Shown here: positions 1-64,000 of the stretch, piece after piece | Numbering within the stretch: the first letter of the stretch is position 1 | Layout: every line of letters starts with the position of its first letter | Assembly (NCBI GenBank): GCA_963847625.1 | Contig: CAWKAR010000034.1 | Span: forward strand, 1-64,000 | Direction of reading: 5' to 3' | DNA length: 64,000 bases | Origin: a candidate division FCPU426 bacterium | GTDB lineage: Bacteria; Oederibacteriota; Muellerivitia; Muellerivitales; Muellerivitaceae | Translations under genes and position numbers: made by a program | Notes under the pieces: generated by a model | What the model saw: the letters and a program-made list of their open reading frames with translations, nothing else | Database searches by the model: none | What the model was told of the DNA's origin: nothing

Positions 1-3000
1 GCCGATGTCCCGGGATTATTCACACTGAATTGCAGCACTGACACGTTTTGTGCCCCGGGGATCTGCGTCGTATCCGCCGGCACCCCTGCCACCGTCGCCA
101 CACTCAGCACATATGGCGTCGAAGTCGGCGTATTTGTCGCTGTGTCCGTCGGGGTATTGGTGGAGGTATAGGTCGGCGTGTTTGTGGGCGTGGATGTCGT
201 AGTAGGGGTGTTCGTGGGTGTGGGCGTCGGCGTTAAGGTCGGATTTGCCACGGTGATCGTCGCCCCGTTCACCTGCGACCCCAACACCAACAAAGTTCTT
301 TTAGAAGCCAATCCTCTTCCGTTTATGCCGGCATCCGTTATAAACGTTGTATAGGTGCCCGTTGAAGCAGAAGTGGAAAAATCATAAGTCACTAGATAAT
401 TCTGGGATGTGAAACTAGCGAGGTTATCCAATGGGTACCCGCTTAAGGTTACCGCATGATTCGTGTAGACCGAAATAGCCAATAATATCGACTGCCCATC
501 CACCACTCCAGCCCCGCTCACGTCCTTCCAAAGTTTCACCGCTGCTATGCCGCTGTCATTTCCCGTCTCCGTGGTAGGGGAATTGAAAACAAAATAGCTG
601 AATGTTATTCCCTCCCCACTGAAATTGGCCAAATTAATCTGAAGCACAGGTACATTGGTGGCGCCCGGAATTTGGGTGGAGTCAAATGGATTATTGGTTC
701 CAGTCGCAATATACACGGTCGGTTGGAGCGGCGTGTTCGTCGGTGTGTTCGTTGGCGTATTCGTTGGAGTGTTGGTCAAGGTAGGCGTGTCGGTGGGTGT
801 ATTCGTCGGCGTGTTTGTCGGCGTGTCCGTGGGGGTATTGGTCGGCGTATTTGTAGGTGTGTCTGTCGCAGTATTAGTAGGTGTATTCGTCGCCGTTGGC
901 GCCACTACCGTATGGGTGTTCCCGTTGATCGGACCCCCAAAAATCAGGGCCGGTGTCTGGGTATCCGCCCCAGCCGCCAAAATTGAGGAAGCGCTGACCG
1001 TATTGTAAAAGTTCTCACCCCCGGCCGCGTTCAGGCTAAACACCAGCAATAGGGTTTGCGGTGCACCCGGACTTACTATTAAATTCGTTATGCCCCCGAA
1101 AGTGACCCCTCCACCCGAAAAACTTGCTGTCGCAATCGGTGTCGGACTAGAAGTGGGAACATAAAGCCCATTGGCCCCAGGATCATCCGCCGCCGTGTCC
1201 GGGTACAATTGAACGCTTCCGGCCACCACCTCCCCGCTCCCAAGTGTCCCCCCCAAGCCAAAGGCAATCTGACCCACCGACACCGGCTCCTGCCCATACG
1301 CCTTTAGCACCACCTGGATGCCCGTCACATTCGCCTGGTCGAATAGATAGGTCTGCGATGACGGTTCGTTATTCCACGAAAGAATCAGCCGGGGTTGTGG
1401 TGTAGATGTCGCCGTCGCTGTGCTCGTCGGCGTGGGCGTGTCAGTCGTCGTGCCAGTGAGCGTCGGAGTGAGTGTGTCCGTGGGTGTGTCGGTGACCGTT
1501 GGTGTATTGGTGATTGTTGGGGTATAGGTGGGCGTATTCGTTGGAGTGTTCGTCGGGGTCGGCGTGTCGGTGGGCGATGGTGTGGGCGTTTTCGTTGGAA
1601 TGTCGGCGGACCCCATGTACAAAAAGGCTTGGCCGGGTTCAGTGCTATAACCACTCGCCCCAATCAACACATCCCCATACCCGTCCCTGTTTACGTCGCC
1701 CGCCGACGCCACGGAATCGCCAAAGTAATGATTCGTACCATCGCCCACCGCGGTCCACGCCGCAGTCACCCCCAGCCCCGTAGGCGACCCCAGGTACACA
1801 TAAGCTTTGCCGATATTACCGCCGTAACCATCCGCTCCAATCACCACATCCCCATACCCATCCTTGTTTACGTCACCCGCCGACGCCACAGAATAGCCGA
1901 GATCATCATCCTCGTTCTCGCCCGTCACACTCCAAGCCACGCTAGTCCCAAGCCCTCCGGCGGAGCCCAAATACAAATAGGCTTTGCCAGTATCATTACT
2001 ATAAAAATCCGCTCCCACTACCACATCCCCATATCCGTCCCCGTTTACATCACCCGCCGATGCTACGCAAATTCCAAAGTAATCCTTCTCATACTCGCCC
2101 GTCGCGATCCAAGCCGCAATCGTCCCCAGCCCCGTTGGCGACCCCAGGTACACATAGGCTCTCCCGGTATAATTGCTATAACCAAACGCTCCAATCACCA
2201 CATCACCATACTTGTCCCCGTTAACATCACCCGCCGACGCCACGCAAAGTCCAAAGTTATCATTTGGGCTCTCGCCCGTAGCGCTCCAAGCCGCGGTTGT
2301 TCCCAGCCCCCCTGAAGACCCCAGGTACAAATAGGCTCCGCCGGGTTCAGTGTTGTAACCACTCGCCCCAATCAACACATCCCCATACCCGTCCTTGTTC
2401 ACATCACCCGCCGATGCTACGGAATCGCCAAACCAATGATTCGTTCCATCGCCCATCATCGTCCAGACTGGAATTGCGCTTAATCCCGTTGCTGAACCAC
2501 TATAAACATAGGCTTTGCCGATATTAGTGCTGTATCCATAAGCTCCCACCACCACATCCCCATACCCGTCTTTGTTTACATCACCTGCCGACGCCACGGA
2601 ATAGCCAAAGGCATCATTCGGGTTCTCGCCCGTCACGGTCCAAACAGCAGTCGTGCCCAGCCCCGTTGGCGACCCAAGGTACAAATAGGCCTTACCGGCA
2701 CCACTCGCATAATTAAACGCTCCCACTACCACATCCCCAAACCCGTCCCCGTTTACGTCGCCCGCCGACGCCACGGAAAGTCCAAAGTTATCATTTGGGT
2801 TTTCGCCCGTCGCGATCCAGGAAGGTGTGGTTATCAACGGATCAACGTCCACAGGATATTGAGCCTCTTGATCGTTCCATGCCAATACGATATGCCGGTC
2901 TTCCAACTTGATCCAAGATTTCAGCACCTTGCCCTTTGCATCCGTTACCCTGAGCCCGCCGTAACGAATCACCTCTTGACCGGATAAGTCCTTAAGCGAC

Positions 3001-3671
3001 AGCACCTTTCCATCGGCGGTCAATTCCAGTTTCAACCCCTGCACTTCACAGCTTTCAATGCGCGCTTCATTCCCCGCGCCTTGGGGCCGCGAAGAAACCG
3101 TGAACCCCTGGTCCAAACCGTCCGACCGGTTCTCGTACCATTCCACCAGCCTCTCGTGTTTGAGGATCGTTCGCTTTCCTTGCACCTTTAATGCGGTTTG
3201 CCCCACGGTTTTCATTTGGCCGAAGCGGCCGTAAGACGCCGTTTTCCATTCGAAGCTCCATGCCTCGCGGACAAACGGCGTCGGGGCCGGCAAGGTCGCT
3301 GGCGCCAAGCCGTGTTTTCCCATGGTCTTTTTTGGATCGAGCGCTTTTCGCTCCTCCAAACGGGCTGAAATCAACTTGATCCCGCCTTGTCCCACCTGTG
3401 CGCTCAAGTTTTGGCCGCGATTAAAGAGTTGGATGCTGTCCTTGCCCGGTTGGGGGATGTATTCGTCCGCCTTGATTTGAATGACCACCTTGGACAGCCA
3501 ATTCTCGTTGGCTCCCGCCTTGCGGGCCTTTTCATCGATTGTATTGGCCTTGGTTTTGGTTTTTGGGGAAAAGGAAGCGGAGTGATGGGAGAAAAAACAG
3601 GCAAGAGAGGCGCAAAACGCCGCCGTCAATATGACAATTCCGATTCGGAACCGCGAAAATCTCATAACCAT
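1..3671 (-). CDS. Large secreted protein, running off the left edge: signal peptide, N-terminal domain, 7 FG-GAP/integrin-alpha repeats, Thr/Pro linkers and repeated Ig-like modules
   Basis: Absent from the ORF track because it has no stop in the window. Manual translation gives one open frame from ATG 3671 ([33 protein letters not shown]) through [29 protein letters not shown] and YPVDVDPL. Seven [18 protein letters not shown]......G.AY.Y.GS units follow at about 1610-2830, then TPT linkers. The same frame is open at positions 1-120. Confidence 0.85.
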
Positions 3672-4022
3672 TTGTCTCCCATTGCATAAAGCCGGGAAGC
3701 CTTGGGTTTGTTTCCCGTACGGAGCAAATGGTATTCATGGTTTGGCAGGTCGTTTGGCTTGGAAAACTCGGGATAAAATCGCAAGAAAGAAATTGATGAA
3801 AATAAAAATATTGTATTTTTCAAGTGCTAAAACCTCTTTGGGATAATAACGTGGGACAATTTTAAGTTATATCAGGTTAAGGTGTTTCTCAGTTTCAGCA
3901 TTGTTTTAACGGTTTTTCACCTAGAAATAAAGGTTTTTACGACGATAAAAAACCATTCAAGAGAGAAAAAACAAGGAAAAAGGGTCTTTTTAGGGTGGAT
4001 GAACTTGTTCTCTTTCACAAGT

Positions 4023-4835
4023 TTAGGTCGCGGTTTTTCCAAGGTTAAACTTGTCCGTCAATTCTTTCATATCTTCCCAAACGTCTTTTTTGTAGCCGTC
4101 ATACCTCAGGAGAGCCGCTGGATGATAGGTCACCCGCAAGGGAATCCCATTTAAATCATGCCATTTGTTGCGAAGTTTCCCCACGGAATCCTTGGTCCTC
4201 AGCAAAGCCTGGGCGGCGGTGGCTCCCAGAGCCATGATGAATTTGGGATGGATGATTCGAATCTGTTCCTCCAAATGTGGACGGCACTGATCCACTTCCT
4301 CCGGCAAAGGGGTACGGTTCCCGGGCGGTCGGCATTTCAATACGTTGCAAATGAACACTTCGGACCGTTTCCAAGTTTTAGTGGATTCGACGATTTTTGT
4401 TAAAAGCCGCCCTGCCGCGCCGACAAAAGGCAGGCCTTGGGCATCTTCATCCGCCCCGGGTCCTTCCCCCACAAACATCACCTCCGCTTGGGGGTTGCCG
4501 CTGCCAAAAACGAAATTCCTGCGGGTTTTCCTCAGGGGACATTTTTGGCATCCACAAATATCCTTGTCAAACGCCATCAGTTCCATCGCTGAAATGCTTT
4601 CATGGGAGGTGGTCAGCCATTTTGGGTAGGCGGGATGATAGTTTCCCGGGTCTTTAGGGATAACGGCCGGTGGTTGTAAATTTTTCTTTCCGGCCTCTTT
4701 TTGAACCGGCTTCTTGGAAGGCGCCGGGCCTTCAAATTTCAAAAAATCAGGTGGCAGATAACGGATTCCAAGCCTTTCGCAGAGTTCCAGGTATGATTTC
4801 AATGGGATGGGGGACTTAGGCAAGTCATTCTCCAT
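4023..4835 (-). CDS. udg: Family-4 uracil-DNA glycosylase (4Fe-4S type)
   Basis: [36 protein letters not shown] and TYHPAALLR motifs; start overlaps the upstream stop (TAATG). Confidence 0.93.
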
Positions 4836-5854
4836 TAAAGGAATTTACCGGTTAAAGCGATTTGGTGCAAGAGGGAACCCGTCATGATCCTATCTTCCAA
4901 AACCGTGTAGTCGAATTCAATCAAATCGCCCTGGGTTGGAATCAGGATACCGATACCGCCGCTTGGTATAAAAGATGGCCCGTTTCCAGAACCCCCGCCA
5001 GTCAGGTCGCCCATCCAGCCTCCGGCCCGAAGCGCCAGTTCGTCCATAGGGCGCCATTCCAGGCCCAAATGGGGGCGGAATCCCAAATCTTGGCTCCACT
5101 CCAAGTCAAAATTCCCCTTAACGCTGGACTTTTCCTCCCGATGGGCGATTCCCAGCCGGAAGGCGGGCGGGAAAATTTCCGTGTGGGAATCCGAATAAGT
5201 AAAGGTGGAATACAAATCCCGGGCCATGAGGCCCAAGGTTGTCCAGTTGGTGAGTCGGTATTGAAAGCCGATGTCCTCCCCGAAGCCATAGCCCTGTGAT
5301 TGACCCAAACTGTCGATGAAAAGTTTGATATTTCCCCCCACCGACCACCTCGGGCTCATCTTGGTTGCGACGGAAGCCAGAAAAGCCAGTTCGTTGTCCC
5401 CGAAGAGGCTGTCGGGGCTGAGGGATGGGCCTTGCCGCGCTTCCAAGTCGTACCCGGCGCTGTAATAAACGCAAGTCAACCCATAGTAAAGTATGTCGAG
5501 GAAGGCGTTTGAAAAAGCCAAATAGTTCAACTGTTGATTCAACGGAAGGAGCGTGTATTGGTCTTCCACTTGGAAGCTGTGCAATCCCGTCAAGCCGGCT
5601 GGGTTCCAATAACCGCAGGCCACGTCATTGCGGGTTCCCACCGCCGCGCCGCCCATGGCTTCCTGCGGGCCCCCGACGCCCAGCTCCAGGTAAGGCGCGG
5701 GCCTCTCCCCCCCCTGCTGGGCCTGGGCGGGATAAAAGGTCGACCCCAGGAATATAAAAGCGAGGAGAAATACAAATGTCAGGATCGGCTTCGGCGCGGA
5801 ATCATTGGGTTTTTCATTGACCCTAAGTTTTCTGGATGGAGGTATGGATATCAC
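4835..5854 (-). CDS. PorV/PorQ-like (FadL-superfamily) outer-membrane beta-barrel protein
   Basis: Signal peptide, then YLELGVGGPQEAMGGAAVG..ND....YWNPAGL (the PorV/UPF0164-type N-terminal motif), amphipathic beta strands and a C-terminal LTGKFL. Confidence 0.75.
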   Translation of the reverse strand: MISIPPSRKLRVNEKPNDSAPKPILTFVFLLAFIFLGSTFYPAQAQQGGERPAPYLELGVGGPQEAMGGAAVGTRNDVACGYWNPAGLTGLHSFQVEDQYTLLPLNQQLNYLAFSNAFLDILYYGLTCVYYSAGYDLEARQGPSLSPDSLFGDNELAFLASVATKMSPRWSVGGNIKLFIDSLGQSQGYGFGEDIGFQYRLTNWTTLGLMARDLYSTFTYSDSHTEIFPPAFRLGIAHREEKSSVKGNFDLEWSQDLGFRPHLGLEWRPMDELALRAGGWMGDLTGGGSGNGPSFIPSGGIGILIPTQGDLIEFDYTVLEDRIMTGSLLHQIALTGKFL

Positions 5855-7701
5855 TTCTTTCCCCGGATCAAGGCGATCTTGTTGTGGCCGGTTTGTCCCC
5901 CTGTTTTGACAAAATAAAAATAAACCCCGGTCTTAACTGGCTGGCCATTTCCGTTTTTACCGTCCCAAGAGATGAAATAGGACTTGAATTGGGGATTGGA
6001 GGGGTTGCTGGTCTCTTCCGAAGCCTCGAAGTTCTTTTGGAGGACCAACTCCCCGCTCGTGTCGTAAATGCTCAATTCCACCGGTTGGGGCTGATTGATA
6101 GCGAGAGTAATGTCAGTGGAGCCGGTCAAGTCCGCGTAAAAAGGATTCGGGCTGTTGAAAGTCTTGACGTAGTGCGTGATTTGCCCGCCTCCGCCGGGGG
6201 TGGGGGCATTGAGAAGGGCATTATAGACGTTCAATCGGCCATACCCCGTTTTCGAGTCCCAGCCGGTATTCCCGTTCAAGCTGTCGGTATTGTTGATGAT
6301 GGCTTGGGCCACCTGGATGTTGGTCAGTGCTGGATTCATGGAAAGAATGAGCGCGGCCGCGCCTGATACGAAAGGTGCCGCGGCTGAAGTCCCAGCAGCC
6401 ACGCAGAAATAAGGGTCCGTTACCCCGGCGCTCGCTGAAAGGAGAGGCTCAAAACCGCATTCGGTCACCGCCGTGAAGGATATGGGACATAAGATGGAAC
6501 TGAAAATTTTGGAGGATGAATCGGCGATCGTGTCGTTGGAGAAAGGAGTGCCTAACCCTCCCGGCGCGACCAAATCCAAACCCTCCCCGCCATTGGAATA
6601 AGAAGCCACCTCGTCGTTAGGCCCGGTCGCCCCGACCGCGATGACACCGGGATACCCGGCGGGATAATTCAAGGATGCCTGTTGTTTGGGAAGATTGGAA
6701 TCGTTTCCGGAGGAGGCTACGACGACACAGCCTTGGGCGAGGGCTTCGTTCACCGCTTCCCGCTCCACATCGTCTGAATTGCCTCCCCCTAAGGAGAAGT
6801 TCAAAACCTTGGCTCCATGGGCGACGGCGAACCGGATGCCTTTCGCGATGCTTAGGCTCGAACCGCCGCCGGTGCAATCCAAAACCTTAACCGCCATCAA
6901 AACACATCCCGGGACCATTCCCGCAATTCCCGTCGTCATCACGCCCGTGTAATTGAGCGGCACGCCGTTAATATCGCAAGCGTTAAAATTCCCCGAATAA
7001 TAGGTGGTTTGGGCCTCGGGGTTTGAAATCCCCCAGCTCGCCCCGATAATTCCGGCTACGTAAGTTCCATGGCCGAAATCATCCATGCTGGCCGTGACCG
7101 GTCCGGATAGGTCATCGGTGACCGACCCGCTATATCCGGTGCAGGACTGGTCAAAATCCCCGGCATCAAAAACCGCGTTATAACCGATTAAAGGAACCTG
7201 TTGAAGATCCGGGTGGTTGCGGGAAATTCCCGTATCCAACACTGCCACAGTGACTCCGCTCCCCGGTGGGCACAAATTCCACTGTAATGCAGTAACAGCC
7301 TTATCCATTTGAATCCTCAGAAAGGGCCAGCTTTCCGGAGTGGCGTAATTCTGGTCATAGGTGTCGGCCGGAAGGGTACAGGCCGCGAGGGCGTAATACC
7401 GGTAATTGGGTTGGGCGTATCGGACCGAGGAATTGTTCCGGAGAAGTTGAATCGCCTGCTCGGAATTCATATTTCCGGCAAGTTTGATCTTAATAAGGCT
7501 AGATTGTTCTTTGGCCTGGGTTTTTCCCAGGGTCCCCAGGGCTTTGGCCCGGTCCTCAGGACTTGAGTTTTCCTGGAACCGGACGAGGATTTCCCCTGGA
7601 ATATAGGATTCCCTGCCCCTGAGGCTTCGTACTTCCGGAAAAACCTGGCTGGAAAACGTCCAAGTTAAGAATACCAGCGGCAAAATTTTCTTGAAATCCA
7701 T
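5851..7701 (-). CDS. S8 (subtilisin-like) serine protease with prodomain and C-terminal FlgD-Ig/T9SS-like sorting domain
   Basis: Signal peptide; YIPGEILVRF...YAQPNY prodomain; catalytic VAVLDTG, HGTYVAG and AGTSAAAP; C-terminal SPNPF...IYDTSGELV...WDGKN...GVYFY...KIALIR. Confidence 0.92.
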   Translation of the reverse strand: MDFKKILPLVFLTWTFSSQVFPEVRSLRGRESYIPGEILVRFQENSSPEDRAKALGTLGKTQAKEQSSLIKIKLAGNMNSEQAIQLLRNNSSVRYAQPNYRYYALAACTLPADTYDQNYATPESWPFLRIQMDKAVTALQWNLCPPGSGVTVAVLDTGISRNHPDLQQVPLIGYNAVFDAGDFDQSCTGYSGSVTDDLSGPVTASMDDFGHGTYVAGIIGASWGISNPEAQTTYYSGNFNACDINGVPLNYTGVMTTGIAGMVPGCVLMAVKVLDCTGGGSSLSIAKGIRFAVAHGAKVLNFSLGGGNSDDVEREAVNEALAQGCVVVASSGNDSNLPKQQASLNYPAGYPGVIAVGATGPNDEVASYSNGGEGLDLVAPGGLGTPFSNDTIADSSSKIFSSILCPISFTAVTECGFEPLLSASAGVTDPYFCVAAGTSAAAPFVSGAAALILSMNPALTNIQVAQAIINNTDSLNGNTGWDSKTGYGRLNVYNALLNAPTPGGGGQITHYVKTFNSPNPFYADLTGSTDITLAINQPQPVELSIYDTSGELVLQKNFEASEETSNPSNPQFKSYFISWDGKNGNGQPVKTGVYFYFVKTGGQTGHNKIALIRGKK

Positions 7702-7733
7702 AAAATCCTAACCCGGCTTGTGCGGAATCCACC

Positions 7734-8990
7734 TTACTTTGAAAAAGACCCGTTAAGGAAAAGTTGGCCCACCAAATCGAGGATTTTTTCCGCCAACCGG
7801 CTTTTCAAGTCCTTCCGGAAGCGGATGGGAAAACGGGATTTTTTGCTGAAAACCAACAGTTCATTTTCATCGCTTTCAAAACCTGTTTCCTTCCAGCCCA
7901 CGAGGTTCGCCACCAGGATATCGCAAGGCTTCCTTTCCCACTTTTGATTCGCGTTTTTTTTCAGGTTTTCCGTTTCAGCCGCGAACCCGACGACGATCTG
8001 GGATTTTTTCCTCCTGCGAAGCACTTCTTCCAGGATATCGGGATTTTTCCTCAGGCTGATTGAAATTTCGTACTTTCCCTTCTTTATTTTTTTCTTCCGG
8101 GGACGGACCGCGGAGTAATCCGCGACCGCCGCCGCCATGATGACGACGTGGCTTTTGGGAAAATTTTTTAGAACTTCGTTTCTCAATTCCATGGCGGTTT
8201 TAACGGGGACCATTTTCGCGCCGGTCAGGGGGGACAAAGAGACGGGTCCGTGGACCAGGGTAACATCCGCGCCGCGGTTCAGGGCCGCTTGGGCCAGGGC
8301 ATAACCCATTTTCCCGCTGGAGCGGTTGGTGATGATCCTCACGGGGTCGAGGGCTTCCTGCGTGGGCCCAGCCGTCACCAGGATCCTCTTGCCCCGCCAG
8401 CTTCCCAAACGCTTGAAATAGCTCTCGGCCTGGAAGGCGATCTCTTTCGGTTCGGCGAATCGGCCCTCGCCTACATCCCCGCAGGCCAAGTGTCCCTGAT
8501 CCGGGCCGATGAAGCGCACGCCCCTTTCAAATAAAATTCTCCGGTTCCGGACCGTCGCCGGATGTTTCCACATGTTCACGTTCATGGCGGGGGCCACCCA
8601 TATGGGGCAGGTGGCGTAAAGACAAAGACTTGAAAGCAGGTCATCCGCCAGGCCGAGCGCCATTTTGGCGAGAAAATCTGCGGTGGCTGGGGCGATGAGG
8701 ATGAGATCCGCTTGTTTAGCGTACTCGATATGCGGGACGACCGCGAGAGGGTGGGTGCCTCCGGGCGTGCCGGCCGGTATGGGGGTGGAGCCCTTGAACA
8801 AACTTGTCCAAACCGGGCCCCCGCAAGCCTTTCGCAGTTCCTTAACGGCCACCAAACGGATGGCCGCTCGGGTCGCCGCCACGCGGACATCAGCGAATTT
8901 TTTCAGGAGGAATATCAGCTCCACGGCTTTGTAAGCCGCGATGCTTCCATTGACTCCTAGGAGAATTCTGGGTTTGAGGGTCGAAGCCAT
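7734..8990 (-). CDS. coaBC: Bifunctional phosphopantothenoylcysteine decarboxylase/synthase
   Basis: ILLGVNGSIAAYKA, PAMNVNMW, LACGDVGEGR, VTAGPTQEALDPVR.ITNRSSGKMG and VGFAAET; start trimmed to MASTLKP at 8990. Confidence 0.96.
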   Translation of the reverse strand: MASTLKPRILLGVNGSIAAYKAVELIFLLKKFADVRVAATRAAIRLVAVKELRKACGGPVWTSLFKGSTPIPAGTPGGTHPLAVVPHIEYAKQADLILIAPATADFLAKMALGLADDLLSSLCLYATCPIWVAPAMNVNMWKHPATVRNRRILFERGVRFIGPDQGHLACGDVGEGRFAEPKEIAFQAESYFKRLGSWRGKRILVTAGPTQEALDPVRIITNRSSGKMGYALAQAALNRGADVTLVHGPVSLSPLTGAKMVPVKTAMELRNEVLKNFPKSHVVIMAAAVADYSAVRPRKKKIKKGKYEISISLRKNPDILEEVLRRRKKSQIVVGFAAETENLKKNANQKWERKPCDILVANLVGWKETGFESDENELLVFSKKSRFPIRFRKDLKSRLAEKILDLVGQLFLNGSFSK

Positions 8991-9070
8991 AGATAACCGA
9001 TTGTCCGAAGGCAGTTCCCGGCGATCAAGTGAAAACTCGCAGCCGGAATCCGGAAGATGTCGGCCGCCAA

Positions 9071-9298
9071 TTATTCTTTTTCTTTTTTCTTCTTGGAGGC
9101 GATATCGAACTGGATATAAGTGACCTTGCCGCACATGTATTCATTCAAGGCTTGCAGGACGACTTTTTCCGTATCCACGGTCAGCTTGTGCTTTTCAGCG
9201 CGATCCAGCAATTGGCGGGCGCGTTTGGAGGCCGCCAAAACCGCCATGTAGCGGTTTTCCAAGGGGTCCGTGGGCATGTCTTTATTCTCTTCGCTCAT
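9071..9298 (-). CDS. rpoZ: RNA polymerase omega subunit
   Basis: NRYMAVLAASKRARQL...ALNE motif; position between gmk and coaBC; GGAGG RBS. Confidence 0.88.
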   Translation of the reverse strand: MSEENKDMPTDPLENRYMAVLAASKRARQLLDRAEKHKLTVDTEKVVLQALNEYMCGKVTYIQFDIASKKKKEKE

Positions 9299-9410
9299 TC
9301 ACACCCTCCGATTGGGAATTGGCTCTAGCAGGTTTTAGGAAACGCAGATTATACTCAAGATCCCTCGAAATCGTAACGATAAAACACACCTATTACCAGA
9401 TGATGTTAAA

Positions 9411-10049
9411 TCAGTAAAGGCGGGATTTTAACGGAATAAAAGGTATTTTAACAGATTCCGCCGTGTTACTCGGCTTCTTGGAAGCTCTTTTTCTTTTACG
9501 AGTGATAATTGCCGCCACCTTTGCGGCAGCCTTGGCCAACTGATCGTTGATCACTTGGTAATCATACCGGTTGCCTTCCCGGATCTCCCGCTTGGCGTTT
9601 TTGAGCCTTTCCTTTAAGGAGGCGGTATCTTCGGAATGCCGTCCTAAAAGCCTTTCCCTTAATACGGAAAGACTGGGGGGGCTCAGGAAAATGAGCAAGG
9701 CCTCCTGGTTTTGGAGCTTAACAGCATTCCCTCCCTGGACGTCAATAATCAGCAAAACATCCTTACCCCTGGAAAGTTGGAGCCCCACCCATCGGCGCGG
9801 AGTGCCATAGCAATGACGGTGGACCTTGGCCCATTCCAAAAAATCCCCTCGCTCAACCATCCGTTTGAAACGGGTTGGGGTGATAAAAAAATAATCCCGG
9901 CCGTTCCTCTCCCCCGCGCGGGGTTTTCGGGTGGTGCAGGAAATGGACCGGACGATGTTCCTGTCCCGTTTCATCAGCATCCGGGCGATGGTCGTTTTCC
10001 CGCCGCCCGAGGGCGAGGACAAAACGATCATTAATCCCCGATGTTTCAT
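9411..10049 (-). CDS. gmk: Guanylate kinase
   Basis: SSPSGGGKTT P-loop, SCTTRKPRAGE..GRDYFF, FLEWAKVH..YGT, IDVQG. Confidence 0.96.
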   Translation of the reverse strand: MKHRGLMIVLSSPSGGGKTTIARMLMKRDRNIVRSISCTTRKPRAGERNGRDYFFITPTRFKRMVERGDFLEWAKVHRHCYGTPRRWVGLQLSRGKDVLLIIDVQGGNAVKLQNQEALLIFLSPPSLSVLRERLLGRHSEDTASLKERLKNAKREIREGNRYDYQVINDQLAKAAAKVAAIITRKRKRASKKPSNTAESVKIPFIPLKSRLY

Positions 10050-10125
10050 GAATTTCCATCCATGGTGGGAATGTTAGAAGTTTTAAAACTCATCATTTTC
10101 AAACATGAACCCATGACTTTCATGA

Positions 10126-10998
10126 TTACTCGATGTTCTGTATTTGTTCCCGTAACTGTTCCGATAGTTCCTTCAAGCGCACGACCGCATGGGCCATCTT
10201 GGCGTCGCCCGATTTGGAGCCGATGGTATTGACCTCGCGGTTCATTTCCTGGATCAAAAAATCCAACTTTCGGCCAATACTTTCCTTCGACCTCAATGCC
10301 GCCTGGAACTCCACCAAATGGCTGTCCAAACGGGTTAATTCCTCGGAAATATCCAGGTGTTGAAGCTGGATGGCCTCTTCGGTGGAAAGACGGGCTTGGT
10401 CTTGTAGCGGCTCGGGAAGGAAACCAGTGACCTTTTCCCTGAATATTTTTATCTTTTCCGAAAGGACCGCCTTATGCTGCTGCCTGAGATGTTGGACAAG
10501 GTCGGCAAGTTCCTTGACCCGGTCCGTCATGTCTTTTCCTAGCCGCGCTCCCTCCGATTGCCGCATTTTTTCGAGCGCCTTCAGGGCTGAGCGGACCGCT
10601 TCCTGGACGGCTTTGCGTTGTTCGGTTTCCCGGCCCTCGGGTTCAGCGGTCATTAGTACTTCCGGCATTTTGATCAGGGCCTCAATGGAAAGTTCGCCTT
10701 TGAGTTTGAACTTTCGTCCGACCTGTTTGGCCAGATGGAGGTATTCGTCGACCAGATCCTCATTGATCCGGACAGTCCTTGTTTTTCCGGAGGAAAGATC
10801 CTTCAGGAATAAATCGACTTTTCCCCTGGTCACCGAGGATAGGATCATCTCCCGGACCTCGGGCTCCAGGAACTGGAAAGAAGGCGGAATCTTCATGGAA
10901 ATATCGTGGTATTTATGGTTTACCGTTTTAATCTCCGCCACCACCCGGACGGTTTTCGCCTGTCCTGTGCCCCGTCCAAAGCCCGTCATACTGCGCAT
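10126..10998 (-). CDS. yicC: YicC/YloC family endoribonuclease
   Basis: MRSMTGFG start after AGGAGG RBS; DISEELTRLDSH, GRKLDFLIQEMNREVNTIGSK, EQLREQIQNIE. Confidence 0.96.
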   Translation of the reverse strand: MRSMTGFGRGTGQAKTVRVVAEIKTVNHKYHDISMKIPPSFQFLEPEVREMILSSVTRGKVDLFLKDLSSGKTRTVRINEDLVDEYLHLAKQVGRKFKLKGELSIEALIKMPEVLMTAEPEGRETEQRKAVQEAVRSALKALEKMRQSEGARLGKDMTDRVKELADLVQHLRQQHKAVLSEKIKIFREKVTGFLPEPLQDQARLSTEEAIQLQHLDISEELTRLDSHLVEFQAALRSKESIGRKLDFLIQEMNREVNTIGSKSGDAKMAHAVVRLKELSEQLREQIQNIE

Positions 10999-11198
10999 AT
11001 CGCCTCCTGGAATTAAAGCCATCGGATGTAGAAGAATTATAGCCGCGGAATGGGAGTGATTATCATGAAAAAGGCAAAGGGATGTAATTGTTCTTACTAG
11101 ATAAATTCCTGGAAGTCCTTTCATAAAAATGCAAAGGCAATTTCCCGCGGGCAGGTAAGCTGGAAAGGACTTCGGAAATAGATTTTAGGGCCTGTTTC

Positions 11199-13574
11199 TT
11201 ACCTCAAGACAATGACTTTTCGGACGGTATGGCCATTGGGCTGCTCTAGGACGATGAAGTAAACACCGTTTCCAACAATGACACCGTCATTGTTCTTTCC
11301 ATTCCAGGAAGAGCGGTAGTTACCAACGCTCTTATTTTCGTCCATGATTTTCTTCACTTCCTCCCCGGGCAAATTGAAAATGGTGATCTTGACTTTGCCC
11401 GCCTGATCCACGCGGACTTCCATCCCCAACTGAGACTGGTTCGGATTAAAGTAGTTCACATCCAGGTAAAGATCCGCGTTCGGAGTGGGTGTTGAAGTTG
11501 CCGATGTGGTCAAGGTCGGCGACAGGGTTATCGTCGCCGTTGGAGACAAGGTATAAGTTTCAGTCGGCGATTCTGTGGGTGTATTGGTCACCGTAGGATT
11601 GGCTGTTTGCGTGGCTTGCGCCTCAGCGGTCTGCGTAGCTAGTACCTGCTCAGTTGCCGTAGGCGCCGTGGTAGCCGTATTAACCGCTGTGGCCGTCTCA
11701 TTAGCCTGAGTAGTCGCTGTAGGAGCTTCAGTGGCCGTGTTAACCGCTGTGGCCGTCTCATTAGCCTGAGTAGTCGCTGTGGGAGCTTCAGTGGCCGTGT
11801 TAACCGCTGTGGCCGTCTCATTAGCCTGAGTAGTCGCCGTGGGAGCTTCGGTGGCCGTGTCAACCGCGGTTGCGGTCTCATTAGCCTGCTCAGTTGCCGT
11901 AGGTGCCTCGGTAGCCGTGTTAACGGCGGTCGCGGTTTCATTCGCCTGTTCAGTTGCTGTGGGACCTGTTGTGGCGGTCATATTTGCGGTCGGCGTATTG
12001 GTCAGGGTGTTGGTGAACGTTAATGTGTTAGTGGGTGAATTAGTCGGGGTATTCGTCGGCGTCATAGTAGGCGTAAACGTGATCGTGAGTGTTGGGGTCC
12101 GCGTCGGGGTGAGCGTGATCGTCGGAGTATTCGTCACAGTGTTGGTGGGTTGGCAGTTCTGCCCCTCAACCTCAACCGCCAGCATTGTCATGTCAACGGC
12201 GGAAGAACTAGTGTAAGTCACGGAATAATTTCCAACCGCCGTTACCGGCAAGTCATCCAAGTCATCCCCTATGGCGTCGGTGCCCAGGGAATTTTGCAGC
12301 CACCGCTGGGTCCCGCTTTGGGTGATGGTGAAGTTGCCGGTTTCCTGGAAAAGGCCCACTATTGCGCCGTCAACCGCCTGTGTCGTTATCGTAACCTGGC
12401 CGCTAAGAGTGGGAGTTGTAACGGCATTCGAGGATACCGCCCCAATAGGCGTGCTTTGATTGACTCCCGTGTACACTACCGCCCCGACGTAAGCACTAAC
12501 GGCACCCGAAAAAATCACGGTGATAGCGTCCGTGCTGGCGGCGGGATTATTTGCGTAATAGACTTCGAGCCTGTCATTATTGACGATGGACTGGTTTTGC
12601 CCAGCCAAAATAAAGGTATTACCCTGGGAATCGCTTATCGAATGGACGGTTACGGACGAGCTCTGCAAGGCGATTTGAACAAGCAACAATCTATTCGTGC
12701 CGGCCACGGCTAGGCCGGATAGGCTCAAACTGGAAACGTTGTTGCCCGCGGTGGAAGAAACAACGGCCTCGTAAACGGGACAGTACGGCGTAGAAGTAAT
12801 GGTGGGCGTGTCCGTCGAGGTAGGAGTCGGGCTGGGTGTGGAGGTACTCGTTGGCGTCGGGGTGGGTGTGACCGTCGGGGTATTCGTCGGCGTCGAGGTA
12901 CAACTATCCCCGGAAACCACGATAAAGTTATTGACGGAACCCGAATCCGGCGTGGTTGAGTCCGCGGCCACGCAAGCAATTCCGACGTAATAAGGGTAAC
13001 CCATGGTGACACTTTGGGTGTTGACGGTGGTCCAAGTCGCGTCATCGGTCGAAAAAGAACCAGTAAAAACGCTCGCCGCCCGGGAGAGTTGTACATAGCA
13101 AGGGAATGTGGCCGGGACACCAGAATCCGTTTGTTGACTGCCGGCACCCGACGTGGTCCTCCACTTATAAAGATAATCAATGCTATAAGAAGCAAAAATA
13201 CACGCGAAACTATCGTTAGCATTAAGACTATTCCTCATCATGATTCCGATTTTTCCATTACCATTCAACGCAGGTACGGAGTCAATCTTAAGAGTGATAT
13301 CCGCGTCACTGGACGCCACCTGGTAAATAAATCGGAATGAATCACTTGTTGCGCCTGTCGTGATATTGTTGTCCTCGCTGGTGATGGTAAGGGCGGTGCC
13401 TTCCGTTTGGGAACCGGCCGCGTTCGCATTGATGTCCACCGCCGTCCAAAAAGGCGCCAAAGAGCCTTCGTTTAAATTATCGCTGTATAGACATTGGGCT
13501 TGCGCGGAGATGAGGGCTTGGGTAAGGAACTCGAAAAAAAACATTAAAATAAATATAGATTTTCGAATGTGCAT
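11199..13574 (-). CDS. Secreted protein: ConA/DUF1349-like beta-sandwich, second beta domain, Thr-rich repeats, C-terminal FlgD-Ig/T9SS-like domain
   Basis: Signal peptide; DSFRFIYQ...[11 protein letters not shown]...[19 protein letters not shown] beta-sandwich pattern; TPT linkers; C-terminal IFNLPGEEV...WNGKN...GNGVYFI...RKVIVLR. Confidence 0.8.
11646..11962 (-). repeat. About 5 tandem 60-bp coding repeats (TAT[E/T]QANETATAV[N/D]TATEAP)
   Basis: TTAGCCTG at 11701, 11761, 11821 and 11881, and TTCGCCTG at 11941 (period 60). Confidence 0.92.
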
Positions 13575-13871
13575 TTTTGACCCGGTGACGAGGATATTTA
13601 TCTTAATTATATCAGCTTATTTTAAATTTGCCGGTAGGAGTAAGGAGTGGATTCCATGGTAGTTATTATCGGTAGAGAGGTTTGAATGAAGAAAACATGG
13701 TAAGTGCTTATATAAATGCGGTGAAAAAATCAAAAAAACGCTTTTTTTTGAAAATCTAAAGTCAATTTTACTTTAGAACCTGTTGCATAACCCATTTTTG
13801 GCTTTTCTGTTACATAATTCAAATAAATCAGAAGAGTCCAGACGATCAAAATGAATGAATGGCATTCCAGT

Positions 13872-14897
13872 TCATTTCATTTTTTGGATGGGAACTTCGA
13901 TTTTCCAGGTTCCTTCCTTTTTGGACAACTTGAAACCTTTCTCGAATTTTTCGGAATGTCCCCCCTTTTCTTTCCGGGTCAGGGAAAAGATGGCCGTGGC
14001 ATAGTCGCCATTGATGATTAATCCCGAGAGTTCAGCTTTCAACTCAGTTGTTTTCGGATCCCCCAAGGTCGCCTGTTGGTACCAAGCATTCCATTGTGGC
14101 AACTCGGGATACATCTCATCAAAAAAAACGTTGAAGCTGGCGAGATCCCGGCTTTCCAGCGCCTGGCAAAAATCCTCGGTGAACCGCCTGAGTTCAAACC
14201 GCTCCACGGAGATGCCCCGGGATCCGATCGGCGTGAACCAATGGATTTGGGTCAGGCACACCTCCAACTGCTTCAAGAGCTTCTTCCCTTTTTCCGAATC
14301 CGCCTGGTTCTGGGCTATTACCACATGGGCCTCAATCAACAGGTCCTCCCGGTTGAGGACCCATTCCTCGTCGCACCAAGCCTTTTTTTTCGAATCCTCC
14401 AAGTGGAAGGGGATTTCATACCAGGGATTTGAGTCGGATGTCTTCCATGAAACCATGGGCTCCTTCCGAAGGACCTGGTATTGCCGGCTTTTCAGGTCCT
14501 GTTCGATGTCGGAAGCCCAGGTTTTCACGGTAAATTCAGGCGTGGAACCTCGTAATTGGACAGAAAAACGGGCCAGTAATATTTTGGAGGGATCCAGGAA
14601 CCGGGCAACCTCATCTACTTCCTGGTCCGCGGAAAGTTTCGCGAAAATCCATTTTTGCGGGAAGGGAAAACCGAAACCGTAATCCACCTGGACATATTGA
14701 TCCCCATAAACCCCGCTGTCGGAACCTGGGGCCAGGGGTAGGGTATTTTGCTTATATTGGGGTTTGGACCGGCAGCTGCCCGAGAGAACTAAGACCCCTA
14801 AAAGAAAAAACACCGCCGGGCGGCGGAGAATTCGTCCCGCCATTCGGGAAACACCCGAGTTTAGAACCTTGTTGGCGGCTTCCGGTTTGATTTTCAC
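13872..14897 (-). CDS. Hypothetical lipoprotein, possibly with an NTF2-like C-terminal domain
   Basis: Lipobox-like FFLLGVLVLSGSC; C-terminal INGDYATA...FKLSKKEGTWKI; overlaps the moxR stop. The true start may be MAGRIL at 14843. Confidence 0.65.
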   Translation of the reverse strand: MKIKPEAANKVLNSGVSRMAGRILRRPAVFFLLGVLVLSGSCRSKPQYKQNTLPLAPGSDSGVYGDQYVQVDYGFGFPFPQKWIFAKLSADQEVDEVARFLDPSKILLARFSVQLRGSTPEFTVKTWASDIEQDLKSRQYQVLRKEPMVSWKTSDSNPWYEIPFHLEDSKKKAWCDEEWVLNREDLLIEAHVVIAQNQADSEKGKKLLKQLEVCLTQIHWFTPIGSRGISVERFELRRFTEDFCQALESRDLASFNVFFDEMYPELPQWNAWYQQATLGDPKTTELKAELSGLIINGDYATAIFSLTRKEKGGHSEKFEKGFKLSKKEGTWKIEVPIQKMK

Positions 14898-15883
14898 GGT
14901 ACTGGCACCTTGTTGAGGATCTGGCCGATGATCCCATCGCTGGTGAGGTTTTGGGCTTCCGCCTCGTAAGTCAGGATCAACCGGTGACGCATGATTTCCG
15001 GGGCAAGGGCCTTCACGTCCTCTGGGATGGCGTATCCCCTTCCGCTTAAAAAAGCGCGGGCCTTGGCGGCCACGGTCAGCCCCATCGAGGCCCGTGGACT
15101 GGCCCCGTACTCGATGAGGGATGAAAGTTGGGCCAACTGGTAAGCCCCGGGGTTCCGGGTGGCAGTGACCAAATGAACGACGTAATCCTTCAGGGTCTCG
15201 CTGACGTAGATCCCGTCCACGACCTTCTGCGCCTTCAAGATGGCCTGCGCGGACAGGACCTCGTTGACCTTGATCACCGTACCGGTGGTCATGCGGGTGA
15301 CGATCTCCTTTTCATCCTCGAAGCCGGGATAACCCACGAATATCTTCATCAAGAACCTGTCCACCTGCGCTTCCGGCAGGGAATAGGTTCCCTCGTGCTC
15401 GATGGGATTCTGCGTGGCCATGACGAAAAAGGGCTCATCCAGCTTGAAGGTGTCCGGCCCGATGGTCACTTGGTGTTCCTGCATGGATTCCAGCAGGGCC
15501 GACTGCACCTTTGCGGGGGCGCGGTTGATTTCGTCGGCCAGAACGAGGTTGGCGAAAATGGGCCCTTTTTGCGTCTTGAAATCGCCCTTGGCCGGCATGT
15601 AAATACGGGTCCCGACGAGGTCGGAAGGCAAAAGGTCGGGGGTGAACTGGATTCGGCTGAAGGTGACGCCCAGCGTTTCGGCGAGCGTCCGGACAGCCAG
15701 GGTCTTCGCCAAACCGGGAAGGCCTTCCAAAAGCAGGTGTCCCCTCGTCAGGAGCCCCAGGAGAAGTTTTTCCAGGAGATCCTCCTGGCCCACGATGACT
15801 TTTCGGACTTCCTCCCGGGCCTTCTGGAACTGCTCGCTGAGCCGTTGTGCTTCCTGGGTAAGTTCCTCGTTCTGGTTCGCCAT
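14894..15883 (-). CDS. moxR: MoxR family AAA+ ATPase
   Basis: GHLLLEGLPGLAKT, RIQFTPDLLPSD, LADEINRAPAKVQSALLE, ATQNPIEHEGTY.LPEAQ.DRF, GASPRA. Confidence 0.96.
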   Translation of the reverse strand: MANQNEELTQEAQRLSEQFQKAREEVRKVIVGQEDLLEKLLLGLLTRGHLLLEGLPGLAKTLAVRTLAETLGVTFSRIQFTPDLLPSDLVGTRIYMPAKGDFKTQKGPIFANLVLADEINRAPAKVQSALLESMQEHQVTIGPDTFKLDEPFFVMATQNPIEHEGTYSLPEAQVDRFLMKIFVGYPGFEDEKEIVTRMTTGTVIKVNEVLSAQAILKAQKVVDGIYVSETLKDYVVHLVTATRNPGAYQLAQLSSLIEYGASPRASMGLTVAAKARAFLSGRGYAIPEDVKALAPEIMRHRLILTYEAEAQNLTSDGIIGQILNKVPVP

Positions 15884-15939
15884 TTCTTTCTCCTTAATTT
15901 TGTACCGCGAAATCGCGGAGTTCGTGATGCGTTTTTATC

Positions 15940-16920
15940 CTAATTTTTCGTGACTTTGGGAAGCAATGCCGAGCAAAGGGAGCGTAAATTGTCCCGGCCC
16001 GTCAAGTTGCCGTCGGCGTATAAGACCCGGTCACAAGTTCTCAGGCATTTCTCCGCAGCTTCCATTTCATTGTTCGTGAGCTTGTGTTTTTTCAATTCCG
16101 AAAATATTTCCTCGGTCGTGAAGTCAACCGCGGGAAATCCATGGCTGTATTGGAGGCATTCCCTCACTAGGGCGGAAAGGGCCAGGCAAAAATCCTTGGA
16201 CGAAAGCTCCTCGTTTGAAAGTTTCCGCCAGGAATCCCTCAATTGGGCGTCCACGCCCAGGGGGCGTGGCACGGTCCCCTTCTGGATGGGTTTGTTAAAT
16301 TGCCTCCAAATGAACCACGTAATCAAAACCAGGATGACGATCCAAAGGACGGCCTTTAAAACATTATGGGATTCATCCAAAAGCGGTTTGATCCCGTGAA
16401 GTTCCTCGTCCGTTGGAGGGGGGGACGCGGGGGAAGGGCTGGCTTGATTTGGGTCCGGAGAAGGTTCTTTCTTTTTTTTAAAGAATGAAAAACCGCTCTT
16501 CTCCACCACCGTTACGTTTACGACATTGGATTTCAATTCCCTTTTCTGGCCTTGGGGGTCCTGGTAAATCAGGATGGCCGGCCCCAGGGTTTCGGAACCG
16601 GATTTGGTGGCCTCTAAATGTAGTTTGGTGGTGGAAATTTGCGCAGTCTGCTGGTTGATGATGGTCACCTGGGTCGACGAGGAAGTGCCGTTGATTTGGA
16701 AACGCTCGGGAGTGGGCAAGGAAGGTTCTTGAAAGGACGAACCGCCGGTATTGCCGACTTGTTTGTACTCAAGGGATACGGTCAGGCTCTCCCCCACCTC
16801 AACCTGGCGCTTGTCCACTTCCATCCTAAGGCCCAGTTCTTCCTGTTGTTGGGCCCTGGAAAACCAGGGGTAAAGGAATGTCAGGAATAAAGCGGAGTAA
16901 AAAATCAGCCTGCTTTTCAA
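15940..16920 (-). CDS. BatD-like protein (one BatD domain, TM helix and helical cytoplasmic domain)
   Basis: VDKRQVEVGESLTVSL...SSSTQVTIIN...GSETLGPA BatD pattern, a TM segment, then L...YG.PA..FTTEEI. Probable TTG start at 16920 after an AGAGGGGG RBS. Confidence 0.75.
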   Translation of the reverse strand: MKSRLIFYSALFLTFLYPWFSRAQQQEELGLRMEVDKRQVEVGESLTVSLEYKQVGNTGGSSFQEPSLPTPERFQINGTSSSTQVTIINQQTAQISTTKLHLEATKSGSETLGPAILIYQDPQGQKRELKSNVVNVTVVEKSGFSFFKKKKEPSPDPNQASPSPASPPPTDEELHGIKPLLDESHNVLKAVLWIVILVLITWFIWRQFNKPIQKGTVPRPLGVDAQLRDSWRKLSNEELSSKDFCLALSALVRECLQYSHGFPAVDFTTEEIFSELKKHKLTNNEMEAAEKCLRTCDRVLYADGNLTGRDNLRSLCSALLPKVTKN

Positions 16921-17015
16921 CGAACGCCCCCTCTTTAAATTTATGGAACCTTGTTCCAAAAACAAGGCGGGTATTTTACCCGTCTTTTGATTCTCGTTAA
17001 ACTTCCAAAGATACA

Positions 17016-17927
17016 TTACCAATCCTCCTCCACCTGATTATTGCTTTGGTTCGGTTTGCCGAAAAAGCGCCGCATGAACTCCTGTTGTTCCCGTGGCAGG
17101 AAGTTCCACATGTTTCCTTGTCTTTGCTGGTCTTTCCTGGGGTTCGCTGAATAGTATTGCTGGGTTTGTTCCTCCTGCTTCTGTAGCTTCGAAAATAACT
17201 CCTGTATTTGTTTGTCGTTCATTCCGAGCTCTTTTTTTGCTTCCTGCCTTTTTTGTTGGTCCTCCCGGTTCTCCCTTGAAATCTTTTCCTGGTCATTCCC
17301 TGGGCTCGGCTGATTTTGTGGCTGATTGTCCTTGGGGGAAGAATCCGGTTTTTTTTGTCCCTGCTGGTTGTTTGGATTTTTCTCCCTGTTATCGGCCTGG
17401 TTTTGTTGATCAGATTTGTTTTGCTGATTCTGTTGTTTATCCTTTTTCTTCGACTGCTGTTCTTCCTTCTTTTGACGGCTTTTATCGGATTTGGGGTTAT
17501 CCTTCAACTTCTTTTGGGCCAATTCCATGTTGTGTTTGGCATCCAGGTCCTTGGCGTCTAATTGCAAAGCCCTCTGGTAAGCATCAATGGAATCCTGATA
17601 ATGATCCTGCCGGAAAAGCGTGTTTCCAAGGTTGTACCATCCCTGTTCCAATCCGGGCCGCGCTTGGATAGCCTGTTCAAATGCCTTTTGCGCCTCTTCG
17701 TATTTTCCCAACTGGTAGAGTGAATTTCCCCAGGCATAGGCATTCTCGGCGTCGTCAGGAGATTTTTGTGCTTTCTCGCCGAAATATTTTTCGGCCTCCT
17801 GGAAGTCCTGCCGTTCGTAGGCTTTCCTTCCGTCGGTAAGGGTATCCGCCCCCATCGGCCGTGCTGATAACCAAAATGAAGCCATCGCCACGGTAAAAAA
17901 TATCCCAAAACAAAAAATCTTTGTCAC
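17016..17927 (-). CDS. BatC-like TPR protein with Gln/Lys-rich tail
   Basis: AYAWGNSLYQ, WYNLGNTLFR and AKHNMELA TPRs; low-complexity Q/K tail ending in EEDW. Confidence 0.85.
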   Translation of the reverse strand: MTKIFCFGIFFTVAMASFWLSARPMGADTLTDGRKAYERQDFQEAEKYFGEKAQKSPDDAENAYAWGNSLYQLGKYEEAQKAFEQAIQARPGLEQGWYNLGNTLFRQDHYQDSIDAYQRALQLDAKDLDAKHNMELAQKKLKDNPKSDKSRQKKEEQQSKKKDKQQNQQNKSDQQNQADNREKNPNNQQGQKKPDSSPKDNQPQNQPSPGNDQEKISRENREDQQKRQEAKKELGMNDKQIQELFSKLQKQEEQTQQYYSANPRKDQQRQGNMWNFLPREQQEFMRRFFGKPNQSNNQVEEDW

Positions 17928-17943
17928 TTATTCATGTCCCTTC

Positions 17944-18933
17944 CTATAAAATCGAAGAAAGAATCAGGGTGGCCGCGGTAAAAGCTCCGAGAGCCGGCGA
18001 GAGTTCCTCCCGCCTCATGGCTCCTTTGTCCTTCATCATGGTCTTTTCCAGGCGATCCAAACGATCCCCGATGGAAGACAGGCTCCGTTCGCTCTCGCCT
18101 TGGATATATGTCCCTCCCGTAATCGAGGCGATCTTTCTAAGGTTCTCCTCGTCCAAATGGCTGATATGGATATTCCCATCCCGGTCCCTCTTGAATATGG
18201 CCTCGCCCCAAAAGGAAGCGCCGTCCGGGATGGGGCGCCCCTGGGGTGTTCCAATCCCGACCGCGACGACCGGGACGTTTCTTTCATTGGCCTCTTTGCA
18301 AGCCTCGGGCAATATGGCGGACCCCTCGGTGATTTCACCGTCGGTGATCAACAAAATAGCCTTCCCTCTTTTTTTCATATCGTCCTTGTCAAAAGCGGTA
18401 AGGGCCGTTCGAATGGCTTCGCCGATATCCGTTCCCCCGCGGTCCACCGCATCCGGGTCCGCTTTGCTTAAAACCAGGGATACCGCCTCCAGGTCCAGGG
18501 TCAAAGGCACCTGCACAAGTGCTTGACCGGCGAATATGACCAATCCAATCCGGTCCCCATTCCTCCCTTGAATCCAATTAATCAGGGCTTTTTTAGCCGC
18601 CTCCAAGCGGTTGGGAACCATGTCCTGAGTCAACATGCTCTTTGAAACATCCAGAACAATCATGACATCCACACCCCGCAGGTTCAGATCCTCGGGAATG
18701 AGTTTTCCCTGCAAACGTCCCGCTCCCAATAGGCAAAGAAACAGGCCCAAAAGGAGCAGGCATCCTTTAACCACCCGGCGAACCCAAACCGCAAGGGGAG
18801 CCAGGATGAGGTTATGGTATCCCAGTGTTTCTAAATTCCGCCGGTCGCGCCCCAAGGTATAAAAGGCCAAGGCAAATCCCGCCAGAAACAGGAGAAAAAG
18901 CGGCCAGAACCAGTTCATATTTTCTATATTCAT
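17944..18933 (-). CDS. BatB-like VWA domain membrane protein
   Basis: MIDAS DVSKSM; D..PNRL; DRIGLVIFAG...PLTLD; LITDGE; VGIGTPQGRPIP. Confidence 0.88.
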   Translation of the reverse strand: MNIENMNWFWPLFLLFLAGFALAFYTLGRDRRNLETLGYHNLILAPLAVWVRRVVKGCLLLLGLFLCLLGAGRLQGKLIPEDLNLRGVDVMIVLDVSKSMLTQDMVPNRLEAAKKALINWIQGRNGDRIGLVIFAGQALVQVPLTLDLEAVSLVLSKADPDAVDRGGTDIGEAIRTALTAFDKDDMKKRGKAILLITDGEITEGSAILPEACKEANERNVPVVAVGIGTPQGRPIPDGASFWGEAIFKRDRDGNIHISHLDEENLRKIASITGGTYIQGESERSLSSIGDRLDRLEKTMMKDKGAMRREELSPALGAFTAATLILSSIL

Positions 18934-19001
18934 TTAATCCCCAAAAATCTAAAAATGGATGTTGGCCTCTGACTCTTTAAAGGCCAACCGTCCAATTGAC
19001 A

Positions 19002-20108
19002 TTATGGTAATGTCCTCAACACGGTCGTTCCTAAGCCCAAGTCCAACGCCAAAAGGAAAAACGCTACCAGGAGAAAATTGGAAGCCAATTCGTTATATTC
19101 CCAATGGGTTGTCACGGAAACTTCCCTTTTCTCCAATTTCGCGATTTCATCCAAAACTTCTTGCAAGGCGCGATTATCCGTGGCGGCGTAGGCTTTTCCA
19201 CCTGTTATTCGGGCGATTTCCCGTAAAGTAATCATATCGACCGGATCTTGCATGACAATTTCCCCGGTCCGCTGATCAATGAATGGCCCTATATGGCCGT
19301 CAGGATATCGCCCCATCATGGGCGTTCTTTTACTGCTTCCCATTCCAATCGCGTAAATTTTGACGCCCTGGCTTGCGGCGATCTTAGCCGCCTGGAACGG
19401 ATCCACCATGCCGCAATTGTTTTCGCCGTCCGTCATCAGGATGATGGCTTCATGGTTCGGCACTTCCGGTTTTTCATCGGTTTTACCACCCAGCCATTTG
19501 GAAAGTACTGGAGATTTATTAGCTCCCGCTTTCAACGCGCCTTTTTCCCCCTCTTTAAGGCGGTTGAGGCTGGAAACCAAGGCGTCACCGATGGCTGTCC
19601 CATCCAGCTTCACGGAAGAAACGTCCACGCTCTCCAGGAGCTTTTTCATGATCTGGACATCCTGGGTCAAGGGACACTGGGTGAAACTAATGCGGGCGAA
19701 AACGGTCATCCCCACCCTCGCGTTTTGAATCTTATCCAGGAATTCCGCGAGGAGCTTTTTTGCCGCCGTCACGCGGTTGGGTTTTAGATCCTGGGTGATC
19801 ATGGAACCTGATACGTCAAAGGTCACCCAAAGATCGGTGACTTCCTTTTTTTCCTCCACCTTTTTTTGTCCCGCTTGGGGCCTCGCGGCCGCGACGATAC
19901 AAAGAAAAATCACGAGAAAACGAAGGAGCCAGGGAAACCATTGCCCCGCGATGACCCCTGGGGTTTTTTCCACCAGGCGCGGATTTCCGATGAAGAAAGT
20001 GGTATGTTTGGCCCGAGAGGCGAAAAAGAAAAGTACCAGGCAAATAGGCAAAACCGGCAGCCAGTAAAGCCAAACCGGATTGGCGAAATGAAAACCCTGC
20101 AAATCCAT
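19002..20108 (-). CDS. BatA-like VWA domain membrane protein
   Basis: F.FANP.WL start, AAARPQ, DVSGSM...DLKPNR, DGTAIGDAL, LMTDGENN.G; C-terminal TM ending RTLP. Confidence 0.9.
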   Translation of the reverse strand: MDLQGFHFANPVWLYWLPVLPICLVLFFFASRAKHTTFFIGNPRLVEKTPGVIAGQWFPWLLRFLVIFLCIVAAARPQAGQKKVEEKKEVTDLWVTFDVSGSMITQDLKPNRVTAAKKLLAEFLDKIQNARVGMTVFARISFTQCPLTQDVQIMKKLLESVDVSSVKLDGTAIGDALVSSLNRLKEGEKGALKAGANKSPVLSKWLGGKTDEKPEVPNHEAIILMTDGENNCGMVDPFQAAKIAASQGVKIYAIGMGSSKRTPMMGRYPDGHIGPFIDQRTGEIVMQDPVDMITLREIARITGGKAYAATDNRALQEVLDEIAKLEKREVSVTTHWEYNELASNFLLVAFFLLALDLGLGTTVLRTLP

Positions 20109-20199
20109 TCACAGTCTCCTAAAAAAATATTAAACCTGGTTTTCTAATACAAAAAAGGAGTTGTCTTCCTGGGTGTCCTTTTTAAATTTAAAACCGCCT

Positions 20200-21081
20200 T
20201 CACCTTCTGCCCATCCGTTCCATCCTCTTCCTGAAAAAGTTCATCAAGGGGGGAATCACGTTGTCCCCCGCCTTGAGTTCCAGCCGGTCCACTCCCTTGG
20301 CCACCAGGGCTTTCAACTGGCCCTCGCGGAATTCGAAAGCTTTCCGAAAGGCCTCCTGGGACCGGGGCGAGAGGTATCCCACACGGCCCGTTTCCGGGTC
20401 CCTGACCGCGACCCGGGCCGGAAGGACGAATCCCTCCTCCATGGGGTCCTTGATGACCGCGGCCAGCATGTCGTGGCGCCGGGCCAGGACGGTCGCGGAC
20501 TCCATGGGGATGGGCTCGGTAAAATCGGAAACCAGAAAAAGCACGCTTCGCCTTTTCAAGACCTTGGTCAACATTTGGAAAGCGGGGCGGAAGTTGGTCA
20601 TCTTTCCGGCGGGCTTGAACTCGATGAGTTTCCTCAGGACCGACATCGTGGCGCCCTTCCCCTTTTTGGGAGTGACGTAGTATTCCACCCGGTCGGTGAA
20701 TACCATGAGCCCGACCCTGTCCTGGTGCCGGACCGCGGCGAAGGCCAGGATGGCGCAAAGCCGGAGGGCTGTTTCCCTTTTGCTGTGGGTCCCGGTTCCG
20801 TACCAAAGGGAGGCGGATAAATCCACCGCCAGGATGATCTGGAGTTCCCTTTCCTCCACGAAAGTCTTCACGAAGGGTGCATTCAAACGGGCGGTGACGT
20901 TCCAATCGATGGTCCGGTAATCGTCCTCGGGCGTGTATTCCCGGACCTGGTGGAACTCCAGGCCCTGTCCCTTGAAGGTGCTTTTATAGGAACCCTTTAA
21001 GAGGGTATCCACCGCCCCCCGCGTGACGATTTCCAGGCGGCGGACTTCATGAAGGATGGAAAGAGGATCGGTAGGTTTCAT
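20200..21081 (-). CDS. DUF58 domain protein
   Basis: G.Y.S.FKGQGLEF.QVREY...DD.R.IDWNVTAR, VKTFVEERE, DRVGL, FLVSDF. Confidence 0.93.
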   Translation of the reverse strand: MKPTDPLSILHEVRRLEIVTRGAVDTLLKGSYKSTFKGQGLEFHQVREYTPEDDYRTIDWNVTARLNAPFVKTFVEERELQIILAVDLSASLWYGTGTHSKRETALRLCAILAFAAVRHQDRVGLMVFTDRVEYYVTPKKGKGATMSVLRKLIEFKPAGKMTNFRPAFQMLTKVLKRRSVLFLVSDFTEPIPMESATVLARRHDMLAAVIKDPMEEGFVLPARVAVRDPETGRVGYLSPRSQEAFRKAFEFREGQLKALVAKGVDRLELKAGDNVIPPLMNFFRKRMERMGRR

Positions 21082-21150
21082 GTGGTTTTAGACGATTTTC
21101 CCGTCAAATGGTGTCGAGCATGGGAGCCGAGGAGTTTTCGAGGGCCTCTG

Positions 21151-21483
21151 TCAGGTTTGGCGTTTAATCAGCCATCTGGGGATAAAACGGAAGAGGAGAA
21201 CGAAAACCAATCCGAGTCCCACCGCGATCACGAAATTAATCTTTAGCGCTTTCAAGGAATCCAAGCCGTAGTAATTCTCGATGGAGTTGTAAACCCCCCA
21301 AAAAAACCAGATGACGGGCCCGGCAAACGCTGAAATTCCGGCTTGGGCCCAAACCCTCCGCCGTTCCCCCGGGGGGGATTTCCGGGAAAGGTAAAAACCG
21401 GCCGCAAGACTGGCAAGCGTGACCGCCACGGAAAGGAACAAAACGATCATTCCCGCTTGTTCCTCGGTGATCAGTTCCTTCAT
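21151..21483 (-). CDS. Hypothetical membrane protein (3 TM)
   Basis: Three hydrophobic segments; GGAG RBS; co-oriented with the bat operon. Confidence 0.65.
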   Translation of the reverse strand: MKELITEEQAGMIVLFLSVAVTLASLAAGFYLSRKSPPGERRRVWAQAGISAFAGPVIWFFWGVYNSIENYYGLDSLKALKINFVIAVGLGLVFVLLFRFIPRWLIKRQT

Positions 21484-21561
21484 CTCCAAAACCTCCCTAA
21501 AAACCAGCTGACTGCCATGGATTGTCGTTTATCGGTTATAGGCTAACAGTTCGAAGTGGTT

Positions 21562-21744
21562 TTAAGAGCCGAAAAAATTGGGAACGGCCCAGAGCAAGAC
21601 CGATAAAAACATGAGGATGGTCCCCCCCAGCATGATCAAGGCCCAGAGAGTATCCTGCGGTTTGGGTGAAGAGTCGGACTTCCAAAGCCCCATGTTAAAA
21701 AGAACATATCCCGCGACGATTCCTAAAATCCATCCTGGTGCCAC
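21562..21744 (-). CDS. Small hypothetical membrane protein (2 TM)
   Basis: GGAGG RBS before GTG; two hydrophobic helices. Confidence 0.55.
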   Translation of the reverse strand: MAPGWILGIVAGYVLFNMGLWKSDSSPKPQDTLWALIMLGGTILMFLSVLLWAVPNFFGS

Positions 21745-21837
21745 AAAGACCTCCAGTTAAATGAGATTTTTAAGGCTTTGTGCTTCTTCCTAAGTTTGCG
21801 CCATCAATCGAAAATTAACTGTAAAGTAAAAAATCCC

Positions 21838-22149
21838 TTAATGGTTCTCCATCGGGCAAGTTTTAGCGTCCCCACAAGCCCCGCAGGAGGATTCGGTTAA
21901 TACGGCCGGCTTAGACACCGGCTTTGCCTCCGGCTTGGGTTCTGACTTGCCTTTCGATTTGGACGGCTTTGATTTTTTATAATCGTTTTGGTAAAAACCC
22001 GAGCCCTTCAGTACGAAACCAATATTGGCTGAAATAAGCCGTTCAACCTTTGTCCCGCAAGTCGGACAAACCACAAGGGCATTATCCTTGATGGATTGCC
22101 ATATTTCAAAGTGCCCGCATTTTGGGCAGTCATAATCGTAAGTCGGCAT
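21838..22149 (-). CDS. FmdB-family zinc-ribbon protein
   Basis: MPTYDYDCPKCG.FE..Q.......CPTCG...RLIS...FVLKGSGFYQNDY. Confidence 0.9.
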   Translation of the reverse strand: MPTYDYDCPKCGHFEIWQSIKDNALVVCPTCGTKVERLISANIGFVLKGSGFYQNDYKKSKPSKSKGKSEPKPEAKPVSKPAVLTESSCGACGDAKTCPMENH

Positions 22150-22183
22150 TTAACTACCTCTCCCCTATGCATTGTGTGTATTA

Positions 22184-22212
22184 AATATAGGATTAAGCTA
22201 AGGTGGTGTCAA
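22184..22212 (-). promoter_or_regulatory. Sigma70-type promoter for the FmdB/bat gene run
   Basis: Minus strand TTGACA-17 bp-TATATT, 35 bp upstream of the FmdB start. Confidence 0.7.
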
Positions 22213-22245
22213 CGCCAACCCGGCAGGCCTTTGACGGTAAAACAC

Positions 22246-22280
22246 AAAAAAAGCTCCCGGAAGTTACCCTCCGGGAGCTT
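22246..22280 (-). terminator. Intrinsic terminator after groEL
   Basis: AAGCTCCCGGA/TCCGGGAGCTT stem followed by a T run on the minus strand. Confidence 0.85.
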
Positions 22281-22326
22281 ATCAGCAACTCCTCACTCTT
22301 AACTACTAACTTCTAACTCGTTTTTA

Positions 22327-24011
<1,685 letters not shown>

Positions 24012-24302
24012 TTATTTCTCGATGACCGCCAACACGTCCTCTTCCTTCATGATGAGTAGTTCCTTGTCGTCCACCTTGATTTCGTTCCCGCCGTATTTCT
24101 CGAACAGGATGAGGTCGCCTTCCTTGACGTCCATCTTGACCCGTTCCCCCTTATCGTTGATTTTCCCGGATCCAACAGCCATCACCTTTCCCTTTTGGGG
24201 CTTTTCCTTGGCCGTATCGGGGATCACGATGCCGCTTTTAGTTTTTTCTTCCTCTTCCAGCCTTTCAACCAGAATCCTGTCATGCAAAGGCCTAATCTTC
24301 AT
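24012..24302 (-). CDS. groES: Co-chaperonin GroES
   Basis: [12 protein letters not shown]...[30 protein letters not shown]. Confidence 0.97.
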
Positions 24303-24549
24303 GGAACATCCTCCTTGAAAAATTTGTGCTCTTGGGGGCACTGGAAATAAAACAATTAAAGGCCCAAGCCTGTAGATAGTATTTCCGGAAAATTCCGGGG
24401 CACCCTATAGCCCGATTCTTTTATGGCTCGCCGGGACATCCCGGCGAATGGGGACACGAAATCGGGCACGGCTTGATCCGTATTCCTACCCAGCCAAGGC
24501 CGGGGTTTCCCGCGAAGCGGGAACTCAAGGGATAAAAAAACCTTGAAAA

Positions 24550-24576
24550 TTAGCACTCACCGGTGGGGAATGCTAA
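24550..24576. promoter_or_regulatory. CIRCE element (HrcA operator)
   Basis: TTAGCACTC-N9-GAATGCTAA, one mismatch to TTAGCACTC-N9-GAGTGCTAA, upstream of groES. Confidence 0.93.
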
Positions 24577-24584
24577 GGTGTGAA

Positions 24585-24613
24585 ATCATAAGAACAACCG
24601 GCTTTCCCGTCAA
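24585..24613 (-). promoter_or_regulatory. Sigma70-type promoter of groESL
   Basis: Minus strand TTGACG-17 bp-TATGAT immediately upstream of CIRCE. Confidence 0.8.
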
Positions 24614-24668
24614 GAGGTTGTTGCGATGGGGGGATTACTGAAAAACATGGATTTACAAAGGAAAAAGC

Positions 24669-25541
24669 TCAGCGATAGATTTCAGGCCTGAAAAAAAAGC
24701 GCCTTTGGATGACCTGCTTGATCTTGGTCATTTGGCGTTTGGCTTCCTTTTCCCCGGCCGTGATGGCGGCTTTCGCGTCCCCGAAGTCAAAAAGGTCGTA
24801 AGACCTGAGGTCCGGCTCGATAAGGACATCCACGTGCTCGCGCCATGCCGTTTCCTCCTGGACGAAGAAGTACCATACCCGCATTAGGATTTGGAAAACG
24901 TTGGAAGCGGGAGGAAAAACCTGGTGGTGGCCGAAAACATTCACCGCGATCACCACGTCGGCCCCCAGGCTCCTCAAGGCGTGAACCGGCACGTTTTCGG
25001 CCATGCCCCCGTCCACGAGCTGCCTCCCTTCCATCTCCACCGGGCTGTAGATTCCGGGAATGGAACAGGAGGCCCTCACGGCCTTGTCCAAGGCCCCCCG
25101 GGTGAAGATCACCTCTTCTCCCGAGCAAATATCGGTCGCCACGACCGCCAGGGGTTTCTTCAGCTCCTCAAAGGTCGCCACCTTGAAATATTTCCGGATG
25201 TACTCCTCAATGGGCCCGGAGGAAACCAGCCCCTGGCGGAACGGGGGGCGGATGGAGAAAAGTTCCTTCCAGGTGGTGTGAGTCGCGATTTCCTCGATGC
25301 GGGATACCGGAAGGCCTGAAGCGTAGGCGGCCGCGATGATGGAGCCTGAGCTGGTGCCCGCCAGGCAATCGATCTGGATCCCGGCTTTTTCAAGGGCCTT
25401 TAACACCCCGATTTGGGAAAGTCCATAGACCACCCCGCCGCAAAGGGCCAAACCGATTTTATAGCGGTTTTCCCGGCTTTTCTTTTTCAGTTCCACAAGG
25501 GTCAGGAATTCAGGCGGAATTTTTTTGGATTTGCGGGGCAT
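24669..25541 (-). CDS. Patatin-like phospholipase
   Basis: GLALCGG...G..QIGVLKALE, GTSSG nucleophile elbow, LVDGG. Confidence 0.92.
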   Translation of the reverse strand: MPRKSKKIPPEFLTLVELKKKSRENRYKIGLALCGGVVYGLSQIGVLKALEKAGIQIDCLAGTSSGSIIAAAYASGLPVSRIEEIATHTTWKELFSIRPPFRQGLVSSGPIEEYIRKYFKVATFEELKKPLAVVATDICSGEEVIFTRGALDKAVRASCSIPGIYSPVEMEGRQLVDGGMAENVPVHALRSLGADVVIAVNVFGHHQVFPPASNVFQILMRVWYFFVQEETAWREHVDVLIEPDLRSYDLFDFGDAKAAITAGEKEAKRQMTKIKQVIQRRFFFRPEIYR

Positions 25542-25643
25542 AGGAAAATACTATTCGCCTTGATGACGGCCGTCAACAGCCGATATGTCCCAGAGGTCCC
25601 AAGCAGGGTAAGCTCGGGAATGGCTTTTTTGATATTAGCTTTA

Positions 25644-26423
25644 TTATTGATCCGTGAACTGGGGCTGGCGTTTTTCCAAAAAAGCCTTGATCCCTTCTTT
25701 CATATCCGCGGATTCGCAGCACTTCGCGAAACAATACAGTTCCACCTTCAGGGCCGAATCCATGGATGCCTGGTCCAAACCCTTGAGAACGACATCCAAT
25801 GCCTGGGCAAGGGCCACGGAAGGCTTTTGGGCGATTTTCTCGGCCAATTCCTGGGCATGGCGTAATAACTCGGATTCAGCCGCCACGAGGTTGACCAATC
25901 CCGCTTCCTTGGCGTCCTGGGGGGGAATATTATCCCCGGTAAGGATCCATTCCAGGGCCTTGGCTCGTCCAACCAGGCGGCTCAACCGCTGGCTTCCGCC
26001 GAATCCGGGAATGATGCCGAGATTGATCTCCGGTTGTCCCAACTTGGCCCGGTCCGAACAAAGCCGGATGTGGCAGGCCATGGCCAATTCCATTCCGCCC
26101 CCCAGGCACACGCCGTTGATGGCGGCGATGACCGGCTTTCCCAACCTCTCAACTTCCTGGAAAAGCTCCTGGCCCCCCCCGGCGGCCTTCCGGCCGTCGT
26201 CCCCCGACCGGATCTGGGCGATTTGCTTGATATCGGCGCCCGCGGCGAAGACCTGCCCCACCCCGGTGAGGACCAGGCATTTCACGTCCCTTCTTTCCCG
26301 GAGTTCCTCCAGGGCGGCCTTGAATTCCTTCATGACCTCGGCTGTAAGGATGTTGAGCGGCGGGTTGTTGATGGTGACCGTCGCGACTTTACTATCCACT
26401 CTTATCTGAATAAATTGTCCCAT
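25644..26423 (-). CDS. Enoyl-CoA hydratase/isomerase
   Basis: FAAGADI, KPVIAAINGVCLGGGMELAMAC, GQPEINLGIIPGFGGSQRL, EGIKAFLEKR. Confidence 0.94.
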   Translation of the reverse strand: MGQFIQIRVDSKVATVTINNPPLNILTAEVMKEFKAALEELRERRDVKCLVLTGVGQVFAAGADIKQIAQIRSGDDGRKAAGGGQELFQEVERLGKPVIAAINGVCLGGGMELAMACHIRLCSDRAKLGQPEINLGIIPGFGGSQRLSRLVGRAKALEWILTGDNIPPQDAKEAGLVNLVAAESELLRHAQELAEKIAQKPSVALAQALDVVLKGLDQASMDSALKVELYCFAKCCESADMKEGIKAFLEKRQPQFTDQ

Positions 26424-26444
26424 AATCTCCCCTCGAAATCTCGT

Positions 26445-28130
26445 TTATCCCCGTTTCGAATCTTGAACTTTCTTTTTTTCCTCATCCACTAATTGCCGCC
26501 GGAGCATCTTGCCCGCCAGGTTCTGGGGAAGTGAATCCCGGAATTCCACTTCCTTGGGCACCTTGTATTTCGCTATCTTTCCCCTGCAATAGTCGATGAT
26601 TTCCTTGGGCTCGGCTTTCAAACCCGGTTTGAGCACCACAAAAGCCTTGAGCTTTTCCACCAGGACCGGGTCCGGCACACCGGCCACGGCGCAATCCCGG
26701 ATTTTCTCGTTTTGGTACAGGATTTCCTCGACCTCCCGGGGATACACATTCTCGCCGCCCATCTTCACCATGTCCTTCTTGCGGTCCACCACCTTGAAAA
26801 AACCCTCCTCATCCATGGAGCCGATATCGCCGGTATAAAGCCAGCCATTCCTCAAGACCAGGGCGGTTTCGCCCGGGTTGTTCCAATAACCCTTCATGAC
26901 TTGGGGGCCCCGCAGGACCAGTTCCCCGATTTCGCCGGGTTTCAAATCCTTGTTCCCAGTCTCCAAATCCACGATCTTGGACTCCGTACCGGGAAGGGGC
27001 ACGCCGATGAATCCAATCTTTCTCCTGCCGAAAAAGGGATTGCAATGGGTCACTGGGGAAGCTTCGGTAAGGCCGTAACCCTCCACCAGCTTGCCTCCCG
27101 TCAACTCCTCGAACTTAGCCTGGACTTCCTGGTGCAGGGGCCCAGCCCCGGAGATGCAGGCCCGGATGCTCTTCAGGTTGAATTTTTTCGCGTGCGGGTG
27201 GTTGTTGACGGCCACGTACATGGCCTGGATGCCGGGGAAAAGGGTCACCTTGTACTTCTGGATTTCCCGGAAAACCCTCTTCACGTCGAACTTGGGTTCC
27301 AGGACCATGGTTCCCCCCATCATGACCGCCCAATTCATTCCCACGGTCATCCCGTAGCAATGGAAAATGGGGATGACCACCATGAAGACTTCCTTCCCCT
27401 CGGCCACACCCGGAAGCCACTGGCGGCATTGGCTCGCATTCACCACCAGGTTCCGGTGGGACAGCATGACCCCCTTGGCGACGCCGGTCGTGCCTCCCGT
27501 GTATTGAAGCAGGGCAATCTTATCCATTCCCAAAGGCATCCAAACGGGCTTTTTGGGAGAACCTTCCAGTTCCCGGACAAAACTACGGAAGAGGGGTTCG
27601 GAAGGCCATTTCACCCAGGTTTTGTTCATCATGGCCTTCAAGGGAAAGAACCACTTCAGGGGGGCCGGGAAGTAATCGCTGATGCGGGTCAGCCAAACTT
27701 TTTTCAGGCCGCACTCACCCGCCACTTGCCCCAGGATCGGTGCGAACCGGTCCAGGGCCACCACGTGCTTGGCCCCGGAATCCTTCAACTGGAAGGCGGT
27801 TTCATGGGAGGAATACATGGGATTGAGCTGGGTGACAATGGCTCCAGCGCGCATAGCGCCAAAGAAGGCGATCACGGCCGGCGGGCAATTCGGGAGGTAA
27901 AGAGCCACCCGGTCCCCCGGTTGTACCCCTTCCCGGATGAGAAGGTTGACGAAGCGGTTGACTTCCTCGTTCAACCGGCGGTAGGACATCCGGAAGCCGA
28001 AATAGTAAAGGGCCGCCACACCGGGAAAGCGGGACGCGGTTTGGTCCAACAGGTCGGGGAGGGCGGTTTCGGGATAATCGAGGGTGGGGGAGACCCCCTG
28101 GTCATAGGATGAGAACCACGGCCAATCCAT
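26445..28130 (-). CDS. fadD: Long-chain fatty acid--CoA ligase
   Basis: LQYTGGTTGVAKG, EGYGLTEASP, GWLYTGDIG.MD..GFF..VDRKKD. Confidence 0.92.
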   Translation of the reverse strand: MDWPWFSSYDQGVSPTLDYPETALPDLLDQTASRFPGVAALYYFGFRMSYRRLNEEVNRFVNLLIREGVQPGDRVALYLPNCPPAVIAFFGAMRAGAIVTQLNPMYSSHETAFQLKDSGAKHVVALDRFAPILGQVAGECGLKKVWLTRISDYFPAPLKWFFPLKAMMNKTWVKWPSEPLFRSFVRELEGSPKKPVWMPLGMDKIALLQYTGGTTGVAKGVMLSHRNLVVNASQCRQWLPGVAEGKEVFMVVIPIFHCYGMTVGMNWAVMMGGTMVLEPKFDVKRVFREIQKYKVTLFPGIQAMYVAVNNHPHAKKFNLKSIRACISGAGPLHQEVQAKFEELTGGKLVEGYGLTEASPVTHCNPFFGRRKIGFIGVPLPGTESKIVDLETGNKDLKPGEIGELVLRGPQVMKGYWNNPGETALVLRNGWLYTGDIGSMDEEGFFKVVDRKKDMVKMGGENVYPREVEEILYQNEKIRDCAVAGVPDPVLVEKLKAFVVLKPGLKAEPKEIIDYCRGKIAKYKVPKEVEFRDSLPQNLAGKMLRRQLVDEEKKKVQDSKRG

Positions 28131-28304
28131 ATTGCATTCCTCCCTGGATCTTTATCCGCACCAGCCTTTCCAGTTTAAGCCCCGCTCCAAAAGCTGTCAA
28201 ACTCTTCGGACCCGGTGTCATCTTCTGCGAGCGGCGCTTTACCGGTATTCCCCCAGGGGGAGGGATGGTAAAATTCTCACCAACTCCCTCAACAGGAAAA
28301 ACAC

Positions 28305-29999
28305 TTGACCCCGCTTTTACTGGCCGTTCTTTGCCGTGAATTGAAAGAAACCCTGCTCTCGTCCCGCTTATCCCATATCGCCCAATCCGCTAACGAAACC
28401 GTGGAACTATCTTTTTACCACCCCGATCGTCCCAACCGCCTCCTGGTGGCATCCATCCTTCCAAAGAATCCTTTTCTTTTCCTGGCTTCGGAAAAACGGC
28501 CCGCCCTTCAAAAGCCTCCCAACTTCTGCCGTTCCCTCCGCAAACACCTTGAATACGCCCAAGTGGAGGATATCCGGTACAAAACCGGCGAAAGGATTCT
28601 CACCTTCCTCCTGAAAACCCACGAGGGGACTTATCCATTGGTTTTCGAGGGGATCCCCAAATATCCAAACCTGATACTGGTTGGGCCCGATGGTCTCATC
28701 ATCAGCGCCCTTCGGTACAAGGAGGAGGTGGAAAGGCCCGTTCTTCCGCAGGTCCCCTACGCTTCCCCCCCGCAACCTTTGGAAAAACCCAACTTCTGGG
28801 GATTAAAACGTTCTGAACTGGAAACCCTTTGGGAAAAAGCGGAAAAGCCCGCACTGGCCGGTTGGATCCGCAATTCTTTCCGGGGCACCGATCCGGAATT
28901 GGCCGCTTTCCTGGATCGTTTCGGCCCCAATGCCTTCGATCAGTGGGAGCACTTGAAGGAAGAAATCCTGGAAAGGGGTTGGGGGCATTTCACGCTTTTC
29001 GCGGGCCCTCCCCCCTCCCTGAAGATTTTTCCCGAAAGCACCCCCTCAAAAATGGAACGCCAATCCTTTCCAACGGCAAGCCAGGCCTTGGAACGCCTGT
29101 TATTCCTGGAATTTCACCTGGGGCAATTGGCCTCCGCGAAAACCAAATTGGAGACGGATATCGCCAAGGCGCTCAAGCACGAAAAACGAATCGTTGAAAA
29201 ATTGAAAAAGGACCGCGCCGAGGCCGAGAAAGCCGACCAGTACCAATGGTGGGGGGAATTGGTCATGTCCCAGCTTCATAAAATCAAGCTCCACTCAAGC
29301 CAGGCCAACCTGGAGGATTTGGTCAGGGGAACCAAGTCGGTTGTCCCGGTGCCCCTGGACCCGGAAATCACCCCCCTCAAAAACGCCCAGAGGTTTTTTA
29401 AAAAAGCCCAGAAGGGGTCCCGGGGGTTGTCCCAGGTTGAAAAACGCGAAAAAGAAATCAAGGACCGGATCGATCTCCTGAAAGCCGCGCAACGAAGCCT
29501 GCCGGCGCTCAAGGATGTGTTGGAAATAAGAAAGGCCCACCGCGACCTGTTTCCGGCAAAAAAGGAAGCACCGGCCAAGCCCAAAAAGGCTGTTGAAGCT
29601 AAAACGCCAACCCCCAACATCCTGCGGGAAAAGATTGGAAAGGAATTTGAGATCTGCGCGGGGGCCTCGGCCGTGGCCAACGAATATGTCACCTTCCAAT
29701 TGGCCCAACCCGAGGATCTTTGGTTCCATGTCCGGGATCTGCCTGGTTCGCACGTGATCCTGCGCCGGCTCCAGCGGAATGCCCAGGCAACGGAAGAGTT
29801 GATCCTGAAGGCCGCCCAGATGGCCGCGTCCCACAGCAAAGCCGCGCCCGGAAGCAAAGTGACTGTGATTTACACCGAGAAAAAAAACGTCAAGCGAATT
29901 CCCGGGGCGCCGATGGGAATGGTAAGCCTTACGAAGGAAAAGAGTCTTTTTATAGATTTAGGAAGATTGGGTGAGGGTGGTTCTGAGGACATCGTATAG
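28305..29999 (+). CDS. rqcH: NFACT/RqcH (FbpA-like) ribosome quality-control factor
   Basis: P.NFC..LRKHL, ERIL, NLILV, coiled coil, LDP...P..NAQRFFKK.QK, WFHVRDLPGSHVIL, VKRIPGAPMG.V. Confidence 0.88.
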   Translation: MTPLLLAVLCRELKETLLSSRLSHIAQSANETVELSFYHPDRPNRLLVASILPKNPFLFLASEKRPALQKPPNFCRSLRKHLEYAQVEDIRYKTGERILTFLLKTHEGTYPLVFEGIPKYPNLILVGPDGLIISALRYKEEVERPVLPQVPYASPPQPLEKPNFWGLKRSELETLWEKAEKPALAGWIRNSFRGTDPELAAFLDRFGPNAFDQWEHLKEEILERGWGHFTLFAGPPPSLKIFPESTPSKMERQSFPTASQALERLLFLEFHLGQLASAKTKLETDIAKALKHEKRIVEKLKKDRAEAEKADQYQWWGELVMSQLHKIKLHSSQANLEDLVRGTKSVVPVPLDPEITPLKNAQRFFKKAQKGSRGLSQVEKREKEIKDRIDLLKAAQRSLPALKDVLEIRKAHRDLFPAKKEAPAKPKKAVEAKTPTPNILREKIGKEFEICAGASAVANEYVTFQLAQPEDLWFHVRDLPGSHVILRRLQRNAQATEELILKAAQMAASHSKAAPGSKVTVIYTEKKNVKRIPGAPMGMVSLTKEKSLFIDLGRLGEGGSEDIV

Positions 30000-30015
30000 T
30001 CTTTGAGTGAAACCT

Positions 30016-30384
30016 TCAGGGAACGGTTTCGTATTTGCGGCGTCCCGCCGAATAGGTCAGGAACATCCGGGCCTCCCCCTCCCCGACGTTCCGGATTCCG
30101 TGGGGGTTTCCCGCGGGATTCAGTGTCGAATCCCCCGGGTTGAGGATGACTTTTTCGTTGTTCCCGAAGTTTACTTCGATGGACCCCTCTATGACATGGA
30201 TGAACTCATTGCAATTGGAATGCGCGTGGGCAGGGGATGTCTTACCGGCATGAACGATCATGATCGCGGCGCTCATCCCCACGTCGGGTATGAGGGTGTC
30301 GTCCATCAGCCATTCCATGCTTCCCCATTCTTCCTGGTTGATTTTTGTTCGAATAGGCCTTGTCTTGTTGAAATTCAATCGCAT
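30016..30384 (-). CDS. Cupin domain protein
   Basis: PAHAHSNCNEFIHVIEG...LNPGDS..NPAG.PHGIRN. Confidence 0.88.
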   Translation of the reverse strand: MRLNFNKTRPIRTKINQEEWGSMEWLMDDTLIPDVGMSAAIMIVHAGKTSPAHAHSNCNEFIHVIEGSIEVNFGNNEKVILNPGDSTLNPAGNPHGIRNVGEGEARMFLTYSAGRRKYETVP

Positions 30385-30494
30385 GGCTTGTTATGTCCTT
30401 TAATTTTTACCGGCACTATTATTAGCTTTTAAAGCCGTTTTGGGGGGTTAAATTTTGTTAAAATCCACGAAAAATATTCACTTTCGAGGCCGCC

Positions 30495-31337
30495 ATGAGG
30501 CTGATCAAGATAATCCTGGTTCCGATTCTACTGGCTTACCTATCCGTTGCGGCGGCCTATGTGGCCTTCCAAAGGCAATTAATTTACCACCCCAAGGGCC
30601 TAAAAAACACTACTCCTAGCAACTATTCGGTTCCCTATCAGTCTGTAAGTATTACTACTCCTGACGGGATCGTCCTTTCCGGCTGGTGGGTCTCCCATCC
30701 CAAAACAACCGGTCTAAAACCCGTCCTTCTATATTGCCACGGTAACGCGGCTTGCCTATCGGACCTGGCTGAAGTCTCCAAAATATTCTATGACTTCGGT
30801 TTTGACGCTCTTCTCTTCGATTACAGGTGTTATGGTTCCAGTGGCAAGGGGGAATTAACTGAGCAGGCCCTGGATGCCGATGCCCAGGCAGCATACCAAT
30901 GGTTGAAGGCCAGGGGCATACCGGAAAATCGGATCCTGATTTGGGGCCATTCGCTGGGCTCCTCCGTGGCCGCCCGCCTGGCTTCTCAAAACCATCCCGC
31001 GGGGCTTATTCTTGAAGGAGCTTTCCCCTCCATGCAATCCATCAGCCGGCAAAGGAATCCATGGCTCATTTTGCCGTCATTCCTGGTTTGGGACAAATTC
31101 GATACCGGTAACTATGTCCAAAACCGTTCTTGTCCCCTTCTGGAGCTCCATGCCGAAAAGGATACGGTTATCCCTATTGTATTGGGGCGGGAGGTTTTCA
31201 AGTTGGCCGTAGAACCGAAACAATGGCTGGAGATCAAGGGGATAAACCATAATGATTTTCCTAGCGTGGCCTACCAATACCGGGAAGCCATCCAAGCCTT
31301 CGTTAGAGGTTGTTTGAGTCCCCGGGGAACCCCGTAA
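30495..31337 (+). CDS. Alpha/beta hydrolase with N-terminal membrane anchor
   Basis: QRQLIYHP, LYCHGNA, FDYRCYG.S.G, WGHSLG nucleophile, H.EKD.VIP, HND. Confidence 0.92.
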   Translation: MRLIKIILVPILLAYLSVAAAYVAFQRQLIYHPKGLKNTTPSNYSVPYQSVSITTPDGIVLSGWWVSHPKTTGLKPVLLYCHGNAACLSDLAEVSKIFYDFGFDALLFDYRCYGSSGKGELTEQALDADAQAAYQWLKARGIPENRILIWGHSLGSSVAARLASQNHPAGLILEGAFPSMQSISRQRNPWLILPSFLVWDKFDTGNYVQNRSCPLLELHAEKDTVIPIVLGREVFKLAVEPKQWLEIKGINHNDFPSVAYQYREAIQAFVRGCLSPRGTP

Positions 31338-31495
31338 CCCGGTAAAGCCGGTAAGCTAGTATGCCGGTAAAAAGCCAATTTTGAATTTTAAGTTTTAAAT
31401 TCTAAATTGTGGTTAGATTTCCGTTTTTCGGAAATCCTCAATAATTCAACATTTAACATTGAGAATTTAGAATTGCAGTTCCAAACCATGCCTAC

Positions 31496-31690
31496 AGGAC
31501 CTCCGGCCCGTGCCCACAGGACCCCCGGAACCCAGGAACTCCGGAACTGGCCACCCGAGGCCACAAGCCGAGGGTGATGCTTGCCAGTGCAGATTTAAAT
31601 GAAATCTGTTCCCAGGAACTCGAGAACCCAGGAACTCCGGAACCCGGGAACCCGAGAACTAGCCGGGAACCATGGGAACTCGTGAAGCCG
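31496..31690. repeat. Degenerate 8-9 bp tandem repeats (GGAACYC-like)
   Basis: For example CCCAGGAACTCGAGAACCCAGGAACTCCGGAACCCGGGAACCCGAGAACT at about 31611-31660. Confidence 0.7.
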
Positions 31691-31728
31691 AAAACTCAGG
31701 TGCCGAAAAACAGGAGCAGGTACCGAAG

Positions 31729-32134
31729 GTCCTAGGAGCAGATGCTGGGAGTCCTAGGAGCAGGTTCTGCGGGTCCTAGGAGCAGAATCTGGGAGTCCTA
31801 GGAGCAGGTTTCGAGAGTCCTAGGAGCAGATCCGGGGGTCCTAGTAGCAGGTTCCAAGAGTCCTAGGAGCAGGTGCCGGGAGTCCTAGGAGCAGGTTTCG
31901 AGAGTCCTAGGAGCAGATCCGGGGGTCCTAGTAGCAGGTTCCAAGAGTCCTAGGAGCAGGTGCCGGGAGTCCTAGGAGCAGGTTCCGCGGGTCCTAGGAG
32001 CAGGTGCCGGGAGTCCTAGGAGCAGGTGCCGGGAGTCCTAGGAGCAGGTGCCGGGAGTCCTAGGAGCAGGTTCCGCGGGTCCTAGGAGCAGATCCGGGGG
32101 TCCTAGGAGCAGGTGCCGGGGGTCCTAGGGGCCG
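31729..32134. repeat. Non-coding tandem array, 19 x 21-22 bp: GTCCTAGGAGCAG plus 8-9 variable bases
   Basis: Units start at 31729, 31751, 31773, 31795, 31817, 31838, 31860, 31882, 31904, 31925, 31947, 31969, 31991, 32013, 32035, 32057, 32079, 32100 and 32122. Confidence 0.97.
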
Positions 32135-32418
32135 GATTTTACCCCTTCGTCCTTTTGGGTGCCGGCATCGCGATGGATTCATTAAATATGACCCCCGCCC
32201 CCCCGGCAAGCGCGGTCACGAACTGGACCAATCCCGAGTTGGACCCCGGCGTCGGGCTGGGATTTAATTTGGCGGGGGGCTTGGATTTATTCCTACAAAT
32301 GAAAATGGCGATGGATTTCGCGACGACGACTGAAAGCAATGTGTCAAAAGGGGAGTTTTATTCCGACAACCCCATCATTTTGTTCCCAGTCCAGATCGGG
32401 GCGAATTACCGTTTCTAG
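32122..32418 (+). pseudogene. 3' half of an outer-membrane beta-barrel protein gene, with no signal peptide or N-terminus
   Basis: FYPFVLLGAGIA, PELDPGVGLGFNL, LDLFLQMK and PVQIGANYRF*: amphipathic strands and a terminal-Phe beta-signal. Upstream there is only the stop-rich array. Confidence 0.6.
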
Positions 32419-32778
32419 GCTTTTTTATTAAATAGGGCTGGAATTTTCCCATCGCCGCTTCCGCAATATGCAAAAAGAAGCCCGGTTCCATGGGTCCTAT
32501 CACGCGGACCTTTTGGACAAACAATGAATAATGGACAATGAACGGATTCGACAGGCTCACCGCAGGCTTGGGTAACTTGTAAAACATTTTTTACCCCGTG
32601 ATTAAACTTTCCCGCGTCACCCTGCCCCGGCAACCGGTATATCCAGCCGACAAATAGTAAAAAAGGGTGTTTAACGGCTGGTTAAAGGTCCCTTGGATGT
32701 CGCCAAACGTCTAATACATTGTAAAAAGACTTTCTTTTTAGCGATTATCCCCTTTAGATAAGTAATTAAATAAGGTTA

Positions 32779-32870
32779 AACCGCCGATCAAATCCGATGG
32801 ACGCCGATAAGTTTGAAAACGCTTTGAACTATAAGCCGATATCGGCGTCAATCGGCCGTTATCGGCGGTT
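32779..32870. repeat. Imperfect inverted repeat built of CCGAT/ATCGG units
   Basis: AACCGCCGAT-CAAAT-CCGAT-GGACGCCGATA ... TATCGGCGTC-AATCGG-CCGTT-ATCGGCGGTT. Confidence 0.7.
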
Positions 32871-32988
32871 AAATGGTTTGACTATCGAATCTAATTTTCT
32901 TGTTTACTTATTTCAAAGGGATATTCGCCTTCTTTTTTTATAATTAACCCCAATTTTCCAAACAAAACAGGAACGGAAAAAGGCATTC

Positions 32989-33552
32989 ATGGAACGAGTC
33001 TGTGTTTTTATCGACGGGAATAATTTCTATTTCGGCCTCAAGAGGAATAACCTGGCGACGCGGGTGGATTATTACCAACTCAGTTCCGCCTTGGTTGGCC
33101 TGGATCGAAAATTACAGCGGATTTATTACTACAACGTCGCCTACGACCATAAAAATTTCCCCGAAAAGGCTAAAACCCAGCAACCGTTCCTGGATTCCCT
33201 CGACCATACACAATATCTGGAGCTGAGAATGGGCCGCATGGTGCTCAACCCCGATAATAAAAGTTACCATGAAAAGGGTGCGGAAGTGATGCTGTCTTCT
33301 GAAATGGTCTATTACGCGGCGCGAAACCTTTATGACACCGCGATTCTTGTCACTGAGGACGACGACTATTCCCCCGTCTTGGAGTTGGTTAAGAAAACCG
33401 GCAAGCATGTGGAAATAGCCTTGTTCCCGGATGTTCAACCAAAGGAATTAATCCGATTCTCTGACAGGAAGATCGACCTGGACATGGTTTTGAAACTGCA
33501 TGAATCCAAAATCTTTCCTGTGGATACGGCCGACAATAGGGGAAATGCTTAA
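32989..33552 (+). CDS. NYN domain (LabA/DUF88, PIN-like) protein
   Basis: RVCVFIDGNNFY, RIYYY, EKG..V.L...M, YDTAILVT.D.DY.P....VK..GK.V. Confidence 0.88.
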   Translation: MERVCVFIDGNNFYFGLKRNNLATRVDYYQLSSALVGLDRKLQRIYYYNVAYDHKNFPEKAKTQQPFLDSLDHTQYLELRMGRMVLNPDNKSYHEKGAEVMLSSEMVYYAARNLYDTAILVTEDDDYSPVLELVKKTGKHVEIALFPDVQPKELIRFSDRKIDLDMVLKLHESKIFPVDTADNRGNA

Positions 33553-33638
33553 ACGGGGATTAATTATTAAGAGGATTTTCTTCCGCGGGTTGAGGCAGGT
33601 TTCGAGCATCCACTTCTCGCGCAGGTTGCGCGGGTAAT

Positions 33639-34232
33639 TCATGCTTTCCTTAAATCCAAACCCTGATGCGAACGATTGAGCCGGTCAATTTCCTCCAAAA
33701 CGTGAAGGATGGGCTTTTCCAACAGGGATTTTAAAACATAATCCCCTTTGGGCATTTTTCCCATGGTCACGCAAAAAATCCCGGCGGTTTTGGCAGCCAT
33801 GACCCCTTCTTCTGACGTTTCAAAGGCCAATGCCCTGGCCGGCCGGACCCCGAGTGTCTCCAAAGCGGCCATGTGAAGTTCTGTTGTGGGCTTGGGATTT
33901 TTAGTGTCACCCAAACAGCGGATGCAATCAAAGTCATCCGCCAATTTCAATCGGGACAACTCGGAAATCACGGTTTCCTGATTCAGATTGGAGGTGATAC
34001 CCAGGCGTATTTCAAACCTTCTCAAGGTGGTAAAGGTTTCCTTCAAACCCTCAACACTATTATGGATTTCCGGGTGGTCCGGCATGACGCGGTTTTCCAC
34101 CGCGACTTCCCGGATGATCCAGTCGTAATCGAATAGGAGAACCTTGGTCAGCCAGAAACTTTCGGGCACGTGGGCAAAGGGGAGGTAACGGGGATTATTG
34201 ATATCCGACGGCCCATAGTGGAGGGGACTCAA
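33639..34232 (-). CDS. HAD-superfamily hydrolase-like protein (degenerate)
   Basis: LLFDYD, LGITSN, KNPKP, ALAFETSEEGVMAAKTAGI. Confidence 0.75.
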   Translation of the reverse strand: MSPLHYGPSDINNPRYLPFAHVPESFWLTKVLLFDYDWIIREVAVENRVMPDHPEIHNSVEGLKETFTTLRRFEIRLGITSNLNQETVISELSRLKLADDFDCIRCLGDTKNPKPTTELHMAALETLGVRPARALAFETSEEGVMAAKTAGIFCVTMGKMPKGDYVLKSLLEKPILHVLEEIDRLNRSHQGLDLRKA

Positions 34233-34353
34233 TACTTTGTCCTTTTTAATCCAGTTTCCTCAACTGAACTATAAGCCTACATCTAAAAATTCCGGTGATA
34301 AATCAAAACATGGGGGGAAGGGGCGAAAAGTGGGACAAACCGAAGGTCGGGTC

Positions 34354-34824
34354 CTACAGGTGGCAGTTGCTTAATCCCCGTTTGGACAGGTATTTCTGGT
34401 GGTATTCCTCGGCCCGCCAAAAGGTATCCGCGGGAACGATTCGGGTGACAACCGGTTTCTTGAACCTGCCGGAATGGCTTATTTTTTTCAAGGATTCCCT
34501 CGCGGTTTTTTCCTGCGCGGGAGAATTGAAAAAGATGACCGAACGGTATTGGGTCCCGACATCCGGGCCCTGGCGGTTTAAAGTCGTGGGGTCATGGCAT
34601 TCCCAGAAGGTGTCCAGAAGGCGCTCGTAAGAAATGATTTTAGGGTCGAATTCGATTTCGACGGCTTCGGCGTGGCCGGTTTGGTCCGTGCAAACATCCT
34701 CATAGGTGGGGCGTGCCAAGCGTCCGCCCTCGTATCCCACCGCCGTGGAAACAACCCCCTTAAGGTTCCGGAACAATTCTTCCACACCCCAAAAACATCC
34801 CGCCCCAAATGTGGCTTTTTCCAT
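34354..34824 (-). CDS. msrA: Peptide-methionine (S)-S-oxide reductase
   Basis: [61 protein letters not shown]. Confidence 0.97.
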
Positions 34825-34919
34825 GGTCTCCCCCTGGACGCAGTTGCTCATCCCTATGGAAAACTTACGGCAGGAAACCCATTGGAATCAACCCATCGGG
34901 GAAAAATATAGCTTTATTT

Positions 34920-37900
34920 TTAACGGAGAATGAGGATTTTGGAAATCCAGCGCTGGGAAGGAATAGTGACAACAGCGTAATAAAGGCCGTTAGCCGCGCG
35001 GCCGGTGAATTTATCCGGATCAAGGGTCAATTGGTATGGCCCGGTTGAAACGTAATAATCGGTGTGCTCATAGACTTTCCTGAAAGCGGTGGTAAAGACC
35101 TTCACGGTCACGTAATCGTGGGGCTTGTCGAAGGTAACCGTAAGGGTGATGGGCCCATTTCCTTTCAGGGGGTTGGGATAAAAAACCGGAGTGGAAACCG
35201 GAGGCAATGATGTAACCGGGCCCGATGTTAATGTTGGGGTTGGGGTCAAAGTGTTTGGAACAGGAGACAGGATTCCAGTCGGGGTTTCGGTCGGAGTCGG
35301 CGTCGAGGTAAAAGTGGACGTGATTGTTGGGGTATTTGTGGGTGATTGCGTCCCAGTGGCAGTATCCGTTGGAGTGAGGGTGGCTGTGGCCGTGTTAACA
35401 GACGTATTCGTCGGCGTATTTGTGGCTGTGGACGTGAATGTCCGCGTCGGGGTGTTCGTCTGGGTTAGAGTATTAGTATTTGTAGGCGTATGGGTAACCG
35501 TAGGCGTATTAGTCACCGTGGGCGTGGATGTCCGGGTCGGTGTGTTCGTCCTCGTCGAGGTGGTGTTCGTGGGCGTATTTGTAGCCGTAGGGGTTGGCGA
35601 AGCCGTAGGCGTAGCGGTGAGGGACGCCGTAGGCGTCATCGAATCCGTCGGGGTTTTCGTTGGCGTCGGCGTGGGGGTAATGGTGAGCGTAGGGGTCGGG
35701 GTTGAAGTAGGCGTCCTCGTGGGCGTGTTCGTCGGGGTGGGCGTGGGTGTGGTGGTGGACGTTGGAGTCGGGGTGTTGGTGGGAGTGTTGGTAGGTGTAT
35801 TCGATGGTGATTGCGTCCCGGTTGTCGTAAACGTCGGTGAGGATGTGATGGTTGGTGTATTCGTCAAAGTTGGGGTCGCTGACGAGGTGTGCGTTAGGGT
35901 AAACGTGGGAGTAAATGTGGTTGTATCTACTGAGGTGGTGGATGTTCGGGTGGCCGTGGGTGTTATGGTGGGTGTAAAAGTCTTAGTGGATGTGATTGTT
36001 ACGGTGGGTGTTGAAGTGATGGTCGGGGTCCGGGTGGGTGTCCCCGTGAGGGTGAGGGTGGGCGTGTTGGTGGGGCTGGAGGTCACTGTCGGGGAAAGGG
36101 TAATGGTGGGGGAATAAGTTTGGGTAGGCGTACTGGAAATGGTCGGAGACAGGGTGATTGTGGGGGTGTTAGTCGGCCCTGAGGGCGCCTGGATGACAAG
36201 CCGGTAATCGCCGTTCGGGGCGTACTCCGTGCCGGAATAAACCACGACCGTATATTGTTGTTGCGTCAAGGCCACCGTCAATTGGTCTAAGGGGGTGTTT
36301 CCCGCCGAACTGGCCACAAGGTTATCGCCCGAATCGTAAAGGTCGAATGCCACGCTGGCTTTGTTCGTCCCATCGTCGAAGCAGTCCAGTGAAATCACGT
36401 AATTTCCCGCCACAGCCGGGGTGAAGGTCCAGCTGTTGGTGAACTCGAAGTAATAATCCACGTGTCCGGTCCCCACCGCGTCCACCGTCACAGTCCCCAA
36501 CCCAGTGGGAACGGTGGTCGGAATTGACAGCGGTACCGCATTTGCCACAGGGTTCAGCGAACAGGTGGGATTGAATGGGGTGACGCAAAGCGAGAAAGTG
36601 CCCTGCTGTCCCAAGACACTCCCGTCCACGATCACGTAATAGGTGCCGGGCTGGAGAAGTCCCGTCACAAAGGAAGAGGTCGCGTCAGCGCAATATTCGG
36701 AAATCTCGTCCGCGGCAATAGTGGTGTTGGCCAAAGAAGGATTGGTTCTTAAATAAAGGGCTGTTTCGAAACTGGCACCGCAAACGCTGATGAACAGGTT
36801 GGTAGGTTGGGCGAGGGTGAACGAATAGGCGAGATCGGGCGCGCCTGCCCCGATGAGGGTCGTTCCTCCGCCCGGCAGGTTGAGAAGCTGGCTGTAACTG
36901 CTGGTGGAGGTTGCTGTATTTCCACTCACGCAGGAAACCCCGATGCTGGAAGTGATATCCGGAATCGTGGGTGATGGGGTGGGCGTGAAGGTGATGGTCA
37001 AGGTTGTAGTGGGGGTCAATTGAGGGGTAAAGGTTCCCGTGACCGGGCAGTAGCTGGCGATAAGGGGATCATTCCAGTTGCTAATATAGTCAACAGGGTT
37101 GCCAAAGCCGGAAACATTGGAGGGGAAGGTATAGCTTGTCACGGGCAAGGAATAGGCGGCGCTATTGGGCTCTCCGGTTGGTAATTGACGTGTCAGCACG
37201 AATTGGCTGACCGGGGAATAGTAAATATAAGTCAGCCAGTAATCCCCCGGCGTCAGGACAGTCTCCGGGACCGAGAACGCGTTCCAACTACCAGGGTTCA
37301 ACAAAGTGTAGCTGGAACTGGCCACCAGGTTTGCCATCTGCGTAGTGGACTGGTCGTTGGTATAGATGGCCACTGCCGCTTCCGTATAGTAGACCTGGTT
37401 TGGAATATATAAGGAGATTGTTTCCAAAATGCCGGATTGGTTCAAAGTGTAACGGCTTGCTCTCAGCCCGTTCACGTTCGACGTGGCCGTAGCGGGACTC
37501 CCGGACGTATCTATGTCTCCGAAATAGGTGGCGGCGGCCCCGCAATCCGGCGTCAGCGCCAAATTAGGGGTAGCTGTGAGGGTATTGGTCAATGTTGGGG
37601 TCCAGGTGGGCGTCGATGAAAAAGTATTAGTATTCGTTGGGGTGTTGGTCAGGATGGTTCCGGTATTCGTTGGGGTATAGGTGTCCGTGGGAGTAGGACT
37701 TACAGTGGGAGAAGGAGTAATCGTGAATGTGCTCGACGGGGTCGGGGTGTTGGTTGGAACCATGCAATAAACGGCGTACATAGCCTCATTGCCCATGCCG
37801 TAGCTGACGGAATCCGAGGATGTACTTGAGGGCAAGGTCCCGAAAGTCAGTGATATGTTTGTCCAAGCGAGATTGGTGACCCCGGAACTGGTGGTGTAAG

Positions 37901-38591
37901 TGGTATCGTACCCCTGTTCGTTATACATATAGGCCAACCAGTAATTTCCCGGAGGCAAATAAGTGGGGGGCAGGACAAAACCGTTCCAACCCTGCACCAC
38001 TAATTGGGCGCTGGATGAGTCGATCAAATTGCCGATGTTTCCCGCTGAGCCCGAGTATATCCCGGCGATCAAGGAAGTTCCCGCGGAGGGATAATAGGAA
38101 TAGATCATCATGCCGTATACGGAGGCGGGATAACTCAAAGAATACATGCTGAACCTGATGCCGGGATAACCCAATGGACCGGAGGTGCCAGTCCCGGGTT
38201 GGTACCCGCTATTGCCAAAAAAAGTAGCCGAGGCGCCGCAAGGCGGGGTCAAGGATGGATTGGGCGTAAAGGTGCCGGTGGTGGTGTTGGTGGGAAGGGG
38301 CGTGAAACTGGACGTGGGGGTCCCGGTGATGGTAGGGGTATTGGTAATAGTACGTGTGGGGGTGGGCGTGCGGGTATTGGTGATGGTAAAGGTGATGGTG
38401 GGGGTCATACTAGGTGTACGAGTCAAAGTCATCGTGGGTGTATTGGAGGACGTGCGGGTGGGGCTGGCCGTAAGGGTATTCGTTGGCGTATTCGTAAATG
38501 TATCGGTGGCTTGGGCCAAGGAAAGGGCGGGAATAAATAAATGTACCGCAACCAACCCGATAAAAATATAAAACCCGCTGAACTTCCCCAT
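34920..38591 (-). CDS. Secreted multidomain protein: two copies of a beta domain, PPC-like domains, Thr/Pro stalk, T9SS-like C-terminal domain
   Basis: Signal peptide; duplicated CG..AT.FG...W..F..P.T.L.PG.YWL.Y unit; DLAYSFTL...[13 protein letters not shown]-terminal FYPNP...VFTTAFRKV...ANGLYY...KILILR. Confidence 0.85.
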
Positions 38592-38796
38592 TCAAAACTT
38601 TCCTTTTACCAGCAATTATTCTTGAGCCTCTCCGGCCTAAAACGCGAGGAAAAGCCGGAAACATGACAAATTTATTCTCAACTCCTCTAACGGCTTGGGA
38701 AGGGAAAACTTGAAGAACCTTTGGCCTTTTCGGACTTTAGATGACGTGAAGGTCGCAGAAATCCCGCTGATTGAAAAATGCGAATGAATACCGCCT

Positions 38797-39507
38797 TTAC
38801 TCGTTGCCCCAGTAAATAACCAAAACCCCCGTGAAGAGACCGGGTCCCTCGTCCTTAACGCTGGCGACAGTCATGTCCAATTGGATCTTTTGGTGGACCA
38901 GGTCGTTGCTGAGATAGAGATCCGCTTTCATGTTCGCGGTCTTACGGATCTCAAAATCAATCTTGATCTTCGGGACATTGGGCTTGTTGGGATAGGGGAA
39001 AAACGCCTTTAAGGGCCGGGTTTCCTCGGCCCTCGGGGGTTTCATGCTTTTGGAGGCGTCACTGGCCGCGACAACGCGGTAGGCCAAAACCGCGCCCGGA
39101 TCCTTCAGGTTGTTTTGGATGTCCTTGAACCATCCCGGAAAGTGGTCCGGGGGAATGGGGGCGTAAAGAAGGTCCAGGGGATGGATTTCGGCCCGGCCCC
39201 CCTGCGAATCGTCGTTCACCAGGACCCCGCTGGCGAAAACAGGCTGTCCCGCCATACCCGTCACCGCGTCTTGGAAGGACTGGCGGTATTGGGGAATGAC
39301 TTTCACCTTGAGAGCCATTTGTCCGTTGGGATTCTTGACGTTGTTTCGGTTGTTCAGGTACTGGGGAGCGTCGGGCACGAAGTTGACGCTGAAATCCCCG
39401 TCCGCCGACATCATCGGCGGGCCCGCCAACTTGCCCGGGATATTGGCGAGGTATTTGTTGCAGTCAAACAAAGGACTTTTTTTACCGAAAAGGTCCATGA
39501 GCCCCAT
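38797..39507 (-). CDS. Hypothetical protein
   Basis: AAGGAGG RBS before MGLMDLFGKK; normal codon usage; DGD...EIHP pattern, family not assigned. Confidence 0.7.
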   Translation of the reverse strand: MGLMDLFGKKSPLFDCNKYLANIPGKLAGPPMMSADGDFSVNFVPDAPQYLNNRNNVKNPNGQMALKVKVIPQYRQSFQDAVTGMAGQPVFASGVLVNDDSQGGRAEIHPLDLLYAPIPPDHFPGWFKDIQNNLKDPGAVLAYRVVAASDASKSMKPPRAEETRPLKAFFPYPNKPNVPKIKIDFEIRKTANMKADLYLSNDLVHQKIQLDMTVASVKDEGPGLFTGVLVIYWGNE

Positions 39508-39623
39508 AGATCCTCCTTGTGGACAAAAAAAAGCGGGTGGTTCCACGGTCATCCGCGAAACCACCCGTTTATTTTATCCCTTTTTTCCGCCGGACGCACA
39601 TCAAAGCGGAAATAGGCCCTTTA

Positions 39624-40892
39624 TTAGTTGATGGAGGCCCGCTGTTTTTCCTTTTCCCGCCCCATTTTGACGCCCGGCTTGGGCACGGCCGTCACGAAAG
39701 TTCCGTATTTTTTGATTTCCTCCAGGCGGCAGCTCCAATAGAGCTTGCCTTCGTGCACCGTGATGTCGGGACAGCTGTCGCACATGCTCATGCGGCCGTC
39801 CGGCAGCAGGTCCACAGGCTGGATGATGGCGAAATTCTGCAAGTGGACCCTCCTGAACCAGGCGGTGGGGTCCAAGAGGAAACGGAAAAGGGCCTTCCGC
39901 ATGGCCTTGTCGCCCCAGCCCAGGAATAAAAGGGTGGACCTTCCCGCGTGCAGGAGGGCGGGAGAGGCGTAGCTCAGCCAAGTGCCGAAGAAGCGGTGGT
40001 GGAAGGTCTGGATGAATTCCATGAACTTGGGGCTGGTGAATCCGAAGGTCCTCTTGCCGTTGGCGATGCGGGTGGCCAGGGTCCACTTCATGTCATTGGC
40101 CTCGATGGTGCCGTTGAGGTAACCGGCCGGCTCGTACTCGGGGTCTGCTTCCCGGATCTTCGCCACGATCTCATGCGCCTTGAGGTTTTTCTCTCCGCCC
40201 CAGGATGTCTTGATGTAGGTTTCGTAGAGGTTCACTTTTTTCCCGAATGCGTAAAAGTCGAAATTCGCGGACATGCCGGGCGTGCGGAACAGAATGAACA
40301 CCATCGTGTTGATCATGTCCGGGTATTTCTCGGCCCAACGCACGATGTCGGGAATCTGGCCCAGGGTTTGCTCGGAGACGGTCTGGTTGAAACCGCAAGC
40401 CATGCCTCCCTCTTTGTACACCATTTCAGCCAGCTTCTGGCGCAGGGCGATGTGTTCCTGCTCGGTGCCGGCCTGGGAATCGTGGCGTTTCTGGGTAGTG
40501 TCGATATGGAAGGTGAAACCGAAAACCCCGGCTTTCTTGAGGTCCTTCAGTAATTCGGGGGTGAGGGCCATGCCATTGGTGTTCATGATGGGTTTCCAAC
40601 CGTACCGGCGCACGAGCCGGACGATGTCAAGGATCTGGGGATGGAGAAGGGGGTCACCCCCCGCGATGGATACGCTGTCCACCTTGCGCAGTTTCTTGAT
40701 GACCTTGAACTCCTCCTCGATTTCGAGTACGGTCTTGTGTGCGCCCTTGATGTTCTCGTGGTAGCAGCCTTCGCAGGTCAAGTTGCATTGGGACGTGACT
40801 TCCAGCCAGAAGATCCCGTTGTCGCTGAGGGACCAGGGCATGCGGTAGTATTTCTGCGGGTCAAGTGGTTTCGGCTCACTGATTTGCATCAT
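39624..40892 (-). CDS. Radical SAM protein with C-terminal CxxC...C motif
   Basis: CNLTCEGC, IAGGDPLLHP, NTNG; C-terminal MCDSCPD...SCRLEE; GGAGG RBS at 40892. Confidence 0.9.
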   Translation of the reverse strand: MMQISEPKPLDPQKYYRMPWSLSDNGIFWLEVTSQCNLTCEGCYHENIKGAHKTVLEIEEEFKVIKKLRKVDSVSIAGGDPLLHPQILDIVRLVRRYGWKPIMNTNGMALTPELLKDLKKAGVFGFTFHIDTTQKRHDSQAGTEQEHIALRQKLAEMVYKEGGMACGFNQTVSEQTLGQIPDIVRWAEKYPDMINTMVFILFRTPGMSANFDFYAFGKKVNLYETYIKTSWGGEKNLKAHEIVAKIREADPEYEPAGYLNGTIEANDMKWTLATRIANGKRTFGFTSPKFMEFIQTFHHRFFGTWLSYASPALLHAGRSTLLFLGWGDKAMRKALFRFLLDPTAWFRRVHLQNFAIIQPVDLLPDGRMSMCDSCPDITVHEGKLYWSCRLEEIKKYGTFVTAVPKPGVKMGREKEKQRASIN

Positions 40893-40983
40893 AATCCTCC
40901 AAAGGAAAAATGGCCTTAAATGTCCGGTGAAACATTGTGCAGGCAAAGGCAAGAAAACTGCAATCAACCCCCCGGGTGGAAAA

Positions 40984-41487
40984 ATGGCTTCTCGATTTGA
41001 AAGGGTCCTCAATAAAAGCGGAATTCCGGCTTGCCTTGTAAATTCAGAGAAAAAAGTGCTTTACCAGAACGAGGCCTGCAAGGAATTATGCGGGAAAATC
41101 GCCAAACGGAAATGCCCCCAGGGTTGTATTTCAGCTTGTGAAAAAACCCTGGGACTCCGGATCCCCCGGGATGGGGTGCATTTCTTCCCCAACATCAAGG
41201 TGGGAAACCAGTTGTTCGACGTGGTTTTCTTCGGGGAGGGCCAATACCGGATCAACCTTCTCCATCCCCTGCGGCAGAAGTACGATTCCTGGCTCAAGCG
41301 CTTCAAGGGCCGGGGAATCAGCCGCCGGGAAATGGAAATCGTGCGCCTCTGCCTCCAGGGATTCACCAATTCCAAGATCACCCAGAAACTTTTCATTTCT
41401 AGGGCCACCCTGAAAACCCACCTGAACAATATCTACAAGAAAATCCCAGAGATCCGTTCCGAAAACTGGCGCCGCCTGCGAAAATAA
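40984..41487 (+). CDS. LuxR-family HTH regulator with PAS-like, Cys-rich N-terminus
   Basis: ISRREMEIVRL..QGFTNSKI..KLFISRATLKTHLNNIYKK; divergent from the radical SAM gene. Confidence 0.88.
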   Translation: MASRFERVLNKSGIPACLVNSEKKVLYQNEACKELCGKIAKRKCPQGCISACEKTLGLRIPRDGVHFFPNIKVGNQLFDVVFFGEGQYRINLLHPLRQKYDSWLKRFKGRGISRREMEIVRLCLQGFTNSKITQKLFISRATLKTHLNNIYKKIPEIRSENWRRLRK

Positions 41488-41559
41488 GCGCTTGTTAAAA
41501 GTTCATTTATTCCAACGGATTCTCTTCAAATCGCAATCAGTCCTTCGATCAAGGTTTAT

Positions 41560-41606
41560 AAAAAAAAGCCCGATTCCCCTCGGGGGGAACCGGGCTTTGA
41601 TTTTTT
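41560..41606. terminator. Probable bidirectional intrinsic terminator
   Basis: A8-GCCCGATTCCCC-loop-GGGGAACCGGGC-TTTGATTTTTT between convergent genes. Confidence 0.8.
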
Positions 41607-41617
41607 CCGGGGATGGA

Positions 41618-44059
41618 TTACGACTTGATCCGCATGGCGTAGAAGGAGCGCCAGACGAAGATCATGGAAACGATCATGAACGCCACGAATAGAATATGGC
41701 TCGTCCCCGGATCGACCTTCAACGCCAATTCCACAGCCAAGAGCCCGAACAAGGTAGTGAACTTGATAACCGGGTTCATGGCCACCGAGGAGGTGTCCTT
41801 GAAGGGGTCCCCCACGGTGTCTCCCACGACGGTGGCATCGTGCAGGGGTGTTCCCTTCTGTTTCAACTCGGTCTCCACGATCTTTTTCGCGTTGTCCCAG
41901 GCCCCACCCGCGTTGGCCATGAAGATGGCCTGGTAGAGCCCGAAGATCGCGATGGAGATCAGGTAACCGATGAAGAAATAGGAATTCAGGAAGGCGAAGG
42001 CCAGCGTGGCGGTGAAGATGGCCAGGAAGATGTTGAACATGCCCTTCTGGGCGTACTGAGTGCAGATTTCAACCACTCTCTTCGAGTCGGTGATGGAGGC
42101 CTTCTTGGCCCCCGCGCCCAGCTTGATGTTCTTCTTGATGAATTCCACGGCCCTGAAGGCCCCGGTGGAGACCGCCTGGGTCGAGGCGCCGGTGAACCAG
42201 TAAATCATGGCCCCGCCCGCGATGAGCCCCAGGAAAAAGACGGGGTTCAAGAGCGAGAAGTTTCCCGCTACAGCGGCCAATTGGTCCTTGTTAATCATTC
42301 CAACTGTGTTCGAGGCCGACTTGGCTAATAAAACGATGATGGAAAACACCAGAGTCGTGGCTCCCACGACCGCGGTGCCGATCAAGACCGGCTTGGCGGT
42401 GGCCTTGAAGGTATTGCCGCATCCGTCGTTTTCCTCCAGGAAAGCCTTGGCCTGCTCAAAATTGGGCTTGAATCCAAAATCCCTTTCGATTTCTTTTTTG
42501 ATCCCCTTTATGGATTCGATCGTCGAAAGCTCAAACACAGACTGGGCGTTGTCCGTGACCGGCCCATAGGAATCCACCGCAATGGTAACGGGCCCCATGC
42601 CCAGGAAGCCGAAAGCCACCAACCCGAAGGCAAATACCGCGGGTGCCACCATAAAGGCATCCAATCCCTGCATCGCGACGGCTGAGGCGATGGCCATGAG
42701 AGTCATGATGGAAAGGCCGATCCAGTAAGCGGAAAAATTGCCCGCCACAAAACCGGAAAGAATAGTCAGGGAGGGCCCGCCTTCCTTGGCCGATTCCACT
42801 ACTTCTTCCACGTGTTTGGAGTGCATCGACGTGAAAACCTTGACCAATTCCGGGATGATGGCTCCCGCCAGGGTCCCGCAAGTGATGATGGTGGCCAGCT
42901 TCCACCAAAGCGTGCCGTCTCCCATATCAGCGATTAAGAAGTTTGAGACGATATAGGTGAGAGCGATGGAAATAATGGAGGTCAGCCAAACCAGCGTGGT
43001 CAAGGGGGTCTCAAAGTTGAACTTGTCGGACTCCCCATACTGGCCCTTGGCCCAGATATTGTTCAGGGCGTAGGACACCCAAGAGGTGATGATCATCATG
43101 ACGCGCATGACGAAGATCCAGACCAAGAGCTTGATTTGGTTGTTTGGATCTCCCACGGCAAGGAGAATAAAGGTGATGAGGGCCACGCCCGTCACGCCGT
43201 AAGTCTCGAAACCGTCGGCCGTGGGGCCCACCGAGTCGCCGGCGTTGTCGCCCGTGCAATCCGCGATGACTCCCGGGTTGCGCGCGTCGTCTTCCTTGAT
43301 CTTGAAGACGATTTTCATGAGGTCGGAGCCGATGTCCGCGATCTTGGTGAAGATTCCGCCCGCGATCCTCAAGGCCGCCGCGCCCAGCGACTCGCCGATG
43401 GCGAAGCCGATGAAGCAATAGCCCGCCAGGTCGCCCGGCACTTCCAGGAGGATGAAGAGCAGGATGATGAGCTCGATGGCGATCAGGAGCATTCCGATGG
43501 AAATGCCTGCCTTCAGGGGGATGTCATGGGCGGGAAAGGGTTTTCCCTTCAGCGCCGCGAAGGCGGTGCGTGAATTGGCGAAAGTGTTGATCCGGATGCC
43601 GAACCAGGCCACGGTAACCGAACCGGCGATTCCCACCAGGCTGCAGATCAGGATAATGATGACGTTCATGAGGCCCACGGGTTTCAGCCACTGGAAATAC
43701 ACGAAGATGATGGTGCCGATAAAAACCCATAAAAGGATTATGAATTTCATCTGGGTGAGCAGATAGGTCTTGCAAGTCGCATAGATGAGTTCCGAGATTT
43801 CCAGCATCGACTTGTGCACCGGAAGATCGCGGAGGCTCCGGAACATATTGACCCCGAACAGAACCCCCAGGGCACAGATGAACATCCCGATCCAAAGAAG
43901 GGTCCTTCCCTGGATCCCATGGAACGAGATCTGGCTCAAATCCGGGATTTTCAAGTCCGCCTCGCTGGCGAAAGCCGGGGTGGAAAGAATCATGGCCGCA
44001 AAAGCCGCCCCAAACCATCCAAACAGCCGCCGGGCGGTACATCCGAAAATGCGCATCAT
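41618..44059 (-). CDS. hppA: Membrane-integral ion-translocating pyrophosphatase (divergent subfamily)
   Basis: GGIFTKIADIGSDL, EDDARNPGVIADCTGDNAGD, DSYGPVTDNA, GNTFKATAK, GGAWDNAKK, GDTVGDPFKDT. Confidence 0.95.
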   Translation of the reverse strand: MMRIFGCTARRLFGWFGAAFAAMILSTPAFASEADLKIPDLSQISFHGIQGRTLLWIGMFICALGVLFGVNMFRSLRDLPVHKSMLEISELIYATCKTYLLTQMKFIILLWVFIGTIIFVYFQWLKPVGLMNVIIILICSLVGIAGSVTVAWFGIRINTFANSRTAFAALKGKPFPAHDIPLKAGISIGMLLIAIELIILLFILLEVPGDLAGYCFIGFAIGESLGAAALRIAGGIFTKIADIGSDLMKIVFKIKEDDARNPGVIADCTGDNAGDSVGPTADGFETYGVTGVALITFILLAVGDPNNQIKLLVWIFVMRVMMIITSWVSYALNNIWAKGQYGESDKFNFETPLTTLVWLTSIISIALTYIVSNFLIADMGDGTLWWKLATIITCGTLAGAIIPELVKVFTSMHSKHVEEVVESAKEGGPSLTILSGFVAGNFSAYWIGLSIMTLMAIASAVAMQGLDAFMVAPAVFAFGLVAFGFLGMGPVTIAVDSYGPVTDNAQSVFELSTIESIKGIKKEIERDFGFKPNFEQAKAFLEENDGCGNTFKATAKPVLIGTAVVGATTLVFSIIVLLAKSASNTVGMINKDQLAAVAGNFSLLNPVFFLGLIAGGAMIYWFTGASTQAVSTGAFRAVEFIKKNIKLGAGAKKASITDSKRVVEICTQYAQKGMFNIFLAIFTATLAFAFLNSYFFIGYLISIAIFGLYQAIFMANAGGAWDNAKKIVETELKQKGTPLHDATVVGDTVGDPFKDTSSVAMNPVIKFTTLFGLLAVELALKVDPGTSHILFVAFMIVSMIFVWRSFYAMRIKS

Positions 44060-44401
44060 AAGCGATTCCTTTCCCTGCTAAAGGTTTTTACGGCAACGGC
44101 GCATTATTGACAAAAGACATCCTGATTAGGATGACGAGCATCATATCGGAACCCCTAATATTTCGTTCTCTTTACGTTTTATTGGGTGAAATTTTAAATG
44201 CAGATTACAAAAAACATCAATTTCTCCAAAGCTGGCGCCCAAAATCAAAAAAAGGGCCGCAAAACAGGTGAAAGGTGAAAAAAGGAAAACTAAAAAAATA
44301 AGATTTTGGTAAAGACTTTATTGAATGGAGTATTTTGTCATAGGAAAAATCATTTTTCATTAAATTTGGTAATAAAAGGCAGGAAAGAGGGTCTTATTCT
44401 T

Positions 44402-45166
44402 TTAGGGTTGAGGCATATTGAATTGTGTGCTCACCATCCCGTGGAAAGCGATGGAACCGACATGGGTCAGACGGCTTTCCAAATCAATCCAGATTTGCCC
44501 GCCCATATCCGTCCAGCGGCGGCAGAAACTGAAATCCTCGCTTAAATAGGTCCCAGTGTCCTTATCAATGATGCAGTTGAAGAGTGCGCACCGGTACTTA
44601 CTGTTTCTCAGGGGATCATCCGCCTGGTGTTCGCGGTTGTAGGATAAATCCTTGTAACGCTCGACCATCCGCTGGAGGGCATCCCGCTTGATCATGAGGA
44701 ATCCGCATCCGCAATAACGCGCCTTGGCGAATCCGCCCCGGGTCTCAATCCGTTGAGGGTCCTCGAATTCCAGCACGTAGGAAAGGGACGCGGACTCCAA
44801 GGGGACCTTTCCCTCCTTCGCGAAGGAGCTGACTTTCGTCCAGTCGATGCGTTTGGTTGGATAAACCCCCGCCGCCACGTCCACTCCGAAATCCAGGAGG
44901 CGGAAAACCTGCTCGGGGTCGAAAGAAATGTCCGAGTCGATGAAAAGAAGATGGGTGGCCGTGCCGTTTTCCAGGAAATGCGCCGCCAGATCCTGCCGTG
45001 CCCGGGGGATGAGGGCGTCTCCCGAGGGCATCAGAACCGTGAATTCAACATCCCCCCGTTTTTGGCAAGCGTGTAGCAGCCTCAAGAGCGATGTGGCATA
45101 AAGGGAGTTCACTTTGCCGTCCAGGCAGGGGGTTCCGACAACCAAATGGGTTCGAATGTTCGGCAA
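44402..45166 (-). CDS. GT-A fold glycosyltransferase-like protein
   Basis: VGTPC, ALIPRAR, THLLFIDSDI (DxD), GVYP.K, GCGFLMIKR, YLSEDFSFCRRW, LTHVG. Confidence 0.7.
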   Translation of the reverse strand: MPNIRTHLVVGTPCLDGKVNSLYATSLLRLLHACQKRGDVEFTVLMPSGDALIPRARQDLAAHFLENGTATHLLFIDSDISFDPEQVFRLLDFGVDVAAGVYPTKRIDWTKVSSFAKEGKVPLESASLSYVLEFEDPQRIETRGGFAKARYCGCGFLMIKRDALQRMVERYKDLSYNREHQADDPLRNSKYRCALFNCIIDKDTGTYLSEDFSFCRRWTDMGGQIWIDLESRLTHVGSIAFHGMVSTQFNMPQP

Positions 45167-45396
45167 GAGATAGTCCTTAGTAAGAATGACAGCCCGCCTA
45201 GTTTAACGGATGAATTTCCCCCTGGCAATCAACCGGTCCACCCCACTCCATCCTTGAAAAAAGCCTACCAACCTCAGCCAGTTCTCTCTCCGGGCTATTC
45301 TCCCGAGGCATTGTCAATGGCCTGATTCCGAGTGATTGAGGCTGGTAAGGCTGGGGATCCCCTTGGGATATTCCCCGGTTTCAATGAAATAGGGGC

Positions 45397-45996
45397 CTAC
45401 TTGGAAATCATGAAAAGGGCCAGTTGGGCAAAGAGATTAGGGAAAAAGCGGACGCGCTTGGTCCCGTCCAAAAAGGCTCTTTTCTCGATTCGAATCCCCT
45501 TATTCCGGCAATAGTGGTGGAAATCCGAGATGGAAACCGAGTGCAGGTTGGGAGTCTCATACCACATGAAAGGAAGGGCCTTGGTAACAGGGGTTTTCCC
45601 CAGAAAAAAGATCTGAAGGCGGGATTTATAATAGGTGAAATTGGGAAACCCCACGATGACTTTCTTTCCGACCCGGAGCGCGCTATCCAACGCCCGGTCC
45701 ACATGCAGGATCTGCTGGAAGGTCTGGTCCAGGATGGCGTAATCAAAAGCGCCGTTCTGGTAGTCGGTCAGCCCGCCTTCGATGTCGTCGTGGAAGACGT
45801 TCAGGCCCTTGGCCACGCATTTGTAAATGGCCTGCTCGTCGATTTCCACGCCCTGGCCCTTCACGTTCTTTTCCTTGATGAGGTGGTAAAGCAGTTCCCC
45901 GTCCCCGCACCCCAGGTCCAGCACCGAGCTTCCCGGCTCGATCCACTCCAGGATGACCTTGTGGTCCGGCTCTAATCCGTTAGATTTCGTATTCAT
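45397..45996 (-). CDS. metW: Methionine biosynthesis protein MetW
   Basis: WIEPGSSVLDLGCGDGELL, IVGFPNF, LPFMWYETPNLH; follows metX. Confidence 0.94.
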   Translation of the reverse strand: MNTKSNGLEPDHKVILEWIEPGSSVLDLGCGDGELLYHLIKEKNVKGQGVEIDEQAIYKCVAKGLNVFHDDIEGGLTDYQNGAFDYAILDQTFQQILHVDRALDSALRVGKKVIVGFPNFTYYKSRLQIFFLGKTPVTKALPFMWYETPNLHSVSISDFHHYCRNKGIRIEKRAFLDGTKRVRFFPNLFAQLALFMISK

Positions 45997-47140
45997 CAGT
46001 CACCTGGTACCCGTGGAAGACTTTCTTGAGGAAATGTTTGATCAAATGGGTTTCCTCCGCCACCTCCAGCAGGAAGGCGTCGTGGCCGTAGTTGGAGTCG
46101 ATTTCGCAATAGCTGGCTTGCACCCCGGCGAGCTTGCAGGCCTTGACGATCTCCTGGGACTGGTAGAGTGGATAAAGCCAGTCGGACTTGAACCCGATCA
46201 CCAGCACTTTCAAGTTCTTCCCCCGGAGGGATTGCTGGAAAGGCCTCTCCGCCGAGGCGTCGAAATTGTCCATGGCCTTGGTGATGTAGAGATAGGAATT
46301 GGCGTCGAACCGCTTGACGAAATTGTCGCCGCGATAGCGCAGGTAGCCTTCCACCTCGAAATCCGCCGTGAATTTTTCCGCGCCCGTACGCGCCTTTTTC
46401 TGCCGTCCGAACTTCTCGGCCATGGAGGCGTCGCTCATGTAAGTGATGTGCCCCACCATGCGGGCCACCGAAAGGCCCTTGGCTGGGGACGGACCGCCGT
46501 AATAATTCCCGCCGTTCCAATCCGGATCCGCCATGATGGCCTGTCGTCCCACCTCGTCGAAGGCGATCTGCTGGGGGGAATGCTTGATGGCGGTGGCGAT
46601 GGGGATGGCGCTTTGAAGAGCCTCCGGGTATTTCGCCATCCAGGAAAGAACCTGCATGCCGCCCATGGATCCGCCGGAAAGCGAAAGCAGCTTTCGGATG
46701 CCCAAATGCTCCAAAAGCTGTTTCTGGCAATCCACCATGTCACCGATGCTTACCAGGGGGAAATCCAGGCCGTAAGGCTTGCCGGTCTTCGGGTTGGGGC
46801 TGGAGGGCCCTGTGGAGCCTTTGCAGCCCCCGATGATGTTCGAGCAGACAACGAAGTATTGGTCGGTATCGAAGGCCTTGCCCGGGCCGATCATGTCGTC
46901 CCACCAGCCCGGCTCCTTGTCCCCTTCGTGCCACCCGGCCGCGTGGGCGTCCCCCGAAAAAGCATGCGGGACCAGGATGGCGTTGGACTTCTCCGCGTTC
47001 AGGGTCCCGTAGGTCTCGTAAACCTGCGTGACAGGCCCCAGCCACTCGCCGTTCTCAAGGGTCAGCCCCTCGAACTCGAAGGACTTGGTCTCCACCAAGC
47101 CCAACCCCGGTCCTGCTTGCTTGTCCTCCACTTCGTTCAT
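45980..47140 (-). CDS. metX: Homoserine O-acetyltransferase
   Basis: [53 protein letters not shown]. Confidence 0.96.
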
Positions 47141-48072
47141 CCTTTCGCCTCCTCAAAAAGCCAGGTGGAAAGATAGCGTTCGCCCGTGTCTGGCACAATC
47201 ACGACAATCATCTTTCCCTTGTTCTCGGGCCGCTTCGCAACTTGGATCGCCGCCCAAACAGCTGCACCGCAGGAAATACCGGCCAGGATTCCTTCTTTCA
47301 GGGCCAGCTGGCGTGCTATATCGCCGGCATTCTCCTGGGTGACCCGGATGACTTCATCGATGATTTCCCGGTTCAGGACCGCGGGGATAAAACCCGCTCC
47401 GAGGCCCTGGATTTTGTGGGGCGCCGGAGACCCGCCTGACAACACCGGCGAGGCGTCGGGTTCCACCGCGATGGCTTTGAAGGAAGGTTTGCGTTTTTTG
47501 ATGACTTCCGCCACTCCCGTGATGGTGCCGCCCGTGCCCACCCCGGAAACAAGGATGTCCACCTTGCCGTCGGTGTCCGCCCAGATTTCTTCCGCCGTGG
47601 TCTTGCGGTGGACTTCCGGATTCGCCGGATTGTTGAATTGCTGGGGAATGAAGCTGTTGGGAGTCGTCTTGGCCAGTTCCTCGGCTTTCTCGATCGCCCC
47701 TTTCATTCCCTTCGGCCCTTCGGTTAAGACCAGCTCGGCGCCTAAAATTTTCAAGAGCTGACGTCTCTCCAAACTCATGGTTTCCGGCATGGTGAGGATG
47801 AGCTTGTATCCCTTGGCGGCGGCGACGAATGCCAGGCCGATTCCCGTGTTGCCGCTGGTAGGCTCAATGATAACGGAGTCCTTCTTGAGAACGCCGCGCT
47901 TTTCGGCGTCCTCGATCATCGCCAGGCCTATGCGGTCCTTCACGCTGGACAAGGGATTGAAGGATTCCAGCTTGGCCAGCACGGTCGCCACCGTCCCCTC
48001 GGCGATCCGGTTCAGCCGCACCAAGGGGGTACGGCCGATGGTCTTGGTTATATCTTCGTATATTTTAGCCAT
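47137..48072 (-). CDS. cysK: Cysteine synthase A
   Basis: [55 protein letters not shown]. Confidence 0.96.
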
Positions 48073-48080
48073 GTTTCACC

Positions 48081-49394
<1,314 letters not shown>

Positions 49395-49517
49395 TCATAT
49401 GTAGGCCCAGGATTATTTCCTGGGGTCTTGCCGGATTTTCCAGTGGACTGGTAAATCGACATTTTGCAGGTTAATCATGGGTCCGGTTCGTCCGGTCCCG
49501 TTTTCATTTCCCAAAAA

Positions 49518-49706
49518 CTAAATACCGGCTCCCCCTTCCAATTTCCAAACGTCATCGAAGCGTTTGCGTTCCGTCACCTCGATTTGGATGATTTTTGATT
49601 CATGGACCTTAATGGTGACCACCCCATACTCCAGGGACCCGACCGCGTTCCCAATGTCCCGGAGGATGGAATCATTCAGTAATTTCTTGTTTCCTTCCCG
49701 AGTCAT
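49518..49706 (-). CDS. YezD/DUF2292 (OscA-like) small protein
   Basis: I..AV..LEYGVVTIKVHESKIIQIEVTERKRF signature; heads a sulfur amino-acid operon; GGGGAG RBS. Confidence 0.85.
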   Translation of the reverse strand: MTREGNKKLLNDSILRDIGNAVGSLEYGVVTIKVHESKIIQIEVTERKRFDDVWKLEGGAGI

Positions 49707-49725
49707 TGGCTTCTCCCCTTTTTCT

Positions 49726-49856
49726 AAAAAAAATCCCAAACCACTTTGGAGCGGTTTGGGATTATGAAAGTCTCAATAATCTTTCGCCGCTTTAGCACCC
49801 TGTTTTTCCATTTTTGACGGGAAACCGCAAAATGGAACCGGCCGGAGCAAGTTGGT
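49726..49856 (-). ncRNA. Putative cis-regulatory RNA leader, proximal copy, with intrinsic terminator
   Basis: CCAACUUGCUCCGGC-[hairpin]-AACAGGGUGCUAAAGCGG-N-GAGAC, then terminator AAUCCCAAACCGCU/AGUGGUUUGGGAUU-U6. Confidence 0.75.
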
Positions 49857-50023
49857 TCAATAAAGGGTGTTCCAATCATTCAATTACTAGTTGGAATCAC
49901 CCTGAATTGCCAGGGGTGAGAAAAAAATATTTCAATTTTTTCCCGAAAAAGCCTTCATTTTCGGCTTTTCATCCGCCTGTTAAAGTCACGCCGTAAAACC
50001 TTCGTTTTAAAATTTTCTGCCGC

Positions 50024-50160
50024 AAAACAAAAAACCCGCGTCGCTTTTTAAGCGGCTCGGGTTTAGGAGTGTCTCGTAAACTTTTACCGCTTTAGCTCCC
50101 TGTTGATCCCGTCTCCTTGAAAGCTTCGTCAAGGGCGGGAAACGCCGGGGCAAGTTGGAC
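50024..50160 (-). ncRNA. Putative cis-regulatory RNA leader, distal copy, with intrinsic terminator
   Basis: CCAACUUGCCCCGGC-[hairpin]-AACAGGGAGCUAAAGCGG-N-GAGAC, then terminator CCCGAGCCGCUU/AAGCGACGCGGG-U6. Confidence 0.75.
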
Positions 50161-50188
50161 CTTAACGCCTCGCGTTTAACTTGATTGA

Positions 50189-50217
50189 AGTCTACCGTTG
50201 GGTCAAAGATTTGTCAA
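50189..50217 (-). promoter_or_regulatory. Sigma70-type promoter of the yezD-met-cys operon
   Basis: Minus strand TTGACA-17 bp-TAGACT, about 30 bp upstream of the distal leader. Confidence 0.75.
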
Positions 50218-50275
50218 CGGCTGGACAAATTATTTATGTCGAATTTTAATTTCACTACTCAGGAATAAAAAGTAA

Positions 50276-50458
50276 CTAAGTTTCGCTTTCGGAACCGCCT
50301 TCCAGGATTTCCATGGTTTTCTCTAGGAAACCGTCAGGCAGGACGCGTTTTTTCCTGGCCCTTATCCAATCCCGGGCCCACATTGAATGGCGATTCAGGA
50401 AGTTTAAATCCGCTTGATCCAAGCGGCTCAACCAATCCTCAAAAGATTGATAATCCAT
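50276..50458 (-). CDS. Small hypothetical protein
   Basis: GAGG RBS, then MDYQSFEDWLSRLD (60 aa) downstream of the preceding gene. Confidence 0.45.
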   Translation of the reverse strand: MDYQSFEDWLSRLDQADLNFLNRHSMWARDWIRARKKRVLPDGFLEKTMEILEGGSESET

Positions 50459-50507
50459 GGAGCCGTCCGGCCTCAATAATGAATTTTTCGCTTTGGCGTA
50501 CTCCGAA

Positions 50508-51707
50508 TTAGTTACCCGGATTTCCGCCGGTAGGGTTCCCGTCCGAATCAAACAACGCGAAGGTTCCATCATTATATTCCAGCATCACCTGCAGGGGTTT
50601 GCCGTTGCTGGTGTTGGAAAATTTCACCTTCGTGACGTTCGAACCCAGGAAAGCCGGTTTGTTATCCACCCCCACGTCCGCCGTGTCATAGAGGAACGCG
50701 TCGTTCCCGACGACTTTAACCATCCGGGACCCATCCTGGCTTCGGTATTCCATGGAGGCGGTTCCGCCCGGCATTTCCGTGTTGGTGGAAGTAGAGGGAA
50801 CATAACTACCGTTGTTATAAACGCACACAACTTCCGCGCGAGAAGGATCGTTCCACCACCAATTACCCCCCCACCAGTAGCACCACCTAAAGGAAACCGG
50901 GTCGTACCACCACCAATAATTATTCCAGTGACGGGTCCAGAAATAGGAGCCGCCGACGTACCAGCCATACCAGTGGTAACCCCAGGGGTCGTAGTAATGG
51001 CAGTAGTTGAAACCGTTGTAGGAATGCCAGTAATAATTATTCCTTACGAGTTCAACGTTGTTAAAATTGGTGATCTGGGCCCTGAAGGCGATGTTCGTGT
51101 TAACCAGGCTCATATGGTTCCGAACCACCAAGTTATTCATGGCCCGAGGCTCGATGAGGGTGGCGTGCAAGGGACGGCCCTGGGGACCTGAGGTGGGATA
51201 GGCAATTTTCGAATGTGCCCGGTCAGCCTGGAGAATTTGATGTTGATCCTTAAAAGCCGGCGGAAGTTTTTTCACGCCCATACGCTGAAGGGAGGGATTG
51301 ATCCGCCCCGCCGCGGAATTTTGGCTGTGTTTGAATCCAGCCCCCGCATTCATCGAGGGATTTTTCCCTGAAGGAACGGGCCGGGACGCGTTGTTAAAAT
51401 GGTGAAGGGCCGGAGCGCTCTTCATAGCCCCCGAAGTATTCTGGTTTCCACGGGGGGAGTTATTAAAATGATGCCCTCCTGAAGCCGGAGCGGCTTGGAA
51501 ATGGGCGCCTCCAGTTTTTCGATTTTGGAAATTCCCGCGGGGTTTGGCTGGGCGGGCTTTCTTAGGGGACTTCTGGTAATGACCCTTTCCTCCTCCCGAC
51601 TTGATCCCCCCCCCGCCTTCATCGCCATTGCGTTTTAAATCTTGTCCCTGCGCGGGAAAACTGACCGCCAAGAAAAGAATCGCTAAAACCGCCCATGTCT
51701 TGTTCAT
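50508..51707 (-). CDS. Secreted hypothetical protein with Gly/Lys-rich N-terminus and Trp/Tyr-rich core
   Basis: Signal peptide MNKTWAVLAILFLAVSFPAQG; YYWH...WGYHWYGWY...YWWWYD...WCYWWGGNWWW. Confidence 0.8.
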   Translation of the reverse strand: MNKTWAVLAILFLAVSFPAQGQDLKRNGDEGGGGIKSGGGKGHYQKSPKKARPAKPRGNFQNRKTGGAHFQAAPASGGHHFNNSPRGNQNTSGAMKSAPALHHFNNASRPVPSGKNPSMNAGAGFKHSQNSAAGRINPSLQRMGVKKLPPAFKDQHQILQADRAHSKIAYPTSGPQGRPLHATLIEPRAMNNLVVRNHMSLVNTNIAFRAQITNFNNVELVRNNYYWHSYNGFNYCHYYDPWGYHWYGWYVGGSYFWTRHWNNYWWWYDPVSFRWCYWWGGNWWWNDPSRAEVVCVYNNGSYVPSTSTNTEMPGGTASMEYRSQDGSRMVKVVGNDAFLYDTADVGVDNKPAFLGSNVTKVKFSNTSNGKPLQVMLEYNDGTFALFDSDGNPTGGNPGN

Positions 51708-52162
51708 AGTTTTTCCACCTTGATTTTTTCTATTCTCACCATAGATTCATGGCGTCATCCGGAAAACCTCTATCTCATTCTTTGCCTATTTAGACGATTG
51801 AAAGAGCCTGGTAGTTTCGGTGAGCAGATCGAGACAGGTTTGAAAACCCTTTAAAAATCGACCACACTCGCTATTGTTTATATGAAATCGTCTTATCAAG
51901 GCAGTTATAACCTTTAGAAATATCTTGCTTATCATACGTCATTCAACAATCCAGGGAGTTATTAAAAAGTCGCTAGAGGCCGAACTGGCATTTCCTTTCT
52001 TTGGTCAGATGGACATATTACGAACCGATTCATTCCGCGTTAATTTTTTAAAGCCCCCCTGGCGGTGAAAGAGGAAAAGTTTCTTTAGGCATTGTTGTTT
52101 CAATATTTCCTTTTAAGTTATAATACGACCCGCTCTCATAACCGAAAGGATCATCAAGACTC

Positions 52163-53296
52163 ATGAAAATCCTCCTGGCTCCGGACAAATTCAAGGAAGT
52201 ATTAACAGCACAGGAACTTTCCGAAATCCTTCGGAACTTGATCCAAAAAAAGGTCCCCCAGGCCCAAATCCGCTTGTGCCCGGTTGCCGACGGGGGGGAA
52301 GGAACCCTCAATTCAATCATTTACCTTTTGAAGGGAAAATTGTTCACGGAAACGGTTTACGATCCCCTCATGCGGCCCAAGCAGGCCCAATATGGGATGG
52401 CTGATCTTCCTAAGAAAGGAACAGCCATTGTGGAAATGTCCCTGGCTTCCGGTCTTTATCACCTGACCCCAGCGGAAAGGAATCCGTTGGAAACCACCAG
52501 CTACGGGGTGGGTGAGTTGGTGGGCAACGCGGTCAAGCACGGCGCTACCCAAATAAAAATATTCATGGGTGGAAGCGCCACAGTGGACGGGGGCCTGGGT
52601 TTTCTTCAAGCCTTGGGCGCGATCCCAAGGGGAAGAAGTTCCCTTCCAAAAGGCCTATCCGGTAAACACCTTTCTTCCATTCTTTCAATCGATTTGGCCC
52701 CGGCCATTTTTCTTTTAAACGGCGTAACTTTGACTGGGCTCGTCGATGTCCAGGTTCCGTTATTGGGTGACCATGGTGCCGCCCGATTTTTCGGGCCTCA
52801 AAAGGGCGCTACCCCAGAGATGGTTGAAGAATTGGAAAAGGGTCTTTTTCACTGGGAAACAGTCCTCTCGGAAGCCTCCGGGCAATTATTGAAAAACAAC
52901 CCACGCTCCGGTGCGGCAGGCGGATTGGGCATGGCCATACTGGCTTTGGGCGGATCATTGGAAAAGGGTTTCGATTTCGTCGCCCAAACCTTGAAGTTGG
53001 AGGACCAAATGCGGGAATGCGATTTGGTCATTACAGGAGAGGGCTGGCTCGATTCAACCAGCCGTGAAGGCAAAGCACCGGTAGCCGTAGCCCGGATCGC
53101 GAAAAAACTGGGAATTCCTTGCGTGGTTATCGCCGGAACCGTCGATTCGGAAGTAAAATGGCTTTCCGAAGAGGGTATTTCGAAGGCCTACTCCCTTTTC
53201 GACACTCCTTTCGTAACCGACGATCCCCGCAAGCCTCAAGTTCCCCAGCGTTTGGCCGATATCATCTCCAAAATTTTTCCTCAAGGGAATATTTAA
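52163..53296 (+). CDS. glxK: Glycerate kinase (GlxK/GarK family)
   Basis: MKILLAPDKFK, PVADGGEGT, GGSATVDGG.G, FGPQKGA, GAAGGLG, LVITGEG.LD....GKAP. Confidence 0.94.
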   Translation: MKILLAPDKFKEVLTAQELSEILRNLIQKKVPQAQIRLCPVADGGEGTLNSIIYLLKGKLFTETVYDPLMRPKQAQYGMADLPKKGTAIVEMSLASGLYHLTPAERNPLETTSYGVGELVGNAVKHGATQIKIFMGGSATVDGGLGFLQALGAIPRGRSSLPKGLSGKHLSSILSIDLAPAIFLLNGVTLTGLVDVQVPLLGDHGAARFFGPQKGATPEMVEELEKGLFHWETVLSEASGQLLKNNPRSGAAGGLGMAILALGGSLEKGFDFVAQTLKLEDQMRECDLVITGEGWLDSTSREGKAPVAVARIAKKLGIPCVVIAGTVDSEVKWLSEEGISKAYSLFDTPFVTDDPRKPQVPQRLADIISKIFPQGNI

Positions 53297-53452
53297 TTTA
53301 TTTCGGATTCTTTTAGGGCAGAAAACCTTTCATCCAAATTCCCCCACCTCATAATCCCCAAATGCAAAATGGTAAACAAACTCATAAAAGTTGAAAGTTT
53401 TCAGGGAAAAGCGAGAAAGAAACTTCTAAAAAAGCGGGTTAAACCGGCGGGT

Positions 53453-56400
53453 TTATTTCAGGATTAATACCTTAAACACCTTGTTCATCCGTTGGGTTCC
53501 GCTCATTTCCACCCTTAGGTAATAAAGTCCATCCGACACTTGTTTGCGGTATTGATCCTTCAAATCCCATTCGATGATTCCATCGTTCGTGAGCTGTATT
53601 TCCCCACTCACCACCTTCCGGAAGGACAACGTAAATACAGACCATTTCACGACGGTCGTCCCTGGTACCCACACATGCACTGACACAGGGCCATTCACCA
53701 CGGGGTTTGGATAGGGACCCACGCATGTTGGCTGGGCAACCGGTGTCGACGTAGTGGTTGCCGCCGGCGCCGCCACATCCACTACCGCGCCCGTAACCGG
53801 CAATCCGCTGATATTTACAGGCTGGCCGTTAGTTCCCGCCGCTTCCACTGCGCTTACTTGGTATGTCCCCGACGCCGTGATAGAGAATCCGGTCACCACC
53901 GTGAAGGTCACGCTTCCGGAGCCGACCAAAGGATCGTTAAAGGTAAAGGTGGCCGTCCCACTGTTTAAGCTGCCATTGGCAACCAGTACACCGTTTGCAA
54001 ATAGCGTTACAGGGTTTATATCAATTGGGTTTCCAGTTCCCGATGCCGCTAGACTCAAGCTGGTCAGGGTGACAGTGGTTGAACTCGGATTGGTAAATAG
54101 GACTTGGAGAACCGTTACTCCCGTTGCGCCGGGAATCTGGGTCGTCGGGGCCGAGATAATGGGAGTGGCCAATACGGCGACGATGGTTTTCGTGCTGGTT
54201 GGTGTGACTGTGGGCGTTGCTGTAAAGGTCCAGGCCGGCGTCAAGGTCGGGGTTGGGCTCAAGGTGTTTGTAGGCGTGTTCGTGGGTGACTGAGTCCCCG
54301 TCAAGGTGCGGGTTGGCGTGAGGGTATAGGCGGGTGTATTGGTCGGGGTATTCGTAGGCGTAGGGGTTGGTGTCGTCGTCGGAGTGGGAGTAAATGTGGG
54401 AGTAGGTGTCTTCGTCGGTGTGTTTGTGGGTGTCGGCGTGGATGTTGTCGTCGGTGTGGGAGTAAATGTGGGAGTGTTTGTCGGAGTGGGTGTCGGGGTC
54501 GGGCTCAAGGTGTTTGTAGGCGTACTCGTGGGTGACTGAGTCCCCGTCGGACTGAAGGTCGGCGTCAGGGTAATCGTTGGAGTGTTTGTCGTGGTCAGAG
54601 TAGGGGTTATGGTAGGCGTTGGGGTCGAAGTAGGCGTGGGCGTCCTCGTTAGCGTTGGCGTCGGGGTCGGGGTATTGGTCGACGTGGGAGTAGGAGTTGT
54701 TGTAAGCGTGAGCGTTGGTGTTGGAGTTGGCGTTCTCGTCGGTGTGTTCGTCGGTGTCGACGTGGGTGTTATTGTCGGGGTCGGGCTTGGGGTGTTCGTG
54801 GTCGTTGGTGTCAAGGTATTGGTTAACGTAGGAGTTGGGGTTGTTGTAGGCGTGGGCGTCCTCGTTGGTGTTGGCGTAGTCGTCGGGGTAGGCGTGGGAG
54901 TAGACGTGTTGGTAGGCGTCGGGGTTGGAGTCCGGGTCGGAGTGACCGTGGGAGTGTCCGTGGGTGACTGAGTCCCCGTCGGGCTGAGGGTCGGCGTAGA
55001 GGTAATCGACGGGGTATTTGTCGGGGTCAGTGTATGGGTTATGGTAGGAGTTGGGGTCGGAGTAGGTGTGGTTGTCCTCGTTGGCGTTAACGTCGGGGTC
55101 GGGGTATTGGTTGGCGTAGGAGTAGGGGTTGTTGTAAGCGTAGGCGTTAGTGTAGGAGTTGGTGTTCGCGTCGGGGTGTTCGTTGGTGTCGGCGTGGGTG
55201 TCATCGTTGGAGTCGGGCTTGGCGTGTTCGTGAGTGTCGGTGTCGAGGTATAGGTTAGTGTAGGAGTGGGGGTTGATGTAGGCGTGAGTGTTGGTGTTGG
55301 AGTTGGCGTTCTCGTCGGTGTGTTCGTCGAGGTCGGGGTGGGTGTAGTCGTCGAGGTCGATGTTGGCGTATTAGTTGGCGTTGTCGTTGGGGTAAGTGTG
55401 GGAGTGGGAGTAGGCGTATTAGTAGAAGTTGGGGTCAGGGTCCGGGTCGGGGTGACCGTGGGAGTGTTCGTGGGTGACTGAGTTCCTGTCGGGCTGAGGG
55501 TCGGCGAGGGGGTGACAGTTGGAGTGTTTGTTGGGGTCGGTGTAGAGGTTATGGTAGACGTTGGGGTTGGAGTCGATGTGGGTGTCCTCGTCAGTGTGTT
55601 TGTGGGCGTAGGGGTCGGAGTATTTGTCGCCGTGAACGTAAGTGTCGTCGTTGGGGTCGGAGTGGGTGTGGGCGTCCTTGTCAGGGTGTTCGTTGGCGTA
55701 AGCGTAGATGATAACGTCGGGGTCGGCGTAGGGGTTACGGTAGACGTGGCTGTTAGTGTGGGTGTAGGAGTTCTTGTGGGCGTATACGTCGAGGTTGGAG
55801 TAGGTGTCGGCGTCAGAGTTGGGGTTGGCGTATTCGTTGACGTTGTTGTTGGGCTAGACGTGGAAGTGGGAGTCAATGTGGGAGTAGGCGTTCTCGTCGG
55901 TGTCGGGGTGGGTGTCGCCGTAGGGGTCTGACTTAGCGTGTTCGTGGACGTCGGAGTCGGGGTATTGGTCGGGGTAGGAGTGGGGGTTGTTGTAGGCGTG
56001 AAAGTTGGTGTGGGAGTAGGTGTTCTGGTGAGCGTGTTCGTCGGGGTTGAGGTGGGTGTCATCGTCGGGGTGTTCGTCGGTGTGGGTGAGGATGTAATGG
56101 TAGGAGTGTTCGTGGGCGTGGGAGTCGGTGTCCGGGTCAAGGTGACCGTGGGAGTATTCGTGGGTGACTGGGTGCCCGTCGGGCTGAGGGTCGGGGTTGG
56201 GGTGATCGTTGGAGTGTTTGTTGGGGTCGGTGTAGAGGTTATGGTAGACGTTGGGGTTGGAGTCGATGTAGGTGTCCTCGTCAGTGTGTTTGTGGGCGTA
56301 GGAGTCGGAGTATTCGTCGCCGTGAACGTAAGTGTCGTCGTTGGGGTCGGAGTGGGTGTAGGCGTCCTGGTAGGCGTGTGGGTCGACGTTGGCGTTGTCG

Positions 56401-59400
56401 TTGGGGTGGAAGTATAGGTAGGTGTAGGCGTAGGGGTTGTTGTGGGGGTTGGCGTGGGTGTTGGAGTAGCGGTCCTCGTCGGCGTAGACGTGGGTGTGAT
56501 CGTAGATGTGGGAGTCAGGGTAACCGTCGATGTCGGTGTAAATGTTATGGTGGATGTATTCGTAGGTGTCGGGGTCGGTGTCCGAGTAGGGGTGGAAGTT
56601 GGGCTATTCGCCTGTGTGGGAGTGGGCGAAACTGTTGGTGTCAAGGTCGGGGTGCTTGTTGGCGTTGGGGTGGGTGTCCGGGTCGGGGTGATAGTGGGTG
56701 TATAGGTTGACGTAGGAGTGGGCGAGATTGTCGGTGTCAAGGTCGGAGTGCTTGTTGGCGTTGGGGTGGGTGTCCGGGTCGGGGTGATAGTGGGAGTATT
56801 AGTCGGCATGGGGGTGGTCGAGACTGTTGGTGTCGGAGTCGGGGTGTTAGTCGGAGTGGGCGTTGGCGTCCGAGTTGGAGTAGGTGTGAGACTATTCGTC
56901 TGAGTGGAAGTAGGCGAAACAGTCGGCGTCCGGGTCGGGGTGATAGTGGGAGTATTAGTCGGCGTGGGGGTGGTCGAGACTGTCGGTGTCGGAGTCGGGG
57001 TGTTAGTCGGAGTAGGCGTTGGCGTCCGGGTCGGGGTGTTCGTGGGTGTATAGGTTGACGTAAGAGTGGGCGAGACTGTCGGCGTCGGAGTCGAGGTGTT
57101 AGTTAGAGTGGGTGTATTCGTCCGGGTCGGGGTGGAAGTTGGGCTATTCGTCTGTGTGGGAGTGGGCGAAACTGTTGGTGTCAAGGTCGGGGTGCTTGTT
57201 GGCGTTGGGGTGGGTGTCCGGGTCGGGGTGTTCGTGGGTGTATAGGTTGACGTAAGAGTGGGCGAGACTGTCGGCGTCGGAGTCGAGGTGTTAGTCAGAG
57301 TGGGTGTATTCGTCCGGGTCGGGGTGGAAGTTGGGCTATTCGTCTGAGTGGAAGTAGGTGAAACTGTCGGCGTTCGGGTCGGAGTGATAGTAGTTGTATA
57401 GGTCGACGTAGGAGCGGGCGAGACTGTCGGTGTCGGGGTCGGGGTGCTCGTTGGCGTTGGAGTGGGGGTCCGGGTCGGGGTGTTCGTGGGTGTATAGGTT
57501 GACGTAAGAGTGGGCGAGACTGTCGGCGTCGGAGTCGAGGTGTTAGTCAGAGTGGGTGTATTCGTCCGGGTCGGGGTGGAAGTTGGGCTATTCGTCTGAG
57601 TGGAAGTAGGTGAAACTGTCGGCGTCCGGGTCGGAGTGATAGTAGTTGTATAGGTCGACGTAGGAGTGGGCGAGACTGTCGGTGTCGGGGTATTGGTGGG
57701 GGTATTTGTTCGAGTGTTGGTTATAGTATTGGTCATGGTTAGTGTAGAGGTTCTGGTAAAGGTCGGTGTGTTCACGGGCTGGGTAAAGGTCCATGTCGGG
57801 GTATAGGTATAGGTAAAGGTGCGGGTTTGGGTGAATGTATAGGTATAGGTGGGAGTGGCCGTAAGACAGACCATGGTCGTAGAGATGGTATTGCTAGTCA
57901 CGGGGCCCCCTCCCTGCCATGAGATCGACCCGTAATCCGTCATCACCTGGCAGGACTGGGTGGCAGAAAAACCATTATTTTGAACGTATAAAGGTATCGT
58001 CACGCAGGCCCCCCCGGGGATCGAGCTGACCGTCCAAGTCGTGGGGAAACTTTGGTTTAATGGGTTAATCGTGATGGGGTTTCCTCCCACCGTTACCGTC
58101 CAGGAACTGTAATTGGGCCCATCGAAAGTCATCCAATTGTAGTTCGTAGTCACGTCGGTCACGGTCGCCGGAGCCGGCGCAGATGATCCCGATGCGTTAC
58201 ACAGGGTAAAGGTCAGGGTGATGGGACCTCCGGTACTGTAACCCGATGTCGGCCCGCCGGTAGTCTTGGTAAAGGTGATGCTTGGCGGTTTAGGCGTGGC
58301 GGTAATAGTCGGGGTCGGAACGGGCGAACTGCACGCGGCATAAGGACTGGAAAGCCAGGTGGATACCGCCGATCCCCAGGTACTGTTGGTGACCCAGCCG
58401 GTCAGAAGGTTGGGGCAGGAGTTGGTGGACAGGGACCAAGCCGTGCCGCCCATCACTCCGCTTGTGCCATCGATCCAGGATTCGATAGCGGAGTCAAAAG
58501 AGCTGTTATCCTGGTTGCAGTTGGTATAGGGGCCGAATTCACCTACAAAAGCCGGATGACCGGCCAGGAGGGAACTGGGCACCTCGGCGTTCCAACTAAC
58601 CGCCGAATTGCCGTCATTGCTCCCGTAAAGATGCACACCCATCATAATCCCGTTTCCGACATTGGTTACGGAACCGGCGGGATAGCCGTTCAAATTGGCG
58701 CACCAGTGCAAGCCCCCCAAAACGCAGACATTGTTAGCGCCGGCGGACCTCACCGCATTCAATAGCTTTTGCATGCCGGGCGTGGTAAAGGAAGCGCCTC
58801 CGAGCGTGCCGCCGTTGAGCCAAGTGTTGTAGCCGGTCGTATCGGTGACGACCGGCGGGCCCAGGTTATCGTTGCCGTTATCGTAGGGTTCGTTGTAAAG
58901 GTCGAAGAGGACGGCCGGATTATTTGCATAAGCCGCCGCAACCGAACTCCAAAAGGTGACTGCGTTTTGATCCGCCATGGCTTGCTGAGCTGTGGCTCCC
59001 CCCCATCCGCTGCCGCAGGGGGCTGAGGCCGTGGAAGAAGTTCCTGACCAATGCAGGTCCAAAAGCACGTAGACGTTTTGTCCCGAGCAATAGCTGACAA
59101 TGGAGGACACGATTCCCTGGTACGCGGACGCCGTGGGCGACCCGTTTCCGTTAGAACAACCGAACCAAAAGTCCTGGGCGAGTGGAAGCCGGATGATGGA
59201 GCATTTCCAGCCTGTCACCGCCTCCTGCGCCAACTGCAGGGTATCACCTCCATTGCCGAAACCGCCTCCGCTTATGGGGCCGTAACCAGTTGGGGAAAAT
59301 TCCAGGCCATCGACATCCACACCTTTTAAGTGCACAACGCAACTGCCGCTAGTTTCAAGGTTGGCCCCCACGACTGAAAGGGCCGACGGTGCCGCATGGA

Positions 59401-59680
59401 TCGGCGTGGTTGAATGAAGCCAGAGCAGGAACCCCATGGCCAATGCCAACAGGATTGCTTGAGTTTTTTGATTTTCAAAAAACGATTTTATTTGACAATA
59501 AAAAAAAGCGTTAAATGCGGAAACATTGCTTTTTTGGATAGAAGAGATAACTTGTTGTTGGATTTGGCCGAAAGAAACTAAAACGCTTTTACGGGATTTC
59601 ACGGGGGTACGGCTCAAACCATAATTGATTTGGCTTTGTTTATCTTTTCCTAAAACCAATTTTATAATGGTCCAATTCAA
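53453..59680 (-). CDS. Giant secreted GH5 glycoside hydrolase with about 1200-aa Thr/Pro stalk, Ig-like module and T9SS-like C-terminal domain (start uncertain)
   Basis: [34 protein letters not shown] (acid/base), HLY, FVGEFG (nucleophile), TAWS; C-terminal PYPNP...VFTLSFRKV...WDLKD...SDGLYYL...KVLILK. Confidence 0.9.
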
Positions 59681-59752
59681 AACCCCACCTGATTCCGAGA
59701 TCCTGATAACCTCTTATCATTTTATTGCTAAAAATCCTCTTTTTCAATGCTC

Positions 59753-62700
59753 TCACTGCTCCACTAGGATCTTGAGGGTCTGCCTGGCGACCAGGTACCC
59801 GTTGGCGTCCCTCTGCTCGGTCTTGGCGATGTAGAGCCCGCTGGCGATCCCCGCCGCGTTCCAGGTCACCTGGCTCGTCCCGCCCGCTCCATTGAGTTCA
59901 GTCACCAGCTCGCCCGCCACGTCGTAGATCTTCACTATCAGCTTCACCCCTGCCGACGATCCCTGGAATGTCACCAGCCTCGTTCCGCCCGTCACCGGGT
60001 TCGGATATGCCCACACCCTCGGCGCCGCCTGTTTCACCCCGTTCACCACCACCACCGACGTGATGATCACCGTCTCCCCGCCCTTCCCGTCCGTCGAGTG
60101 CACCTCGATGAAGTATTTACCGTTGGGCACCACCGTCCCCCCCGACCCGTGCCCGTCCCATACCGTCGTCACCCCGTTGTTCGTCGCGATCACCAGCGTC
60201 CCGTCCGTCGGCGACCCGGGCTCCAATACCGTGCTTGACAGCTTCACCCCCGTGATCACCGTCCCCTGCGGGTCCTCCACCACGCTGTACAGCGTCTGCA
60301 CGATCTCCCCAGCCTCGTTGTAGATGTCGATTGTCACTTTCTCCAGCGAACGGCTCACCACCACGTTCAACACCACGCTCTTGTCCGCCCCGAAGGAGTC
60401 GATATTGTCCACCTTCACGTAGTAATCCCCGTTGGGCACCGGGTTCCCGTTCTGGTCCGTCCCGTTCCACACCGTGATTTGCGTGTTCAGGTCGTAGATC
60501 GCCACCGGGTCGTTCAGCCCGCTGATCAGGTTCCCGTTCTTCAATTGCAGGTCCACCAAAGGCTGGGAATACTGCGTCACCAGCAGTTCCTTCACCAGTT
60601 CCCCCGCCTCGTTGTACACCCCCACCTTCACCGTGTAACTACCCGTCACCTGCAGTATCGCGCAGGCCGTCTGCGGAAGCGCCCCAGGAACGCTCATTAC
60701 CGCGCAGTTCGTGATCGGCCCCGCCTGCGTGAAGTTGTTGATCGAAACTATGTAGGTCAGAAGGTAGTTCCCCGGTGCCAGGGTGGGCAGAGCCCAATTC
60801 ATCACCGTCACGCCCCCCGCCACGTTCAGCGAGGCTGACGTGTTGGCCGGGGAGGTCCCGAACGTCACGAAACTGCAGTTGGCAGGGAGGGCATCCTGCA
60901 CCACCAGCCCAGTCGCAGTGTTATTACTCACGTTTAGCATCAGCGTGTAGGTCACCTGGTCCCCTGACGTGCCAGTCGACTCCGATTCCTGCTTTTGCAG
61001 CGTCACCACCGCCGCGGGGGTGGGAGTGGGCGTCGCCGTGTTCGTGAAGGTCGGCGTCATCGTATTGGTCGATGTATTGGTATTCGTGGGGCTGAGTGTG
61101 TTGGTCGAAGTCGGCGTGTTGCTGGGCGTCCGGGTGGGTGTCGAGGTGTAGGTATTGGTGAGGGTGTTGGTCGAAGTCGGCGTATTGGTGTTAGTCCTCG
61201 TGTTGGTCGCCGTGTAGGTGTTCGTGGCTGTGGATGTGGAAGTCGGCGTGTAGGTGTTGGTGGGAGTGTTTGTCAGCGTGGAAGTCGAAGTGACGGTGGG
61301 CGTATTCGTGGGGGTGCTGGTATTGGTCGGTGTGGAGGTGTCGGTGAACGTGGCGGTTGGGGTCGACGTGTAGGTATTGGTAGAAGTATTCGTAGGCGTC
61401 GGCGTGTTCGTAGGCGTCGGCGTGTTCGTCGGGGTTGGGGTGAACGTATACGTGAAGGGAGGGGTGTTGGTCGAAGTGGGTGTGGCGGTGGAAGTGCTGG
61501 TTGGAGTCGGGGTGGGCGTCGAGGTGAACGTGTTGGTCGGAGTCGGGGTGGGAGTGTTGGTATTCGTCGCTGTGTTGCTCGGCGTCGGCGTGAAGGTATC
61601 GATCGGCGTGTTTGTCGGGGTGAGGGTTGCGGTTTCCGTCGATGTATTCGTCGGCGTATTGGTAATCGTCGGGGTGAAGGTGAATGTTAGCGTGAATTTG
61701 GGGGTGTCAGTCGAGGTGGGAGTGTCGGTTGAGGTGCTGGTTGGAGTCGTTGTCAGCGTCATGGTAGGGGTATTCGTAAAAGTTGGCGTCGGAGTGCGGG
61801 TCGACGTATCGGTTTGAGTCAAAGTTGGTGTCAAAGTAGCCGTGTTAGTCGGAGTCGGAGTTGACGTATTCGTTAGCGTATTTGTCAGCGTAAACGAAGG
61901 CGTGATTGTTGGCGTATTCGTGGGTGTCGGGGTCCGAGTGGGAGTGAGCGTGTTGGTCGACGTGGGAGTGGGTGACTGAGTCCCGGTTGATGTAAGGGTC
62001 GCCGTGGGGCTGTTCGTCGGCGTGTTCGTCGGGGTTGGCGAAGGGGTGATGGTAGGCGAATTGGTAGGGGTAGGTGTTGATGTCTTTGTCGGGGTGTTCG
62101 TCGGCGTATACGAGGGCGTTATTGTCACGGTCGGCGTCGGGGTCCGGGTCGGCGTATTCGTGGGTGTATTCGTCGGCGTAAGCGATGGCGTTATCGTCAC
62201 GGTCGGCGTGGGGGTGTTCGTGGGCGTGGGAGTCTGGGTATTCGTCGGCGTGAACGAAGGTGTGATCGTCAAGGTTGGCGTCGGGGTCCGCGTCGGGGTG
62301 GAGGTGGGGGTATTCGTCGGCGTGAATGAAGGTGTGATCGTCACCGTTGGCGTGGGGGTGTTCGTGGGCGTGGAGGTGGGGGTATTCGTCGGCGTGAACG
62401 AAGGTGTGATCGTCACGGTCAGCGTCGGGGTCCGGGTGGGAGTGGAAGTCGGGGTATTTGTCGGCGTAAGCGATGGCGTTATCGTCACGGTCGGGGTCAG
62501 GGTCCGGGTCGGGGTGGAAGTCGGGGTATTCGTCGGTGTGAACGTAGGCGTAATCGTTGGCGTATTCGTGGGTGTCGGGGTCCGAGTGGGAGTGAACGTG
62601 TTAGTCGACGTGGGAGTGGGTGACTGAGTCCCGGTCGGCGTGTGGGTAGGGGTGGGGCTGTTCGTCGGCGTGTTCGTTGGGGTTGGCGAAGGGGTGATGG

Positions 62701-64000
62701 TAGGCGTATAGGTCGGGGTTGGCGTGGGCGTCCTTGTCGGCGTGTTCGTCGGCGTAAACGTGGGCGTTGTGGTCGGGGTCGGTGTCGGGGTCCGGGTCGA
62801 GGTGTTCGTGGGGGTATTCGTCGGCGTAGGTGTGGGGCTTACCGTCGGGGTCGGCGTGGGCGTAGGAGTCGGTGTGTTGGTCAGCGTGTTCGTGGGCGTG
62901 AAGGTAGGCGTGCGGGTTGGAGTAGAAGTCAGTGTGTTAGTGGGCGTCAGGGTGGGGGTATTGGTCGGCGTAAACGTGGGCGTTGTGGTCGGGGTCGGTG
63001 TCAGGGTCCGGGTCGGGGTGTTCGTCGGTGTATTCGTTGGGGTCGGGGTTGGCGACACTGTGGGCGTGGGGGTGGGGGTCCGGGTCGGGGTGTTCGTGGG
63101 CGTATTCGTCGGCGTAGGTGTGGGGCTTACCGTCGGGGTCGGCGTAGGTGTGTGCGTGGGGGTGTTCGTCGGCGTATTGGTCGGGGTTGGGGTTGGCGAC
63201 ACTGTGGGCGTGGGGGTGGGGGTCCGGGTCGGGGTGTTCGTGGGCGTATTCGTCGGGGTCGGGGTTGGCGACACTGTGGGCGTGGGGGTGGGAGTCCGGG
63301 TCGGGGTGTTCGTCGGCGTATTCGTCGGCGTAGGTGTGGGGCTTACCGTCGGGGTCGGCGTAAGTGTGTGCGTGGGGGTGTTCGTCGGTGTATTCGTCGG
63401 GGTCGGGGTTGGCGACACTGTGGGAGTGGGGGTGGGAGTCCGGGTCGGGGTGTTCGTGGGTGTATTCGTCGGGGTCGGGGTTGGCGACACTGTGGGAGTG
63501 GGGGTAGGGGTCCGGGTCGGGGTGTTCGTGGATGTATTCGTCGGGGTCGGGGTTGGCGACACTGTGGGAGTGTTGGTCGGGGTCGGGCTCCTCGTGGGAG
63601 TTGGAGTGAGCGTGGGGGTGTAAGTATAGGTATAGGTGTATGTGTTGGTATGGGTAAAGGTGGGCGTGACGGCTGGGGTCGGAGTATAGGTATTGGTGTT
63701 AGTGGGAGTGGGAGTATAGGTATAGGTATAAGTGTTGGTATGGGTGAAGGTTGGCGTGACGGCGATCGTCGGAGTGTAGGTGAAAGTATGTGTAAAGGTG
63801 GCCGTAAAGGTATTGGTGAAAGTGTTGGTGTGGGTGAAGGTGGGAGTGACGGCCGGGGTCGGGGTATAAGTAAAGGTGTGCGTATAGGTAAATGTCGGAC
63901 TGTTGGTTGGAGTGTTAGTGAAGCAAGGACGGTTCACCGTCACCGACGCGGAGGTTTTAGTGCCGCTGGAAATGGCTATGCTGGCTTGGTTGGTGATCGT
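59753..64000 (-). CDS. Giant secreted protein, starting beyond the right edge: about 970-aa Thr/Pro stalk, DUF11-like domain, two FlgD-Ig domains and T9SS-like C-terminal domain
   Basis: Frame is open to 64000 ([15 protein letters not shown]...); K......GDQVTYTL.......[13 protein letters not shown] and [15 protein letters not shown]...IYDVAGELV...ASGLYI...KILVEQ. Confidence 0.88.
62990..63575 (-). repeat. About 8 tandem 72-bp coding repeats ([24 protein letters not shown])
   Basis: TVSP-encoding anchors (GGCGACACTGT or GGGCTTACCGT) recur every 72 bp from about 63051 to 63555. Confidence 0.88.

Follow-up and report, generated by a model that had tools for sequence, protein, structure and literature searches.

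The leader of the DUF2292-metY-cysK-metX-metW operon raises the question of what kind of RNA switch it contains and which signal this switch reads. The leader is located on the minus strand of the window (the whole 64,000-nt stretch of DNA analysed here), between a promoter candidate (50217-50189) and the DUF2292 gene, which is followed by metY, cysK, metX, and metW. The initial annotation described a tandem attenuator for sulfur status, responsive to a ligand or a protein and possibly of an undescribed class. Each of the two copies is likely to be a riboswitch that senses SAM through a SAM-II/SAM-V-type aptamer and turns transcription off. This reading is supported by sequence, conservation, the pairing pattern, mutually exclusive folds, and gene context, from which we infer the ligand, the triplex, and actual termination.

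Anatomy of the tandem leader

The genes and RNA elements of the locus are summarized in Table 1. The promoter candidate TTGACA-17-TAGACT is present as first annotated, and the same hexamers occur upstream of the orthologous copy in genome G001; taken alone it is weak, with 2 sites found against 1.5 expected. The transcription start predicted from it would fall a few nucleotides before P1 of copy 1. The DUF2292 protein of the window was named YezD in the initial annotation.

Table 1. Features of the sulfur operon and its leader, in window coordinates.
Feature	Position	Strand	Remarks
Sigma-70-type promoter candidate, TTGACA-17-TAGACT	50189..50217	(-)	10/12 consensus letters
Aptamer copy 1 (distal), SAM-II/V-type pseudoknot	50087..50177	(-)	model R1 75.8 bits (copy 1 in training set)
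Copy 1 P1	50177-50172 with 50145-50140	(-)	
Copy 1 third strand, GAGGC-GUU-AA	50171-50162	(-)	G instead of first pocket U; then 3-nt linker
Copy 1 CC-AAC-UUGC-CCC-G	50158-50146	(-)	
Copy 1 P3 hairpin	~50140-50107	(-)	
Copy 1 tail, AAC-A-GGG-A-GC-U-AAA-GC-GG	50104-50087	(-)	
Intrinsic terminator 1	50024..50064	(-)	5' arm CCGC can instead pair with aptamer tail GCGG
Aptamer copy 2 (proximal)	49787..49994	(-)	begins directly 3' of terminator 1
Copy 2 P1	5' strand 49993-49990 with 49842-49839	(-)	
Copy 2 third strand, GUGAC-UUU-AA	49989-49980	(-)	then insert
Copy 2 structured insert, 124 nt	49856..49979	(-)	turn between third strand and P2a
Copy 2 CC-AAC-UUGC-UCC-G	49855-49843	(-)	
Copy 2 P3	49837-49806	(-)	tail 49804-49787
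Intrinsic terminator 2	49726..49763	(-)	14 pairs and U tract; CCGC in 5' arm
DUF2292 (YezD/OscA-like) small protein, 62 aa	49518..49706	(-)	PF10055, E 1.3e-12
metY, O-acetylhomoserine sulfhydrylase	48081..49373	(-)	TIGR01326 above cut-off
cysK, cysteine synthase A	47137..48072	(-)	TIGR01139 above cut-off
metX, homoserine O-acetyltransferase	45980..47140	(-)	NF001209 above cut-off
metW	45397..45996	(-)	TIGR02081 above cut-off

Both copies of the motif CCAACUUGCYCCGGC...AACAGGGWGCUAAAGCGG noted initially are present on the minus strand (50158-50087 and 49855-49787), and they are the only two in the genome. The inner hairpins of both copies pair and fold (-15.7 and -12.6 kcal/mol, z -3.8 and -4.3), as do both terminators (-15.5 kcal/mol, z -2.8; -21.0 kcal/mol, z -7.1), of which a terminator scan called the proximal one only. 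The AGCGG/CCGCU complementarity, proposed as an antiterminator, likewise holds in both copies (-15.3 and -11.2 kcal/mol), with a helper hairpin inside antiterminator 1. The extent first given to the elements was right in the 3' half and wrong at the start: copy 1 begins at 50177, and copy 2 at 49994, across an insert. GAGAC, which had been listed as a conserved part, occurs in only 8 of 124 copies.

The insert of copy 2 folds (-40.0 kcal/mol, z -4.3) into a long hairpin and a three-way junction that has CAGG/CCUG as its closing helix. In the G001 orthologue of copy 2, a 5-bp P1 and a consensus third strand are found across a 121-nt insert. A local third strand just 5' of CCAAC was considered for copy 2 and rejected, because this stretch pairs inside the insert hairpin and model R1 shows no P1 there. 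A third R1 match in the window (19526-19593, 21.8 bits) was also rejected; it has no UUGC and lies inside coding sequence.

Several other features of the region and genome were observed. A palindrome of the type TTNCCAGT-NN-ACTGGNAA lies at 49437-49454, between the DUF2292 gene and metY, is kept in G001, and is a candidate operator for a sulfur transcription factor. The pattern occurs four times in the genome against 0-3 times in five shuffles (weakly above chance), and one such palindrome is located 116 nt upstream of a second cysK at C3:119152. This second, closely similar cysK copy (G000:C3:119152 region) has no riboswitch. Positions 53453-59680 of the window (-) hold a 2075-aa ORF in which a putative glycoside hydrolase domain is followed by a very long linker of Thr-Pro repeats.

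Conservation and distribution of the motif

An exact two-block pattern of the motif matched in 11 of 41 genomes. With its relaxed form there were 109 matches, spread over 33 of 99 phylum genomes, and a reversed control pattern produced 3, so the motif is not a product of chance; it is found in 28 of the 30 other genomes of the window's family, with up to 10 pattern matches per genome. A GTDB scan yielded 50 stretches, in records titled Elusimicrobia/Elusimicrobiota, Ca. Firestonebacteria, Acidobacteria, Ca. Obscuribacterium, Proteobacteria, or uncultured bacterium, and a metagenome scan yielded at least 134. Of 151 genomes in the phylum of G099, 9 had a match to model R1, with 7 of them judged real after inspection; in the order of G100 the model matched in 4 of 13 genomes, and across 151 genomes of the phylum of G100 it gave no match outside G100 itself. 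One locus (L327) is an R1 match at 21 bits. Two R1 matches without the core (L334 and L335) were rejected, and of the 88 stretches that a loose core pattern found in viral contigs none was counted, the best of the 80 scored reaching 18 bits with R1. Among titles and abstract starts in the literature there was no paper on the motif; the supplements of PMC9481103 may hold such sequences among SAM-II doublets.

Two sets of copies were used for counting. The 124-copy set derives from 125 distinct matches parsed from genome loci, with one match (L082) dropped and two corrected by hand. The 216-copy set takes all loci except the viral ones and the first loci numbered among these.

All 124 copies have an upstream 5' part comprising a P1 strand, a third strand of a GAGGC-type start and UUUAA, and a linker. 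Then follow CCAAC-UUGC-YCC-G, the second P1 strand, a P3 hairpin of free sequence, and AAC-A-GGG-W-GC-U-AAA-GC-GG. Judged from these letters, each copy is an H-type pseudoknot with the predicted SAM-II/SAM-V pocket UUU…CC-NNN-UUGC…GC-U-AAA-NN-GG. The third strand, which lay outside the genome search patterns, reads UUU in 113 copies and GUU in 11; its start is GAGGC in 72, GGGC in 26, and GGGA in 10 (counts before the two hand corrections). The linker measures 1-6 nt in 104 of the 124 copies and 36-128 nt in the rest. The P3 region folds in 123 copies, and AA follows it in 122, a position partly fixed by the search patterns.

The homologues also show that P1 covaries. Four P1 pairs are present in 119 of 124 copies, in 9 haplotypes. 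With 103 of the short-linker copies aligned in MAFFT (L079:2647-2773 omitted from the 104), 97.8% of P1 cells are paired and three of four pairs show changes in both strands. The structure as a whole has 98 cells with two-sided changes; shuffles have 33 and slid controls at most 50. These are counts of sequences from related copies and not of events. The outer P2 pair, G-C, is replaced by A-U and U-A in 4 cells. The remaining P2 pairs hardly vary and all pocket positions are invariant in the alignment; because the search patterns dictated part of these positions, they are little evidence of pairing. P2a was unconstrained in the metagenome pattern. Among the matches listed (136 distinct), 73 met independent criteria of P1 and a G-rich L1; P2a is paired in 72 of these against 11 of the 63 others, and two of the 72 are U-A compensations.

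Some copies depart from the consensus. CCUAC stands for CCAAC in 4 of 124 copies (L023 1880, L042 1726 and 1874, L082 2714), and in each of them the fifth position of UUUAA is U as well; this co-change from A/A to U/U suggests that a non-canonical contact may exist across the turn. L331 and L332 carry UUGG...CCUAAA where the consensus has UUGC...GCUAAA; the second core pair appears to have been swapped in a compensatory way.

Relation to SAM-II, SAM-V, and other known switches

In a T-box, the bulge sits in a nested antiterminator. The window has no Rfam match to a T-box, and GGG of the motif pairs upstream in P2, not in the antiterminator. SAM-I (RF00162) gave no match at E<=1 in the window's own genome (150 of 371 candidates scored), and its four-way junction core was not found. 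The view that the leader is neither SAM-I nor T-box is thus borne out. More generally, no Rfam 15 family reached its gathering threshold in the window, and at E<=10 positions 49500-50500 gave only six weak unrelated matches. No Rfam SAM model matches the copies tested, even weakly: SAM-II (RF00521) does not match those of the window and reaches its cut-off in none of 31 family genomes, SAM-V (RF01826) has no match at E<=10 in the own genome, and SAM-II long loops (RF01726) has none at the locus at E<=10. Two weak RF00521 matches in family genomes lie inside coding sequence and were rejected.

A different picture is obtained once the 5' half is added to the core. In the parts of the SAM-V structure paper used here (RF01826; metY structure 6FZ0, Huang and Lilley 2018, PMC6061858), the aptamer runs from P1 through the third strand U8-U9-U10, a short turn, and the P2 strand A18-U19-U20-G21 to P1, and then through a general P3, stacked As (A-minor), and U47-A48-A49-A50 to a 2-bp P2a. 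According to the same parts, SAM pairs with U47 and binds A50 with its amino-acid end, and the U20:A48.U9 triple holds its sulfonium. All pocket nucleotides so described have counterparts in the motif, in the same order and register. The two also have in common the H-type pseudoknot, the short P1 and UUU third strand, the UUG/U-AAA pocket, the variable P3 followed by AA, and the 2-bp P2a. Whereas SAM-V is translational in that description, its P2a hiding the Shine-Dalgarno sequence, P2a of the motif would hide an antiterminator strand; moreover, P2 of the motif is longer and C-G rich, and the turn accepts inserts of up to 128 nt. The start codons in the window lie at least 80 nt downstream of the aptamers, behind terminators, with no overlap of P2a and Shine-Dalgarno sequence. 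At another locus (L336, G251:C8), the tail GAGG of a form with a short P3 is directly followed by the ATG of a metH-like reading frame, and this is probably a translational version.

The likeness to SAM-II (RF00521, SAM_alpha) extends to the core register, the promoter just before P1, downstream terminators, Met genes, and terminator-bearing tandems. In the RF00521 consensus, CC-NNN-UUGC and GCUAAA-NN-GG are spaced as in the motif and UUGC is preceded by C; at the corresponding position 18, C is found in 205 of 216 copies. SAM-II is described with promoters just 5' of P1, frequent terminators, and six invariant uridines in the portion of Corbino 2005 (PMC1273637) used here. If these uridines are mapped, as we infer, to U8, U9, U10, U19, U20, and U47 of the partly consulted PMC6061858, copy 2 has all six, as do 204 of 216 copies overall, and copy 1 has five of the six; U19, U20, and U47 were fixed by the search patterns. 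The hallmark of SAM-II, P1 and pseudoknot P2 (H-type), is found in the motif as P1 covariation and P2/P2a pairing, and so is the context, with a metY-type gene first in 13 of 76 cases and a terminator in 109 of 124. The excerpt of Sherlock 2022 (PMC9481103) used here counts 44 SAM-II doublets, in some of which both aptamers are followed by a terminator. In one locus (L234) the variant (58.5 bits with R1) and a terminator are directly followed by a canonical RF00521 member (43.5 bits, cut-off 36). This tandem (L234:417-620) has a terminator-like hairpin after each aptamer and precedes a short ORF that matched none of the families tested.

The motif differs from SAM-II in having P3, which the passages drawn from PMC6061858 give as absent there, as well as extra CCC-G/C-A-GGG pairs between core and P1, the GAGGC third-strand start, the invariant GCGG tail, and a broader sulfur regulon. 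Forms of the motif lacking P3 precede metH-type genes (L331, L333) and a SAM hydroxide adenosyltransferase (SAM hydrolase) gene (L332). SAM-II long loops, or long insert (RF01726; Weinberg 2010, PMC2864571, consulted in part), accepts optional inserts at the same two sites as the motif, given in its supplement as after the UUU strand and after P1, and has a longer L1, as in the motif. That family is Bacteroidetes and marine; in the alignment rows used, its first insert is at most ~20 nt, and there is no CCC/GGG extension. None of the strings of the motif occurs in aptamer context in the eight supplement files of PMC2864571.

With the 5' half included, sequence and register of the core agree with those of the SAM-II/SAM-V pocket, and the motif is therefore best read as a SAM-II/V variant rather than as the undescribed class at first considered possible. 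It belongs to no Rfam family in the form in which these are modelled, and its mode of action is probably that of a transcriptional SAM-II/SAM-V riboswitch. That the tandem elements would represent a variant absent from the Rfam catalogue, in lineages known mainly from metagenomes, is well supported by these comparisons of sequence.

Terminator switch, regulon, and ligand

A terminator lies 3' of 109 of the 124 copies, and 15 have no called terminator. CCGC follows 115 copies (shuffle mean 24, maximum 37), mostly 23-36 nt past the tail, and in 102 copies CCGY is placed in the 5' arm or loop of the terminator. CCGC is constant, whereas its partner within the terminator is not, being C or U at one place and often mismatched; this is expected if CCGC is constrained by the invariant aptamer tail. 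For a transcript truncated directly past CCGY, the antiterminator is the MFE structure in 110 of 118 copies. Because the GG that closes the tail is also the P2a strand, a ligand-stabilised P2a and the antiterminator would be mutually exclusive, and it follows that SAM would turn transcription off.

The proposed mechanism is as follows. P1 would form first, after which the UUGC-YCC-G strand would pair with the 3' C-A-GGG-W-GC-U-AA strand to give an elongated P2. SAM would be bound at the bulged U and the U:A.U triples, and the UUU third strand would dock. The SAM-bound state would close the 2-bp P2a (CC/GG), sequestering the GCGG tail and leaving the downstream CCGC free, and the terminator could form. 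Without SAM, the tail would pair with the emerging CCGC and RNA polymerase would read through. Two such units in series may give a steeper and tighter shut-off of DUF2292-metY-cysK-metX-metW.

It is unlikely that only one copy functions in this leader, i.e. that the insert-split copy 2 is a near-constitutive terminator or that copy 1 with G at the U8 position (G8) no longer binds. The third-strand start of copy 2, GUGAC, is unique (1 of 124). At equilibrium copy 1 favours the antiterminator and copy 2 the terminator (-25.2 against -15.4 for the forced antiterminator), so that read-through at copy 2 must rest on the order of folding (kinetic switching). However, the insert is self-contained and folded, and inserts of 100-128 nt occur at the same site in 12 of 216 copies with flanks intact; in the 9 of these 12 that were aligned, the closing helix is kept and little else is common. 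G8 is found in 12 of 216 copies, copy 1 included, of which five are the first copy of metY-operon tandems, and it is kept across several genomes. A single functional copy would concern this locus only and is compatible with the SAM reading for the family.

The next element downstream is another copy in 46 of 124 cases, an ORF in 76, and neither in 2; runs of three occur in the 216-copy set. The 76 first downstream ORFs comprise porin O/P (16), MetY-type (13), 1-Cys peroxiredoxin (12), DUF2292 and DsrE-like (4 each), sulfate-binding-type and DUF3034 (3 each), ExbB (2), and one each of cysK, cysE-like, nitrite/sulfite reductase family, and methyltransferase, while 15 have no family. Family searches with 37 selected proteins, of which 30 were taken from among the 48 ORFs of three islands and 7 from elsewhere, added a sulfate ABC binding protein, CysT, sulfonate-type ABC transporters, TonB receptors, and a family 2A encapsulin with cysteine desulfurase; some unrelated genes, e.g. 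ribBA, were also among them. metK is first in none of the 76 cases, and the genome's own metK has no motif copy. The regulon leans to sulfate uptake and cysteine synthesis.

Particular loci show how these genes are arranged. L344 (G004:C1:1012000-1031000) and L340-L341 (G023:C24) are sulfur islands with repeated doublets and triplets, and behind the copies are ExbB/D-TonB units, encapsulin with cysteine desulfurase, and a porin with a sulfate ABC transporter. In the G100 group (L048, L064, L337), the switch precedes a 90-100 aa protein without Pfam family, a candidate for a sulfur or SAM-related protein.

The gene context and the GCGG/CCGC switch agree with the ligand-type tandem attenuator for sulfur status first proposed; a role for a protein, through YezD, is unlikely. 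Control of antitermination by YezD/DUF2292 or another regulator that binds the RNA is very improbable. A DUF2292 gene is 3' of the leader here as in the four cases counted, and the very high sequence conservation would also suit a protein site, but the other 72 first downstream ORFs are not DUF2292, which makes a YezD role unlikely, and the conserved letters coincide with a known small-molecule pocket.

The absence of metK and the G8 copies provide the main opening for a different ligand. On the same scaffold and terminator switch, all copies or the G8 subtype could sense another indicator of sulfur status, such as a SAM relative, cysteine, or a sulfate-pathway compound, which we consider improbable. 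It would suit a regulon of sulfate/sulfonate ABC transporters, cysK, cysE, a nitrite/sulfite reductase-family gene, 1-Cys peroxiredoxin, and encapsulin with cysteine desulfurase, as well as the invariant GAGGC/CCC/GGG extension, which is absent from the RF00521 consensus; a SAM-I variant with changed ligand is reported to exist (PMC10853860). Against it, all SAM-contacting positions are kept in the 204 copies with six uridines, the variant stands in tandem with a canonical SAM-II, and P3-less forms precede metH and SAM hydrolase genes. It is likewise rather doubtful that the motif is a separate class on a SAM-II scaffold that reads another sulfur signal for an RNA-only sulfur-starvation regulon, in which G8 or the 100-128-nt insert would provide a second input and turn arrays like the present one into two-input logic gates.

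Read as a SAM switch, the motif is a SAM-II/V-type subfamily missed by current Rfam models, in which doublets and triplets are common. It joins SAM-V architecture to a conserved transcriptional platform and shows how a 2-bp P2a could drive termination; the sections of the SAM-V structure paper used here (PMC6061858) give the mechanism for translational forms only. How much the pocket tolerates could be probed readily with the natural variants at U8 and in the turn. The motif also ties genes of unclear role to sulfur supply, namely OprO/P-type porins, DUF3034, DsrE-like proteins, ExbB/D-TonB units, 1-Cys peroxiredoxin, and the family 2A encapsulin. In some uncultured bacteria, this variant stands before much of the sulfur-supply machinery.
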